NCBI GenBank assembly: GCA_904063045.1
Contig: CAJFCJ010000006.1
Coordinates: forward strand, 4,294,408 to 4,358,407
Direction: 5' to 3'
Source: Dimorphilus gyrociliatus
Taxonomy: Eukaryota; Animalia; Annelida
Length of the DNA stretch: 64,000 bases
Shown here: positions 1 through 64,000 of the stretch, piece by piece
Position numbering within the stretch: position 1 is the stretch's first letter
Layout: every line of letters begins with the position of its first letter
Notes under the pieces: generated by a model
Told to the model about the DNA's origin: nothing
Databases searched by the model: none
Seen by the model: only the letters and a program-made list of their open reading frames with translations
Program-made: the position numbers and the translations under genes

Positions 1-506
1 AATAGTTTACTGTATGATAAGTTGTGAACGTGTGTGTCTGTGTTTATATACTTATGAAAGAACTGATAATGAAGGTGATCTAAAAGTTCTAAAATTTGAG
101 TTTTAGGCCTACACAGGCACTTTTACTGGAAAAGTGGCATTTTGCCTGGTTTTTTCCCCCTCTTTTATGCTCGGTAGTAATAAAACTCAATTACCACTAC
201 TAATAACATATGCTTTTTAATCAATAAACCGATAGTATGTATGTAAACATACCATAAAGATTAAATTTTACTTTTACGGAACAGGAAATGGAATTGTACA
301 TTTGTTTACCGGTTTATAAAAAAAACCCTACAAAATATTGGCGGGTAATTGTACAGCATAATTTGTGTGCAACTTATCATAAAAATAGTGTTGTTTGACT
401 TAAAACAAGTATTTTAAGGCTCCATCAGTAAGCTTTTATTCAGATAAAAGATACGTATTGAAATATCTGGATAAAAAAGGGATTAGAATTGATCTCTACT
501 ACAATA

Positions 507-3500
507 ATGAGCGATAATCCAATACCTCCAAACTTTTTTCTTGCTGAAGTTCAAGCAGCTTGTAATGCTCTAGGTAAGATAATATATACTTTCCTGTTGT
601 CAATAGCATATTTACAATCTATTTAATTCGTAATAAAATAATTGCTTTTTATAAAATAATATAGGTTGTGCAGAAGAGGATGGGTATCACAAAGAACCTG
701 ATTGCTTGGAAACAGTAAAAGATCTCATTAGATTCTTGAAGCGTGAAAATGAGTATTGCGATGTTCGACGTTTTTTGGGAGAATGTCAAATTGTGCAAAC
801 AGATTTAATACCTATCATAAAATATAACAAAGGAGATAAAGAATTATTGGAAACTACTATAAGGCTTCTAGTAAATCTAACTCAACCAGCCGTAAGCTGT
901 TTTGATAATGAAGTAAGTAATTTCAAGTAGGAATGTAATTGATATTTACTGAAATAACTTTTTTTTCAGGTTCCAACACACAAAACGGTTTTAAAGTACT
1001 ATATAGAGGTACAATCTCACTTAAATCGATATAAAGAATCGTTTTGTGATGAGGCAGTAATGGCAATTTTGTCGGAGACACTTCAAGATATAATAAGCCT
1101 GGATTGGGAAAGTCAAAGAGAGAACGATCGTCTCTTGCTCGAGCGCATATTACTCCTGTTAAGAAACGTCTTACACATAGTTATAGATCATAAAACAGAT
1201 ATTCGCACGGATGACGACGCCAATATTCATGATCAACTTTTATGGGTTATGCACAAGAGTGGTATGGAAGATCTTCTATTGTATTTAGCTTCGGCAAATG
1301 AAGAAAGTTTCTGTATGCACGTTCTTGAAATCGTCTCACTTATGTTCAGGGAACAGAATGCCAAAGAATTAGCCACAGTTGGCGGAGATAAAAGTAAAAT
1401 TCATAAACGAAAAGAAGAGGAGGAATTGGCCAGACTTAGAATAACCGAAGAGGCTAAGAGAAAAGAGATGTTAGCGAAATTAGGATCGAGGCATAGTCGA
1501 TTTGCAGGAACAGTAATAATAAAAAATTTTAAATCTATCAGTGACAAAGATATGATACTTCATAAAAATATTAAGCATACAAAGGATATAAACTTTGATG
1601 CGCATAAAACTGCGAGAAGAGCACCTAAGAATAGAGCACCTATTAAAGATAGAGAAGTATCTAGGAGATCAACTTTAAGCATTCGATTATTTTTGAAGGA
1701 TTTCTGTTCGCAATTCTTAGAAAATGCTTACAATACACTTATGAGAAATGCCAATCATGCTCTCATGCGTTCAAAAGCTCAGGAGAACGATGATACATAC
1801 TTTCTTTGGGCAATGAGATTTTTTATGGAATTTTCAAGATGCGCGAATATGAAATTAGATTTCGTAAGCGAAACTATGAATATGTCAACATTTCACTACG
1901 TAGAAACTCATTTAATAAACTATCACGAAACAATAACCATTGATAAGAAAAACGCCATTCTATGGTCAAGAAGACTTCATTTGGCATTAAAAGCCTATCA
2001 AGAACTATTAAGGTATTTACAATAATTGATATAAGGCTAATGCAGCTATATAGTATCTATAAATATATATATATATATGTATAAAGTTATCTTGTGTGTT
2101 GATAGAACGCTTCATTGGATGTCATCATCATCGGACTTGGTAGTTAAAAGAAGCGCAAAAGTTATTAAAAGCAATATACTATACGTTCCTGAATTTCGAG
2201 ATGTGTTTGTAATGCTTTTACGAACTTTTGATGAAGCGAGACAATCAAGATCTTTCTTAAGAGATCTTATCGAATCATCTCATATTTTTCTTAAAATTCT
2301 AGAATCACACTGCAAAGGAAGTAATACTATAATGGTGGAACGTAAAAGAAAGAAGAAAAATAAGAAAAAGAAAATTGCAAAGAAGCCCGGCAAGAAAACG
2401 GAAGATGATTTATTTCGTATTTGGGAATCAATTAGTACTGACGTTGATGATTATTTAGCTTTAAAGATACCACTACCTGAAGAAGAAGTTCGAGTTTTCG
2501 ATCCAGCAAGTTCAATTGAACCTTCGGAGCAGAAGAAAGAGGCTATGTTAAGAATTAAGAATGCATTAATGGAGAAGGAAACTGGTACAGCAATCCTCTT
2601 GTGGAATACTGTTAAGGAATTTTGGCCTGAAGAGTTTGAAGGGGAAGAAAACGAGAATGAAGTTTTGAGGCAAATTCTAATGGCCGAGATAGAAGAAAGT
2701 GAAAATAGAGTTGAAAACGACGAGGAAGAAGACAACGAAGAGGATGTAGAAGATGTGATAGTAAGAGATGAAATAAACTTTGATTTTAAAGAATTTATAT
2801 CGAAGTTTGCTAATAGCAAGGTTAATCCATGTGAATTGATCATAAGTCAAATATTGAAAATCTAATCCTTTCAGGTCGTTAGGGCATATTCAATTCTATT
2901 AGGAGAATGGAGGGATAATTCAGCCGCTATAAATCACGCAATTTTAAAAATGCTACATAGAATAGCGTTTCAGTGTAATCTTCCTGGTCTTCTATTTCAT
3001 GCCCGAATTTTTCGTACATTTAATGAATTCTACATAAATGATTTATCAAAGAAGAGAGAATTCGATGAATTGAAAAATTTTGGTGTTCATATCATAAGAA
3101 AATTCGTCGACGCTGTTCAGAGGAATCCATCAATTCTTGTAAATTTCTTTTTTTGGAATAGTACCAATGATGCACTGGATATGATTGATGGCTTCACACC
3201 GAGGGATTCAAAGCGTAATAAGAAGGTTGCATGGACGGAAGAAGAAGAGGAACAATTGAAGAATATGTTTGAAAATCTTAAGGTTTTTTAATACTTTTAT
3301 TAACAATTGATTATCATTTAACTTTTAAAGGAAGAAGAAGAAGAAGAAAATGGTGAAGGAGGAGCTGCTGGAGATGATATCGTTGACAAACTTGTTCGAT
3401 TGCTACCGGGTAGGCCGAGAACAAGACGACAGATTATACGTCAACTAGTTCATCTAGGTCTTTTGCAAAGTGCTCGCGATTTAAAGAAAAAGAAAAAGGG

Positions 3501-4737
3501 CGGTAACGAATTAAGAAGGACTTGGAACGAAGATGAAGAAGAAGAGCTTCGTATGGCTTTTAACGAGTTTAAAGAGACTGATGACATTGTCGGGTGTATT
3601 CTCGACAGTTTGAAAGTAAAGAGATCAAAAGCGGCAGTAATAAATAAATTACTGAGCTTAGGCCTCATATCTGATAGAAAGGAAGTAAGAAGAAAGAAGA
3701 AAAAGAATAATTTCGTTTTAGAAAAAGAGCAAGATAACGAAGAAGACGAATTAGATGTTGACACTTTGGATGATATAATAACTTCTTATCAAAGAAAATC
3801 TCTGAATCCTGACATTGGTTTAGATTGGGTAATTTCTCTATTGACACGAGCTATTGATGACAGAGGCGATGGAGAAGATCAAGAAGCAACTGCTATCATT
3901 CCTCTAAAAGATGAAGATGAGGAATGCTTAGATGATCCACATTTTACGAGAATCTTAAAGAAAATTGGCTTTAGAAAACCAGATATGGTTCAAGAAAGAT
4001 ATTGGAGAATACCTGCTGACCTTTCTTGCGAATATCTTGAAGAGTGCTGCGATACTGTAAAGGTTAAAAAGGATGACTGTCCTGAAGATATTAACGTTGC
4101 TGACATATTAAAAGGCAGGCAGTTTTTAGATGATAGCTTTTCGGACACAGAGCCGTCCACGTTGGGTCGTGGACTATTTATTGGTGCTAGTGATGACGAG
4201 GGTGATGAAGAGGAGGAGGAGAGATTAAGAATTAGAGAGGAAATTGATTCTTTGTTACTTAATAAGACGCGACCCGCGTCAGAAACACTAGAGGATGTTA
4301 TTAAGGTCTATAAAAGTAGAACAAATGATTATTATCCTGGTTTAGACTGGGTTTCGACCTTCCTGAGAAAGGCTATCGATAGCAGAAAAGATTGCCTAAA
4401 TCCTGAATCTATGGCCGTTGTACCAATTAGAGAAGAAGAAGAAGAATATTTAGAAGATGAGAATTTTTCAAAAATTTTAAAGAAAATAGGTTTAAAACAA
4501 CCGGATTTAATTCAAGAGAGATACTGGAGAATTCCAGCAGAATTATCATTAGAATATCTGGAAGAAATCTCAGATACACTGCAAGCTGAGAAAAGCGCTG
4601 ACGAAGAAAACGAAGATATGGATTTTAGTGAAATGATAAGAAAACGAAGAATAGGTGAAGATAGCGATTCGGATGTTGAAACATTTTCAGTGAAAAGGAA
4701 AAAATTAATATTAGACGATGATGATGACGACGATTAG
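507..4737 (+). CDS. TIMELESS: TIMELESS / timeout (tim-2, replisome fork-protection protein), 6 exons, about 1295 aa
   Basis: Exons 507-573, 665-912, 970-2012, 2106-2820, 2875-3282 and 3331-4737, all GT-AG, sum to 3888 nt in frame. N-terminal ACNALG-x-YHKEPDCLETVKDLIRFL, Myb-like WTEEEE/WNEDEEEE repeats and C-terminal QERYWRIP PARP-binding motifs match TIMELESS. Confidence 0.95.
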
Positions 4738-5792
4738 TTAATTATCTAGTTTTTATTATAACATTAATAAATTAATCAATAAAAGAAGCACTTAAATTTT
4801 CCAACTACTTCTTTTTACTATTCTGCAATCTGCAAATTGTAATTTAATCATTAAATGAACTTGTACTTGAATCATTGGTTAACGTCTTCTGTACTTTTCC
4901 TTTATTTTCTCTATAAATATACAATAATATAGGCTTTTGTTGTAAATCGAGAACTTTTCATGGCTATTTTCGTTTAAAAAAGGCACATATAGAGTATTTT
5001 CAGATAGAAAAGGAACCCGGAGTACTTTTTCTTGTCAAAATACATCTGGTAGTTAAAAAACGAAAGAGAATGTATAAAGTATACATAAAATTGAAAACTA
5101 TATACAATTGGCTAAAGACGAACAATACAAAATAAATCTAAATAACATCTGATAACGAAGATTTTAATACTTTGTATAAGATAAATACATTCTAGGTTGT
5201 TTTTCAACCAAAGGACAATTTGTAATTGGAACAAATAGGAATAGAACCAAACAAGTTGTACTTGCTCTTTCTATATACTGTTTTTATATGTATTGGAAAG
5301 AGAAAGATGACAACAATAATAAATATTACATTAATAATAATTTATTGAGAATCTATGTTTTTTGATTTCTCTATAAATAAACTATTAATCGATACTGGGG
5401 CTATTAGTTTAACGTGACTACTCTGTACAAAAGAAATAAATTGAGAGAGGAAGGGAACCTGGATATCTTATTGCCTTAGTAAATATAAACGAATAAATAA
5501 GTATGCAGTGGCCATCTTGGGTTAAAAAAAATAAAAAACAAGAAGCTATTTAATGCAAAAAAGTATTGTGAATTAAGTCATGTTATTGGCGCTTATTTTA
5601 GCAAACGTGATTTGAATGTTGTTTACTACATATGATTGTACTCATGTAAGTGGAGTAAATAAATCACTGTCTCTTTACTTATTTAAATAATGTTACTCTA
5701 GTTTCATATAAATCTCATTCATATGTTAGGAGAAACAAACCGATTCCAACGTATTTTATTTTAATGCTATTATGTATTCTCTTCAGATTTCG

Positions 5793-5807
5793 CAATAGAT
5801 GGCGCCA
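5793..5807 (+). promoter_or_regulatory. CTCF-like motif (CAATAGATGGCGCCA)
   Basis: Resembles the CTCF core CCACYAGRKGGCGC; lies between the convergent TIMELESS and furin 3' ends. Confidence 0.45.
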
Positions 5808-6077
5808 TATATTTTTCCTCTTTCTTTCAAACTTGTTTATTGACCTCGCAAATTTTGCCATGTTTCTTCCCTCAGGCAACTGAGCAATTGAAACAACTTA
5901 CAAGAAGGCATTAATATCTTATTACTAGAACATTTATTTACCAAATTGAATTTATTACCCTCTTCTTCATTGAAAAGAGACTGAAAACAGGTTTAATAGT
6001 GTGTTATTATAATAAATAAAACATTGTATATCATTTTGTGTGACTTTCTTGTTTGCCAATAGAATGAATAAGCAGAA

Positions 6078-6101
6078 ATATATATATATATATATATATA
6101 T
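6078..6101. repeat. (AT)n microsatellite
   Basis: Directly visible. Confidence 0.9.
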
Positions 6102-7391
6102 TTTTACAATACGCTGTATATATTGTATATAAACTACAAAACAAACAAAAATTGTCAACATAATAGATTCACTAAACAATTGTCCAAAGACTTTTTTTTT
6201 CTTAGAAAGCTATTATATCTTAATTGAAAAATATAAGCGGAAAAAAAATGTTTTAACCTAAATTTTTATGATTTTTCTTTTTTTCTCTTCTTCTTCTTCC
6301 CTATCTCTTTCTTATTTTTAAATTAATTGCAATTTTTTTTATCAGTTTGTAAAAAAAGAAATAAGAGATAAAAAACAAATATAAAATATCTTTTTGGTGC
6401 AAAAAAACAAATTCGTTTCTTTTTTTATTTTCGGCTATTTGTTACTGTTTTTTGGCTGTTTGTACCTTCTTTTTTTTTCACACCTATTTTTCAAATAAAA
6501 TAAGAGCAATAATAATAAAAAAAAGCCTTTCTTCATCTTATCATCTATCGTTTGTGTTGTTTCGCATCTACAAATTAACACTAAAAAAAGAAAAAAAAAA
6601 GCACCGTAAAATTTGTTTTTAGGATTCGATTGCTTTTGGTTTGTTTGTTTTTTGATTCTGTTCAGTTTTCTCTCTTCTTCTTTTTTTTGGGAGTAGAATA
6701 TACAAGAAAAAAGTGGAGCTTTTAGGGGAAGAGAGAGGATGAGGAGGATGCGGAGTAAAAGGTTAATTAGCGTATTACGTACTACATGTTTAGTATATGG
6801 TTGTTTACTTAACAAGAATAAAAAAAACACAAAAAATAGATGGAAGTAGATAAAATGATGGGAAAAACAAGTAGACCTGATTGTTTTGTACTAGAAAAAA
6901 AACAACAGATTAAGAAAAGGGTACACAGGGTTGTAGAGTGGGAAAATGAAAAGAGAATTTTATAAAGATATATATATATATTTATACACTGTATAAATTA
7001 TTAAGAACTGTTTTTTTCCCTTTTCATTCTTACATCTACAGCCAATGAAAAATTTCCTATAGAATGAATTATTTGAAAAAAAAATTATAATAATAAAGAG
7101 GGATTTAAAAGAAAAAAAGATTAAAAAGAAAAGAACAACTAAAAATGTATCTGTGAATATGACAGTAAGCTTCTCTGTAATTATTTTGTTATTTGTCTTT
7201 CTTTTTTTTTTTTAGTTAAGTATATGAACGGTTTAAGGGTTAGGGAAGAAAATAAGGGAAAATAGGAGTGGGCGGAAAGCGAGGTTAGGGGAAGTTAAAC
7301 GATTCGCACTTTTTTCGTTTTGCGTTCTATACGTAACATATTTTTTCGTTCAGGAAAAAAAAGAGAACAAAGAAAGCGCTGAGTATTCGAG

Positions 7392-10300
7392 TCAGATGTG
7401 AAAACAGAGACTAATTAATATTACTAAATTGACTAGAAGCGTCGATGGGCGTATAAAGGCTACAGACCCAATTGCTAAAATTTTTGGTGATCTTGTAGGA
7501 TAACGAATAAACGTTTCCGGTTGATTGTCTGTTAATGATAATTATGCCAATTATAATTAGGAGCCGGATTAATTTATAAAATAAAGCCCTTACTTAATAT
7601 AGGAAAATCATAATGTCTATGGCGGTGCTTTCTTCTGGCTTCCTTGTGTCTAGGTCTTCTTTGTACAGCATGATAAGGATGACGATTAGTCCCGTATAAA
7701 ACTAAGGTCCAGCTCTCGAGTACTGCTGGAAGAGCATCGTTTCCAGCTTCTATTGAAAGACTCCAACGTCCTTGGGCCCGTTCACCCCAAAAACTTACAG
7801 TCATAAAAGGCCAATCATTAAAGCCTACTTTTGATTTGTCTTTTCGACGTTTAGGCAAAATAATACTCTGAGTTCCGCTAGGTGAACTTAATTTAATTGA
7901 AATGTTCCCTCGGCAGTTGGACGATAATGTTATTCTACATTGGACGTGTTCCAAATAGGCAGTTTCATTCCTCGATCCTGCACAAGCTGACGTTTCCATA
8001 GTTATCTCAGTCTTAGAATCGAGGGTGACACCTGCCTTAACTAAATCATCGGAAATTACACAAATAGTCTGTTCCGGTATGGTCGACCAATTCGCTGCCT
8101 TTTTGACCATATCATGTGCATTCATTAGGCCAAATCCAAAATAAGGAGAATACTCCCTGCCAGCAGCATTTCTTTTCCAGCACTCCCTTTTGTTATAATT
8201 TTTCGGACATTTAAGACTACCCCTCTGTGAAGTTAAAACAACAAGATGCTGTACATCACGCCAGCTTAGCTCGCCATTCGCCTGTAATGCGAGAGCAACT
8301 ATACCAGCAGCCAATGGAGCTGAAGCAGACGTTCCAGTATGTGTTTCTGTACATGTTTGACGAAGATCTGTGGTAATTATCTGTAAATTTCTAGAATCTC
8401 CCGAACTGAACGTGGACGCCAGCGTCGAACTGCATGGTTCGGAATAAAAAGGGACACGACCTTCCTGAGTAGCTGACGATATAGATAACGTATAAATAGA
8501 ATTTGTATATCCATCGCAAGCACAACTGTCGTGGACTTTACCCCCATTACCGGACGCCCAAACATAGATAGATCCTAGACCTCGCCTACCGTGAGTGACG
8601 CCTTTTAATAGTGTTTCCTGCGTCAATCTTGCTGGACCGTCGACAGTAACACCATCGTCGTCTGGTCCCCAAGAGATGCTATAGATATCAATGTAGTCTC
8701 TCCTAAAACCAAGAGCTCTCGACTCAACTTGATCAGTAACGTCACCGTCTAGCATTCGAACACCGCCAATTCGGGCGTTGTAAGCAACGCCTAGTCCACA
8801 TTCGCCATTATTAGCTTTGGCAGCCACTTCCCCAGCACATCTGCCGAAAGGGACAACAAAAAATAGACAATTATAAATCGTTTTCTTTGACAAGGTCATT
8901 AAAAAAATATTGCGCACTTAAATAAATTAGACGCTTCAACTATTACTCGATTAGTCTAGATTAACGGCGGGTGGAAAAGGGGATAAAAAGGGCGTGTTCT
9001 ATCTATTTTAGTGAGGAGAACGTAAGCAATTCCGAAGAGGTAAGAATAACAAAATTTTATCACTACGTCAGCCTTATAAAAAGAAACTATAGCGTGAATC
9101 CGATAGTCGTTATCTCTTAATATACACAAACTGTTCCCTTACTATTTTACATTATCTAATTTAACCCGCCCTCCTCCCTTTCCTAGAATAACATAATCAA
9201 GATCAATTCTTAACCTGGTTCCATGTCTATTAGTATTACTACGGTCCAGCTGAGGTTGAGGGTCATCGTCTTCGCTATTTACATCGTAACTTGCCAAAGG
9301 ATCATAATTTTCTTTTAAATCCGGATGATTTCTTTCTATTCCGTCGTCCAAAATTGTAACTACAACTCCTCTTCCAGTGTAACCTAATGCCCAGGCACCC
9401 TGAATATTCATATCGTTTCTAGCAGTTATCTGTGGGGTAAAATCCATATTTAGCATTTAATTAACAATAAAAGGATTATAATTATTCTATTCGTCACGTA
9501 CATCAGAGTGCAGATACCACATTCGTTCCCATTTTGGATCGTTAAAACCATCATAACGCGCTGACGTTTGCCTAAGACGTTTTCTCCTTTTTCTCTTTGA
9601 TCGCTTTACCCTTATCTTTGGTTGCTGAGCCTCAGCCCACAAAACGTCTGGTTCTAGAAATAACATATCCAAAGGATTTGATGACCGGGTCGAACGTCTG
9701 AAATTTCTTTTCGTTCTAAACGTGTAGAAGTCATCGAATAGCTAAACAATTAAAAAATAAATAAACATCAATTAACGTTATTAATTATCCTTATTTACTT
9801 AAAAAATAAAATAAACACAATGATTTCACTATCAAATAATCTCTCTAATCATTTATCTTTAGTAATATCTTGAAAGAAAAACAGATAAATTAGTCGTCAA
9901 AGTTGATGAGATAAGATTTAAAAATGAAAAAATAGTTCTGATTAGGGTAAGTTTTTGTTTTTTATCTAACTTAAAACAGGTGAATAAAATATGATCGATA
10001 AATAGACGATGGGGAATTACATTACAAGTTCGTATACTAAACTTTCAGAACAAAACTATAAAGCATACTCGATAAATGAGAATAGAATTTCCGTATCATA
10101 CATCGATTGTTAATCAAGTACAAAAATATTTATAAATATCGTAAGGGAATAATAACAAGCCTTAAATAAAGTAGTTTTTCAAAGGTGATAATAAAATTGA
10201 TGATCATCATATGATCTTTGCCTAGAAAGTTTTATTTACCAAATGTTACACTAGAATTTTATACATCATCAATCGCCCTTACAGACGTGTAATAGAGAGC

Positions 10301-10553
10301 TTTTTGAGACGTATAAACTCACTTATGCACCGCAAACAGTCAGAATGTTCCTAATCACTGCCAAAGTTTAAAATCTACGTAATCTAAAACAGAAAAACCT
10401 TACGTTTCTAACATAGATAAATCCACATCTTCTAGCCAAATTTCTGGCAATTTTTTCACCACCTTTTATCTCTACTGCATATTCTTCTGTCGATCTCTTC
10501 CTTTTATCACATTTCAACACGAAAAATAACGTCATTAGCACCAAAAATCGCAT
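7392..10553 (-). CDS. Furin-like proprotein convertase (subtilisin/kexin S8B plus P domain), 5 exons, about 662 aa
   Basis: Exons 10553-10404, 9741-9502, 9429-9215, 8840-7594 and 7528-7392 sum to 1989 nt in frame. Signal peptide, prodomain ending RVKR, catalytic ILDDG, HGTRCAGE, SGNGG and GTSASAP motifs, and a P domain are present. Exon 5 is inferred; the unspliced form stops at 7574. Confidence 0.92.
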
Positions 10554-10914
10554 AATTTCTTAACGAGCTTATCTCGACCCGGAAATGCAACAACAAAGTA
10601 TGTTTTGAGTAAAAGGATGCCGTGATGAATCAGCCCATGCAAACCATCTAGAGAAAGAGGAAAGGCACTGCAGTTTATAGCAAATCAATTACTTTCCTAT
10701 CAATTCTCGGTATTATCGCCCATATCTCTCTTTGCTTGATCAATTTAGCTAAAGCAGTCTGACGCTAGTCCTCGAGAAAAAGAATTGCTAATAATTCAGA
10801 GGAGAAATTGGAATGTTTTGATTCTTTTTCCGTTTCGTAGACGTCAAAATATTCGTTGAAACACAAACATACACTGCTGCTCCTTTCTTGTTGGTGTTAT
10901 GTTTATACTGTAGT

Positions 10915-10981
10915 GGGCGGGGCGCCATCTGACAGGCCGATTTTTCTTAATAGTATTAATCATTTGGCACCAGATGTCGCG
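10915..10981. promoter_or_regulatory. GC box plus a divergent pair of CTCF-like motifs in the furin/BCS1L bidirectional region
   Basis: GGGCGGGG at about 10915-10922; CTGTCAGATGGCGCC on the minus strand at 10921-10935; GCACCAGATGTCGCG on the plus strand at 10967-10981. Confidence 0.5.
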
Positions 10982-11368
10982 GTTCTCTTCAATAATATAA
11001 TTAACGCCATCAAACGGCAAGAATTATTTCTACTTTCAAAAGTAAAAAAAATCAATTTTATATTTTAAATCTTAGTATAAAACTAATCAAACATGAGATA
11101 AAAATCTTCTTCGTCCATTTCTTCTAATATTTCCAACTTTTTTAAGTTCATAGCTATATGTTCCCTTTTCTATCAAACTGTTGAAGGCTACTGTGACATT
11201 TCCTGACCTTTTAAACAGCAAATTTTATCGAATTATATGATTAAATAATTATTTCAGCTATGTGGTCGATATTTATGACCATTTCATAATATATTAGATG
11301 CTTCGTTAAAAAATATCAGGGAAAAGCCTGAAGTCTACTAATAAAATTTGAGCGAAAATAGGGAAGGC

Positions 11369-12329
11369 ATGGGATTTTCTGATTTTGTTGCCGCTTTGAA
11401 GGATAATCCATACTTCGGTGCAGGCTTTGGATTAGTTGGAGTGGGGGCTGGATTAACAGTACTTCGGAAAGGAGCGCAAGTAATAATAAGTTATCTCGTG
11501 GAGAAATAGATATTAATTTTTCAATTACAGGTTGGTATGGTCTACTTTCGCCGACATTGTATGATGACCCTAGAGGTTTCTAGCAGGGATAAAAGTTATA
11601 ATTGGCTACTAAATTGGATATCTAATCAGGGAGTTAGAATGCAACACTTAAGCGTACAAACAACTTATTTACAAAATGAAACTGGTAAAATAAGTACAGC
11701 TTTCGATTTTGTTCCAAGTCCTGGAACTCATTTCTTAAAATATAACGGAACCTGGATGAGAGTAGAAAGAAATCGAGAAAAACAAATGATGGACTTTCAT
11801 AGTGGTTCACCCTTTGAAACTGTTACTCTCACTGCCTTTGGAAGAGATAGAACGGTCTATTTTGACTTAATGGAAGAAGCTCGTCAGAAAGCTCTGCACG
11901 AACTTGAAGGCATGACCGTTATGTATACCGGTGTTGGTGCTGAGTGGCGGCAATTTGGATATCCAAGGAAACGTAGGCCTATTTCAAGTGTCGTATTGGG
12001 AGAAGGTATTGCAGAGAGTATAGTGAAGGATGTGAATGACTTTATTTGCAGCTCGAGTTGGTATACAGGGAGAGGTATTCCATATAGAAGAGGCTATTTA
12101 TTATATGGTCCACCTGGGTGCGGAAAGTCCAGTTTTATAACAGCCTTAGCGGGACATTTTGAATACGCTATATGCCTTTTAAATTTAAGTGAAAAAGGTC
12201 TATCAGATGACAGACTAAATCATCTGCTAAGCGTAGCCCCACAGCAGAGTATTATCCTTCTCGAAGATGTAGATGCAGCTTTTGCAAGTAGAGACCTTCA
12301 GAAAGAAAGTAAATAAATAAATACATACA

Positions 12330-12360
<31 letters not shown>

Positions 12361-12836
12361 TAAAAAAAATTCATGTACAGTATATAACATATATATTTTT
12401 TGTTTGAAGATAGAACAGTTTATGAAGGAATGGGAAGATTGACTTTTAGTGGTCTATTAAACGCACTGGACGGTGTTGCCTCTTCAGAAGGAAGAATTGT
12501 ATTTATGACAACAAACTATCTTGATCGGTTAAATTAATGTTACAATGTCAAATCATAAATAATCCGTATATTTGTTGTAGACTCGACCCGGCACTTATTC
12601 GACCAGGACGTGTTGATATGAAGTTATTGATTGATCATTGTTCACAAATGCAATTGGAAAAAATGTACTTAAATTTCTATCCGGATGAACCTAAAGAGAG
12701 TGCAGTGGAATTTGCCTCTTTAGCATTATCTCACAACAAACCAATTAGTCCAGCTATGGTACAAGGTTTATTTATGCTGCATAAACATTCACCGAACTTA
12801 GTTATAAAAAATACACAGAAACTGTTTAATTTTTGA
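11369..12836 (+). CDS. BCS1L: Mitochondrial chaperone BCS1 (AAA ATPase), 4 exons, 420 aa
   Basis: Exons 11369-11479, 11531-12308, 12410-12527 and 12581-12836. [18 protein letters not shown]-terminus, Walker A GPPGCGKS, Walker B LLEDVD and [13 protein letters not shown] are present. Confidence 0.97.
12331..12358. repeat. (TA)n microsatellite in BCS1L intron 2
   Basis: Directly visible. Confidence 0.9.
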
Positions 12837-12871
12837 CAAAGGCATAGTGCAAGTATTTTTTCAAGTAAGAT

Positions 12872-14233
12872 TTATAATTTGATAACTAAATAAATGTCTT
12901 TATAAGTTGTTAACGGAAAAGATTCCATCATAAAAACTGATAAATATTTGGCTTCCCCTTCATTGCAACGACATTTAAATGAACATATATCGTTCATATC
13001 AAATTCTGTATAGTATCCATCAGTTACACTCTCTAACTCACATTCATTTAAAACAACATTACTTTGCCAACCAGTAACAAAATGATCTAACGAACAATGT
13101 GCAAAAAGTTTGAGACTGCTTTTTGCGCATTCATTACCGATTAGTACGCTCATTAAATCCACAGTAATTTGGTTTCCTGATAAATCTAACAAATTAATAC
13201 TATAAAAGGAATTTCCATTACAATCTATCTTCTTTATAGCAACAGTATTGCAAGTATAAGTCTCATTTACAATGACAGGCACAAATGTAATTTCAGAGTT
13301 AAAATGCGTTCCGTAGATTGAAACTTCACACAACGTCAAATAATTTTGTGAACCGTGCTTTTTAGTCATCTGCATAGCTAGGTATCGACCTGTACAATCT
13401 TTTTTAGATCTAAGAGTTGTATAGCTGTTAAAAGTCTCTTTAATGGAACATTCCGTTTGAGAATAGATGGTTGGTGTGAAGTCAATGTCAGATACAGAGA
13501 CTCTGATATCTTTCAAGCGAAAAGTTAATCCTACTCTATTGACGACTGTTAAAGCGAATATATTACTTTGTTCGCTAAGATCTATTTTCCACCATGAATA
13601 AACGTGGTTGTGTGTATGCGAACAAGTTAAACCATTCGAATAGTAAAGAGCATTTGTATGACCATCGTTTGCTATCGTTGCAGCTCCACTCCAACCACTA
13701 GATGTTTGACTTGATTGCTTGTTTAGCGCTATATTTCTCATACTCCAAATTTCTACTTCACAAAAATTCAACTTAACTGGACCTTCTTTTGTGGATGATA
13801 TAAGAACCTTTCTTGCATAATATTGCTGGATACAGTAAATAGTAGCTGATTGACTGGGGTTGATACTGACTGTAAAGTTATTACAAGTTCTAAATGATTC
13901 GTCGTTTATCGGATTTGCATTCTCCAAAAAACTCGTTTTCACAGTAATATTTTTCAATTTTTGAGGTTTAGTGCTAGGGCTTAAAATTCTGACTGTCCTT
14001 ACGAAAAAAGCTTTGTGAAACTTAACTGTCCACCAAGGATTACTCTCAACTAAAGTTTCACTGCAAAGAGCTGGTGTAGGATTGAACTTTCCATCTACAG
14101 CAAAAGAACTTATTTTCGCAGCTGAAGTAGAAGATTGTTGAGTTACTTTTTTCAATGCCAAGTCAACTGTCATATATATATCTTGACAAACGGATAAATT
14201 AAAAAAGAGAATGATAGCTATGAGACGACTCAT
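12872..14233 (-). CDS. Secreted tandem F-type lectin (fucolectin/F5-8C-like) domain protein, intronless, 453 aa
   Basis: Signal peptide, then two domains with the (D/N)(L/I)AL-K...SS...A.DG...CS.T...WW.(V/I)...L..CEV pattern, then a Cys-rich C-terminal domain. Confidence 0.8.
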   Translation of the reverse strand: MSRLIAIILFFNLSVCQDIYMTVDLALKKVTQQSSTSAAKISSFAVDGKFNPTPALCSETLVESNPWWTVKFHKAFFVRTVRILSPSTKPQKLKNITVKTSFLENANPINDESFRTCNNFTVSINPSQSATIYCIQQYYARKVLISSTKEGPVKLNFCEVEIWSMRNIALNKQSSQTSSGWSGAATIANDGHTNALYYSNGLTCSHTHNHVYSWWKIDLSEQSNIFALTVVNRVGLTFRLKDIRVSVSDIDFTPTIYSQTECSIKETFNSYTTLRSKKDCTGRYLAMQMTKKHGSQNYLTLCEVSIYGTHFNSEITFVPVIVNETYTCNTVAIKKIDCNGNSFYSINLLDLSGNQITVDLMSVLIGNECAKSSLKLFAHCSLDHFVTGWQSNVVLNECELESVTDGYYTEFDMNDICSFKCRCNEGEAKYLSVFMMESFPLTTYKDIYLVIKL

Positions 14234-14734
14234 TGTTAAATAAGCCAGCAGATCTCCAGCTTTTCATTAAGAATTGACAACTGACTTGTTATTCTACAAC
14301 TAAATAATATAACTTAGTAAATTATTTCAAAACAAATGGCATAAAATTGGTCAAACGTTAAATAATTTGATTTTATTGTAAATATTTCAGCCTTTATGAC
14401 TATAGAATTATTATTTTATAGAAATTTCATTATTCTAAAAACATTGTTTTTCTTATGTTATAATTCGTTTATAATAAATTTCAGTATTATATATAGTACT
14501 CTATTGTTTTATCTTTCAGGCATAAAGTTATGGTTCTTTTGAATGTCAATAATAGTGACATCTGTTGGAAATGGATTGTAATACTAGTAAACTTTTTTTT
14601 AATTCAACTAGAAGCAGTGTATTTTCGTCTTCAATGAACAAGATAATACCAATTCAAGGATTAAAAAATAGCTAAACAAAAAAATAAAGCATATTCAAAT
14701 TAATTAAGTCAAATAAGGTGAATAATGAAAGTTC

Positions 14735-15724
14735 CTAAAATTTTTTTGGGCGGGGCGATGCGCGTTTCTTCGAGTCAGCTTTGTCACTTTTCTGTTGTGA
14801 TTTTACAACATAAGTTTTCGTCGATGAATCTGACTTTGATGATGAAATAACAAAAGTTCCACCAGAATCGTCAGAATTTGCCGGCTCGGTAGGAGGAGTT
14901 ATTGGTCTTTCATTTTCATCTGGATCACTAGTAATCACTAACAGACTTCGTCTCAATTCTTGTATATCTAAGGGTCCAACGTCTTTTTTTGAAGGCCAAT
15001 TATACCTTTGAGCAGACTTTCGAAATTCTTTTAATTCCAACTCACTTTGAATAGTAAGTCTAGTATTTAAGCCATTAGGCCATAAACTATCTTCTTGTAA
15101 AATGCAATCATTTTGTATAATGCTTAAAAGCGACAAAGGATCACCAGGAATAGCTGTGCGAACTTTAATGGTCCAGTCTGTGCAGGTAGAAATAGCAATT
15201 AGAGTAGAGAGGTGATCCTCAGAGCTTCCTTCAAAAGCCGTCTTAATCCGACTTGAACATTGTGAGAGAACACTTGAAGGAGCAACTTCTACTAATTGCC
15301 AACAAGCCTTAGTCTTGTGCTTAATTACAAAAATACCAGGGACATCTAAATTATCAGCATTTGTTGTCTTTGAAACCTTATCAACTATCCTCGATCGTAA
15401 ATTAGCCATTTTTGCTCTTCCTACTGACATACCTTTTTGTTCTCCCCACCAGCCACTTTTCAATTTGACATCCATTGGGTCCAACCTTTTAGCAGTTAAC
15501 ATCTCTTTATAAGTATTGTAAACATACTGTAATCTCTCCTTATCTTCCTTTTCGTCGAAATGAATATTTCGGGACGATAGCATTTGTACGTCATTACATA
15601 ATTTTTGAATTTCTTCTGAACACTGATTGAAATCATCTCTGTTTCCATCAATTACTAACTTTCTAAATTTATAATAATCAAGAGTTTTTAAATTAAATCG
15701 ACTTGGTTTGTGGCTGGTAGCCAT
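14735..15724 (-). CDS. Uncharacterised 329-aa protein with a degenerate GIY-YIG-like domain; intronless CDS
   Basis: Long ORF with a splice acceptor just upstream of the ATG (AG at 15737-15736). The PGIFVI...SSRI...CILQEDSLWPNGLN pattern resembles GIY-YIG nucleases (family call is inference). Confidence 0.7.
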   Translation of the reverse strand: MATSHKPSRFNLKTLDYYKFRKLVIDGNRDDFNQCSEEIQKLCNDVQMLSSRNIHFDEKEDKERLQYVYNTYKEMLTAKRLDPMDVKLKSGWWGEQKGMSVGRAKMANLRSRIVDKVSKTTNADNLDVPGIFVIKHKTKACWQLVEVAPSSVLSQCSSRIKTAFEGSSEDHLSTLIAISTCTDWTIKVRTAIPGDPLSLLSIIQNDCILQEDSLWPNGLNTRLTIQSELELKEFRKSAQRYNWPSKKDVGPLDIQELRRSLLVITSDPDENERPITPPTEPANSDDSGGTFVISSSKSDSSTKTYVVKSQQKSDKADSKKRASPRPKKF

Positions 15725-16138
15725 TTTCTCATTCTCTGCAATAGAAAGAAAATTTTGTATTTAAATTTTCACAGCTGTTCCATTAAAAAAAAACTCTATA
15801 TTTATCTATATATCCTTGTATATATATAACTATATATGTTTATATATAGAATAGTTCAACATCTGTGAGACATGAATAATGTATGTAATATTTTCTAGTC
15901 GAAATACGTACGAATCACTATGCAGCGTTTTCGTCTGCAAATTCCAACTGCACTGCTTAGTTGATCAGATATTGATTTTGCAGTTTTTTATTCTATTTGA
16001 AAATCCCGCACTTTAAGACATTTACATGGTGGAATACTAACCACATCTTTAACTCCAAGTTTTAACGGGTGCCTTACATCGGCATCTCAACAGTATCTTG
16101 AATTTTTCTTTATTTTGTTAAAAATAATTTTCTTTAAG

Positions 16139-19100
16139 ATGAGGACAGTATTAATGGTTGCTGAAAAACCCTCTCTAGCTCAGTCCCTGGCTAAAATTCT
16201 TTCAAATGGTTCTGCAACGAGCCGTAAAGGATTTAATGGGGCTTGCTCTGTTCATGAATATACTGGACAATTTCATGGCGAAAACGTTCGCTTTAAATTT
16301 ACTTCTGTTTGCGGGCACGTTATGACTTTAGATTTTTTACCCTCTTATAATAATTGGGACAAGGTTGATCCGGTAAGTAGATAAAATACTATGCAAAAAT
16401 TCCTTAATTACCGGCAACTGAAATATTTATCTCTAGGCTGAATTGTTTGCTGCTACTACTGAAAAAAAAGAAGCTACAGCAAAACTTAAAATGCCAGCTT
16501 TTCTTGAAAAAGAGGGTAGAGGCTGTGACTTTTTGGTATTATGGTTAGATTGTGATAAAGAAGGAGAAAATATCTGCTTTGAAGTTATAGACGCCGTAAA
16601 ATATTCCATGTCAAAACCTAGAGGAAATGAGCAACAGATTTTTAGGGCTCGTTTCTCATCTATCACTGATACCGATGTTAAACGAGCTATGGCCAACTTA
16701 AGTGTGCCGAATGAAAGCGAAGCTCGATCAGTCGATGCAAGATTAGAGCTGGATTTGAGAATTGGATGCGCATTTACTAGGTTCCAAACAAAATTCTTTC
16801 AGGGAAAATATGGAGATTTAGACAGCACTCTTATTTCATTTGGACCATGTCAAACCCCAACATTGGGCTTTTGCGTTGAAAGACATGATAGAATACAATC
16901 ATTCAAACCTGACACTTATTGGATTCTAAACGTTGAGGTAGTTATTTTTTCGGATCACTTTTTATGTATGATCTACTCAAACGTTTCACATCTTAAATAT
17001 ATCTTAGTATAATTTTCTCTGCTATTCCAAATAAGTTGCTACTACCTGGAGATAGGCGACTACAAATAGACTGGGAAAGAGTTCGACTTTTTGACAGAGA
17101 AGTTATTCAATTGTTCCATTCTGAAATTAAGCAACATAACAATGCCATGTAAGCAGTTTTAAAGAATGTAATATGTCTAATATTTAAAATTGAATCTTTA
17201 AAATCTCTCCAGTGTTGTTAAAATTGACAAGAAACAAAAATCAAAGGCCAGACCCGTTGCCTTAAACACAGTGGAAATGTTAAGAACAGCTAGTTCAGGA
17301 TTAGGATTTGGGCCCCAACATACTATGCAAATTGCTGAACGGCTTTACACACAAGGCTACATAAGCTACCCACGTACAGAAACAACGCAATATCCGGCAA
17401 ATTTTGATCTTAAGTACTGTCGTCTCTTTATATAATCTATGTACTATAATACTTTTGCTTTTTCTAGAGGAACTTTAAGAATGCAGTGCTCAAATAGTCA
17501 ATGGGGATCTTACGCTCAAGAACTTTTGAATAATGGAATTAATAAACCAAAGTTTGTAAATAGTGCAAAATTTAAATTTATCATAAAAAACTATTGGTTT
17601 CAGACAAGGACAAGATGCTGGTGACCATCCTCCAATTACCCCAATGAAACCAGCATCAGAAGATGTTCTGGATAGAGATTCCTGGAGGCTATACGACTTT
17701 ATTACTAAATATTTTATGGCAACGGTAATTGCTTCAACTTTTAATATGAAACATTGTAATATATGCAATTTTTAGATTGATTATGACTGCAAATATCTAC
17801 AAACCACTATACTGTTCAATATCGGAGAAGAAGAATTCAGTGTCACTGGAAATGAAATAATATCGCCAGGTTTCACCAGTATCATGTCATGGAAATCATT
17901 GAGTCCGGATGCATCACTGCCAAGTCTTAAGACAGGAGATACCTTACCTATTAGAGATGTTTGTACAATATATTCTAGGAAATAATTATATTATTTTATA
18001 GGATAATTTAAATAACTTATAGGTCAGAATCAATGAGCGTCAAACTAGTCCTCCAGATTATCTGACAGAGAGCGAATTGATTACGTTGATGGAAAAATTC
18101 GGTATCGGCACTGATGCAAGCATACCTGTTCATATTAATAATATTTGCGAAAGGAATTATGTGACAATTGAATCTGGCAGAAAGTTAAAACCTACTGCAT
18201 TGGGTGTTGTTCTCGTCCACGGATATCAAAAGGTGCATTAACACTTCTCTCATTACTAATAAATTAATTAAAAAACTCATTTTGACTAAAACATTATTAT
18301 TATAGATTGATATTGATCTTGTTAAGCCAAGTATGAGAGCTGCAATTGAAGAACAATTAACTTTAATTGCGCAAAACAAAGCTGACTTTCATGAAGTTCT
18401 TTCTTGGACTCTTGACGTATTTGTAAAGAAATTTCAATACTTTGTTGAAAATATTGCAGACATGGATGAACTTTTCGAAGTAACCTTTTCGCCTTTAGCC
18501 GCAACTGGCAAACCACTTAGTAGGTGTGGAAAGTGTAAACGCTTTATGAAACTAATTACTGCTAAACCTGCTCGACTCCATTGCTCTACTTGTAATGAGA
18601 CGTTCAACGTACCTCAAAACGGAAATATTAAATTGTACAAAGAATTAAAGTGCCCATTGGATGACTTTGAGTTAGTCTTATGGACAACTGGTGGAAAAGG
18701 CAAAACTTATCCCCTGTGTCCCTACTGCCTTAATCACCCCCCTTTTCCTGATATGAAAAAAGGTATGGGTTGCAATGAGTGTACTCATCCTACTTGTCAA
18801 CATGCTCTAGAACAAACTGGAGTCTCAAATTGTCTAGAGTGTGATAATGGGACTCTCGTTCTTGATCCTACCTCTGCTCCTAAATGGAGAATGTGCTGTA
18901 ATCGTTGCAATGTTGTAATTAATATGTTTGAAAATGCCCATAAAATTAATTTGACTGACGATTCTTGTGACGAATGCCAATCAACAATATTAAAGATCGA
19001 ATTCAACAAGGTATGTACAATATATGATCATTAAACAATTTCATATTTTATTAAATATAACAATTTTCCTGCAGAATAAAACTCCATTAGATAACGGTTG

Positions 19101-19275
19101 TACAACTCACATTGGCTGTGTCTTTTGCGATCCAATTCTTGTTCCCTTGGTTGAGATAAAACGGGCTGTCGCACTTAGGAGAAGAAAAGGTGGTCAAAAA
19201 TCAAGCAGGCCCAGAAGGAAAGGCCCTAAAAAGCCAAAGGACAAAATGGCGCAATTGGCTGCCTATTTTGTTTGA
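16139..19275 (+). CDS. TOP3B: DNA/RNA topoisomerase III beta, 10 exons, 850 aa
   Basis: Exons 16139-16372, 16437-16937, 17036-17148, 17213-17413, 17468-17551, 17604-17724, 17776-17958, 18023-18232, 18306-19010 and 19075-19275 sum to 2553 nt. Toprim VAEKPS and DCDKEGE, catalytic [10 protein letters not shown]-terminal Zn ribbons and MAQLAAYFV end are present. Confidence 0.97.
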
Positions 19276-19717
19276 GCATCAAAACTGTCTATCCACAATT
19301 TATAATCAGTTTCAGTAACAAATCGTTTTATTGTTTTACAATCCAAGCAGTGAACAACAACATGTCTTTGCTTTTGACGTCGTTTTCGTACCATTGCTGT
19401 TATTCCAGGTATAAGTAACATGTAGCATTTCTTACACAATGTTCTTTTTATGTTTGGTTCACTGAAATAGTAAACAAAGAATTTGGACAGATTATCTCGA
19501 AACGTTTCATCACTTACAGTCGTAATACATGCTTTTTTGCTATCGCCTTTATATTCTGACCATAGAATCTGATCAATTCCGTATTATTGGGATCGTTTGC
19601 CAAAACGGCATGCATTGACTGAAAAATTTTACTATAAAAATTAATTCAACTCTAGTCCCAGCTTACTTGATATAAAAAGTTGATCCGTAGAAATGGCTCT
19701 CTATTAGGGAAAGACAT
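19263..19717 (-). CDS. RPP21: Ribonuclease P protein subunit p21 (Rpr2/RPP21), 3 exons, 116 aa; missed by the ORF track
   Basis: Exons 19717-19667, 19618-19518 and 19461-19263 with GT-AG introns of 48 and 56 nt. Translation MSFPNREPFLRINFLYQ-SMHAVLANDP...IRFY...EPNIKRTLCKKCYMLLIPG...HCLDCKTIKRF matches RPP21, including both CxxC pairs. Confidence 0.93.
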
Positions 19718-19817
19718 TAATTTTTCTGAAAAATTGTTTCTCTAAGATGGCATTAAAGAAGAAAACTCAAACGATTGAGTATTTTATCGCTCAACCGGCC
19801 AATAGTTACTACTGTTT

Positions 19818-19833
19818 CAGAGAGGTGGCGCTA
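19818..19833 (+). promoter_or_regulatory. CTCF-like motif (CAGAGAGGTGGCGCTA) between the RPP21 and EXOC1 starts
   Basis: Motif resemblance in a divergent promoter region. Confidence 0.45.
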
Positions 19834-20070
19834 TATTTTCTGTATTACCTAACAATAACATGATATTAAGCCATACTTAAAACTATTAAACAGATAATTT
19901 AAAAAATATGATTTATATGACTAATGTTTAAGAATTAGAAAACACATGGCTTTAATATAGCAGTTTCAAATCACGAAAAATACGAATGAAAAGATTTTGT
20001 CGTCTGCTACTAAAAACAGTTTTTATCTGATAGTTAAACGAGAAACTCCTCCTACAATTTTCTATCAAAG

Positions 20071-23000
20071 ATGACAACTTTAGCGTATAAGCTAAAACGA
20101 ACCCTTTTCACTCCTAATCAGGAAACTCTAAAATCCTTATTATATGTCACTAAATCAGGAAAAAGATCGAAAGAATATCAAGGAAGCTATTTATGTCTAA
20201 CGAGTAAGTTTGATAAGGATACACTTCCTTCTATGTAAACATTTGTATTAAATCACAATATTCCCTCAACAGGCTCAAATACTAGACATGTTCAGACAAT
20301 GATTCATTTAGTCAAGAAAAATGTTCATAATGATAGTTACAAGATAAAATATTCCTGGCCACTACAGGAACTAAAAGCAGTTGATTGTCATTCTGATGAA
20401 GATGCAAGCGTAAGCTATTCACTACATTAAAATAGTTCAATGTTTTAAATTGATATTTATGATTTGATTAGGTTTCTCTTGAATTGGATTTATTCTTCGA
20501 AAAACCTTATAAATGGACAGTAGGAAAAATTTCAGAAAAAAATCAATTTCTAAGAAGTTTGATAGCGGTAAATATTATAATAAAGTTAATTTATTACAAT
20601 TGATATGCTCATTGCGTTATTTATCTCTTTCTAAAGTGTTACGGTAACCCAGATGGAATATTTAGAAATTTACCAGGAATGCTACTGCAACGTAAGCTAT
20701 ATTTCAATTCTTATTGAATATATCCAATGTTAAATGATTATTTTATATTAAAATTACAGAAAGTGCCTATGAAGAAACAAAAAATACAGAGGAAGCAGAA
20801 GATAGAAAAATTATTTTGGAAGATACTGATGCTGATTATAAATTACTTTCTGACAAAGAAAAGGATTCTCTAAGTCTTTTATTATCAGGTTGAGAAATTA
20901 GAAATTTTCCATCAAAGACACGTTAATATAAGATATAATGATATTTTCAGATTGTGAAAATTCAATGTCAGATGCAGAAGCTTTCGTTGATAAATTGAAA
21001 GATGATTTATCGGAATTAGAGAGAGTTTGTTTTTCAAATCATTTCAATACAAGATATAATCTTATAATTGTCTACTACTTTTAGGAAAATATGACTTCAA
21101 TAATGAGTTCTGAAGATGTTGTTGCTAATTTGATGTTCAGTTTAGATGCCTCGATACGTCAAGCCAGCGAAGTTGAAGATCTGCTTGATAAATACGATTC
21201 AAAATTGCAAACAGTTAGAGAATTAGTAGATTTAATGCAGGACAAGCAGAGATTGCTGACTATTAGGTTTGTCTAATAAATAATCAACTTAATCGCTTTA
21301 AAATTAATCTATATACAGATCAACAAATCATGCTAAACTATTAGAAGTTTTAGATTCTGTTATAGTAAGAATTTTTATTGTAAAACATTATATTGTTGAT
21401 TAATAATATATTTTCTTAGAATTTACTGGACTTTCCACAAGATCAGATAGATGTCCTTGAACAAGTTAAATTGTCAGAAATTCCAAGCGTTACAAAAGCA
21501 GCTCTACGATTGAGAAGATGTCTAACGGCCGATTTGCCAGAACGTAAGTAGAAATTTTACAATTAATCAAATTGATTAAGTATTAATGAATATAACTATA
21601 AACAGATATAGAAGAAATGGAAGCTGTTGCCAACAGATTAAACAAACTGAAAAGAATTCAATCTACCTTCTGCCAAAATCTTATGAGAGCTTTAAATAAT
21701 ACAATTACATATGAGGTTTGAGTTAAAATATAAGAATATACGCATCTCTAACTAATTTTTTTGTTATATTAATAGCAAAATAGATTAGGTGATAGTTTAA
21801 AAAGCGGTAAATTTGACCTAAAATTACCAGGACATACTGAAATGCATAGAATTCTTTTACAATTTTCTCAATTAATGTCTTTCTTAAAAGACGTTAATAA
21901 GAGTGCATTTGATGAAATGTATAATGTAAGCATTCCATTTTATAGTATATAGTATATTTATTAAAAGAATTACTAAATAGAGCTACAAGAAACACATAAG
22001 AGACGTTTATAATAAAGAATTCGAATGTATATTTGAAGTTGCCAAACTATCAATTGGAATGAAAAATGATAAAAGAGGTGAATATTCTCAAAGATAAATA
22101 TTTTAATAAATCAAATTGAATTTATTATTTGTATAGATAGTTAATTTCTTCTTATAAAACAATTTTTTCTATAATTTACTTGTTGTTTTGTGTGAAATAT
22201 TAAATGATAAACATTTTCAGCAAATCTCAAGTCAAGTAGGGTTCTATTACAATTATTTTTTTTATTCACTTTTTATTTCTTTTATGATTATGCAGCATGA
22301 AATTTATATTTATTATATACATATATGAAATATATATATTTTATATAACACATATTTATATATTATAGCATTTATTTAGCGGCCGAAGTTTTGATTATTG
22401 ATTTTTGTTTTTCTCTATATATTTCTTTTTTTTTTACTCCTCGGAAATATTAATATAGCCAATAGATTTATAAACTAATAGTATATTTGATTAAACACTT
22501 TTTATCTCTTTTGCAACACTATATATTTGTATTATGTAATAGTTTTTCTTTCTATAATTTGTTATTTCTTATTAAAATTGAGTTTTTTTTTTAATTAGGA
22601 TTAAGTCAACATAGTTCCGGTGCAACAGGAACTTTAGAAAGAACTATTCACGAAGAAGCTGCTAAATTCGATCAGGTAAATTATTTATTAAATATATGTG
22701 CTTATTAGTTTAATATTTGATATAATTTTAAGACTTTCGATCAAGTTTTGAATGTTCTACAAGCGAATTGTTTTCGTGAGCAAGAATTTTGCATTGAATT
22801 TTTTGATTTATGCAAAGGAGTAGAGGTGAGCTAAATACTTAAATATTCTTTTACTCTTCTTAAATTTATCTTCTTAGGGTGATGTTTCTAGTGGTAGCAC
22901 TAGATCACCTGCTGAATCTTCTCCTATACATAAACCATCAGCCAAGCTGTAAGTCTTTGTTAAAAATCCTTTTTCTTTATTACTATGAATGGTTTGTCGT

Positions 23001-24588
23001 GTAATCCCTTATTTTATTAAAGCATTTTTCCTTTAAGAGTTAATTGAAAACACAGATTTTTGAGCATTCTAATATTTAATTTTTTTATTATCAAATTTTT
23101 CTAATATTCCAAATAAGTCTTATTAAAATGATTTCTAATAAGTTTTTACTGTTTTACCTTACATTTGGCTGTTTGCTTTGCATTAAAGACTAACAGTGGA
23201 CAATTTGGGTGCGGGCTTGCAACTTCGAAGAATGTCGCATAGCTTGTAAGTTTGTATGAACTCTTGAAAAATATTAACAAACTCTGCTAAAATCCATCTT
23301 TAATATGCTTTGCTTTAAATTGTTTTGCTTATTTTTAAATAATCAAACAGCAAACAAGTTAATGAAGAAGTTCGTAATGTCATGCTCGACATTTTCCCAA
23401 AGCTAGAAGAACATTTAAAGGAGTTTATCGAGTTTGCAGATAAACAGGACACTTTGTAATTATTGTTTTAAATTAGAATAATTTACATAAATTTAGAATT
23501 AATTGACTTTTATAAATATATTTTAGGAATTCTTTATACATGCTAGTCAGAATGAGTAATCATATCCAAAAAATGGAAAATACTGGCTCCTTCTTAGGGC
23601 AATTATTTGCAACAGCTTTGGTGCTCATAAAAAGAAGTTTTTCTTCGTTAATAGTTAGTCTAGAAATTGATTTTTATATTAACATTTCTGATGTAACGTT
23701 ATCCTTATAGGAAAATATGAAGTTGCAATATCGGGAACAAAGAGTTTCAAAATCTAAACGAATCGGAATTATCTGGTTCGTTAAGGACTTCAAAACGTTT
23801 AGCTTACAAGCTGAAACAATTTTCAAAAAATCAAATAGAAGAAACGATTTAGATAAAGCTTACAAAGATTTAGTAACAGCTATATTTGAGCATATTGAAA
23901 GAATAGCAAGAGAAAGTACGAAATCCCCAAAAGATGTAGTAATGATGGAAAATTTTCACTGGATGCACGGTACGTATACTATATGAATAATAAATAATGA
24001 AACTTACGCTTCTCTTGTTTTTTTCTTTCTTAAAGATATATTATCAAGTTTAAAAGTATCGTTGCTAGACACTGAAAAGAAATTAGCAAAAGTAAAATAT
24101 CAAGAAAGTTTACATTTCTACATTAGTATGCTTTTGGGTAGGCCTATGGAAAAATTAAGTGTAAGATATTTATTAAATTGTTATCTATGTGTTTTAATCA
24201 GATATTTTATTACTAATTAAATTTTATGTTTTTTCATTAGACGTTTTTTGAAAAAATAAAAGCATCAGTTGATGGTGGAATGAGAGAGGAAGAAGTAGGA
24301 TATCAGCTGGCGTATGGTAAAACTGAGTTAAGGAGATTAATTCAACTTTATCCTGGAAAAGAAGTAAAAAAAGGATTACAGAATTTATATATGAAAGTTG
24401 AAAAACAGTTATGCGAGGAAGCAGGATTATTACAAGTTGTTTGGAGAGGAATGCAAGAAGATTTTATTAAACAATATAACGATATTGAGAAACTGATTGC
24501 TAAATGTTATCCAGGTTCTACAATCACCCTAGAATTTACGATACAAGAGCTCCTAATTTATTTTTCAGATATAGCTCAATCTCATTAA
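20071..24588 (+). CDS. EXOC1: Exocyst complex component 1 (Sec3), many short exons
   Basis: N-terminus [18 protein letters not shown] resembles EXOC1. Internal exons encode [15 protein letters not shown]...[18 protein letters not shown] and VVMMENFH. C-terminus [21 protein letters not shown]...[26 protein letters not shown] matches. Confidence 0.93.
22221..22235 (+). other. Candidate 15-nt frame-preserving microexon in EXOC1
   Basis: ttttcag|CAAATCTCAAGTCAA|gtaggg lies between phase-1 exon ends at 22077 and 22599, with flanking introns longer than typical. Confidence 0.5.
23189..23245 (+). other. Candidate 57-nt cassette exon in EXOC1
   Basis: ttgctttgcattaaag|ACTAACAG...AGCTT|gtaagt is a phase 2-2 exon with an open frame ([19 protein letters not shown]). 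Confidence 0.6.
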
Positions 24589-24687
24589 ACATAAAGATAT
24601 ATTTATATAATTTATTGCATTCACTTTTTTAATAAATATTATTATCTACTCAACTTTTGTAATAGATAAAACTTTTTATTCTTTTTT

Positions 24688-24702
24688 AACTAGATGGCGC
24701 TA
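24688..24702 (+). promoter_or_regulatory. CTCF-like motif (AACTAGATGGCGCTA) between the EXOC1 3' end and the ADAM start
   Basis: Near-consensus GC-containing motif within very AT-rich intergenic DNA. Confidence 0.55.
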
Positions 24703-24910
24703 TATAACTACTTTTAGAACGTTTTTAATATTTTAATATAATCTATTATTTGAATAATACCAATAAGAAGACATCATAAAAATTATATTTATTTTATTTA
24801 TTTTTATTGACAAAATCAATTTAAATTAATTAACGTTATTATATTTTTTATTTAAATGATCACGTGATCCAATATCTTTACAGATTTCCTTTTTTTTAAT
24901 TTTTTATTAA

Positions 24911-27900
24911 ATGCTTAAGAAAAATTTGATAATCAATTATATTTTATTAATTTCTAATGATTTTATAAGTAAAGTATAGCATAGAATGTTTAATTTTAAA
25001 AGTTTTAATAAAATTCTAATGATTTAAAAGAATAATAATTTATTAATATTGCAGATGGGAAGAAATTAGATTCTTATATTAATAATTACGAACTTGTTTC
25101 ATATCCTATTTTTTCTTATCAACAATCAGAAATATATTGGGATTTTAATGCCTTTGGAAGGTTTTATTCTTTTAAATTATGTTTAAACATTCTTCTTTTT
25201 GCAACATTTCGTTTCTAAAAAATTAGACAATTTCAAATTATTCTTAAAAGAAGTGAAGAAAATATCCTTACAAAAGATTTTAAGTTGTCAATCTTTAAGA
25301 AGGATGTTCAAGATATAAATATTGACAACTTTTATTCTGGTTTCGTTGTCAGCGATAATAAATCATCGGTTATCGGTCATAAAACTGGAAGTACGTTTGA
25401 AGGAGAAATTAATGCATTTAATAGTCGTTATCAAATTGAAAGAGCTACAAAATACTTGAATTTCTCACATTCGAATAAGTTTGCAATTATCTATGATGAA
25501 TTGGATGTTAATGTTAATCCATTTAACAAGAGGAGAAATGGTAAGTCTGCAACGTGTGCAATTGAAAATCCAGATTTTCTGGAAGAAGAATTCAAAAACT
25601 ATCTAAAAAATATTGTAAGAAAAGTTTTATCTTTCTCAACATCTTTATTCTAGAATACTTTTTTACATACAGTCCGAGTTAACTCGTAGTAGAAGTAAAA
25701 GGCTATCGGATAATAGAAAAAGAGTTTGTGTTATGCAAATAACAACGGATATTACATTATGGGAATATTTTACAAATAAATCTAATAATTTTGAAGCAAC
25801 AGCATACATAGTTGATTATGTTAAAAGAATCGTATCGAAAGTAAATGACTATATATACTTAAAGTTTTACTTTAAGTTCCGACCGGAAATAATTTGCTTT
25901 TTATGTAGGCTTCTCAAATTTTCAAAGCAACTGCATTTGAAGGGGTTGGCGAATCCTTTAATGGAATAGAATTACTTCTTGGAAAGTTAGAAATTATTAG
26001 CGATTGTGAAAAGAGTTTAGATTCCTTAAAAAATGAACTATGTCAAAAGAATTTAGGTGCTGCTTCTGTTCTGCAAATCTTGAAGGAAAATAGAAAGAAT
26101 GGACAAGATTTTTGTATAAATTTATTATTTAGTCATAGAGATTTTCAAGAAGGAACGTTAGGTTTAGCCTTCGTAGGATCACCAGAAAATAGTAGGTTTA
26201 CACGCTCGCGTGTTTCTTCCTTACAAAATATCTCCTTATAATTTTTATTCTTAAGGATTCTCTGGTCCTTGCGCCCTTAGCTATGTAAGCTTCAAACTTT
26301 ATATATTCATTTAATAGATAGGGAATATTTATGTTGATTTAGAAAAGCAAAAATTCGAATGTCGGAATTATAACAAATAAAAATTATGGCCAAACTGTAA
26401 ATATTGTAATGATGAATATTGTTTTGGCACATGAGATTGGACATATATTTGGGTCTCCGGTAAAATGAATAACTTAAAATATTCCAAGTTTTTGTACTGG
26501 TAATAAATTGATTACTATTTTTTATAGCATGACAATGACAACTCATCAGTATACTTCAATAAGAAGTGTATAAAAGATGATCCAGATGGACTATATATAA
26601 TGTATTCTTCTGCTAGAACAGGAATAAAACCCAACAATGAAATTTTTAGTTTATGTAGGTGGGTATCTTCTGACTATAACTAACTATTTCACTAAAAAAG
26701 AACCGAATACCCAGTCGTAAAGCTATTGGACGTCTATTAAGTAATCTCTACCAACAAGATCATTGTTTTAAAAGTTGTCTTATTGAATAACTTATTGAAA
26801 TTCATTAATAGTACTTAATTTTCCATCGAAAAAGATGTTGGGGAGGCATACTGCGGAAATTACGTTATTGAAACAACAGACTCGATAAATGAGACTTGCG
26901 ACTGTGGATGGCAAAAGAAGGATTGCAATTGCTGCTACTCAAGTGATGATGAAAGAGGATGTACGTTAAAGCCTTATTATGTCGCCTCGGGGAAAAAAAG
27001 GAAAGTTCAATGCGAGTGAGTGTGTTATTATTTAAATCAAAATACAATACGCTAAAAGTGTTAAGAAAATGAAAATGTATCCTTTTTAATAGCATTTCAC
27101 AAGGACCATGTTGCGATAAGCAATGTCAATTAACTGGCTTTAAGTGCAGAGAAGAGAGCGATTGCGCGTTTTCCTCATATTGGTTGGTAAATTATTTATA
27201 ATTTTTCTTGTGTGATCTTTTTAACGATTAAATCATTAGCAACAAAAGTGGTGAATCGTGAGTTCGTAAAATAATGTATTTTTTTAACAATAATTCCCAA
27301 AACTTCATCAGAAGTTATTTTGGGGCACAATGTCCAGCACCTCTTCCAAAAGCCGATGAAATCTTGTGCAGAGATAGAACTCATTTTTGCTCAATGGGGG
27401 TAAATAGACAGACCATAAATAATATAGTATTATTCTTCTGTAATCATCAAGATAAAATAACAATAGATATGCTCCAGGAGTGTTTGTGAAAAAATTAATG
27501 GATTCAAGTCATGTGTAAAGACTATAAAAAGGAAAAAAGTTGATCTGAGATACTATTGCTTGTTATCCTGCACTCGTAAAGTTTATTTAGTTTTTATATA
27601 AAAGTCAAAAAGCTAGAGTCAAGCATGTAAAATCATTTTAGATAAAGAATATCCTAATATTTGCGTTAACAAAGATGATTTTAATTCTAGTATTGTGCAT
27701 ATGGAGACGTTTAGACAATTATTTAATAATATCTTTTCAAATGACTCATATGGTGTTCAACTTCTTCCAGGTTATAGCAAAAACTCTTATTGTTTAATCT
27801 TTTGAAAAACGAGTGATCCATTAGGTTCTCCTTGCAACGGTGAAATTGGCTATTGCGATTCTCTCAACAGATGTAGAGATATTGTTACTTTAGGACCCAT

Positions 27901-28426
27901 GAAGAGGCTAAAAGATATACTCTTATCTTTGAAGACAAATGACCTAAAAATATTTTTAAAAGAATATACATGGACTTGCATACTTACAACATTATCATTA
28001 ATTATCCTCTTGGCCATTTTTATTTATATCTTTGATCCATCATGCCACTATGAAAGAAGATATTTGGTATGTATGTGGTTGTTTTTTCAATCACTAATCT
28101 TAATATTTTGACTATTCTTAAAATATATTCAATTTAGGCCCAATTAAGTGAGATTAGGGTAGCAGCAAAATTTAAAAGTAAGTTTAAATTAGAATTCTAA
28201 AAATTTACACTAGCTCAATTTTTACAATAAAGGTAGTGCTAAAAAGAAATTTAGGTCAAAAAAATCAAAAAAAGATAAAATACGATCAAGTTCATTTAGA
28301 AAAAGTTATGAATCACGACTGGAGCGGTAATTAAAGCATTAAAATTATCGTTTCTATTAAATGTATGCTTTGTCTAGAGAGGAAAATGAAAAAGAGAATA
28401 AAACTAAGCCACCGAAGAGTAAATAA
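24911..28426 (+). CDS. Divergent ADAM10/Kuzbanian-like membrane metalloprotease, many short exons
   Basis: Prodomain (LDSYINNYELVSY...DFNAFGR), RSKR furin site, zinc motif AHEIGHIFGSP|HD, Met-turn YIMY, disintegrin CGN..ETCDCG, TM WTCILTTLSLIILLAIFIYIF and basic tail. First and last exons are less certain. Confidence 0.85.
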
Positions 28427-28868
28427 CAGAAGTGTTTGTAAAGTAATATGGATTTGTATCAAATAATTATTAGTTGCATTGTGTATGTATGTTTTGCTAT
28501 AATTTAAATTAAAGAATTGTCTTAAACTATTGATTCATGTTTTTCAGGTTATAAATTATAAACCAGCTCGTTTTATCGAAAACTATGAAAACGAAAAGAA
28601 GAGTGAAAAAGCTCATATATTTGTTATTGTATTTCCTGGACAAAGTTTTAATTGTTACCAGGATTGCTGAATGTAGAAAAAAACTTTAGGGGACAATGCT
28701 CAAAGTTCCATATATCGTATTCTCATTCATTGACTATAGTTATGTAACCTTCGCAGTCTTTGGAAAATGAGAATCATGTTCGAAAATATAAATTTTCAGC
28801 TTTTACTCATTATACATATAATTAGATTAGATAACAATGGACAAATTAATGAAAAGAGAACAGTTTTA

Positions 28869-29868
28869 TTACGATTTCTTTTCACCTTCAGTCTTCGCTT
28901 CTTCTTCTTCAAACTCCTTTATCAATTTATCGAGCTCTTCGTTAGGCAAACTTCTTAAAACCGTTTTTCCATCTTTTCGTGTCAACGTTGCAACTTCAAC
29001 TGAAAGGCATAAAGTATTAGTTTCAACTATTAAAACATATATTAATAGTAAATTTATAAAATACCTTTCTCGCTGGACAATTTATTTGTATCCAAAGTTT
29101 TACTGAGAACTTTAACAGCTAATTTTAATGCTTGATTAAGGTTCAAATCATCCTTGTATTCTTGCTTAAGCATTGAAACAGCTGAGCTGCTATTGTTCCC
29201 GATACAAGTCGCCTTCCATCCACCGTAGTTTCCACTTGGATCACTTTGATACAATTGAAATCCGTAGTGTTTATCCCAACCCATATAAAGAATGGACACG
29301 CCAAATGGTCTCTTTCCTCCAAATTGGGTGTAGGCTTGTTTAATATCGCATAACATACTAACGAGCTGTTCACCAGGTATCGGCTCTTGATATTGCAGAG
29401 TATATCTTTGGGCAATCAAGCGTAACTCGTTTGTCAAGACGTTAGCGTCCGAGGTGATGCCTGCTACACTACAAGCTAAATCTTCATTTAGCTTATAAAT
29501 CTTTTCACTTTGTGCACTCTCATCAAGAAGCTTATTTGTGTTTCGACGTTCGGCAGCCAAGAGAATTCCATCATTAGCCAAAATCCCTAGACATGTTCCA
29601 GCGTGACCTATAGCTTCCATTGCATATTCAACCTGATATAAGCGACCCTCCGGGGAGAAGATTGTTGTTCTAGTATCATATCGTCGGGACTGTCAGAACG
29701 ATAATAAATGATTGAAATAAGCGGCGTGACGATGCAGTAATGAAAATTAGAAAGAAAAGTATTTTTTCACAGAAATATATATAAAAAAATGTTTCAAATT
29801 ATTTATATAAAACCAATCCAGTAATTTGGATATGAACAATGATGATACACAATATATATCCTTACCAT
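28869..29868 (-). CDS. PSMA4: Proteasome subunit alpha type-4 (alpha3), 3 coding exons, 252 aa
   Basis: ATG-only coding part of the first exon (29868-29866, followed by GTAAGG), then exons 29689-29065 and 28999-28869. [31 protein letters not shown] matches. Confidence 0.97.
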
Positions 29869-30468
29869 TTTTACAGTTTTCTTTTTTTAAAAAAACTATA
29901 AAATATGGAAAAACTGGTGCGCGTCGGAATATTTCAGTAATCTGGCTGTCTAAACTCCGCTCAGAGACGAGCAAACTCTTGATGTGGTTCTTTTTAATAC
30001 AGTAAATTGGCCAAAATAATTTTATTTTTAAAGACTTAAATAAAACTTAACAAGATAAAATACTTTCTAGGTTTTACTTTAGTCCTCTTCAAAAACTTGA
30101 AATCCTAAAATTGCATTTTCGAAATATCTTCATTAAACTGAAAATAACTAAAGTGTCTGGAGAATCACTTTAATAGAACGACCAGTCAAAGAAAATGAAT
30201 ATTTCAATATTATACATTAAAATGCATAGCAAATATTTTATATCTTTCCGATATAGCATGATTCTATGGACAAATGAAGAATATTTTAAAACTGTAAACT
30301 AATTCTAGCATTTAGTATAACCTCCCTATATTCTATATAATATCGGTCAGAAAACGCGTACCGGTTGTCAACCGGTCATACTCCATTTTTTAAAATATTC
30401 ACCGGTTTCGCATCGGTTAGAGAGCAGTTATACCCGACAATGTATTAAAGTGGCTACCCCGGACACCG

Positions 30469-30480
30469 GACGCCATCTTG
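30469..30480 (+). promoter_or_regulatory. YY1-like motif (GACGCCATCTTG) in the PSMA4/CCAR1 bidirectional promoter region
   Basis: Matches the GCCATNTT consensus about 200 bp upstream of the CCAR1 ATG. Confidence 0.4.
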
Positions 30481-30683
30481 AATCAAACAATCTCTTTCTA
30501 GCTCATTTAATTTATGGGCAACACTAAACTACAAGATTTTACAACAATTTTCGTTAAACGATGATTCGCCATTTTACGATTTCATCAAAGAAATACTAGA
30601 AAAGAATATCTTGATAGTAAGTAGACACGACTGCAATATGTACTGCAACACGAACAATATAATTTATTGCAGTCGGTGAAGAT

Positions 30684-33600
30684 ATGGCTCAGTTTGGTGG
30701 AAAAAATCCGCCTTGGGCAAGACCTGATCGTGAGTTTTTTGCATTTGCTCCTCAGCAAAACTCGTTCAATTCAATGGATTTAAATGTTGCAGTTTCCCTT
30801 ACCCAAGGAATACCTCCTCAGCACATTGGAGGAGCTGTGTTGGCTCCAGGAGCTGTTCCTGCGGGAGGTATTTATAGTTTGACTACCTCTCAACCTGGAA
30901 TGGTACCTCAGCAATATACTGCTCAACAAGTTGCTGTTGCAAATCAATTAGGACAGCCTATAGCCACAGCAGTGCTACCTCCGGTATGTACAGCTTTAAC
31001 ACTTAAACTTGATTTATTTGAAGATATTCAGTCAATAGTACTTCAAATCATTTGTTTTTCGTACACATATTTAAACTTGAAAAGTAAGCTGTCGATAAAA
31101 AGTATTACCAACATTTGTTGTTCATTTATGGGGATATTTATCGTGAGAATCTGTCGTTGGCTTTTCATCACACATATATTTATATCGCTGCTTTTATGCA
31201 GATAAATAAATATATAGATATACGTGCGCTTAAATATTAGCTTAATCAATGCATCATAAGTGGGCTACTATGTTTCATATTGTAACTAATGGAAAAGCCA
31301 TTAGATTTATCAGCTAAATTTAAAATATAATTCCAACCTGCGTATTTCAAACGATACACGAATTATTTTGCCTATATAGGCGTAATAATCCATTTCTTAG
31401 GCCTAGCTTACAAATTTGTTATTTAATCCTTAAAATTAAAATACTTATATCAGATTCAGATTATTTTTATATTTATATATAATTTTTCATTTAATCCTAC
31501 TTTATTTTCAATTTTTTTGAAATAATGGTAAAGTTAGATTTTTTTTTACTTTAATCTCACGTAATTAACAAGTTTGAGAAATATTACGCGTTTTAGAAGT
31601 AAAGTTCAACAACTGTTTCTGATTTATAAACAATATAAATGCTATATATTTAATAAACTCTTCCTAAATAATATGTATTTTGACTCTTCTATATTTTTAA
31701 AAAAACAGATGCCTACTGTCAGTTATGCAGGTGCTAGACCAGCAGTAGCTGCACCAGCGGTACCAACAACCAACGCTCAAAATACTGTGAATAAACCTCA
31801 AAGGGACAGATTCTTCACTGGAACAGTAACAAAGTTGCACGATTCTTTCGGCTTTGTTGACGAGGATGTCTTTTTTCAATTAACGTTAGTAATCCGTTTG
31901 GCAATTATTGTTTTATCTAAGAATTAAATGAAGGACTTTTCTTTATCTTATTTATACTCGTTTACAAAGGAGAAGACGAACTATATAAGTCTTTATAAGT
32001 ATTTTTTAAAGCATAGATTGAACTAATCCCGCTAAAAATAGGCAATTATGTGTAACTAATAATTACTCCGAGAAAAATAAAATACCACGGACAATGCTTT
32101 TATTCTGCACTTTTTTAGACTGCAAAATGAATAATTTTTTTTTTTTTTTTGTAGTGTTGTAAAAGGACAAATGGTTAAAGTCGGTGATAGGGTTTTGGTT
32201 GAGGCTTCATACAATGTTAATATGCCATTTAAATGGAATGCTTCTAGAATTCAGGTGCTACCTAATCAGTGTTCTAGCAATAATCAGACAAATATCCCTG
32301 GATTCAAGGGTAGTCAATCGACTGGTAGTGGAGTAATGTCCCAGAATTCTCAACCTCCTGGTTTGTGATTTTCACTATTATTTTGTGTAAATAGAACGTA
32401 ATTGAATGCAATTTCCTAATACATAAAATATCCATTTTCGATAGTAGCAAGGCAAGGTAGTACACCTCAACAAACGCCTTCTAGCAGAGGAAGAAATCAG
32501 GACTCCTACAATAGAGATAGAGAAAGGGACAGGGATCGAAGAGAAAGAGATCGTAGGGATAGAGAAAGAGAAAGAAGATCTCCACCACCTCGACGCAAAT
32601 CCAGGTCACCAAGACCAAGATCACGCTCTCCGAGGCGAACTATCAGTCCAGTCCGCCCATTTCGTAGGTCAGCAATTGGAGGGGCCAATACATCAACCAG
32701 AGCTTCTACAAGATACCATGTAACTGTTGCGAAATTGTCATTGGATACTTTACAAGCAAATGTTATATCCCTCAAATCAAGATATCAAAATTTGTACATA
32801 CCGTCAGATTTTTTCAATGCCAAGTTCACTTGGTCTGAAGTTTTTCCCCTTCATCGACCATTGAGTCTGTCGCATCCCTGTTCCTTTCATGTTATGCATA
32901 AAGAAGTTAGCATGCCTTTGCCGACATTTTGCAAAGCAGCGCTAAATTCAGAACCTAATGACGTCGATTATCGATTTAGTGCTAAAGTTATGCTATTGGC
33001 TTGTCCTCCCCTTCCAGATTTATATAGAAAAGCATGTAATTTGGCTGAAGACTCGGAAAATTCTCATCAACACCCAACTAGGTTAATAAATTTTCTGGTT
33101 GGATTGAAAGGTAATTTATATTCAGCTTAAATAATGAGAAATATGCTTTATTAAAATAATTCATTATGTAAAATAGGAAAAACCGAGCCTATGGCTATAG
33201 GAGGTGCATGGAGTCCTTCTTTGGATGGTCAGGAACCTGAAAAAGATCCCCGAGTTCTTATCAACACCGCAATAAGAACGACAAAGGCCTTAACAGGGAT
33301 TGACTTGAGCATGTGTACTCAGTGGTTAGTACAATTCTGAGGAGTGCGAGGATCTTGCGTATCCTTTCGATGAACAAAAAGCTATTTAAAAAAAAGAGCT
33401 ATATAAAAAGTTTTCTTAGATGCTTCAATTCCCCTCCACAACCCAGTCCCACACAGCTGAGATTTTTTGTGTTGTAAAACAAGCAAACAAAATCATGGCA
33501 CTTTCTAATCCGATTATCATATTATTAAGGAAAATAATAACTAAATTGTAGTACTTAAACGTTTGTCGTTTAACAACTTTTTATTTCCTATTTGCTTTTT

Positions 33601-36401
33601 TTTTTAATTTTGACAAGTGCGATTTTAGCGTGTGTAAACTTGGCCACTCCTGCAGGTACCGTTTTCTAGAAATTCGCTATCAGAGGGCAGAAGAGCAACA
33701 TAGGGGGAAAACATTACCCAAACGAGTCGAAACCGTCGTCGTATTCGTTCCGGATGTTTGGAGATGTAGGCCGTCCGCTGTTGATTGGCTGAAGACGCAG
33801 AAATCGTATCAGGAATTGCTGGATTTCAAGCTAAAGGGCGAAAAGCTTGCTGCTGAAGAGGCTACTGAACAGGCACTTAATTTCGTTCTAATTTCCGCAG
33901 TTGTTTTATTCCACGGTTGTCCGAAATGCTTCGTTTCTTCTTTTAACATACTTAGTAGTTTTTTTTTGTCTTTATAGCATTTGTTTTTATTATAACCTTG
34001 TAGGATAAAAATTAGTGCGAATATGGTGCTGAATGGTTTCTTTTTATAGGCACTGTTGAATATATGACGTACAATATTTACAGACCTAGTTGTGTGGATG
34101 TTTAAACACTAGTTTATTTTTCTACCGTATCAGCTTGTAAATCCTATTGTCTTACTTAGGTCGATGTTACAAATGAAAAAGAAGAAAACAAAATGGACGC
34201 AGAGAATAACGAAGAAGAAAAAGTTTTACAGCCTTCTGACTCATCGCAATTGGATCTAAAATCTCTTAAAGTCGGTTTTTTTTTAAATCTTATGAAATTT
34301 ATTCATACTACTTTTTTTTATTATAGTTGACTGAATTACAACTTGAATTGGAGTCTAGAAATATTAATAGCAAAGGTATAAAATCTCAGCTAATTGCTCG
34401 CCTTACAAAGGCTTTAAAAAATGAAGGCGAAGTTGAAGCTTCTAATCAAGACGATCAGCCTGCATCTGAAACACCCCCAGAGACAGATGCTAAAGATATG
34501 GCAGAAGAGTCAGCTATGTCGCAATCTCCATCACAGGAAGCCCCTGAGGGCAAAGAGGAAAAATTAAGCAAGTGGGATGAAGAGGAAAAGAAGAGAAGAG
34601 AAGAGAGAGAAAAATCTCAATTAGAGAGACGATATACTCTACCCGATTCACCTGCTATTATATGTCATCCATCAACAACTGCTAAAAATGGAAAATTTGA
34701 TTGTACAGTAATGTCTCTATCTGTTTTATTAGACTATCGTCCAGAAGATAACAAGGAGCACTCTTTTGAAGTTTCGTTATTTGCTGAATTGTTTAATGAA
34801 ATGTTATCTAGGGATTTTGGATTTATGATTTATAAATCGTTACTTGCGGCTCCTGAAAAGCCCAAAGAAGACAAACCTGAAAAAACTGAAAAGAAGAAGG
34901 AAAATACAGAGAAAAATGGATCTGAGGAACCTGAGAGTAAAAAAGTAAAACTTGAGGAGAAAACTGAAAGCGAAGAAGATAAAAAGGAAAAAGAAACTAG
35001 AGATAATTTATCGAATGATGCTGACAATACCTCGGTTAAAAGTGATGAAAAAGATGATGAAAAACGAAGGCGGCGAGATAAAAAAGAAGAGAGGAGAAGT
35101 TCTCCGGAAAAAAATGTTAAGCATTATACAGCTATACCTAAACTGCTATTAGCCTTTGCGTATTTCGATCAAAACCATAGTGGTTATTTATTAGAAAAAG
35201 ATTGCGAAGATATTATCCATACAAGTAAGATTCTAACTAAATATTTTAGTCGGTTTAATCCATTTCTGTTGTTTTTTTTTTCAACAGTTGGTTTGCATCT
35301 ATCTAGATCGCAAATCAAAAAAATCGTTCAGAAAGTCAGTTCAAGAGATACAATATTTTATAGGAAGTTAACAGACAAAGCCGTTCAGGAGGGTGAGGAA
35401 AAAATTTTAGAAGATAGTGAGACTCTTAAGGAGGCAAGACTAGCTAGTGAAGCTCAATTTTATAAATCTTTACCAAGTGACGAAGAAATTGGAAAGGGTT
35501 TGTATAATTTTTCTCTTATTTTCAATATTAATTAATACATTTTTCTTTCAATATCCAATATCTTAGGTAACCGACCTAAAATTGAAGAGTTCAAATGTGA
35601 AGCTCAAATAGAGGAAGTAGATGGTGGTGATAATCATTTGATAATACATAAGGGAGCCGTAGTTGATATAGAACAAATCCTTAGTCGTTTGGAGACGTCA
35701 GAAATGGGCAGACTAGAAGTAGAAAGACGTTTCTCTACCGTAAAGGAAGAATTAGATTTTCTAAAGCGATCCGTAGTTAATAAAGAAGCAGCGAACAGTC
35801 AACTGCAAAATGATGTCATAGAAGTTAAACGACGATTAAGAGAACAAAAGCGAAATACAGATTTTGCTGAATCTAGGTTGGTTTTAACTAAAAATGTGCA
35901 ACACGAAATGTAATATTGCTTGTAATTCTAATCAATCAACTTTTTAGGGCTAAGCATTTAGTCGATTCGCTCAGAAGATCTCACGACTTGCTGGATAGAG
36001 CAAGATCAGAACTTGCTAACGCTCTATCAAAAGACGACGCCAAAAGGGAGAGAGAATCTGAAAGAGAAAAACGTGAAGAAAAAGAAAGAAGAGAGAGAGA
36101 GCTTAAGTTGAAACTAGAAAAGGAAGAGAAGAACAAAGAAAGAGAGGATAAAAGGAAAAATGAAGAACAGAATCAATCTACAAACCAGCAAGTTCAGACA
36201 GATATAGATAAAAAGCCAGAGGAATCTAAAGTTAAGACTGAAGCTAAAGAGGACTGTAACGCTGAAAAAAAAACTGAAGATAAGAAAGGCGAAAAAGATG
36301 TAAAAGATAACTGTAAAGAAGGACAAGACGCTGATGTTGATACTTCTTCAAATAAACAAGCAGTTGCCAAAGAAACTGATAATGTAGGACAATCATCTTA
36401 G
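30684..36401 (+). CDS. CCAR1: Cell division cycle and apoptosis regulator 1 (CCAR1/DBC1 family)
   Basis: MAQFGGKNPPWA N-terminus, S1-like FTGTVTKLHDSFGFVDEDVFFQ, RD/RS-rich region, DBC1 domain (GGAWSPSLDG, QWYRFLEIRY), SAP domain (ELESRNINSKGIKSQLIARL), EF-hand (FAYFDQNHSGY) and coiled-coil tail. Confidence 0.95.
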
Positions 36402-36933
36402 CTATTGAAAATTTTGTTATATACCAGGATAATTACTTCTTTATTTCTTATTATATAAAAAATTTACAGTGTTCATCCGCTTTTTCGGCTTCTAATGTTT
36501 ATTTATCGATTTGGTTTGCACATATTTATGTTAAGGAATGTAATTTTTTGTGACTAAATACAAATGGCACAGTGTATTTAAAACTTATTTAAAAAATTAA
36601 ATAAAGGAAAGCGAGAAGACAAAAAGAAGGAGCAAATACTGAGTTTCCATCAGGCATAATTTATATGTTTTTTTTATTCAGCTATTTTATAGTTTGCTAA
36701 AAGAGTAGATATCGATAATTAATGTTTGTCAATCTTATGAAAGAGAAGCAATTTTCTTTTATTTTCTTTTCACCTATATAGGACGATAACAGTTTTTTGA
36801 ATAAATTAAAAAGAAATAAAGAAAGATGTTGTATATAGGATAAATTAAATTTTTAAAATAATGTAACAATAACATCATCTCAAGTGTTTTTAATACATCT
36901 TATTAGTTTGTCACCAATTTTTAACATCACGCT

Positions 36934-38100
36934 ATGTTTATACCATCTTTTTCCACCAAATTGAAATACGAAGCTGAAATGGCGGCTAAAATACTTAGAG
37001 AATTTACAATGGTTGGTTCCAAAAATCCTGTTGATAAATTAATACCAGGTTGGATTAACAGTCGGTTATTTGCGTTATAAAACTCTAATCCTACATTTAT
37101 TACCATTCTTCTCCTGACAATATCACTACTTAGCTGGAATAATTGCGAATGCAAAAGGTTTAGCTATATTGAGAGTTGTACGAATGGGCTTTCTTTTGAC
37201 GGGGAGGGCAGGCAGTGGAATTATAATTACAAAGCTTAAAAATAATTGTTGGTGACTTACTCTTAATTTCTACTATTAATACGTAGAATAACACGTTAAT
37301 TACTTTCTGTCTAACAGTATGGTCGGCTCCTAGTGCAGTAACTTTAATAGGCGTTGGTGCAGGAATTGAAATAGGTGCAGAGGTGCTACACATCTTCAAG
37401 ATTTACCGTTTTACTCTTTTTTTAAAAGGGGGAAATGCTCCAATTATATATAACAATTATTCATTAGTTGACAGATTTTGTTATTATTCTAAACACCGAA
37501 TCAGCTGTTAGGGCGTTTGCCCAATCGGGAAATTTAACGTTAGGATCAAATTTATCTTTAGCCGTAGGACCTATTGGAAGAAATGTTGAAATTGATATAT
37601 CCCTAAATAGTCTTGCAGCTGTATTTACCTATTCCAAAACAAAGGGAATATTTATCGGTTGTTCTATTGAAGGAAGCATTCTTTTGGAAAGAAGAGATGC
37701 TAACACAGAGTGCGATTAATTTGAAAAAAGCATCTGCCTTTAATATCTCCATTCTTTAAGCTTTCAACTATACTTTTTATTATAAATATCAATCTTTTCA
37801 GATTTTATGGTAGGGCAATTAGTGCTTCAGAGATTCTATTAAATGGCAGAGTTTACGCACCAGCAAAATGCTCTGAATTATACAAAATGATTGAACTACG
37901 AACAGGCGAATACTGTAAAACGCAAACTACAAAATCAAGAAATTTTACCAATTCTACGCAACTGCAAAAGAAGATATCTTTAATACAGGTACTTATTAAT
38001 GATATATTTAATAAGTTATGAAGTTTACCCCATCAATCTTGCTAAAAACATCCCTTATAAACAGAAACTCTTAAATCCAATAGCAATGGTAAATATATAA
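36934..38100 (+). CDS. SYLF/Ysc84-domain protein (SH3YL1-like), no SH3 domain found
   Basis: Spliced translation AAKILREFT...DKLIP...NAKGLAIL...GRAGSG...WSAPSA...GAE-LTDFVIILN...AVGPIGR...AAVFTYSKTKGIF.G.SIEGS matches the SYLF domain. The 3' end is uncertain. Confidence 0.85.
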
Positions 38101-38136
38101 CATACAACATAAGATAATTTGAAGATATGAAAAATA

Positions 38137-38142
<6 letters not shown>

Positions 38143-38169
<27 letters not shown>
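38143..38169. repeat. (TC)n microsatellite, GAGA-like element, followed by TATAAAG at 38189-38195
   Basis: Directly visible repeat about 240 bp upstream of the PIN-domain ORF. Confidence 0.85.
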
Positions 38170-38408
38170 ACCACTCTTTTCTCATCAGTATAAAGAGTTG
38201 ATAGATGATAAAGGAGATCCAAAGGTTATTTCTAATAAAAATGATAATTTAACATAAACCAGCAGTCGATTGCAACTCAAATTAACGAAACATTATGGTT
38301 TATAGTAAATTGGAAAATGATTCAATATTTATACGTATTCCATTACGTAATATTTAGAATTTAAATTACTTTCCTAAAGATTAAGATAATAAATATTTGA
38401 TCAAGATT

Positions 38409-39032
38409 ATGTCAGAATTAAGAGCATTGCATATCGTATCAACAAGTAATCGTCCATATAGGCTTAGTAATTTGGTACCTAAGGCCTTCGCAAAAAAGAA
38501 TGATATATCTGAAAGCTCTTCAATTTCATCTGAAAATGTTCCGCTTCAAGAATTAAAATTAGCCAATTGTGTTATTTACATCGATTTAGATAATTGTGGC
38601 CATTTTTTTAGATTAGTACCTAATGAATTCCCAGCTGGGACTTTTGTTTGGGGTTTTCACGGTGGTTCTTCTAACTGGAGTGGACCAACTCATTGTACGT
38701 CTTTTAACGACATAAAAGAAAAGGGAATGTTTAAGTTACACGAAAAATGTGGTAAAACTAAGGATGCTGCGGATGTTGCACTAACACTTCATGTTGGGAA
38801 AGCTCACGAATTATTAAGGAAAAGAGTTATTTTCCTTGTAATTTCCGGTGACAAGGCGTTTATTGAACTGCTTAATCAATTTCATAAATCTAGACGTGAT
38901 ATTTACCTGCTAAACCCCCATCAAATTTCTGATAAAAATTTCTATCAATTATTAATGGCTGCTATAGAAAGAAAACTAAAACCTGAAGAGCTGAGAAACC
39001 TGGAATTAGATATGCGCACAACATCTAGATAA
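38409..39032 (+). CDS. Stand-alone ZNF451-type PIN-like (PIN_11) domain protein, intronless, 207 aa
   Basis: IYIDLDNCGHFF...GTFVWGFHGGSSNW...LHEKCGKTKDAADVAL...ISGDKAFIEL.NQF...LLNPH matches the C-terminal PIN-like domain of ZNF451 as remembered. ATG at 38409 (the ORF track starts at TTG 38397). Confidence 0.8.
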   Translation: MSELRALHIVSTSNRPYRLSNLVPKAFAKKNDISESSSISSENVPLQELKLANCVIYIDLDNCGHFFRLVPNEFPAGTFVWGFHGGSSNWSGPTHCTSFNDIKEKGMFKLHEKCGKTKDAADVALTLHVGKAHELLRKRVIFLVISGDKAFIELLNQFHKSRRDIYLLNPHQISDKNFYQLLMAAIERKLKPEELRNLELDMRTTSR

Positions 39033-39142
39033 TTTCCTGCAATAATCATTTAGTATTAATTTGCTTAATTGCATTGAAAATAATTCAATTTATTTCATAA
39101 TTATTTAACAACCAGGGAATAATAATAAATAGTACAATTTTT

Positions 39143-42100
39143 CTATATATTTATACCCCATTTTTTACATATATTATACATAGATTCTTTCAATTTTAGA
39201 GAATTTCCAAAGTCTGGAATTTTTTCTAAAGATTGATTGATTTGTTGCGGTATAAATAAATCATTTAATTTAGTTTTATCGCTTAATTCTAATAGCTTTT
39301 CAAAAGAGCTGCAATATTGTGAAATATAAATTTCGTCCGTTAATTTTCGTGATGAATTTAACGGCTCCAAAATAGCTGTGAAAAGTCCTCCTAATACATA
39401 TAATGAAGGAGATTGATCATCAAAAAAACAAGAGTTAAAAATTGCCTGAAAAATAGATATATATTCTAGATCGTCTTCGGTTGCTAATTTCCTACCAATC
39501 CATGATATAAGAGCGTAGTCCTTCAAAAGAACCGTTACGGTTCGCTTCGAATTAGAGCAGATATTGAGAAGAGTTCTTATGACGTGTTTCTATTATAAAA
39601 GAAAATAATCAATGAAACGGTCTTGTAAAATAAAGTAAGATGAATAATAAACTAACCCGACAAGAAGTGTCACATATACTGGGAGTATCGTGAAAAGAAA
39701 GAAGCATCCCCACTCCGTGTCTTTTGTCAAATAAACGGAAATCACTCGTTTCGCGCATCCCTTCCTCTAACAGTTGTAAAGCCCATTTGCGTTCACGATT
39801 CTGTAAGGATCAATATTAAATGTACAAATATGTCTTAAATAGATTAGATTATTAAGCAACTAAATTAGAAAATTACATTTTTTGCACCATGAAAAGTACT
39901 GAAAAACATTGGAATTTCATTTAAATCCATCTTTTCGCTATGTAATATAAAAGCTTGAATTCTTGAATAAATCGGATCGCCTAGAAGACGAAATATTAGT
40001 GATAATTTAAGAGTAATTTTTTCATTAAATAAGACAAACCATGATTAAACATCGTTGTTCCAGCAATTGATAAAAATCTTGTAATTATACAAGGTATTTT
40101 TTCATTCGCCTTAGTTGTAGAATTTTTAATAACATCTAATAAATGCATAATATGCTTTTTTTCTGCAAATCTTTCATTCGTTAAATGCCCATAAAATAGA
40201 GATAAGGCCGAGTAAGCACAATTCCTAGTTGATTCTTTGTGATTACTTAAAGCAGAAGTTAAGTATGAGAGACATCCTTTTAGAATGAAGTCTTTACAAT
40301 TTACAACATTTTCTGTAAAATACAGAATATTCTAGTTGATATCAAGTAAAAGTTAAGTAAAACTTACCAGCGCCTAAGACATTCACAAACAATGGCAACA
40401 AAAACCCTGGATCATACACTTTGTTATTAATGTCTTCATTCCTAATTTTCATCGGAATTTCGTTTACAATATCCTAAAAATTTAAGAAAAGTAATAATAA
40501 TTCTTATTTTTTGAGAAAAGAATTAATTTTACCTGAAGGTTTCTCTGCAATGGAAAGTTTACACAGCTGTATTGTAAAATCTCTTCATCCAGTAATTGCA
40601 AAACTTGGGATGCATATGGTGTCTTCTTAAGCGTTTTTTTATTACTATCCTCCTTTAAAATATCTCCTTTGCGGCCCCATAGTAATGGTCTGAATTTTTT
40701 AAAAATCTTATTCTGTATTCAACATACATTTTCTAATAAATACCTTATTCTTGAAAAATCAACACCACTCATCTCATATTTAGCAATAATATACAGTATT
40801 CTTCTATCTAAAAAATGAGGATAACATATTTAAACGCTTCGCAAAGAATTAGAAAGACAAAAATACCTGTTAATAATAATGTCGCTGTATAAGAACGCAA
40901 AAAAATGTTAACATGAGACTGTTCATAACAATCAGATGATAAGTTGTTTGACAGAATAAACAACAAATGAATTAAATCGTTGAAAGCTGTTGAATTAAGA
41001 AAAAAGTTAATTAGAACAAAGAAACGTTGGCAACAGTTTCTAAAAACTTACTCTTTCCGGTATTGTTGTCCAGCATTTCCAAGAATTCTTGTGAATTTAG
41101 AATATATTTGTACAAATTTGCAAAAGGTAATTCTAAATCTTTCTTAAGCTCTGGCTCCATTTCATCCTTTAAACATTTTGTTAGAAATTGCACTATTTTT
41201 GGAGGATAAAATCCGGAGCTGTATGAATATATCAACAATTAGATAAATGAAAATTTTAATAAAAAGAAACAAACCAAATAAAAGAAGAAATGTCCGACAT
41301 ATGAGAACGAATAATTTCAAGAGAGCATCCTTTTTTATCTATAATTTCTATTAGAACAGTCAAAGTTTTGTCGATTGAAAGATTAACATCTCTTTCTTGG
41401 GACATCGAAATTAAATGCATCAAAATTTCACACAAATATTTAACATCCTCATTGGCAAACTCCAATAGAACTTCAATTGCTTCATCTGGTTCTCTACTCT
41501 TATTTAGCCATTTTATTAATTTTCCATAAAGTTTCTCCTTTTCGCCTGAAAACAAACATTTATATAAAATATTTCAAAATCAGACAAAGTATAAGCATAC
41601 CTGAATAGCGCGCAATACTAGCCAAGTTCTTCATATCTTCGTAGTCAAATTTTCCAGACTCAGTTTTAATTAATTGTTTAAATTCTTTGTTATGAAATTC
41701 AACAACGGTTTCTTTCACTTTATCATCAATTGATTCTTCTTGACAGTAACTACTGCACAAAGTAAAAACAAACTTTTTTGACTTCTTAGCTTCTAGAAAG
41801 TCAGAATAAATATTTTCAAAGCATTCAATAAACTCCGTTGACAATTCACATAGACGTTTCAGTATATTAATGCATATAACTTCCAGTTTTTTAACCTTTA
41901 AATTGAGAATATCTTTAAGAAATTTACCATCTTTATCTATAATATTTTGGAATAAGTGTGGAGAAAGATTCATAATGTTGAACAGAGTTTCTCCTTTTTC
42001 AATTAAATTATTTTGTTCCTTGAATACTTCTTTAATAATTCTCGCTAAGCTCTCTCCACATATAGATATAGTAATCTCATCATTCTGAGATCTGGCTATA

Positions 42101-45100
42101 TAGTTCTCCAATAATTGAAAAAATTCTCCAAAGCTATCTTTTTCAACGTTCATTGATTTCTCCAGCACAGTTTGAAGAGCTTTGACAGATAGAAATTTCC
42201 CTGTATCACGATAGACTTGTATAGCTAACCGTGAATCTAGCCTAAAATCTTCAACATTCTCTAATTTCACAATAAATGCATTAAAAAGAAAGCGAGCTCT
42301 CTTTTCTGGTATCAAAACTTTCAATATTTCTGCAGTAGATATGGTAACAAGTTCAACAAGTTGCAAATCATTTTTACTATATAAGAAATTTTGAATTATA
42401 TCCTCATGCTCCAAGTAGCTCTTCAGGTCAGTGAATATCCATTGTTTATTACCATTCAAATCAATGTTTTCAGATGCCTTCATGAAAGTTTTCACTAATT
42501 CATTCAAAACTTTGAACAATGAAGCAATCTTTTTCATTGATTTCTTAAGCTTTTTTCCCTAAAACGTTATATTCATAGAAAATCAATAATAAGAAATAAC
42601 CTAGTACAAACATTTAATCCTTTCCGAATATAATATGTAATTAATTGAATAATTTGTTGAAGCCCCCAAGCTATCTCTTCAACGGAGTTGAAATTTGAAT
42701 CTTCATATTCTTTCAAGTCATCGAATTTTTCGCTAGATAGACATTCAAACACTTGTGCGGCAAATTGAGGTAAAGTAGGTGTGATGTCCTCTCTTTCATC
42801 TTGCCCATTTTCATCGGATTTGTGTTTCTAAATTTGTAATGAAATTAACTATGAAAACAGGAACATGATAGAAAAGTTGTTTTACTTTTGAAAAAGTTGA
42901 AACAGCACTTCTTAGGATTGAAGATTTTAAGAATGATTCATGTAGATTTAACAAATAACATAATTTCTCTGGATTTTTAGTTGTAGCAAGATGACAGCAA
43001 ATGATAGAATTCAAAAATTTTTGGACCTCTTTATTTCGAAAGTAAAAAATAAAATTTTTGACTGTTGGCTCGAATAATACTATTTAAAACTTACTTTTGC
43101 TATATTTTTCTTCTTTTAAAACTTCGAATGCAGCTGGCAACAGCGGTGAAAAGGGTACACAACTGAAATAAAAAAAAAGTTAGTATTAATAGCCCGAAAA
43201 TAAAAGATAAATAAACCTTGTTTCGGTATTGACCGATGACGTTAGTTCCATTTCATCATTTTCCAAAATTTCTGAAAATTAAAGATGAGGATTAAGAAAA
43301 AAAAAACTGCTTAAATAATTTACCTTCAATTGGATCGATTCTGCTACTAGTTTCATCGTCATCATAACTAAACTCTTCCATTAATTCAGTTACAACATCG
43401 TTATACAAGAAAGGATTTCGTAATACTTTAGTAAATACTTTCTCAACAAATGATAAAATTGTATCATGATATTTTCGATCATGAGTTGATTGTAGAGAAT
43501 TTAGCCAGATATCCAGCTCAGTTGCATGTTCAAAGAAAATCTCAGTCCTCATAAATAACTACAACCAAGTATTATTAATAGATAATATTATAGATTAAAT
43601 TTTTCTAAGCCAGAACACTACTTACCTCGTGAACGACAGTTTTACAACCGTACGCTAAGGAAGTCTCAGACTCTTTATATTTTCCAAATGATTGACAAAT
43701 TTCCAGAAGAAGGAATAACGTAGTCTTTTTACCAGTCTAAAAACGATGTAAAAATAGTAGATGAAAAATGACAATAATTTTCTATGATCTTACCATTTTA
43801 AACCATGAGAAATATTGATATTTGGATAATAACTGTACAAGTTTAAATTCTATGTTTTCTGATTTATTTCCACATACTTCCTCAACTTTCTTTATTCCAT
43901 CAAGAAGACCTGATATATCAAACGGTTTCACCTCGATCATATTTGAATAAAATTCATAATAATTTGAATAAGTTTCCAGTAAGGTGGTAATATACTCTTC
44001 TACAGGTTCTCTGCAATTACTATTCTCATAAAGAACAATATAAGATTTATTCAATATAAAAATACTCTTTATTTTCCTCCTTTTGCTCTTGTTTTTGCAT
44101 GGCAGTCAAATTATCAATTGTCAAGCCCCATAGTGACATAAGCGTATCAACAGGAATAGCAAATCCAAAAAGTTCTTCTTTAGCACTTAAATCCAAATCA
44201 TGTTTTATTTCCTCAGGTAGATTTTCTGATTTAATTTTGGCCACGCTATTCAAACTTCTCTTAATGCAACAATTGAATAATTTAATAATCTTATGACGAA
44301 CTTTCAAAGGAGCATTCTAAACAAGAAAGTAAATTATTGAAATGTCAAAAGACTAAATATGTGCCTACTTTTATATTTTCTGTTAAACTTTTCCATAACT
44401 CTTTGGGAGGAAATAGAGTAGCTGAGAGGAGAGGTAAAATCTCTTCTTTGTTACTGATATCAATTTTCTTTAAGCACGGAGAATATGATAGTTGTGTATC
44501 ATATATCTTAAATGAAATAAATACATTAATATTTATTTATCAATGTTTGATGAACTATTAGTTAACTAATATATGTACCTTTTGAACCAAGTCTATCAAG
44601 TTATGCCACTTCTCTAAATCCCTAGGAGTTATAATACTTTTAAAGGATATCAAATACCACATTAGTTGATCAGGACAAGCCTCTAATATTTTACATATTA
44701 AATCTCTGCATATTTCCTGATCACGGTACAAAGACTTAAGAACACCTGTCATCAAGTGGTTTTTATTGCTGAATATTTGAAAAAATATGATAAAGAGAAT
44801 GAGCTATATATGCTATTAAACAATAATCAATCAACTCACGTCGTAGAGGTCCCAAAATTTGGATCAAAAAATATAATTCCATTTTTAATGCTAGTACATA
44901 CATTAATCATGAAATCAAGAACAAATTTAGTTACTTTCTCCAAATCTTCCTGATTGACAGGTATTTTTTCAGAAGTATCCATCTAATAACACATATAAAA
45001 GTTATTGTATAATATACGTGTACATTTTCTAGACTTTACCTCGGTAGCAGCTGCTGTTTCTTTCATCTTTAGTTTTTGGCCAAATGATATTTTAAATCCT

Positions 45101-46191
45101 GCAGGTCCAGTCCATTTAAAGCACTTTAATAATCCATTAAGAACCTTTTCACGTATGATTCGTATTTTATCACTCTTCCCAAGAAATGGGTTCATAATAA
45201 TCTGAAGATAAGTGAAACTAAACGCATAAAATAATTTCGATTAAATTACAAACCTTTTCATTAAGCGTTCTACATATCAATTCAATTGTCTCAACAGTAT
45301 CCGTCTTTATATCATCAAATAATGGAATTATAACATTTTGAGCTTGTAAAAAAGTTTTCAAATCATCATTTTCAGCTTTTTCTAAAACAGTCATAACGAG
45401 TTTTATGTACACTGCTCTGACATCTTCTTGATCCTAGATATTAAAAATTGTAAATAATCAGTTGTATATTGCTTAAAAGAGTCTTTTACTTTTATATTTC
45501 TTCTGGTAAGTAGTTGCGTTAAATTCTTATTATTCCAATCAAATTTTACTATTAGTTCACGAAGTGATTTTTCATTATCTTCAATACAGTATCGAAATAC
45601 GTTAAGAATGGACTTGACCAGAGTAGCTTTACTCTGGAATCTGAGTAGAGAAACCAAAAAATTGCAATGATTGTTCAAAAGATGCTTGAAGACATCATGA
45701 GCCGTTTGGCTCAAATGAGGCAAGTGAGTGCTTATCCTTTCTGTTATACATTCTATAGTTTCCATTATTAGAGCAACCTAAGATTGAAGAAAAAATTATA
45801 AATTTTGATGTTTATAAGACCCTTCACGTCATTAACTGGAAAAAAAGCACAAAAAAGAATGTTACCTCCGATTCTTTTCGCCCTTTGAACTGAAGTAAGT
45901 CTAAAACTTCAGAACATTGCTTGGACGACGTACAATACTCTTGTACTAAGTCGTATTTTTTACTTTCATTGTTTCTAACTTCGTTTATAAACTTTTCAAG
46001 TGCTAAAAAAATTTCACATATAACACGTGCTGGGCGATAATAAACAATTTATTTTATTTACCTTTAAATGTTGTGTTGGGATCACGCAATTCAAATTTAA
46101 AGTGAATAACAGTAAACTCTTCTTTATTCTTCTTATTCGGAACCTCGTCATTGTTTGTACTTTTTCTCTTCCTTTTATTTTTCGAAGGCAT
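39143..46191 (-). CDS. URB1: Nucleolar pre-ribosomal-associated protein 1 (URB1/Npa1), multi-exon
   Basis: Start MPSKNKRKRK...EEFTVIHFKFELRDP aligns with the URB1 N-terminus. Also present: LLTRRN, FLGKSD, YDPGFLLP, LFNSKRTDFHMER-like C-terminal region and a long HEAT-like body across many minus-strand ORF fragments. Confidence 0.88.
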
Positions 46192-46690
46192 TGTTGAACA
46201 GCCTCTTGGATAATGCAAGTAGTAAAAACTCGAAAAGCATTCGAATTATATTCTTCTACACAATGTAGTTTTTCCAAAATGGATTTCTGAAGAGAACATC
46301 AGAGAAGCCATTTTGAAATTCTTATCGCATTTTTACAAGCTTAGCAGACGACAAAAACATACCATTCGCCATTAAACTGTTTATTTCATCTCTCAACAAA
46401 TGTTGTAGATGTCACTTTCTTTGACCTAAAGTCACGTGCCATCTACGTGTAATCTTTTGTAATACTTTGAAAAACTTTTCCGTTTCTCAGTTAGCTCTCA
46501 CCTTCGCTTGAGTCAAGTTGGTAAGTTGAAAGTCAAACTTTAACAATGATATTCATAAAGAACAAAGAAGTAGTATGGCATATACACAAATATTTTAATT
46601 TGTCTAAATGGGCGTTTCAACCTGATAGAATGACAAAACGTTTATTTTTGTAAAGTATATTCTAGTAAACAACTTTTTATTACAGAAAAA

Positions 46691-47942
46691 ATGCCTTCTG
46701 ACGGGCAATCCTACGTGATTTTCCAACGTGTTGGAACACTTCCAGTTGTGGCTTCTGCTTTTGGTTCCATATCCACGTTCTATCAACGAACTAAAGATTC
46801 TTCATCTATCGTTAGATTTACTTTAGAAAAAGCTGAAACTGGGGTTTCGGCAGTTGCTAAAACTGCTGCTCCAGTTGTTAACAAGCTAGAGAAGCCTATT
46901 TGTAAGCTAGATGATTATGCATGCTCTAAGTTGGATGTGATTGAAGAAAAGTATCCAATTATCAAGGCTGCCCCAAATGAGGTATTTATAAGTCATTCGT
47001 TTATTGTTATTCTGCTAAACACTGTTTACCTGACAGCTTATCTCAGAAACTTACAAGGCTTATGGAGTAGTCAGGAAATATGGAGCAGATAAACTTGGAT
47101 CTTTCATTCCAAGAGTCGATCCCGTTTTAGCATATGCAGATAAAACGGTTGATTATTATATGCCTGCGGAAGAATCAGATATCCAGGAACCAAAGGAAAA
47201 GTCAGATGAGATTGTTAAAACTAAAGATAGAGTTGCTGCAATTTCTTCTAAAGTTCGTCAAAGAATGTTTTTGCGAGCTATGAATCAAGTGAAAAGTGTG
47301 AAGAAGAGATCCCAAGACGCTGTTGACCGTTTGACACATACCGTAAATTTAATAGAATACGCGAAAGCCTTCGACGGTAAAGTACGTCATGTGTGGAGTG
47401 AAATTCAAAAGGACGAAGAAACTGATAAAAAGGAAGACGAAGAAAAAACTGAGAAAAAGGAAAACGAAACGAATACGACCTCAAAAGTTATCGAAAAGAG
47501 AATAATTGTCACCTGTCGTCAAATTAGAAGAACGGTAACCTGGTTTTCTCCAACTCAGTTTGTCCCATCCTCTGTTTATGTACCCTTTGAGAAAACCAGA
47601 AAAGTAACTGATGACTTTGTGCTCTCTCTTCTGAAGGTATTTGTTTTTATTTTGCACTTTCTCTAGATTATATATTAACATAATCATAAATTGTTATTCA
47701 GACTCTGCGTATGGACGAATTACCCCATAAAGTTCTTCAGAACTCTAAAGATGGCCTCGTAAAAGTACATGAGAATCTCAGTTATGTTACAGATTATGTT
47801 CTCCATTTCATCGTAAGTAAAGACAAAGATTTGATTAAACCTTTTTGCATGATCATATTTTTAGATGATTCGAAAGGTCAGAACTGAAAAGAAAGAGCCG
47901 GATGAAGAAAGCAGCAGCAAAGATAGCAAAAAGAATTGTTAA
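46691..47942 (+). CDS. Perilipin-family lipid droplet protein, 4 exons, 359 aa
   Basis: Exons 46691-46981, 47037-47636, 47702-47812 and 47865-47942. PAT domain RVGTLPVVASA...YQRTK...LDDYACSKLDVIEEKYPII. Confidence 0.9.
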
Positions 47943-48557
47943 ATTTTTTTTCTAAAATTTTTGCATGCCTATTTTTTCTTTGGTAATTAAAAAATTATGT
48001 CAAAATAAGCCAGCATAATTCAATAGATTTGTGAACTTTTTAGATACCTTACTATAATATGGAGAACGTCAACCAGATGGGCGATATTGACTATCGTCCA
48101 GAGCTCAACGGATATGCGTACACTGAAATACGTTACGTTCCTGTTCAATAATAGAAATGATTAATTCAGTTTTTCCTGTCAAATCTATATAGTTACTTTT
48201 TATTTCTACCGCATTTACAGAATCTGGCTTTCGTATTATCTATTAGAAATTATTATCTAGAGCGATGCCGAGCAATGCAATCGAAGGGTTTTTCGTTATT
48301 ATAAATTATATATTAATTTGACAGGATATAATACCAATCCGTTTGATGTTTTTCTAATACGCTTTCTATGTTTATTATCATGTAAGAGTATAGCTCATGT
48401 ATGGAATAAAACTCTTTTTAATCTTATACGACCTCCATATCTTTTCTGAGAACTGATGACAATATATATAAAAACTGTTCAAAAAAATTTCTCGTATTGC
48501 ATTACTCAGGAATCTAATTTAAGTAACAAACATATACGTTATTTTAAAACATTTAGC

Positions 48558-51155
48558 TTATTTGGCAGACGAAAAAAATCGATTATAATCGATTCGTAAA
48601 AGCAATTGACGTATATGAGGACTTGAACCATGATTTCTAACATCAGACAGAATTTGAACTAAAATTTTTGTCTGTCTTTCAAATGACTTTGTTATACTGC
48701 TTAAAAATTCGTTATCAGAGTCGGTCACAAATTCTCCACTTTTCTTAATCAATTTTGTATATGCTAGGCATAAATCGAGTATTGTTCTTATGCAGTTGGA
48801 TATCTAGGAGTAAAGTGAATTTTCAATTTTTTTCGCTGAGGTCATAAAAGAGAACTATTTCCTTACCGGTTTAGTCAATAGAAATGATTTTGTTAAAAGA
48901 GATGTTACAAAGGCGTCGTGAGCGACGCTAACATGCTCAAAGTCCATTGTTTTATTTATTTTTTCTAGTAATTCGCTAAATTCCCACTCAATGACGTCAA
49001 CCTTAAAACAAAAATCTTAAACATATTTATGGGAGAAACAGAATTCACTCACTTGAAGATAGAATTGAAGATTATTAACAATAAAATTCATATGATTACG
49101 TAACCACCATCTAGTATTATTACAAAATTGATCAGGTAAAGATTTCGTATCCATTGAATCAACCCAACAACTATGTAGAGCGGTTTGTACTCTTCTAACT
49201 CTTAGTAGAAATTTAAAGATCATATTGTATCTACAAAAGGAAATTGTAATACCATTACACTGTTCGAATAGAATTTTAATTTTAATAATAAAAACCTCGT
49301 TATAACTGTTGGAGTGAGAACAATATGTAATGGCCATTCCACAGTGTGTTCCAAGTTTAAGGAATTCCAAATACAGTTTGCTTCTAGTTCGTCGATTGCC
49401 GTCAATTCGCTTGCATAATTCGCTACAAAGATAAAGCATATTACAAAGAACTAGTTTAGCTAATCATTCAGTAATACTCTTTTGCTGATCGATTGTCAAA
49501 CGGAACTTTTCTAACTGATCATCGTCTAGAAGGACACTTCTTGTTGCTTGTTGTAAAGCTAGATTGACGTCTGCATGGATAAAAAAATCTTGCTAAAGAG
49601 CATCTGACTTTCAATTAAAGTGAAATTTACCATGTTTAGAACTTCCAGTTGGAGGAGATGAAAACGCATTGAAATTCTCATGAATAAAAGTTAAGAATAA
49701 TTCTCCTCTACCGAATAAATAAAATTCTTTAATCCTTCGCAGTCTCCCTATGAGATTAGATTTTTGAACAATTAATTTCCATAAGTGCTGCAAGAAGAAC
49801 GTATTTTTCATTAAATATATCAACTAATTTGTATGTGTAAAGTTTACTTCTGCTACATAGGTTCTAACTTCATTAACGAAACCTTCAAATTTCCTTAAAT
49901 TGAACTCCTCTTCTTCGGCAAGACTGTTTAATAGTTTTGTAAAGTTCTCTTCTTTATCCTCAAGAATATTTCTTAATTCGGGAAGATCGCTGAGACTCCT
50001 ATCTTGTTCAAACATTTGAATACTTTCTCCAACAAATAATACTTTTTCCGCTACTCTCTTCGGAATATATATTGGTAGCATGTTCATATGCAAACCATAC
50101 TCTTTCTTTCTTATCATTTCTTCGTTATGAGAAAAAGCAGTATGCTGTAGAAAAATTACTCAATGATATAATAATTTAAATAAGTAATGCCTAAATACTA
50201 AGATTTTCTTTAGCTCAGTGCCGGATATTCCTCGAATAACAATTCTTTCTTCAAATTCTGGCTCTTCTTCTTCATCTTTCTCTTCGTCTTCATTTTCTTG
50301 ACGTTTTTGAATGAAAAATTCATTGTAAGGATCAATTAGGAGACCATGTAACAACCATGCTGCCAATTGTCGATAGAAGACGCAATGGCAGATTTGAAGC
50401 ATCCTGATAAAACAATTTATTTGGAAATATTAAAATAAAGCAATACGTCTTGTTTAATACTAACTGTATCATATATCGTCTTATAGTTGGGGAACCTATA
50501 TTTGCGGCGCTGGATAAGACAGAGAGAATTTGACATCCTCTTTCCTGTCAAATGGTAACATAATTATAAAGTGAAAATCAAAATAAAGTGTATATATATA
50601 TTGTTTACATTTTGTTCTTCGATTTGATCTATTACATTGCTGAGGGCTGGAAAGATCAGTTGGTACTGAAAAAAAAGAATTACAATATTGAGAATAGTTA
50701 CAAACTAAGATATTATTAGGAACATTCTAGTTGCTTACGTCTTCAAGTTCTGCTTGAAATGCTGCTGCAGATATGTGAGGATCCTTATATAATTTTTCTT
50801 CTAAAATAACTAATGCATCTCGATAAGGTTGCAGAATTTTATCCAAAGAAGCATAAAATGATCTTATATAGATGCCGGTATTTTCTTCATTGTCGACCAG
50901 AGATGTTCTTGTTTTAATGAGATTTAAAAATTTAATATAATATGTTGCCAATTGGCATAGTCTATCTGCCAACACTGCTTCAGATGGTTGTAAAAACGGG
51001 AGATCTTTAATTATCTGTGAGCGATAATGTGCATATTAGGATTTACCGGGAAACTACAAAAAAAATTAGCTACTAACTTTAACTTCTTTTTTTTCGTTCT
51101 GAACAAAAACACCTCCAATTTTTCCATTCAGAGCAAATAAAAGTTCATGAAGCAT
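48558..51155 (-). CDS. TUBGCP4: Gamma-tubulin complex component 4, multi-exon
   Basis: MLHELLFALNG start, GIYIRSF, QLAAWLLHGLLIDPYNEFFI, LPIYIP.RVAEKVLFVGE, FYLFGRGELF, VEWPLHIV, FIVNNLQFYLQVDV and QLLLRIDYNRFF are GCP4 signatures. Confidence 0.95.
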
Positions 51156-51280
51156 TATGATTTTCTGATTTTATATATAAAAATTCAAGTAGGTAAATAT
51201 GGATACCCTCTTTGGAACAAATTTTGTTTTTGAAACTTTATTATACATCGATAAGCTTTTGAAAATACAAACTATAGTGT

Positions 51281-51595
51281 CTTTTTGGGAAAATACAATG
51301 ATTAATACGTACGCTTAATTAGTGGAAAAGTTAAATTATTGATGACTATCAAAATTATTAAATTTCAGTTTTTAAAAACATATAACGAATGGTCTATACC
51401 ATACACACAATACACTTTCATGCAATTAATCATTCTTTTTGGGAAAATACAATGATTAATACGTACGCTTAATTAGTAGAAAAGTTAAATTATTGATGAC
51501 TATCAAAATTATTAAATTTCAGTTTTTAAAAACATATGGTGTCTATACCATACACACAATACACTTTATGCAATTAATCATTCTTTTTGGGAAAA
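51281..51595. repeat. Direct tandem duplication, about 150-bp unit, 2 copies plus a 13-bp partial third
   Basis: Units 51281-51434 and 51435-51582 both begin CTTTTTGGGAAAATACAATGATTAATACGTACGCTTAATTAG and are near-identical apart from a few substitutions and small indels. Confidence 0.95.
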
Positions 51596-51788
51596 CCAAA
51601 TTTTGGGGAGATATAATGTTTCTATTTTTAAATTTAGGTTTCGGTTTCTCTTTTTTTTTATATATATAAGTATTCGTTTCGCCCAGAAAAAACGCAATGT
51701 ATTACTTTCGAAATTTAAATATTGTTTTTTATACTTCGGCTTAGTTTATAATTGTTAGTTGAACTAATATCTTTACAAGAAGAAGATT

Positions 51789-52637
51789 ATGAATTACGCA
51801 GGAGATACTTCCCCAATTTGTGAAGAACTTCATAGATTTACTTTTCTAAAGCAAATTCAACATGATGGTGGATGGAAATATTTTGACGATAGCGGTTTAT
51901 ACGATTCAGTTGAAAGCACAGAATCAAATACTCGGTCAGATATTTATTTTCATACAGAAGAGATTACCAGGAGAATTTTCTACAGTCAAGTTAAGAAGTT
52001 AACTCATCTAGTTAGAGATCGGGAAAAAAATTTACTTTTCGTAATTGAGAGGGATACAGGATCGATTATTCAATTAGATATGAATAAGACCAGCGATGGG
52101 GAAAAAGATGTATCCGAATTTCCAATTTTGGCTACAGTTGATAACGCTTGGCAATTGTGTAATTATTCTAATGAAGGGCGCCGAGTTATCGTTTGTATTT
52201 CGACAATTAAAGTTTCACCCCAGACTGTTACTTATATTGATGGAGAAGATATCATATGGACTGAAGAATTCAAGGAGAGCATATCTCAAGCTTGCGTTTT
52301 GAACACTTTTGACGTTGTAGTTATAACTGATAAAAGTATCATTAAGTTATCTGGTAACGATGGAAGGAGAATAAAGATGATTATTGGTGGTTACGAAGGT
52401 TTTCAATCTGCTAGTGGTATTTGCTCTGTTGCAGGCGGCGGCTTTTTAGTTTCTGATGAACGAAATAGACAGATTTACTCATTTAATAACGATCTAGATA
52501 GGCTGAAAACTTTAAATTTGGAGATTAAGCCTTCTGATATATACGTAAGCGACGAAGGAAACCTCTTTATTGCTAAAGGGAAACGCAAACCATACACTTC
52601 TTTTATTTATCATTTGCCTCAGAATAATAAGAATTGA
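51789..52637 (+). CDS. Uncharacterised intronless 282-aa protein, probable NHL-like beta-propeller in the C-terminal part
   Basis: Repeated beta-strand-rich units, for example SASGICSVAGGGFLVSDERNRQIYSF and KPSDIYVSDEGNLFIA. Confidence 0.6.
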   Translation: MNYAGDTSPICEELHRFTFLKQIQHDGGWKYFDDSGLYDSVESTESNTRSDIYFHTEEITRRIFYSQVKKLTHLVRDREKNLLFVIERDTGSIIQLDMNKTSDGEKDVSEFPILATVDNAWQLCNYSNEGRRVIVCISTIKVSPQTVTYIDGEDIIWTEEFKESISQACVLNTFDVVVITDKSIIKLSGNDGRRIKMIIGGYEGFQSASGICSVAGGGFLVSDERNRQIYSFNNDLDRLKTLNLEIKPSDIYVSDEGNLFIAKGKRKPYTSFIYHLPQNNKN

Positions 52638-52986
52638 CGTATTCATTTTTTGAATTTTATAACTATTGGAAAGAACGTCTTAACAATAAATAGAAAGTTA
52701 GAGTTTTCATTAATATGCATTGTTATCTTAATTAAAATAATTATATTGAATGCAAGATAATAAAAGTCTCATTATTATTTAATAAATCTCTTATCAAATA
52801 TACAGTATAATACTTTATAAAGTTTGTGATTACTTTCAATATGGCGATCGTGTTAACCAATAAGAAAGTGTTCCTCTAGCAGACGATACTGATCGTCTGT
52901 TGATTATTTTTTAAAACAATTAAATAATCACAAAAACACTTACCACCAAAATTATTTATTGCGATTTATTTCAAGATTACTAATTA

Positions 52987-54641
52987 ATGACATCTTCTAT
53001 ACTTAGACTAATACCACTCTCTTGTAAAAGAATGTTTGCCAATAAATCATATTCCAAAGGGAAAGCTAAAATCGGCATTATACAACTCAGATGTACTGCA
53101 GATAAAAATGCTAATTATGATAGTGCATCATATTTAATAAAACAGGCTGCTAGTCAGGGTGCAAAAGTTGTTTTTCTCCCGGAGTGCTGCGACTACGTAT
53201 CAGAATCAAAAGAGCAAGCTCTGGAATTGGCAGAAACCTTAGATGGACCTTTAATAACCAAGTATAAGAGGTAAGTAATTGGTTTAATTATTCTCCTATT
53301 TATAAATTATCAATGCACAGTTTAGCAAAAGAGCTGAGTGTTTGGATGTCCTTAGGTGGGATACACGAGAAAAGACTAGATGACCCTAAACGAACTTCAA
53401 ATTGCCATGTCATAATTAACAGTGATGGCGATATTGTGTCGACTTATCATAAAGTTCATCTTTTTGATCTGGACATACCGGGGAAAATCAAACTAAAAGA
53501 AACCAATTTCACGGTACCGGGTGAAAAATTGGTCCTCCCAGTACCTTCTCCAGCTGGATCAATTGGGATGGGAATCGTATCCTTTTTTCGTACAGCCTGT
53601 GTCTATCATCAGTGAAGAGAAATGAACTAAATATTTTCCTTAACTGATAATTATTGCTACGATGTAAGATTTCCAGGTATATCTGAATGGTTACGACTAC
53701 AAGGAGCCCATATACTAACATATCCTTCAACTTTTACGATTGTTACTGGAAGGGCTCATTGGCATACTTTAATGAAATCCAGAGCTATTGAGACTCAGTC
53801 GTATGTTATATCTGCCGCTCAAGAAGGCCAGCATAATGCGAAAAGAAGCTCGTATGGACACTCGATTGTTGTTGATCCATGGGGCTCTGTCTTAGTAGAT
53901 TTAGAAACAAAAACACCTTCATTTGGTGTTGTTGATATTGATTTAGACTTCCTCAATACCAAACGAATCGAAATGCCTGTTGATGTTCATAGACGAGATG
54001 ACTTATATGGTTCTTACGGTATTATCTCCGAATCAGAAAAAACGTCAGAGCTAGAACAATGGATAGGTCTAGAATCAGGATATTTTAATTTTGGACCTGA
54101 TATCAAGATTGAAGAAAGATGTTTATTTTTCCAAACAAAACGGTAAATTCTTAATAGTCTATCAAAAAAGATTATAAAAATATAATGGTGGTTTCAGATG
54201 TGTTGCATTTGTCAATCTTAAACCAGTTAGGCCTGGTCATGTGTTGATTAGTCCTAAAAGAATAGCAGCTAAATTTACAGATCTTTCAGCTGAGGAGATA
54301 TCAGACTTATGGTCCACAGCCCAAAAGGTTCAAAAGATTATGGAAACCGAATATGCAACCGAGAGTTCGACACTAGCAATACAAGATGGACCGGAAGCTG
54401 GACAATCTATCCCTCATGTTCACATCCACGTTATTCCTCGTAAATCCGGTGACTTTCCTAGAACTGACGACGTCTATACAGAGGTTTGATAATTAAAAAA
54501 ATAAAGAAAAAAACTCTTTTTCACTTTCTATTTAATGTCTAGCTTGAAAAGCATGATAAAGATGAAAACAGACCAGCAAGGACGATGGAAGAAATGGAAG
54601 CAGAAGCTCAAAAATTAAGAAAATATTTCTATAAAAATTGA
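52987..54641 (+). CDS. NitFhit: NitFhit fusion protein (Nit1 nitrilase-family amidase plus Fhit HIT hydrolase), 5 exons, 470 aa
   Basis: Exons 52987-53270, 53321-53576, 53655-54142, 54198-54483 and 54543-54641 sum to 1413 nt. Triad motifs FLPEC, YHKVHLFD and GI|CYDVRF, plus HIT motif HVHIHVIP. Confidence 0.95.
53577..53654 (+). other. U12-type (minor spliceosome) intron with apparent GT-AT termini in NitFhit
   Basis: 5' site GTATCCTTTT at 53577, branch site TTTTCCTTAAC at 53634-53644, 10-nt spacer ending AT. Removal restores GMGI-CYD in frame. Confidence 0.82.
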
Positions 54642-55185
54642 AAAAGTTTTAACTTATTAAAATTGAATAAAAGAAAACAAGAACTATTGAAAAAATGTTT
54701 CAACTTGAGCAATTAGTTTATTTTTAGTACTTAACAAAATACCCTATATTTAAAAAACTAATAATACAATTCGCTCATAATTAATAATACGTAGAACAAA
54801 TAAATAAAACGTGTAATAATATATTTCATTTATGTTAGGATATATCATTAATAATGTGCTTTTTTTTCTTTTTTTTAAGAAAAATGACAAACAGTAATAG
54901 ATAAATAGTAAATAGTTAATAAACGGTAATATCTTTAGAAAATATATTTTAATCTTTTTGAAAATAAAACATTGATATTCTTGTAAAAAGTAAAAATTTA
55001 TACTTGAGTACAGAGGGAGGAAAGGAGGAAATAGGATGAGGGGGGGGGGAGGAGGGGAGGGGATTTTAAAGAAGAAAAAAATATGACCACTGCGAATTTT
55101 CTACAAAGAGTGCTCGAGTCAAAACATTAACTAACTTACTGACCACAACAACGAAAAACAGTAGTATTATTTAAGAATACTCCAG

Positions 55186-58100
55186 TTAATATGGACGCGC
55201 GCTTTGATGAGTTGATATAGGCTGAGATGTAAATACAGGGGGTGAACCATCAAGCCACTGTAAAATAAATTTTTCGTTATATTTAATTAATATAATTAAA
55301 TTAAATATAACAAAATTTTACTTCGATGAGTTTATGTTCAGGTTGCCCGCCAGCGTTCAAGTAATCGTTTAATAAAAGTTCACTGAATTGTTTGTACAAG
55401 CTACTATATTCGATCGAACTTTGTTGATTTCCACATTTTTCATAAATTCCTATAGAATGGAAGGAATTAATTTGGATTTCTCTTGTTTAAAGATAACTTC
55501 CTCGTTTTACCTTTAAGTAGAAAAGATGCCCATAGCTGGACATGATTATCAGGTATTTTCGCTGCTAACTGCATTGCTGGATTAATCATGTTTAATGCCT
55601 CCTATTATAATTATGAAATAAAAATTCATAAGCTATGCTTGTAGAGTGATTGATAATAAACAAACCGTAGAGTTACTTTGGTCACAAAATATATGACCAA
55701 GCAGAACTAATCCACATGCAGTTAATCGGTTTAATTCCTCGCCATTAGCAATCTTGATTGATTCCCTTAGAACTCGTCTAAAAGAAACATATTTTTAAAT
55801 AGGAGTCAATGCTTGTTTAGAAGTTGATGTTTTTCAGAAAAAACTATCGATCATACTTAGCATCGTGGTATCTTCTTTCAAAAAATGCCTGTAAACCTTT
55901 GACGTATAACGTTGAGGCTTTGACACTTTGATTACTGGACATAATAAAAAAGAATTACTTTGATTTTTAGGATACTTATTAAGAGCTATTGATACAAACT
56001 CTTGATTGCAAGCAACGTGATTGTCACATTTCTCTAGTAAGCTTACAACTTCTGCTTGACGATTCATTTTTAAATAGCATATAGCTAGATTTAGTCTGAT
56101 AAACGTTGCTAATTCTTTATCAGCACTCTATAGAAAGAATACATTTGCTAATTAAATTAATAAATAGATAGATAATTAAGGTTAATTACTTTAATAGCCA
56201 GACTAAACTGAGCCTCTGCAGCATCCATACAATTCATTGACATCGCATATAATCCCTGTAGAGAATAGATCAATTAATATAAATTTATAAAATATTCAAA
56301 TGTTAAAACAAACGATTAAAGTATGAAGTTGAGAACTATGAGTGCGAAACAATCTTGGAGCTGATTGAGAAACATGATTACTGGCGTGCATGATCTATAA
56401 AATGAAAATATAGTAAACGTTAATACATTACAAATTCATCTAAGATATATATAATATATACTTACTCCTTTAATTGCTTCATATTGATTACCAGATATAA
56501 TCTTACATTGTATGACTTGTTCAAATAGGAACAATTCCATTGATTTCAGTAAAGGACTATCCACTGCTCCAGCAGCTGGAATTTATTTGATAAAAAGTAA
56601 TCGGATTATAGAGATAAATTACGAACAATTTTGTCTTTTACTACCTTTCAAGTTGTTTACGTGACTAAGGGCTTTTTCGGTATACTTCGAAGCCTTTTCT
56701 ACACAACCGGCTTGCAGTGAATGAATAATTGTTACCAAATATACAACAACGCATATTTGATCCTTTGGCATCCAATGAAACTTGTCAATTGGATTATAAT
56801 TCATTGTATCTTCTTCAGGCATATTAGTTAAAGTTTGTATAGTTTGCTGCAGTTGCTTTAAAGACGGTTTGCATGATTTTACCTAAAAAAGGAAATTATT
56901 ACTGATTACCTAAAAAATGCTTGTTAATTATATATTTTAAAGAAATTTCAGTGTAATAAAATTGATTAATAATTTAACACAAAAGTCCTATAAATAATTT
57001 ACAAACCTTTCCAGTAATTAAATATTGATAGACATCCAAAAAGAGGTAAAAAGTACGTAGACTCTCTCGATGATATTGGGAAGTCATTTGCTCAATACAT
57101 CTAGCAGACGCAGCCATAGCAGTTGGAATTTGATCCAGTTTCTTCCCCATAAGAAGTACCTTAATGTTATATAGACAATTTTAAATGTTAGACTTTATCA
57201 AGTGTAAATTTATTAAAAGGAAGCTAACCATAGCTTTACTTAACAAAAACAAGCCTTGAGTATAAAACGATCTATGAGATGCAGCGAAATCACTTCCGAT
57301 TGACAGCATTTGAACAGCAACATCATACTGATAATCAGCTATAAAGTTTTCCTGGAATTGTCAATTTTTTAATATCATTTGTAATAAAGCATTCTTCAAA
57401 ACTTACCGACACCTGCAGCAAAAGTAGACAATGCCAATACGGAAATTGACCAGATCTATCAATAGCTGTCCTTAAAATTGCCTTAGAATCTTCAGTATTT
57501 CCCTTTATTAATAAACAATATATTAAATATATTACGCAGATGTTATGCAAATATCCAAAACTATATCATACCTGAGAAATGTACAGTTTGGCAAGTGTCG
57601 AAGCAGTTTCAAATATTACACTATCATCTAAAACCTAAATTTATGTTAAGGAAATCATTTACTTTCAAGTATGTAGTAAATCAATTCTACTATCCAATCT
57701 TTTGTTTCGATCCAATAAAACTCAAACTTACTGAATGATTGTTAGAAAAAGCTATATAAATATAGATATGAGATTAATTTGGAAAAAGCTGAAGCTTTTA
57801 ATGTTATTGTAAAACGTCCATAAAAGAGGTTAATATGAATATTATAGGCTTTTGAGATGAAAATCTAATAGGTTTATTGCAATTTTGTCGACTTAATTAC
57901 AGCTAAGGATATAAATTCTCCAGCTTCCCTTAGTAACTTTCATTTTATGTCATTGATTAATGAAAATTTAAGGTATACTCAATTATCTATAAATGGATTT
58001 AGGGGGATAAAAGAATTAGCCAGCGTATGTAGCCGAGCGTTTTTAGGCAACCTTGAAAGGTATTTTGACGTTTACGAATACGTATAACTTCATATTGATA

Positions 58101-58578
58101 GTAGTGGCGTGCTATTAAAAATTTCGTTATCGTTTAAGAGATGGATATTAAAAGCCTATTGTACTAATATTTAAAAAAATAATATACCATCATCAACTAC
58201 ATATCTTACTGTACTAAAAAGGGAAAAATATTGCAAAAATGTGTTTTATAAAGGATACACTTTGGCTTAGCTGCCACTGAAAAAGCGTAAAAATAACATT
58301 TACTTAACAAACAGTGATAATTAAGTATAACTTACAGCAGTTTCTAGATGCCTTTGCGCCAAGTCGATATTATTTGTTTGCTTAAATAAAATTGATCCCA
58401 ATTGATAATTCGTCCGTGCTTCCAATCTTGGATGTAACTTGAAGGATAAAATACTCCTTAGGCACTGAATACATGCTTTATAATTTGGAGGATTAGTAGT
58501 CCTAAATTTTTCTGCTAATCCTAATAAAGATGCGTAAATCGGAGACAATTCTTGAGTGATGACGGCTGGAGTGGCCAT
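55186..58578 (-). CDS. MAU2: MAU2/Scc4 cohesin loader subunit, multi-exon
   Basis: [15 protein letters not shown]...CIQCL...[35 protein letters not shown] and a WLDGSPP C-terminal exon ending TAA at 55188-55186. Confidence 0.95.
57635..58258 (-). other. U12-type GT-AG intron (624 nt) in MAU2
   Basis: Minus-strand 5' site GTATCCTTTAT at 58258, branch TTTCCTTAAC at 57654-57645, 10-nt spacer ATAAATTTAG. Joins WQLSQS to VLDDSVIFE in frame. Confidence 0.9.
58259..58276 (-). other. 18-nt microexon (WQLSQS) of MAU2
   Basis: ttttcag|TGGCAGCTAAGCCAAAGT|gtatccttt supplies the residues expected from the homologue (AW-x-x-SQ). Confidence 0.85.
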
Positions 58579-58990
58579 CGTTTGAATAACACGGCCCTAT
58601 ATAGTTGAAATCTCAGGAAATCGACGACAATTTGCTGAATTTAGATGGTCATTTAATTAACCCGCCGAATGTTTACAAGCAAAGCAAAGGCGCCATTTTA
58701 TATTATTATTCAGGGACACTGGTTCCGTCTCGAATTTCTAAACGCACTGCAATTTTTATTGGCGGAACAGATACCAGATTAATGAATGAAAAACGTTGGT
58801 GAATGGTGTTAAAGTAAAAGTTCCATCACTAATTAGGGATAATAACTGTTAAGAAATTTAACGTTTTGTAACAAAAATGTAACAATCTTCTCAGTTTCCA
58901 CTCATCCTCTTAGTCTTGCTTTTGTCAAGGGAAGAAACTGACATTGTATTCTGTTTTCAAGTATTTTAGTGCCGTTTAAATATCGTTCAG

Positions 58991-61706
58991 ATGTCGTCGA
59001 GCCATAAACCGAAAATTATGTTCCCGGCCTTTGCGGCCTATCAGAATTCATCCCCAAATAAAGAAGAGAATACGATACAGGACAGCTCCCTGGAATGGTT
59101 AAATAGTAAAAGCTATATTGCACCTAGCCAAGAAATCGAAGAAAAATCAAGTGAAAGCAATAGCTTAGATGGCGAACCACGTAGGAAGAAAAAGAAGAAG
59201 AAAGAAAAAAAGGCTAAGCACAAGAAAGTGAAGAAAGAACGATCTCCCCCCCCTAAAAGAGAACGGCCGTCAACTAAGAGAGAAAAGCCTAAGGATTATT
59301 TTAAAGATACAATTCCTGATAGAAATACTCTGCAATTCGGTTGCTTATATGAAAAAGACGTTCCGAAATATAAGAGGCCTAGTTCTTATACACTCGGTGT
59401 AAGAAGTCGTAAAAATTTTCCTTCTTCAAAATTGGAGCGTTATCATATGAAAAAGATACGAAAACTAATTAAAAAAGATGGAGAATCGGTCAAGCTTGAT
59501 AAAGGATTTAAATTTATAGGACAGGAATTCATAGCATTTTCTAAATGGGAATGTGATAATGAACAAGAATTTCAACCATTTGATTTAATAAGGAAACTCG
59601 AACATCAAGTACAAACGGATCCAGCAGATATAGATTCCTGGTTTAAGTTGGCCGAAGCTCATAGTCAAAATCAAGCTGTTTTAAATGAAGATGCAAAACT
59701 TGATATGATGGAAAGTGTCTTACAGAAAGCTAGAGAGAAAAATCCGGCTAACGTTGAAATTCTTACTCATTTCCTTAACCGAAAGAAAACAGTAGATGAT
59801 CAAGAATGGAAAAAAATACTCTTCAATCACATGAATGACGAAAGAGTTTGGCAAGTTTATCTAAACTATAATACTTATCGACAAATGAGTTTTAACATTC
59901 GAAATATTGCCAACGTGTTTACAAAATGTATAAAAGACTTTAAAAGAATCTTAGACGGCCATGTCTTAACTCATCCTCCCCGAAAAGATGCAAATAAGTA
60001 CTTGCTGTCTTTTTTTTCAATGTACTGCTCAGTGTTAAAAAGGAGTGGATCGTCCGAAAAAGCACTCGCAACATGGCAAGCCTTCTTAGAACTCAACTTT
60101 AATTGTCCAGATAATTTAGTAAATTCTGCCTTAAACACACAATTCTACTTTCTGGATCAATTCTGGGATTCAGGCGTACCTCGAATAGGAGAGAAGCATT
60201 CTGTAGGTTGGAAAAATAGTACTAATCAAAGTGTCGTAGAGCCATCTGCGGCTTTAAATGAAGACGAATTAGTTGAAAAGTATAAAAATAAGGGAGAGAG
60301 TCGAGTATGGTTAGCTTTGGAAAAATTACGCGAAAATTCTCATTACCTAAGCTGTCGGAAGGATGATGAAGTTGATGATTATGAACGCATTATACTTTTC
60401 GATGATGTAAAAGATTTCTTATTTATAAATAATGATAAGAGGTAACATCTGTCTTTTATTAATTATTCGAATTTACATTTTAACTCTGTCTTCTTTCAGG
60501 CAAATCCTGGAGCTCGTTGGAGAATTTTTTGAAATATCTCCATCTCCCTACGACATTATAACTGAAATGAATTTTAAAATGGCACCCGTTAGCTCGTGGA
60601 TGAGCGGAATAGCTGAACTCATTTTAGAACACATGGCCAATATATTAGAAAATTTTGATAATGAATTACTAGAATATTGGATAACAAAATGGTTTGATTA
60701 TTTAATACGCAGCCAAGATAAGAAATCTATTAAAAAAGCCAAGAATATATTATGTATGGAATTTTGTAAATCTAACTCATTCTTTTGGGCGAAATTAGCT
60801 CAGTTATTATGCAAACACGACAGAAGAATTGAAGCAGAACAAGTAATTGAGCAAACGAAAAGGCGTTGCGTAAAATGTTGCAATATTTATGCACAAATTT
60901 ATTTGGGCATCTTGGGAGGGCAAATGAATAAAGAAAAGGCCAGAAATGTTTTAGGAATAGTTGTTGATTTTGAGAGAGTTGCTACAGATATTGATATATT
61001 GAGAACTAAAAACTCGTTTGAAGAGAGAATTTTAGCGGTTACTTCACCTCATCTAGATATTTCATATGCAATGTTTTTATATGCGATTGATTACGTAAAA
61101 TCCGCCTTTGACTTTCTTGAAGCTCGTCTAAGAGTCTATGAAAATAATATGGATCATTTTAGAATTGTTACCGATTTACGAGTTCGCCTTGCTCAGCATT
61201 ATTTGTCTACAGATCCCACCGCCGCTCCGAAAATTTTAAACTCTTGCATTTTTGAAGCTATTAAAAAGTTTCCCAGAGAAGTCGATTACCATTGTGCCTT
61301 TTTAAAACTTAAAAACGAAAGAATTTTAAGGAATTTTTTGGATGAATTAATTTCCAATAAGGAATATTGCGAAATTGAGACGATTCATGTAACGAGAGCT
61401 TTGTTAGAAATCGAAGCAGATAATGTTGAAAGGACTTTTTCTGTTCTAGAGGAGGCAGTCGCAAAATGTCCAAGAAGTACCATTATTTGGAGGATGTTAA
61501 TGTACTATACAGCTAAGAAAAAGACTTCGGAAAATGTTGAAAAGATTTTTCATAGATCACTACAATCGTGTGTCCCTGATAAGATCCTATATACTGATTT
61601 TGTATTATTAGTACCAAAAAGTGTTCAACTGGTTACTGACCTATTAACTGAAAAATTGATGAGAATACGAACGCCTCTTGAAGAGGTTCGCGTTCTTATT
61701 GAGTAA
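58991..61706 (+). CDS. NRDE2: NRDE2 (nuclear RNAi / exosome regulator, HAT/TPR repeats), 2 exons, 885 aa
   Basis: Exons 58991-60441 and 60500-61706. Family motifs: MFPAF N-terminus, PDRNTLQFGCLY, EKALATWQAFLELNF, FWDSGVPRIGE, DYERIILFDDV and EKLMRIRTPLEE. Confidence 0.9.
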
Positions 61707-61889
61707 TGTATTTTTATATGAAAATGATAGTTTAATCCAACTCTTCGATGCAAGTGATTGTTATCCTTGAAAAATAAAACCCTTTCTTATAATTTTGTTA
61801 TAAGTATACAAATTTACTTTATTGATTTTTAATATTTCAGCATTAAATACTTTTCAATATAATTAATAGTTCTAGAGTCTATTTTTGTT

Positions 61890-62604
61890 TTAATCAAGTG
61901 CTGATCTCAATGTCATTAAAACCGGTCCATCATCGTAATCTTTGATTCCTTTGTTCCTCTTTGGCAAGCACGAGAAATCTCTCTGATTTACACTTGGACA
62001 AACCGAAGGTTGAGGACAACAACAGCGTCGAAGTGGCTGTAATATTATTCTATTAATCTCTGTTAACATTAAAATCTAACAAGGTTTACTTGTAATGTAT
62101 TGGCGCTTGGTTTCATGGGCGAATGGTTGAAGTAAGGGTTTTGATTGAAATTTCCAGAATTTCTCAAAATAGCTCTCATTCCTGCCTCGAAGCAAGGACA
62201 AATATTATTATAAGATTTTTTCTTGTGTTTTTTCTTCTGCTGTATTTTATGCTTGATAGAATTGTCAGAAGACAAACTGGATGTTTGACAACACTGGCAT
62301 CGACCCTCGCGTCGCTTTTTATTACCTATCAAGTTTGATTTAAAGTTTAAACTCTTGTAAAGCTTTAGATATAAAAACTTTTCTAATAAACAATCTTACC
62401 TCTACTTTGATGGTGCTTGGCGCGATCATCTCTTTTCTGTTTATACTTTTTTTTTTTATAACCTTTTCTTATATCGTCAAAAACAAAACCACTAGAAGTA
62501 GATACTTCAATTTCGGCCCTTCTAGTTTCAATATCTTGATCATTAGTGACATAAGATTCGCTAAAGTCAATTTCACTATCACCTAAATCATTTGAATTTG
62601 ACAT
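61890..62604 (-). CDS. Uncharacterised basic, Cys-cluster orphan protein, 3 exons, about 195 aa
   Basis: Exons 62604-62400, 62325-62090 and 62036-61890 join in frame through GT-AG introns. No family was recognised. Confidence 0.55.
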
Positions 62605-62856
62605 GAAGCTTTTTAGACTTAAATAATTTCAACTAAAAACAAATTCTTATTTCTATTAGATTTGTTTAAATTTTAAATATTTATTTGACAATGTGTCTAT
62701 ATTTATAAACTTTTTTTCTTTCTTAATTTAAACCATTTTGTCAACAACTTAAAATCAAAACCAATTAGTAGGTTACTCCTCAAAATATAAGAACACAGAA
62801 GTAATATTATTTTGACATTTTTCATACAGTATTTATATTGATTTGTTAAAAATGCT

Positions 62857-63951
62857 TTAACTTTTATTCTGTTTCTCATTTTCTAATCTTTCTTCAAACT
62901 TTGAAAATTCTGATTTATTTATTTCGTCAACTTCATCTTCAATCTGTTCTACCCCAACAACTTCGGGTATGTAAAACTGCAGCATATTTTGTACGCCACT
63001 TTTCAATGTAACCGTTGAACTTGGGCAACTAACACATGAACCTTGCATTTTTAATTTTACTATTCCGTCTTCGAATGCCTATATTTAAATATTCAATACT
63101 TAAAACCGTTTATATTATTTATATTTTTAATTTTCTATTACTTACAACGTATTGTATATCTCCACCATCTTCTTGAACTGTCGGACGTATCCTTGTATCA
63201 AGTAGTTCTTTAATCATAGCTACAGTTTCATCGTCTTCCGGATGTACCTCAGTATCACTAGGAGCTTTCTCTCCGGTATATATTGGTAATCCTGATGCAA
63301 AAAAGTCCATAACAATTGCATATACTTCCGGTTTGACAATTTGCCAATCAATATCTTCTTCTTTTGTTATTGTTATAAAATCATTTCCAAAGAAAACAGC
63401 TTTTACTCCATCTATCCGAAAAAGCAATCTGAAATGATATCAAAGAAAATTGACACTTGAAGTAAAAATCCTACGTTGACATACTTGGCCAGAGGTGAAG
63501 AATGAGCTTCTCTAACATTTGGGAAATCCATTGTTCCCGAGTCTAAAACATCACATCCTGGTAAAAACTTTAAACTATTCGGATTTGGGGTTTCTTGAGT
63601 TTGAATAAACATATATCTTTCTAAAATAAAGAAGTGTTAAACTCTTCGATAAAAATTACATTTCTAGTAAATACTCTGGGAAAAGTTTATTGGTGTCGCC
63701 TTTTTAAAATGATATCCTCGAGCAGATAAAGTCATAATTTGACGAGCTGATGTTTTAGTTCGAATAGATCTATACAAAAAAATTTAAAAAAGTTTGGTTA
63801 TAAGTATTGATGAGATCAGTTAAAATCGTTCTAGGTTTCTCAAGAGTCCCATAATATATAGGAATTTTTTAGAAACTCACTTGAATAGCAGATCACAGAG
63901 AAATCTGGAGGTAACTCTGGTGACTCCTATAACTTGCCTGTAAGCAGCCAT
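62857..63951 (-). CDS. NFU1: NFU1 mitochondrial Fe-S scaffold, 5 exons, 268 aa
   Basis: Exons 63951-63881, 63769-63675, 63620-63485, 63428-63146 and 63078-62857. Arg/Ser-rich transit peptide, [29 protein letters not shown] and GSCVSCPSS. Confidence 0.96.
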
Positions 63952-64000
63952 CTTGATAATAATTGTAAACCTATTTTCGTATTTTTACAAGAACATTTTT

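What the first reader, a model, noticed from the sequence alone, without database searches (positions are those of the whole stretch)
3760..4581. TIMELESS with a tandemly duplicated PARP1-binding (PAB) domain
Seen: two homologous units of about 100 aa in the last exon. Copy 1 (about 3760-4059) reads GLDWVISLLTRAIDDR...IIPLKDEDEECLDDPHFTRILKKIGFRKPDMVQERYWRIPADLS. Copy 2 (about 4282-4581) reads GLDWVSTFLRKAIDSR...VVPIREEEEEYLEDENFSKILKKIGLKQPDLIQERYWRIPAELS. An acidic linker separates them. Established: human TIMELESS has one C-terminal PAB domain with this motif (LLW...RAADDR...QETFWRIP) that binds the PARP1 catalytic domain. Inference: both copies keep the core residues, suggesting bivalent PARP1 binding or a second partner at replication forks.
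Basis: partly seen in the sequence, partly recalled or inferred. Interest (0 to 1): 0.7.

Follow-up and report, generated by a model that had tools for sequence, protein, structure and literature searches.

The report
TIMELESS with two PARP1-binding domains
The replication-fork protein TIMELESS of this small annelid worm really carries two selected copies of its PARP1-binding domain; most animals sampled have one, and chironomid midges evolved two separately.

Summary
The last exon (3331-4737, + strand) of the genome's only TIMELESS gene holds two Pfam PF05029 (PAB) domains. They lie at 3766-4074 and 4291-4596, score 63 and 64 bits (cut-off 23.8) and are 47-49% identical.

It is the PAB plus the whole C-terminal tail: 3760-4209 is colinear with 4282-4737 up to the stop codon.

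It is not an assembly artefact. The copies are old, and an 85%-identical relative assembled from three other read sets has the same structure. Both copies are under purifying selection (rough dN/dS 0.065 and 0.032) and model confidently as the human PAB fold (TM 0.90-0.92).

Of 242 PAB-bearing proteins scanned, 231 have one PAB, including the annelid Owenia. The exceptions are this lineage, chironomid midges and one unnamed sequence. These are at least two independent duplications.

Bivalent PARP1 binding is plausible but untested. The acidic residues matching human E1049 and E1056 are kept, and a canonical PARP1 gene is present. T1078 and the TQLR/SLS helix residues are not kept. An intramolecular PAB-PAB pair is a serious rival.

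Verdict: a new variant of a known kind, of moderate interest.

The parts
507..4737 (+). TIMELESS (timeout-type) gene. Six exons read by eye from GT-AG sites, reading frames and the relative's ORFs: 507-573, 665-912, 970-2012, 2106-2820, 2875-3282, 3331-4737. This gives 1295 codons.
   Evidence: PF04821 on the exon ORFs. tblastn of the relative's exon products. Sequence read. The joined model was not built or searched.
3331..4737 (+). Last exon. It holds the C-terminal Myb-like repeat of the DNA-binding domain, then PAB1, tail 1, PAB2 and tail 2. The stop codon is TAG at 4735-4737. AATAAA signals lie at 4766 and 4778.
3412..3708 (+). C-terminal helix-turn-helix (Myb-like) repeat of the TIMELESS DNA-binding domain.
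   Evidence: Aligns to human TIMELESS 857-951 (chains 7pfo_K and 6taz_B; E 2.8e-18 and 8e-20).
3766..4074 (+). PAB domain copy 1.
   Evidence: PF05029 at 63.2 bits. Own HMM at 90.6 bits. AF2 pLDDT 90.5. Best fold hit 4xhu_D, TM 0.91, rmsd 1.2 A.
4075..4209 (+). Tail 1. This is the internal, degenerate copy of the original C-terminal tail, with two 'basic-hydrophobic-acidic/Ser' motifs whose basic residues are weakened.
   Evidence: BLASTP against tail 2, E 1e-4. DNA colinear with unit 2 up to the stop codon. Nearly invariant in the relative.
4210..4281 (+). 72-nt junction between the two units, encoding an acidic run followed by a predicted short helix.
   Evidence: Has no counterpart in unit 2 in the DNA alignment.
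4291..4596 (+). PAB domain copy 2.
   Evidence: PF05029 at 64.3 bits. Own HMM at 87.8 bits. AF2 pLDDT 90.8. Best fold hits 4xht_B (TM 0.90) and 4xhu_D (TM 0.92, rmsd 0.9 A).
4597..4734 (+). Tail 2. This is the terminal tail, with basic and acidic motifs ending in a poly-Asp run. It is very short compared with the 130-400 aa tails of other animals.

Best explanation
An old, in-frame tandem duplication of about 450-520 nt inside the last exon copied the whole C-terminal module of the single TIMELESS gene, that is the PARP1-binding (PAB) domain plus the tail.

The duplication happened in the lineage of this dinophilid-type annelid, before it split from an 85%-identical relative. That much is shown.

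Both PABs are translated, folded and kept by selection. The inferred step is their function. Most likely both are working docking modules for the catalytic (ART) domain of the worm's single PARP1. One TIMELESS molecule at the fork could then hold two PARP1 molecules, or hold one with higher occupancy.
For: Architecture:
- Two PF05029 hits.
- The units are colinear through the tail to the stop codon.

Not an artefact:
- The copies share only 47-49% of amino acids.
- The same structure is found in contigs from three other read sets.

Age and independence:
- The PAB tree gives ((win1,rel1),(win2,rel2)) with support 100/100.

Selection:
- Rough NG86 dN/dS is 0.065 for PAB1 and 0.032 for PAB2. Linker and tail are also conserved.
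- 43 of 106 columns are identical in all four dinophilid PABs.

Fold:
- pLDDT is about 90 for both copies, with TM 0.90-0.92 to 4XHT/4XHU.

Binding residues:
- The positions of human E1049 and E1056 stay acidic in both copies (PMC7603486).
- Each copy keeps 20 of 38 family-consensus columns.
- The C-terminal helix, a PARP1-binding determinant in human (PMC4618055), is the part most alike between the two copies.

Partner:
- A canonical PARP1 gene is present, with zf-PARP x2, BRCT, WGR, PARP_reg and PARP.
Against: No binding data exist for any invertebrate PAB.

Human T1078 is Arg in both copies. TQLR and SLS are EYLE and TVK/TLQ. The otherwise usual Arg after the conserved Leu is Glu in both copies, so the interface may differ.

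The human PAB is reported to homodimerise through the same residues that bind ART (PMC13022067, citing Xie 2015). Two tethered PABs may therefore bind each other.

38 of 106 columns are copy-specific fixed differences, which also fits divergence of function.

dS is saturated, so the dN/dS values are rough.
Confidence: 0.5

Rival explanations
1. Intramolecular pseudo-dimer. The two tethered PABs pack against each other through the surface that otherwise binds PARP1. They form a self-capped (autoinhibited or stabilised) module that opens only under some signal.
For: [quoted passage not shown] The 72-residue linker is long enough and is itself conserved. Both copies conserve the same surface helix. 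Recurrent independent duplications would fit a benefit from making the dimer covalent.
Against: Homodimerisation is known only for the isolated human fragment.
Confidence: 0.22
2. Subfunctionalisation. One copy keeps PARP1 binding and the other has acquired a different partner or role.
For: 38 of 106 columns differ between the copies yet are fixed across the two species. In chironomids the second copy is clearly more diverged, at 58-74 bits against 90-100.
Against: In this lineage the two copies are symmetric. HMM scores are equal (90.6 and 87.8 bits), each retains 20 of 38 consensus columns, and both keep the acidic pair and the same derived helix.
Confidence: 0.2
3. Artefact or dead copy: an assembly error, or one copy that is not expressed or is decaying.
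For: No RNA evidence could be consulted.
Against: The copies are about 50% diverged, whereas assembly artefacts give near-identical copies. The frame is open across 445 codons. The same structure appears in three independent assemblies of a relative. Both copies and the linker are under strong constraint.
Confidence: 0.03

Closest known systems
Human TIMELESS PAB domain (residues 1000-1098; PDB 4XHT, 4XHU, 4XHW)
   Same: Same Pfam family and same fold (TM 0.90-0.92). It sits after the Myb-like DNA-binding domain in the same way. The acidic residues at E1049 and E1056 are kept, as is the WRIP core.
   Different: Human has one copy and this worm has two. T1078 is Arg here. The last helix is acidic (EYLEE) instead of basic (TQLRR). 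The tail is far shorter.
Chironomid midge timeout/TIMELESS (Clunio marinus CRK86997.1, Chironomus riparius, Polypedilum vanderplanki)
   Same: These proteins also have two PF05029 domains in tandem. The repeated unit also includes a post-PAB motif.
   Different: The origin is independent: separate clades in the tree, and a shared origin is rejected by the AU test at p 0.021. The second copy is much more diverged. Other Diptera sampled (Eurosta, Lutzomyia) have one copy. My paper searches found no description of this architecture.
Drosophila circadian TIM PAB
   Same: It is a homologous domain.
   Different: It is a single copy with an extra helix that is thought to prevent PARP1 binding (bioRxiv 10.1101/2022.07.27.501640). 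This shows that the PAB fold alone does not prove PARP1 binding.

Membership tests
TIMELESS/timeout (Tof1/Swi1) fork-protection proteins | N-terminal TIMELESS domain (PF04821) | tested here: met
   110.4 and 62.8 bits on the exon ORFs. 212 bits in the genome scan, at a single locus.
TIMELESS/timeout (Tof1/Swi1) fork-protection proteins | Myb-like DNA-binding domain before the PAB | tested here: met
   Aligns to human residues 857-951 of 7pfo and 6taz. The relative's products carry PF26019 and PF27570.
Timeless PAB domain (PF05029) | Sequence score above Pfam's gathering threshold, for each copy alone | tested here: met
   63.2 and 64.3 bits against a cut-off of 23.8.
Timeless PAB domain (PF05029) | Fold of the solved PAB | tested here: met
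   AF2 pLDDT 90.5 and 90.8. Foldseek TM 0.90-0.92 and rmsd 0.9-1.5 A to 4XHT/4XHU.
PARP1-binding PAB (function as in human) | Acidic residues at human E1049 and E1056 | tested here: met
   D and D in copy 1, E and E in copy 2. This comes from the alignment and the mutant described in PMC7603486.
PARP1-binding PAB (function as in human) | T1078 and the helix residues TQLR 1089-1092 and SLS 1097-1099 | tested here: not met
   R in both copies, EYLE in both copies, and TVK/TLQ. Only the Leu (or Val) positions are kept (PMC4618055). These residues also vary among other animals.
PARP1-binding PAB (function as in human) | A PARP1 partner with HD-ART in the same genome | tested here: met
   G000 C9:1373970-1377765 (minus strand) carries zf-PARP x2, BRCT, WGR, PARP_reg and PARP.
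PARP1-binding PAB (function as in human) | Physical binding to the PARP1 ART domain | not testable with these tools
   This needs pull-down or ITC, or a complex prediction.

The most novel reading that the evidence does not exclude
The PAB-plus-tail module of TIMELESS has been tandemly duplicated independently in at least two animal lineages. From my own knowledge, both lineages have compact genomes: dinophilid annelids and chironomid midges.

The reason would be that a covalent PAB pair gives a new regulatory mode. It could be a self-capped PARP1-binding surface, or a scaffold for two PARP1 molecules at the fork. On this reading the worm's symmetric, equally conserved pair is the cleanest natural example.
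Probability: 0.15. Interest if true: 0.6.

Novelty: new variant of a known kind. Interest (0 to 1): 0.35.

Why it matters
The PAB is the only mapped link between the replication fork protection complex and PARP1, and its role is still unclear. It is partly redundant with the DNA-binding domain in G4 replication (PMC7506991), and it homodimerises through its PARP1-binding face.

A natural protein with two equally conserved PABs, together with an independent second case in midges, offers a simple test of three options: the domain acts as a monomeric docking site, as a dimer, or as an avidity device. Otherwise this is an ordinary example of domain duplication within a known gene.

Tried and rejected
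- **Word search with the 445-aa exon.** It reaches only proteins of 245-779 aa. It gave the close relative and some single-PAB fragments.
- **Word search with the Clunio two-PAB region.** It found only two further chironomids, so it says nothing about Drosophila or mosquitoes.
- **Naming the other two-PAB sequences.** P0010, P0011, P0017 and P0019 come from Logan or IMG and carry no name. P0017's two copies are sisters, which means either a third duplication or gene conversion.
- **Xie et al. 2015 (the 4XHU paper).** It is not held, so the atomic interface could not be mapped. I used the mutational data in PMC4618055 and PMC7603486 instead.
- **P0099.** Its two 'stretches' are one split domain, not a duplication.
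- **Papers.** Reviews and structure papers on TIMELESS mention no tandem PAB. The Dimorphilus genome paper does not mention timeless.
- **Joined spliced protein.** All searches were done exon by exon, by reference.

Full report
**The observation**

The + strand of window 507-4737 encodes a TIMELESS/timeout-type gene. I read six exons from GT-AG sites, reading frames and the ORFs of a close relative: 507-573, 665-912, 970-2012, 2106-2820, 2875-3282 and 3331-4737, giving 1295 codons. Nothing here looked human.

The exon ORFs match Pfam PF04821 (TIMELESS N-terminal domain; 110 and 63 bits). The last exon matches PF05029, 'Timeless PAB domain', in two stretches. Scanned separately, copy 1 scores 63.2 bits and copy 2 scores 64.3 bits, against a cut-off of 23.8; the linker matches nothing. 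The two units are 47% identical over 117 residues (E 3e-35).

A six-frame scan of the whole genome (77.9 Mb, 349 contigs) finds PF05029 only at these two places. It finds PF04821 only at this locus. This is therefore the single TIMELESS gene, and it has a duplicated PAB.

**What exactly was duplicated**

The similarity does not stop at the PAB. The stretch after PAB1 aligns with the terminal tail after PAB2 (BLASTP E 1e-4). In a DNA alignment, 3760-4209 runs colinear with 4282-4737 right up to the stop codon. A 72-nt junction (4210-4281) has no counterpart in the second unit.

Each tail carries two short 'basic, hydrophobic, acidic/Ser' motifs of the kind repeated in the long tails of other animals. 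In the internal copy the basic residues are weakened.

The event was thus an in-frame tandem duplication of the entire C-terminal module, PAB plus tail, inside the last exon.

**Real, old and selected**

The word search found one close relative, P0001 (85% identical), from Logan assemblies of three different read sets. It has the same exon structure, and its contig carries a DIT1_PvcA gene just upstream of TIMELESS. P0001 also has two PABs.

In a maximum-likelihood tree of 51 PAB domains, the four dinophilid-type domains form ((window PAB1, relative PAB1), (window PAB2, relative PAB2)). Support is 97-100, on a long stem. The duplication therefore predates the split of the two species, and there has been no recent gene conversion.

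Nei-Gojobori estimates between the two species give dN/dS of 0.065 for PAB1 and 0.032 for PAB2. The linker and tail are also strongly conserved. dS is saturated, so these ratios are rough.

Of 106 aligned columns, 43 are identical in all four domains. A further 38 are copy-specific but fixed across species.

An assembly artefact or a dead copy is therefore very unlikely.

**Fold and key residues**

AlphaFold2 models built with a 50-row alignment reach mean pLDDT 90.5 and 90.8. The only significant PDB matches are the human Timeless PAB entries 4XHT, 4XHU and 4XHW, with target-normalised TM of 0.90-0.92 and rmsd of 0.9-1.5 A.

Both copies keep all invariant and near-invariant columns of the family. 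Each keeps 20 of 38 consensus columns.

Residues reported as essential for human PARP1 binding are E1049, E1056 and T1078 (PMC7603486), plus TQLR 1089-1092 and SLS 1097-1099 (PMC4618055). The table maps them through the alignment.

| Human residue(s) | Copy 1 | Copy 2 |
|---|---|---|
| E1049 | D | E |
| E1056 | D | E |
| T1078 | R | R |
| TQLR 1089-1092 | EYLE | EYLE |
| SLS 1097-1099 | TVK | TLQ |

The last helix has a lineage-specific basic-to-acidic change that both copies share, and it is the part most alike between the copies. These derived states arose before the duplication and have been kept in both copies. That fits both copies facing the same partner surface. It also means the interface may differ from the human one.

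The genome encodes a canonical PARP1, with zf-PARP x2, BRCT, WGR, PARP_reg and PARP on C9.

**How common is the two-PAB architecture**

A profile of the two copies was searched against 1.84 billion representative proteins and gave 115 hits. Only a few had more than one stretch.

I then added 120 named full-length TIMELESS proteins and scanned everything with my own PAB HMM. Of 242 proteins, 231 have one PAB, 2 have none and 9 have two stretches. One of those nine, P0099, is a single split domain.

The single-copy set includes the annelid Owenia, a nemertean, many molluscs, echinoderms, hemichordates, vertebrates, cnidarians, Priapulus, Trichuris, krill, a tick, beetles and Hymenoptera. It also includes the dipterans Eurosta and Lutzomyia.

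The true two-copy proteins fall into three groups:
- the window and its relative;
- a set that includes Clunio marinus, Chironomus riparius and Polypedilum vanderplanki, all chironomid midges, whose second copy is more diverged;
- one unnamed sequence, P0017, whose two copies are each other's sisters.

The chironomid second copies form their own clade (98/96). An AU test rejects a single origin of the dinophilid and chironomid second copies at p 0.021, although I named that group after seeing the tree.

In the midges, too, the repeated unit includes a post-PAB motif. The architecture is therefore rare but recurrent, with at least two independent origins.

The depth of the event within annelids is open.

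**Mechanism**

Shown: a tandem, in-frame duplication of the C-terminal module, with both PABs folded and constrained, and a PARP1 partner in the genome.

Inferred: both copies dock PARP1 ART, giving two sites per TIMELESS. I put this at about 0.5.

[quoted passage not shown] 2015). Two tethered PABs could then form an intramolecular pair, which I put at about 0.22. Subfunctionalisation (about 0.2) fits the 38 copy-specific fixed columns but not the symmetry of the two copies.

The 4XHU paper is not held.

**Organism**

Earlier agents of this scan name the genome as the miniature annelid Dimorphilus gyrociliatus. I did not verify this directly. The genome size (77.9 Mb here against 73.8 Mb published) and the short introns (48-93 nt here against a published median of 66 bp) agree with PMC7854359.

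**Verdict**

I found no description of a tandem PAB in the papers searched. This is a new variant of a known kind and of moderate interest.

Noticed in passing
window 4075-4281 and 4597-4734: After each PAB comes a short conserved motif (hydrophobic-x-x-hydrophobic-basic, then acidic/Ser). A similar post-PAB helix, roughly 'R-F/Y-x-x-L-K-x-L-A-x-x-K', appears once in single-PAB animals and twice in chironomids. I did not find a function for it in the papers read.
   Followed up: partly
window 4597-4734: The TIMELESS tail after the last PAB is only 46 residues, against about 130-400 in other animals sampled. This fits protein and genome compaction in this lineage.
   Followed up: no
L021 (Logan SRR18067444) 714-2216: The unnamed insect-like TIMELESS C-terminus P0017 has two PABs that are each other's closest relatives (100/99). 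This is either a third independent duplication or gene conversion between older copies.
   Followed up: partly
window 7577-8917 (- strand): A large exon of a furin-like proprotein convertase (Peptidase_S8 at 129 bits, P_proprotein at 86 bits) lies tail-to-tail with TIMELESS.
   Followed up: partly
L001 1779-3045 (- strand) and just upstream of the window: In the relative's contig, DIT1_PvcA (isocyanide-synthase family) exons lie upstream of TIMELESS.
   Followed up: no
G000 C19:1711105-1868075: Several PARP catalytic-domain matches cluster on contig C19, eight of them within about 160 kb. This may be a local expansion of PARP-like genes.
   Followed up: no

Follow-up and report, generated by a model that had tools for sequence, protein, structure and literature searches.

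The gap between exons 2 and 3 of the NitFhit gene of Dimorphilus gyrociliatus is very probably a U12-type intron of the rare GT-AT subtype. A first-pass annotation of the stretch of genomic DNA studied here (64 kb, hereafter the window) had proposed such an intron directly in front of the codon for the catalytic cysteine, and this structural reading, namely the U12-type class, the GT-AT ends and the exact predicted junction, is borne out by spliced contigs and by five orthologous U12-type introns. The motifs of the intron and its orthology suggest that its removal depends on the minor spliceosome; the strongest argument for this class is the orthology, since U12 signals are found at one position across species.

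Structure of the NitFhit gene

The NitFhit gene consists of five exons on the + strand and spans positions 52987-54641 from ATG to stop (Table 1). It encodes a fusion of a CN_hydrolase (Nit) and a HIT (Fhit) domain on one transcript, as seen from Pfam searches with the individual exons and from single contigs that cover all five exons. Downstream of the stop codon, an AATAAA hexamer is found at 54666, and the contig of sequencing run X3 ends near 54677. Exon 2 ends with GGG ATG GGA ATC and exon 3 starts with TGC TAC GAT at 53655, which yields the anticipated direct junction GMGI/CYD (the slash marks the joint). Joining of the two exons rebuilds the nucleophile motif G-x-x-I-C-Y-D-x-R-F as GMGI/CYDVRFP, and the same motif is present in NitFhit and Nit1 homologs. 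The cysteine at the start of exon 3 had been taken for the nucleophile of the nitrilase superfamily, in agreement with the CYD[VL]RFP motif that is common to the homologs.

Table 1. Features of the NitFhit gene and of the MAU2 intron used for comparison (positions within the window)
Feature	Position	Strand	Basis
NitFhit exon 1 (coding from ATG), N-terminal part of CN_hydrolase	52987..53270	+	Pfam CN_hydrolase profile 1-66; spliced contigs
NitFhit intron 1, 50 nt, GT-AG	53271..53320	+	joint in X2, X3, X4
NitFhit exon 2, 3′ end encodes ...GMGI	53321..53576	+	Pfam CN_hydrolase profile 70-148
NitFhit intron 2, very probably U12-type, 78 nt, GT-AT, phase 0	53577..53654	+	joint 53576/53655 in 3 runs from 2 studies; sequence
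U12 5′ splice site GTATCCTTT	53577..53585	+	sequence
U12 branch-site box TTCCTTAAC, 10 nt upstream of the intron 3′ end	53636..53644	+	sequence
Non-canonical 3′ terminal dinucleotide AT	53653..53654	+	sequence; same AT in syntenic relative
NitFhit exon 3, first codon TGC (53655-53657) encodes the nucleophile Cys	53655..54142	+	Pfam CN_hydrolase profile 149-250
NitFhit intron 3, 55 nt, GT-AG	54143..54197	+	joint in X2, X3, X4 and in coral metatranscriptome X6
NitFhit exon 4, HIT/Fhit domain including HVHIH motif	54198..54483	+	Pfam HIT, 5e-25
NitFhit intron 4, 59 nt, GT-AG	54484..54542	+	spliced contigs
NitFhit exon 5 up to the stop codon (TGA, 54639-54641)	54543..54641	+	sequence; spliced contigs
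MAU2 U12-type GT-AG intron, 624 nt, GTATCCTTTA ... TTCCTTAAC + 10 nt ... AG	57635..58258	-	sequence; conserved in relative L087

Transcript evidence for the junction

The genomic run X1, a possible source of the assembly, contains 1.00 of the 31-mers sampled over the stretch; four other runs hold 0.75-0.79 of the sampled words (0.76-0.79 for X2, X3 and X4), which corresponds approximately to the exonic share. Runs X2-X4 were treated as cDNA because they are devoid of intron words and one of their contigs ends just past the AATAAA hexamer. Each of them holds one mismatch-free contig, which skips 50 nt with GT..AG, 78 nt with GT..AT, 55 nt with GT..AG and 59 nt with GT..AG ends. Position 53576 is joined to 53655 in X2 and X4, which belong to organism A and study P1, and in X3, which derives from organism B and study P2, and the predicted junction GGAATC/TGCTACGAT is therefore present in the spliced contigs of all three runs. 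At this joint, the cut cannot slide elsewhere ('both = 0'), that is, the 78 nt with the ends GT..AT are the segment that is skipped. The RNA-side evidence consists of assembled contigs, which provide no view of minor isoforms, of the level of retention or of the strand.

The joined form could also be explained by a processed copy at the DNA level, i.e. a retrogene, and the kind of the libraries X2-X4, guessed only as 'DNA?' or '?', would leave room for this. However, the intron words, which the genomic run contains in full, are missing from X2-X4 for all four introns. Furthermore, the total contig sizes of X2-X4 are 38-60 Mb with matching records of 1.5-3.6 kb, one contig stops around 10 nt past AATAAA, and the coral metatranscriptome X6, which is recorded as RNA, contains one of the same joints, that of exons 3 and 4. 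We therefore regard a retrogene as barely credible and the joined form as a product of splicing. The X2 contig (3596 nt) runs approximately 2 kb beyond the 3′ end of NitFhit, and the contigs of X3 and X4 terminate close to the AATAAA hexamer (54666); the extension of X2 past position 54700 may reflect transcriptional read-through or a fusion, during assembly, to a neighboring or antisense transcript.

The position of the junction can also be derived from homologs without an intron. In the Pfam CN_hydrolase profile, exon 2 ends at position 148 and exon 3 begins at position 149 with no gap in between, and the joined exons therefore neither lack nor gain a residue here. When metagenomes were scanned with exon 3, 80 homologous loci were obtained, all of which are of bacterial type and intronless; none of these 80 contains an intron at the junction, and wherever the alignments extend to both exon ends, the segments that match exons 2 and 3 are directly adjacent (gap of 0 nt). 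Colinearity with intronless homologs thus fixes the junction independently of the transcripts.

U12-type features of the 78-nt intron

The first-pass annotation had placed the intron at 53577-53654, with a length of 78 nt and the 5′ start GTATCCTTTT, and these coordinates proved to be correct. Its 5′ site GTATCCTTT matches the U12 consensus /RTATCCTTT exactly. The proposed branch site TTTTCCTTAAC does occur at 53634-53644; the box itself, TTCCTTAAC, is an exact match to TTCCTTRAC and is separated from the junction by 10 nt (TGATAATTAT), the final bases of which are AT, as had been claimed. This spacing falls within the typical U12 range of about 8-20 nt. A polypyrimidine tract is absent at the 3′ site, where the box is followed by TGATAATTAT and preceded by AAATATTT. 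Across the window, RTATCCTTT occurs 6 times versus 2.5 expected occurrences and TTCCTTAAC 5 times versus 1.1 expected, and a relaxed scan for U12 motifs returned mostly noise; at the NitFhit locus, the 5′ motif and the branch box coincide exactly with the edges of the coding gap. One further motif pair is located on the - strand at 20150-20222 near the TOP3B/RPP21 region, where GTATCCTTAT is followed by TTCCTTGAT 38 nt later; the next AG lies 27 nt past the box and is too distant for a typical U12 3′ site, and this pair may have arisen by chance or may belong to an unusual intron. An Rfam search of the 64-kb window detected no RNA family, and hence no minor-spliceosome snRNA gene in it.

The termini of the NitFhit intron are GT-AT and thus neither of the canonical pairs AT-AC and GT-AG. 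This places the intron in a documented non-canonical subclass and not outside the U12 family: the features by which GT-AT introns were assigned to the U12 type by Sheth 2006, a U12 5′ site together with a branch box, GT..AT ends and a transcript-backed junction, are all found here. [quoted passage not shown] These share the terminal dinucleotides with the NitFhit intron, but they possess U2-type 5′ sites and pyrimidine tracts, and the NitFhit intron has neither. Its 5′ site matches the U12 consensus perfectly but is poor as a U2 site, with C at +5 and +6, the perfect U12 branch box is located 10 nt before the 3′ end with no pyrimidine tract in between (TGATAATTAT), and the orthologs include an AT-AC U12 intron. 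A U2-type intron with non-canonical ends is consequently highly improbable, and the assignment to the U12 type is preferred.

A second U12-type intron of the window, located in MAU2, provides a comparison. MAU2 is listed among the minor-intron genes of both human and mouse (MIDB supplement, PMC6717393), and NIT1 is not contained in the MIDB minor-intron lists (PMC6717393 supplement). The MAU2 intron resembles the NitFhit intron in its 5′ site GTATCCTTT, its box TTCCTTAAC and the distance of 10 nt from the box to the intron end, and the earlier statement that both introns have the same branch-to-3′ spacing holds. In contrast to the NitFhit intron, it ends with AG, is 624 nt long and belongs to another gene on the other strand.

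A syntenic relative with the same GT-AT ends

A word search with exon 3 retrieved mostly fungal proteins and one close relative, P0001, which led to the Logan contig L081/L087 of run SRR23372228. This contig is syntenic with the window, and NitFhit precedes MAU2 on it, with MAU2 encoded on the other strand; the two genes are arranged tail to tail in the relative as in the window species, and in both the downstream exon of MAU2 starts with GTTTTAGATGAT. The NitFhit exons of the relative and of the window encode proteins with 56, 80, 70 and 60% identity. The predicted intron of the relative is 72 nt long, reads GTATCTTTTT ... TTCCTTATC followed by 10 nt and ends with TATAT/TGT TAT GAT, i.e. it is also a GT-AT intron, with the branch box TCCTTATC, a spacing of 10 nt and AT at its 3′ end. 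Its 5′ site deviates by a T at +6 (GTATCT), and no alternative AG or AC that would restore the frame is present in this intron. The body of the intron has diverged between the window species and the relative; conservation is confined to its 5′ site, its branch box and its final bases. In the MAU2 U12-type intron of the relative (L087 13858-14469, - strand), the AG is likewise retained 10 nt past the box.

These data bear on the possibility of an assembly or polishing error, according to which position 53654 is in reality a G and the intron an ordinary U12-type GT-AG intron. The spliced contigs are silent on this base as it is removed, and the T is carried by the window and by its probable source run X1. 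However, the independently built contigs of X1 hold 1.00 of the 31-mers sampled over the stretch, and the diverged relative has a T at the homologous last base, again with a spacing of 10 nt, in two separate runs: its NitFhit intron sequence in SRR23372228 is identical to that in SRR23372231 (L082). Because two deeply diverged species share the terminal T, an assembly error at 53654 is very unlikely, and the GT-AT state appears to have been maintained for a long time.

Orthologous introns in other protostomes

For a comparison that covers protostomes, NitFhit proteins were collected by a word search and traced to their genomic loci. An intron at the same phase-0 site in front of the Cys codon and of U12 type is present in five other protostomes. 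These are the annelid Capitella teleta (5′ GTATCCAGG, box TCCTTAGC followed by 10 nt, 3′ AG), the nemertean Tubulanus polymorphus (5′ GTATCCTTTA, box TCCTTGAC plus 15 nt, 3′ AG), the bryozoan Bugula neritina (5′ GTATCCTTG, box TTCTTTAAC plus 9 nt, 3′ AG), the bivalve Solemya velum with two copies (5′ GTATCCTTTT, box TCCTTATC plus 7 nt, 3′ AG) and the tick Ixodes scapularis (5′ ATATCCTTTC, box TCCTTGAC plus 13 nt, 3′ AC), whose intron is a classical AT-AC U12 intron. The five orthologous introns share with that of D. gyrociliatus the position between an Ile or Thr codon and the Cys codon, the phase, a 5′ site of U12 type and the placement of the box 7-15 nt ahead of the intron end, but differ from it in having canonical termini and in their lengths of 82 to 1200 nt. 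In Solemya velum (L088), the exon pair that flanks the U12 intron occurs twice, at 3851-5086 and 37978-39201, approximately 34 kb apart and within one annotated NitFhit gene model of 67 kb; the introns of both copies are nearly identical, with 1200 and 1188 nt, and this doubling could be a tandem gene duplication that was merged by the annotation, or an assembly duplication.

No intron is present at the site of the Cys codon in nft-1 of Caenorhabditis elegans (L089 3194-3229), and a mite-like NitFhit open reading frame, P0041, reads straight through the site without an intron. C. elegans is not known to possess a minor spliceosome. The absence from C. elegans and from P0041 is consistent with loss of the intron by deletion in these cases. 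As U12 introns are shared at one codon boundary, the intron dates back to the protostome ancestor or earlier, and it is of U12 type wherever it survives. Its location beside the Cys codon is likewise ancestral and not peculiar to this copy of the gene.

Since the NitFhit intron has canonical GT-AG and AT-AC states in other phyla, the direction of the change can be derived: the last base went from G to T on the branch that led to the window species and its deeply diverged syntenic relative, and the most economical history is one G-to-T substitution at this base in the ancestor shared by the two. According to Larue and Roy (PMC10639083), D. gyrociliatus has lost around 80% of its minor introns, for the most part through deletion. 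The median size of introns in this species is 66 bp (PMC7854359), in keeping with the sequence studied here, which is compact and AT-rich and has introns of 50-80 nt, and the transcripts filed under the two organism labels are identical.

Retention and alternative 3′ splice sites

The annotation had also considered what follows if the intron is not removed or is cut elsewhere, and its predictions from the reading frame are correct. The retained intron reads VSFFRTACVYHQ up to an in-frame stop, the TGA at 53613-53615. Both the Nit and the Fhit half require removal of the intron, because retention ends translation before the Cys codon and the HIT domain. Truncation of this kind applies to nearly any retained coding intron and is not peculiar to NitFhit. 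The next AG, at 53667-53668, would yield a frame-shifting intron of 92 nt and remove the Cys codon. In addition, an AC that the annotation had left unmentioned is located at 53659-53660, 16 nt past the branch box, which would give an in-frame GT-AC intron of 84 nt with the loss of Cys-Tyr alone; according to the reading frame, its usage would produce a catalytically dead Nit domain. Usage of neither this AC nor the AG at 53667-53668 is seen in the spliced contigs, from which rare isoforms are dropped.

It had further been suggested that the weak AT end turns the intron into a regulated retention switch, which is rate-limiting for the output of NitFhit. Slow splicing and regulated retention have been described for mammalian minor introns, and the stop at 53613-53615 in the retained form precedes both the Cys codon and the HIT domain. 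GT-AT introns have moreover been described as competent, but less efficiently spliced than GT-AG introns (Sheth 2006, PMC1557818). However, an intron-retaining contig is absent from the three transcript runs X2-X4, although assembled contigs lose rare forms and cannot measure the level of retention. In addition, the same position is occupied by introns with canonical ends in other phyla, which indicates that the location beside the Cys codon is inherited and not designed. A retention switch is thus unlikely, and we read the intron as a minor intron of the ordinary kind, which is removed constitutively, has a non-canonical terminus and shows no sign of being a dedicated switch.

Proposed mechanism and implications

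Based on the established rules for U12 introns, U11 and U6atac would recognize the consensus 5′ site GTATCCTTT, U12 would pair with TTCCTTAAC, and the 3′ cleavage site would be set mainly by the short fixed distance of 10 nt past the branch box. With the 3′ site being set by the distance from the box, a terminal T could therefore be tolerated instead of a G. Splicing would then rebuild ...GMGI/CYDVRFP..., which is the sole form in the assembled transcripts.

GT-AT introns of the U12 type are known from mammals, with four examples in human and three in mouse, and the GT-AT state of those in DEADC1 and SLC24A6 is conserved (Sheth 2006, PMC1557818). Mutational work cited in PMC1557818 revealed that GT-AG and AT-AC introns are spliced best, but that AT-AN and GT-AT combinations are also productive, with GT-AT introns being spliced through the U12 pathway, and single-base switching between U12 subtypes was found to be frequent (Sheth 2006, PMC1557818). 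A pan-eukaryotic survey lists GT-AT among the non-canonical termini of animal minor introns. The mammalian examples are similar to the NitFhit intron with respect to the U12 5′ site and branch box, the GT/AT ends and the conservation between species, but reside in other genes and in another phylum than the annelid NitFhit. A literature search returned no paper that links NIT1 or NitFhit with minor or U12 introns. Taken together, the NitFhit intron is a new example of a known rare class, the GT-AT U12 introns, and involves no new mechanism.

A more far-reaching reading would be that GT-AT is a recurrent, fixed state in the lineage of miniature annelids, which would reflect a lineage-wide relaxed or shifted reading of the last intron base, or that the terminus tunes NitFhit via retention; we consider this rather unlikely.

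The NitFhit intron provides a transcript-backed case of the rare GT-AT minor introns outside vertebrates and is one survivor of the loss of around 80% of the minor introns of D. gyrociliatus. It is plausible that annotation pipelines that are limited to GT-AG, GC-AG and AT-AC introns could break NitFhit or shift its frame at the catalytic Cys. With three terminal states, AT-AC, GT-AG and GT-AT, at one orthologous position across protostomes, the intron illustrates how U12 subtypes have switched in nature, and it is a useful example of a 3′ splice site that would be chosen by its distance from the branch box and not by the terminal dinucleotide.
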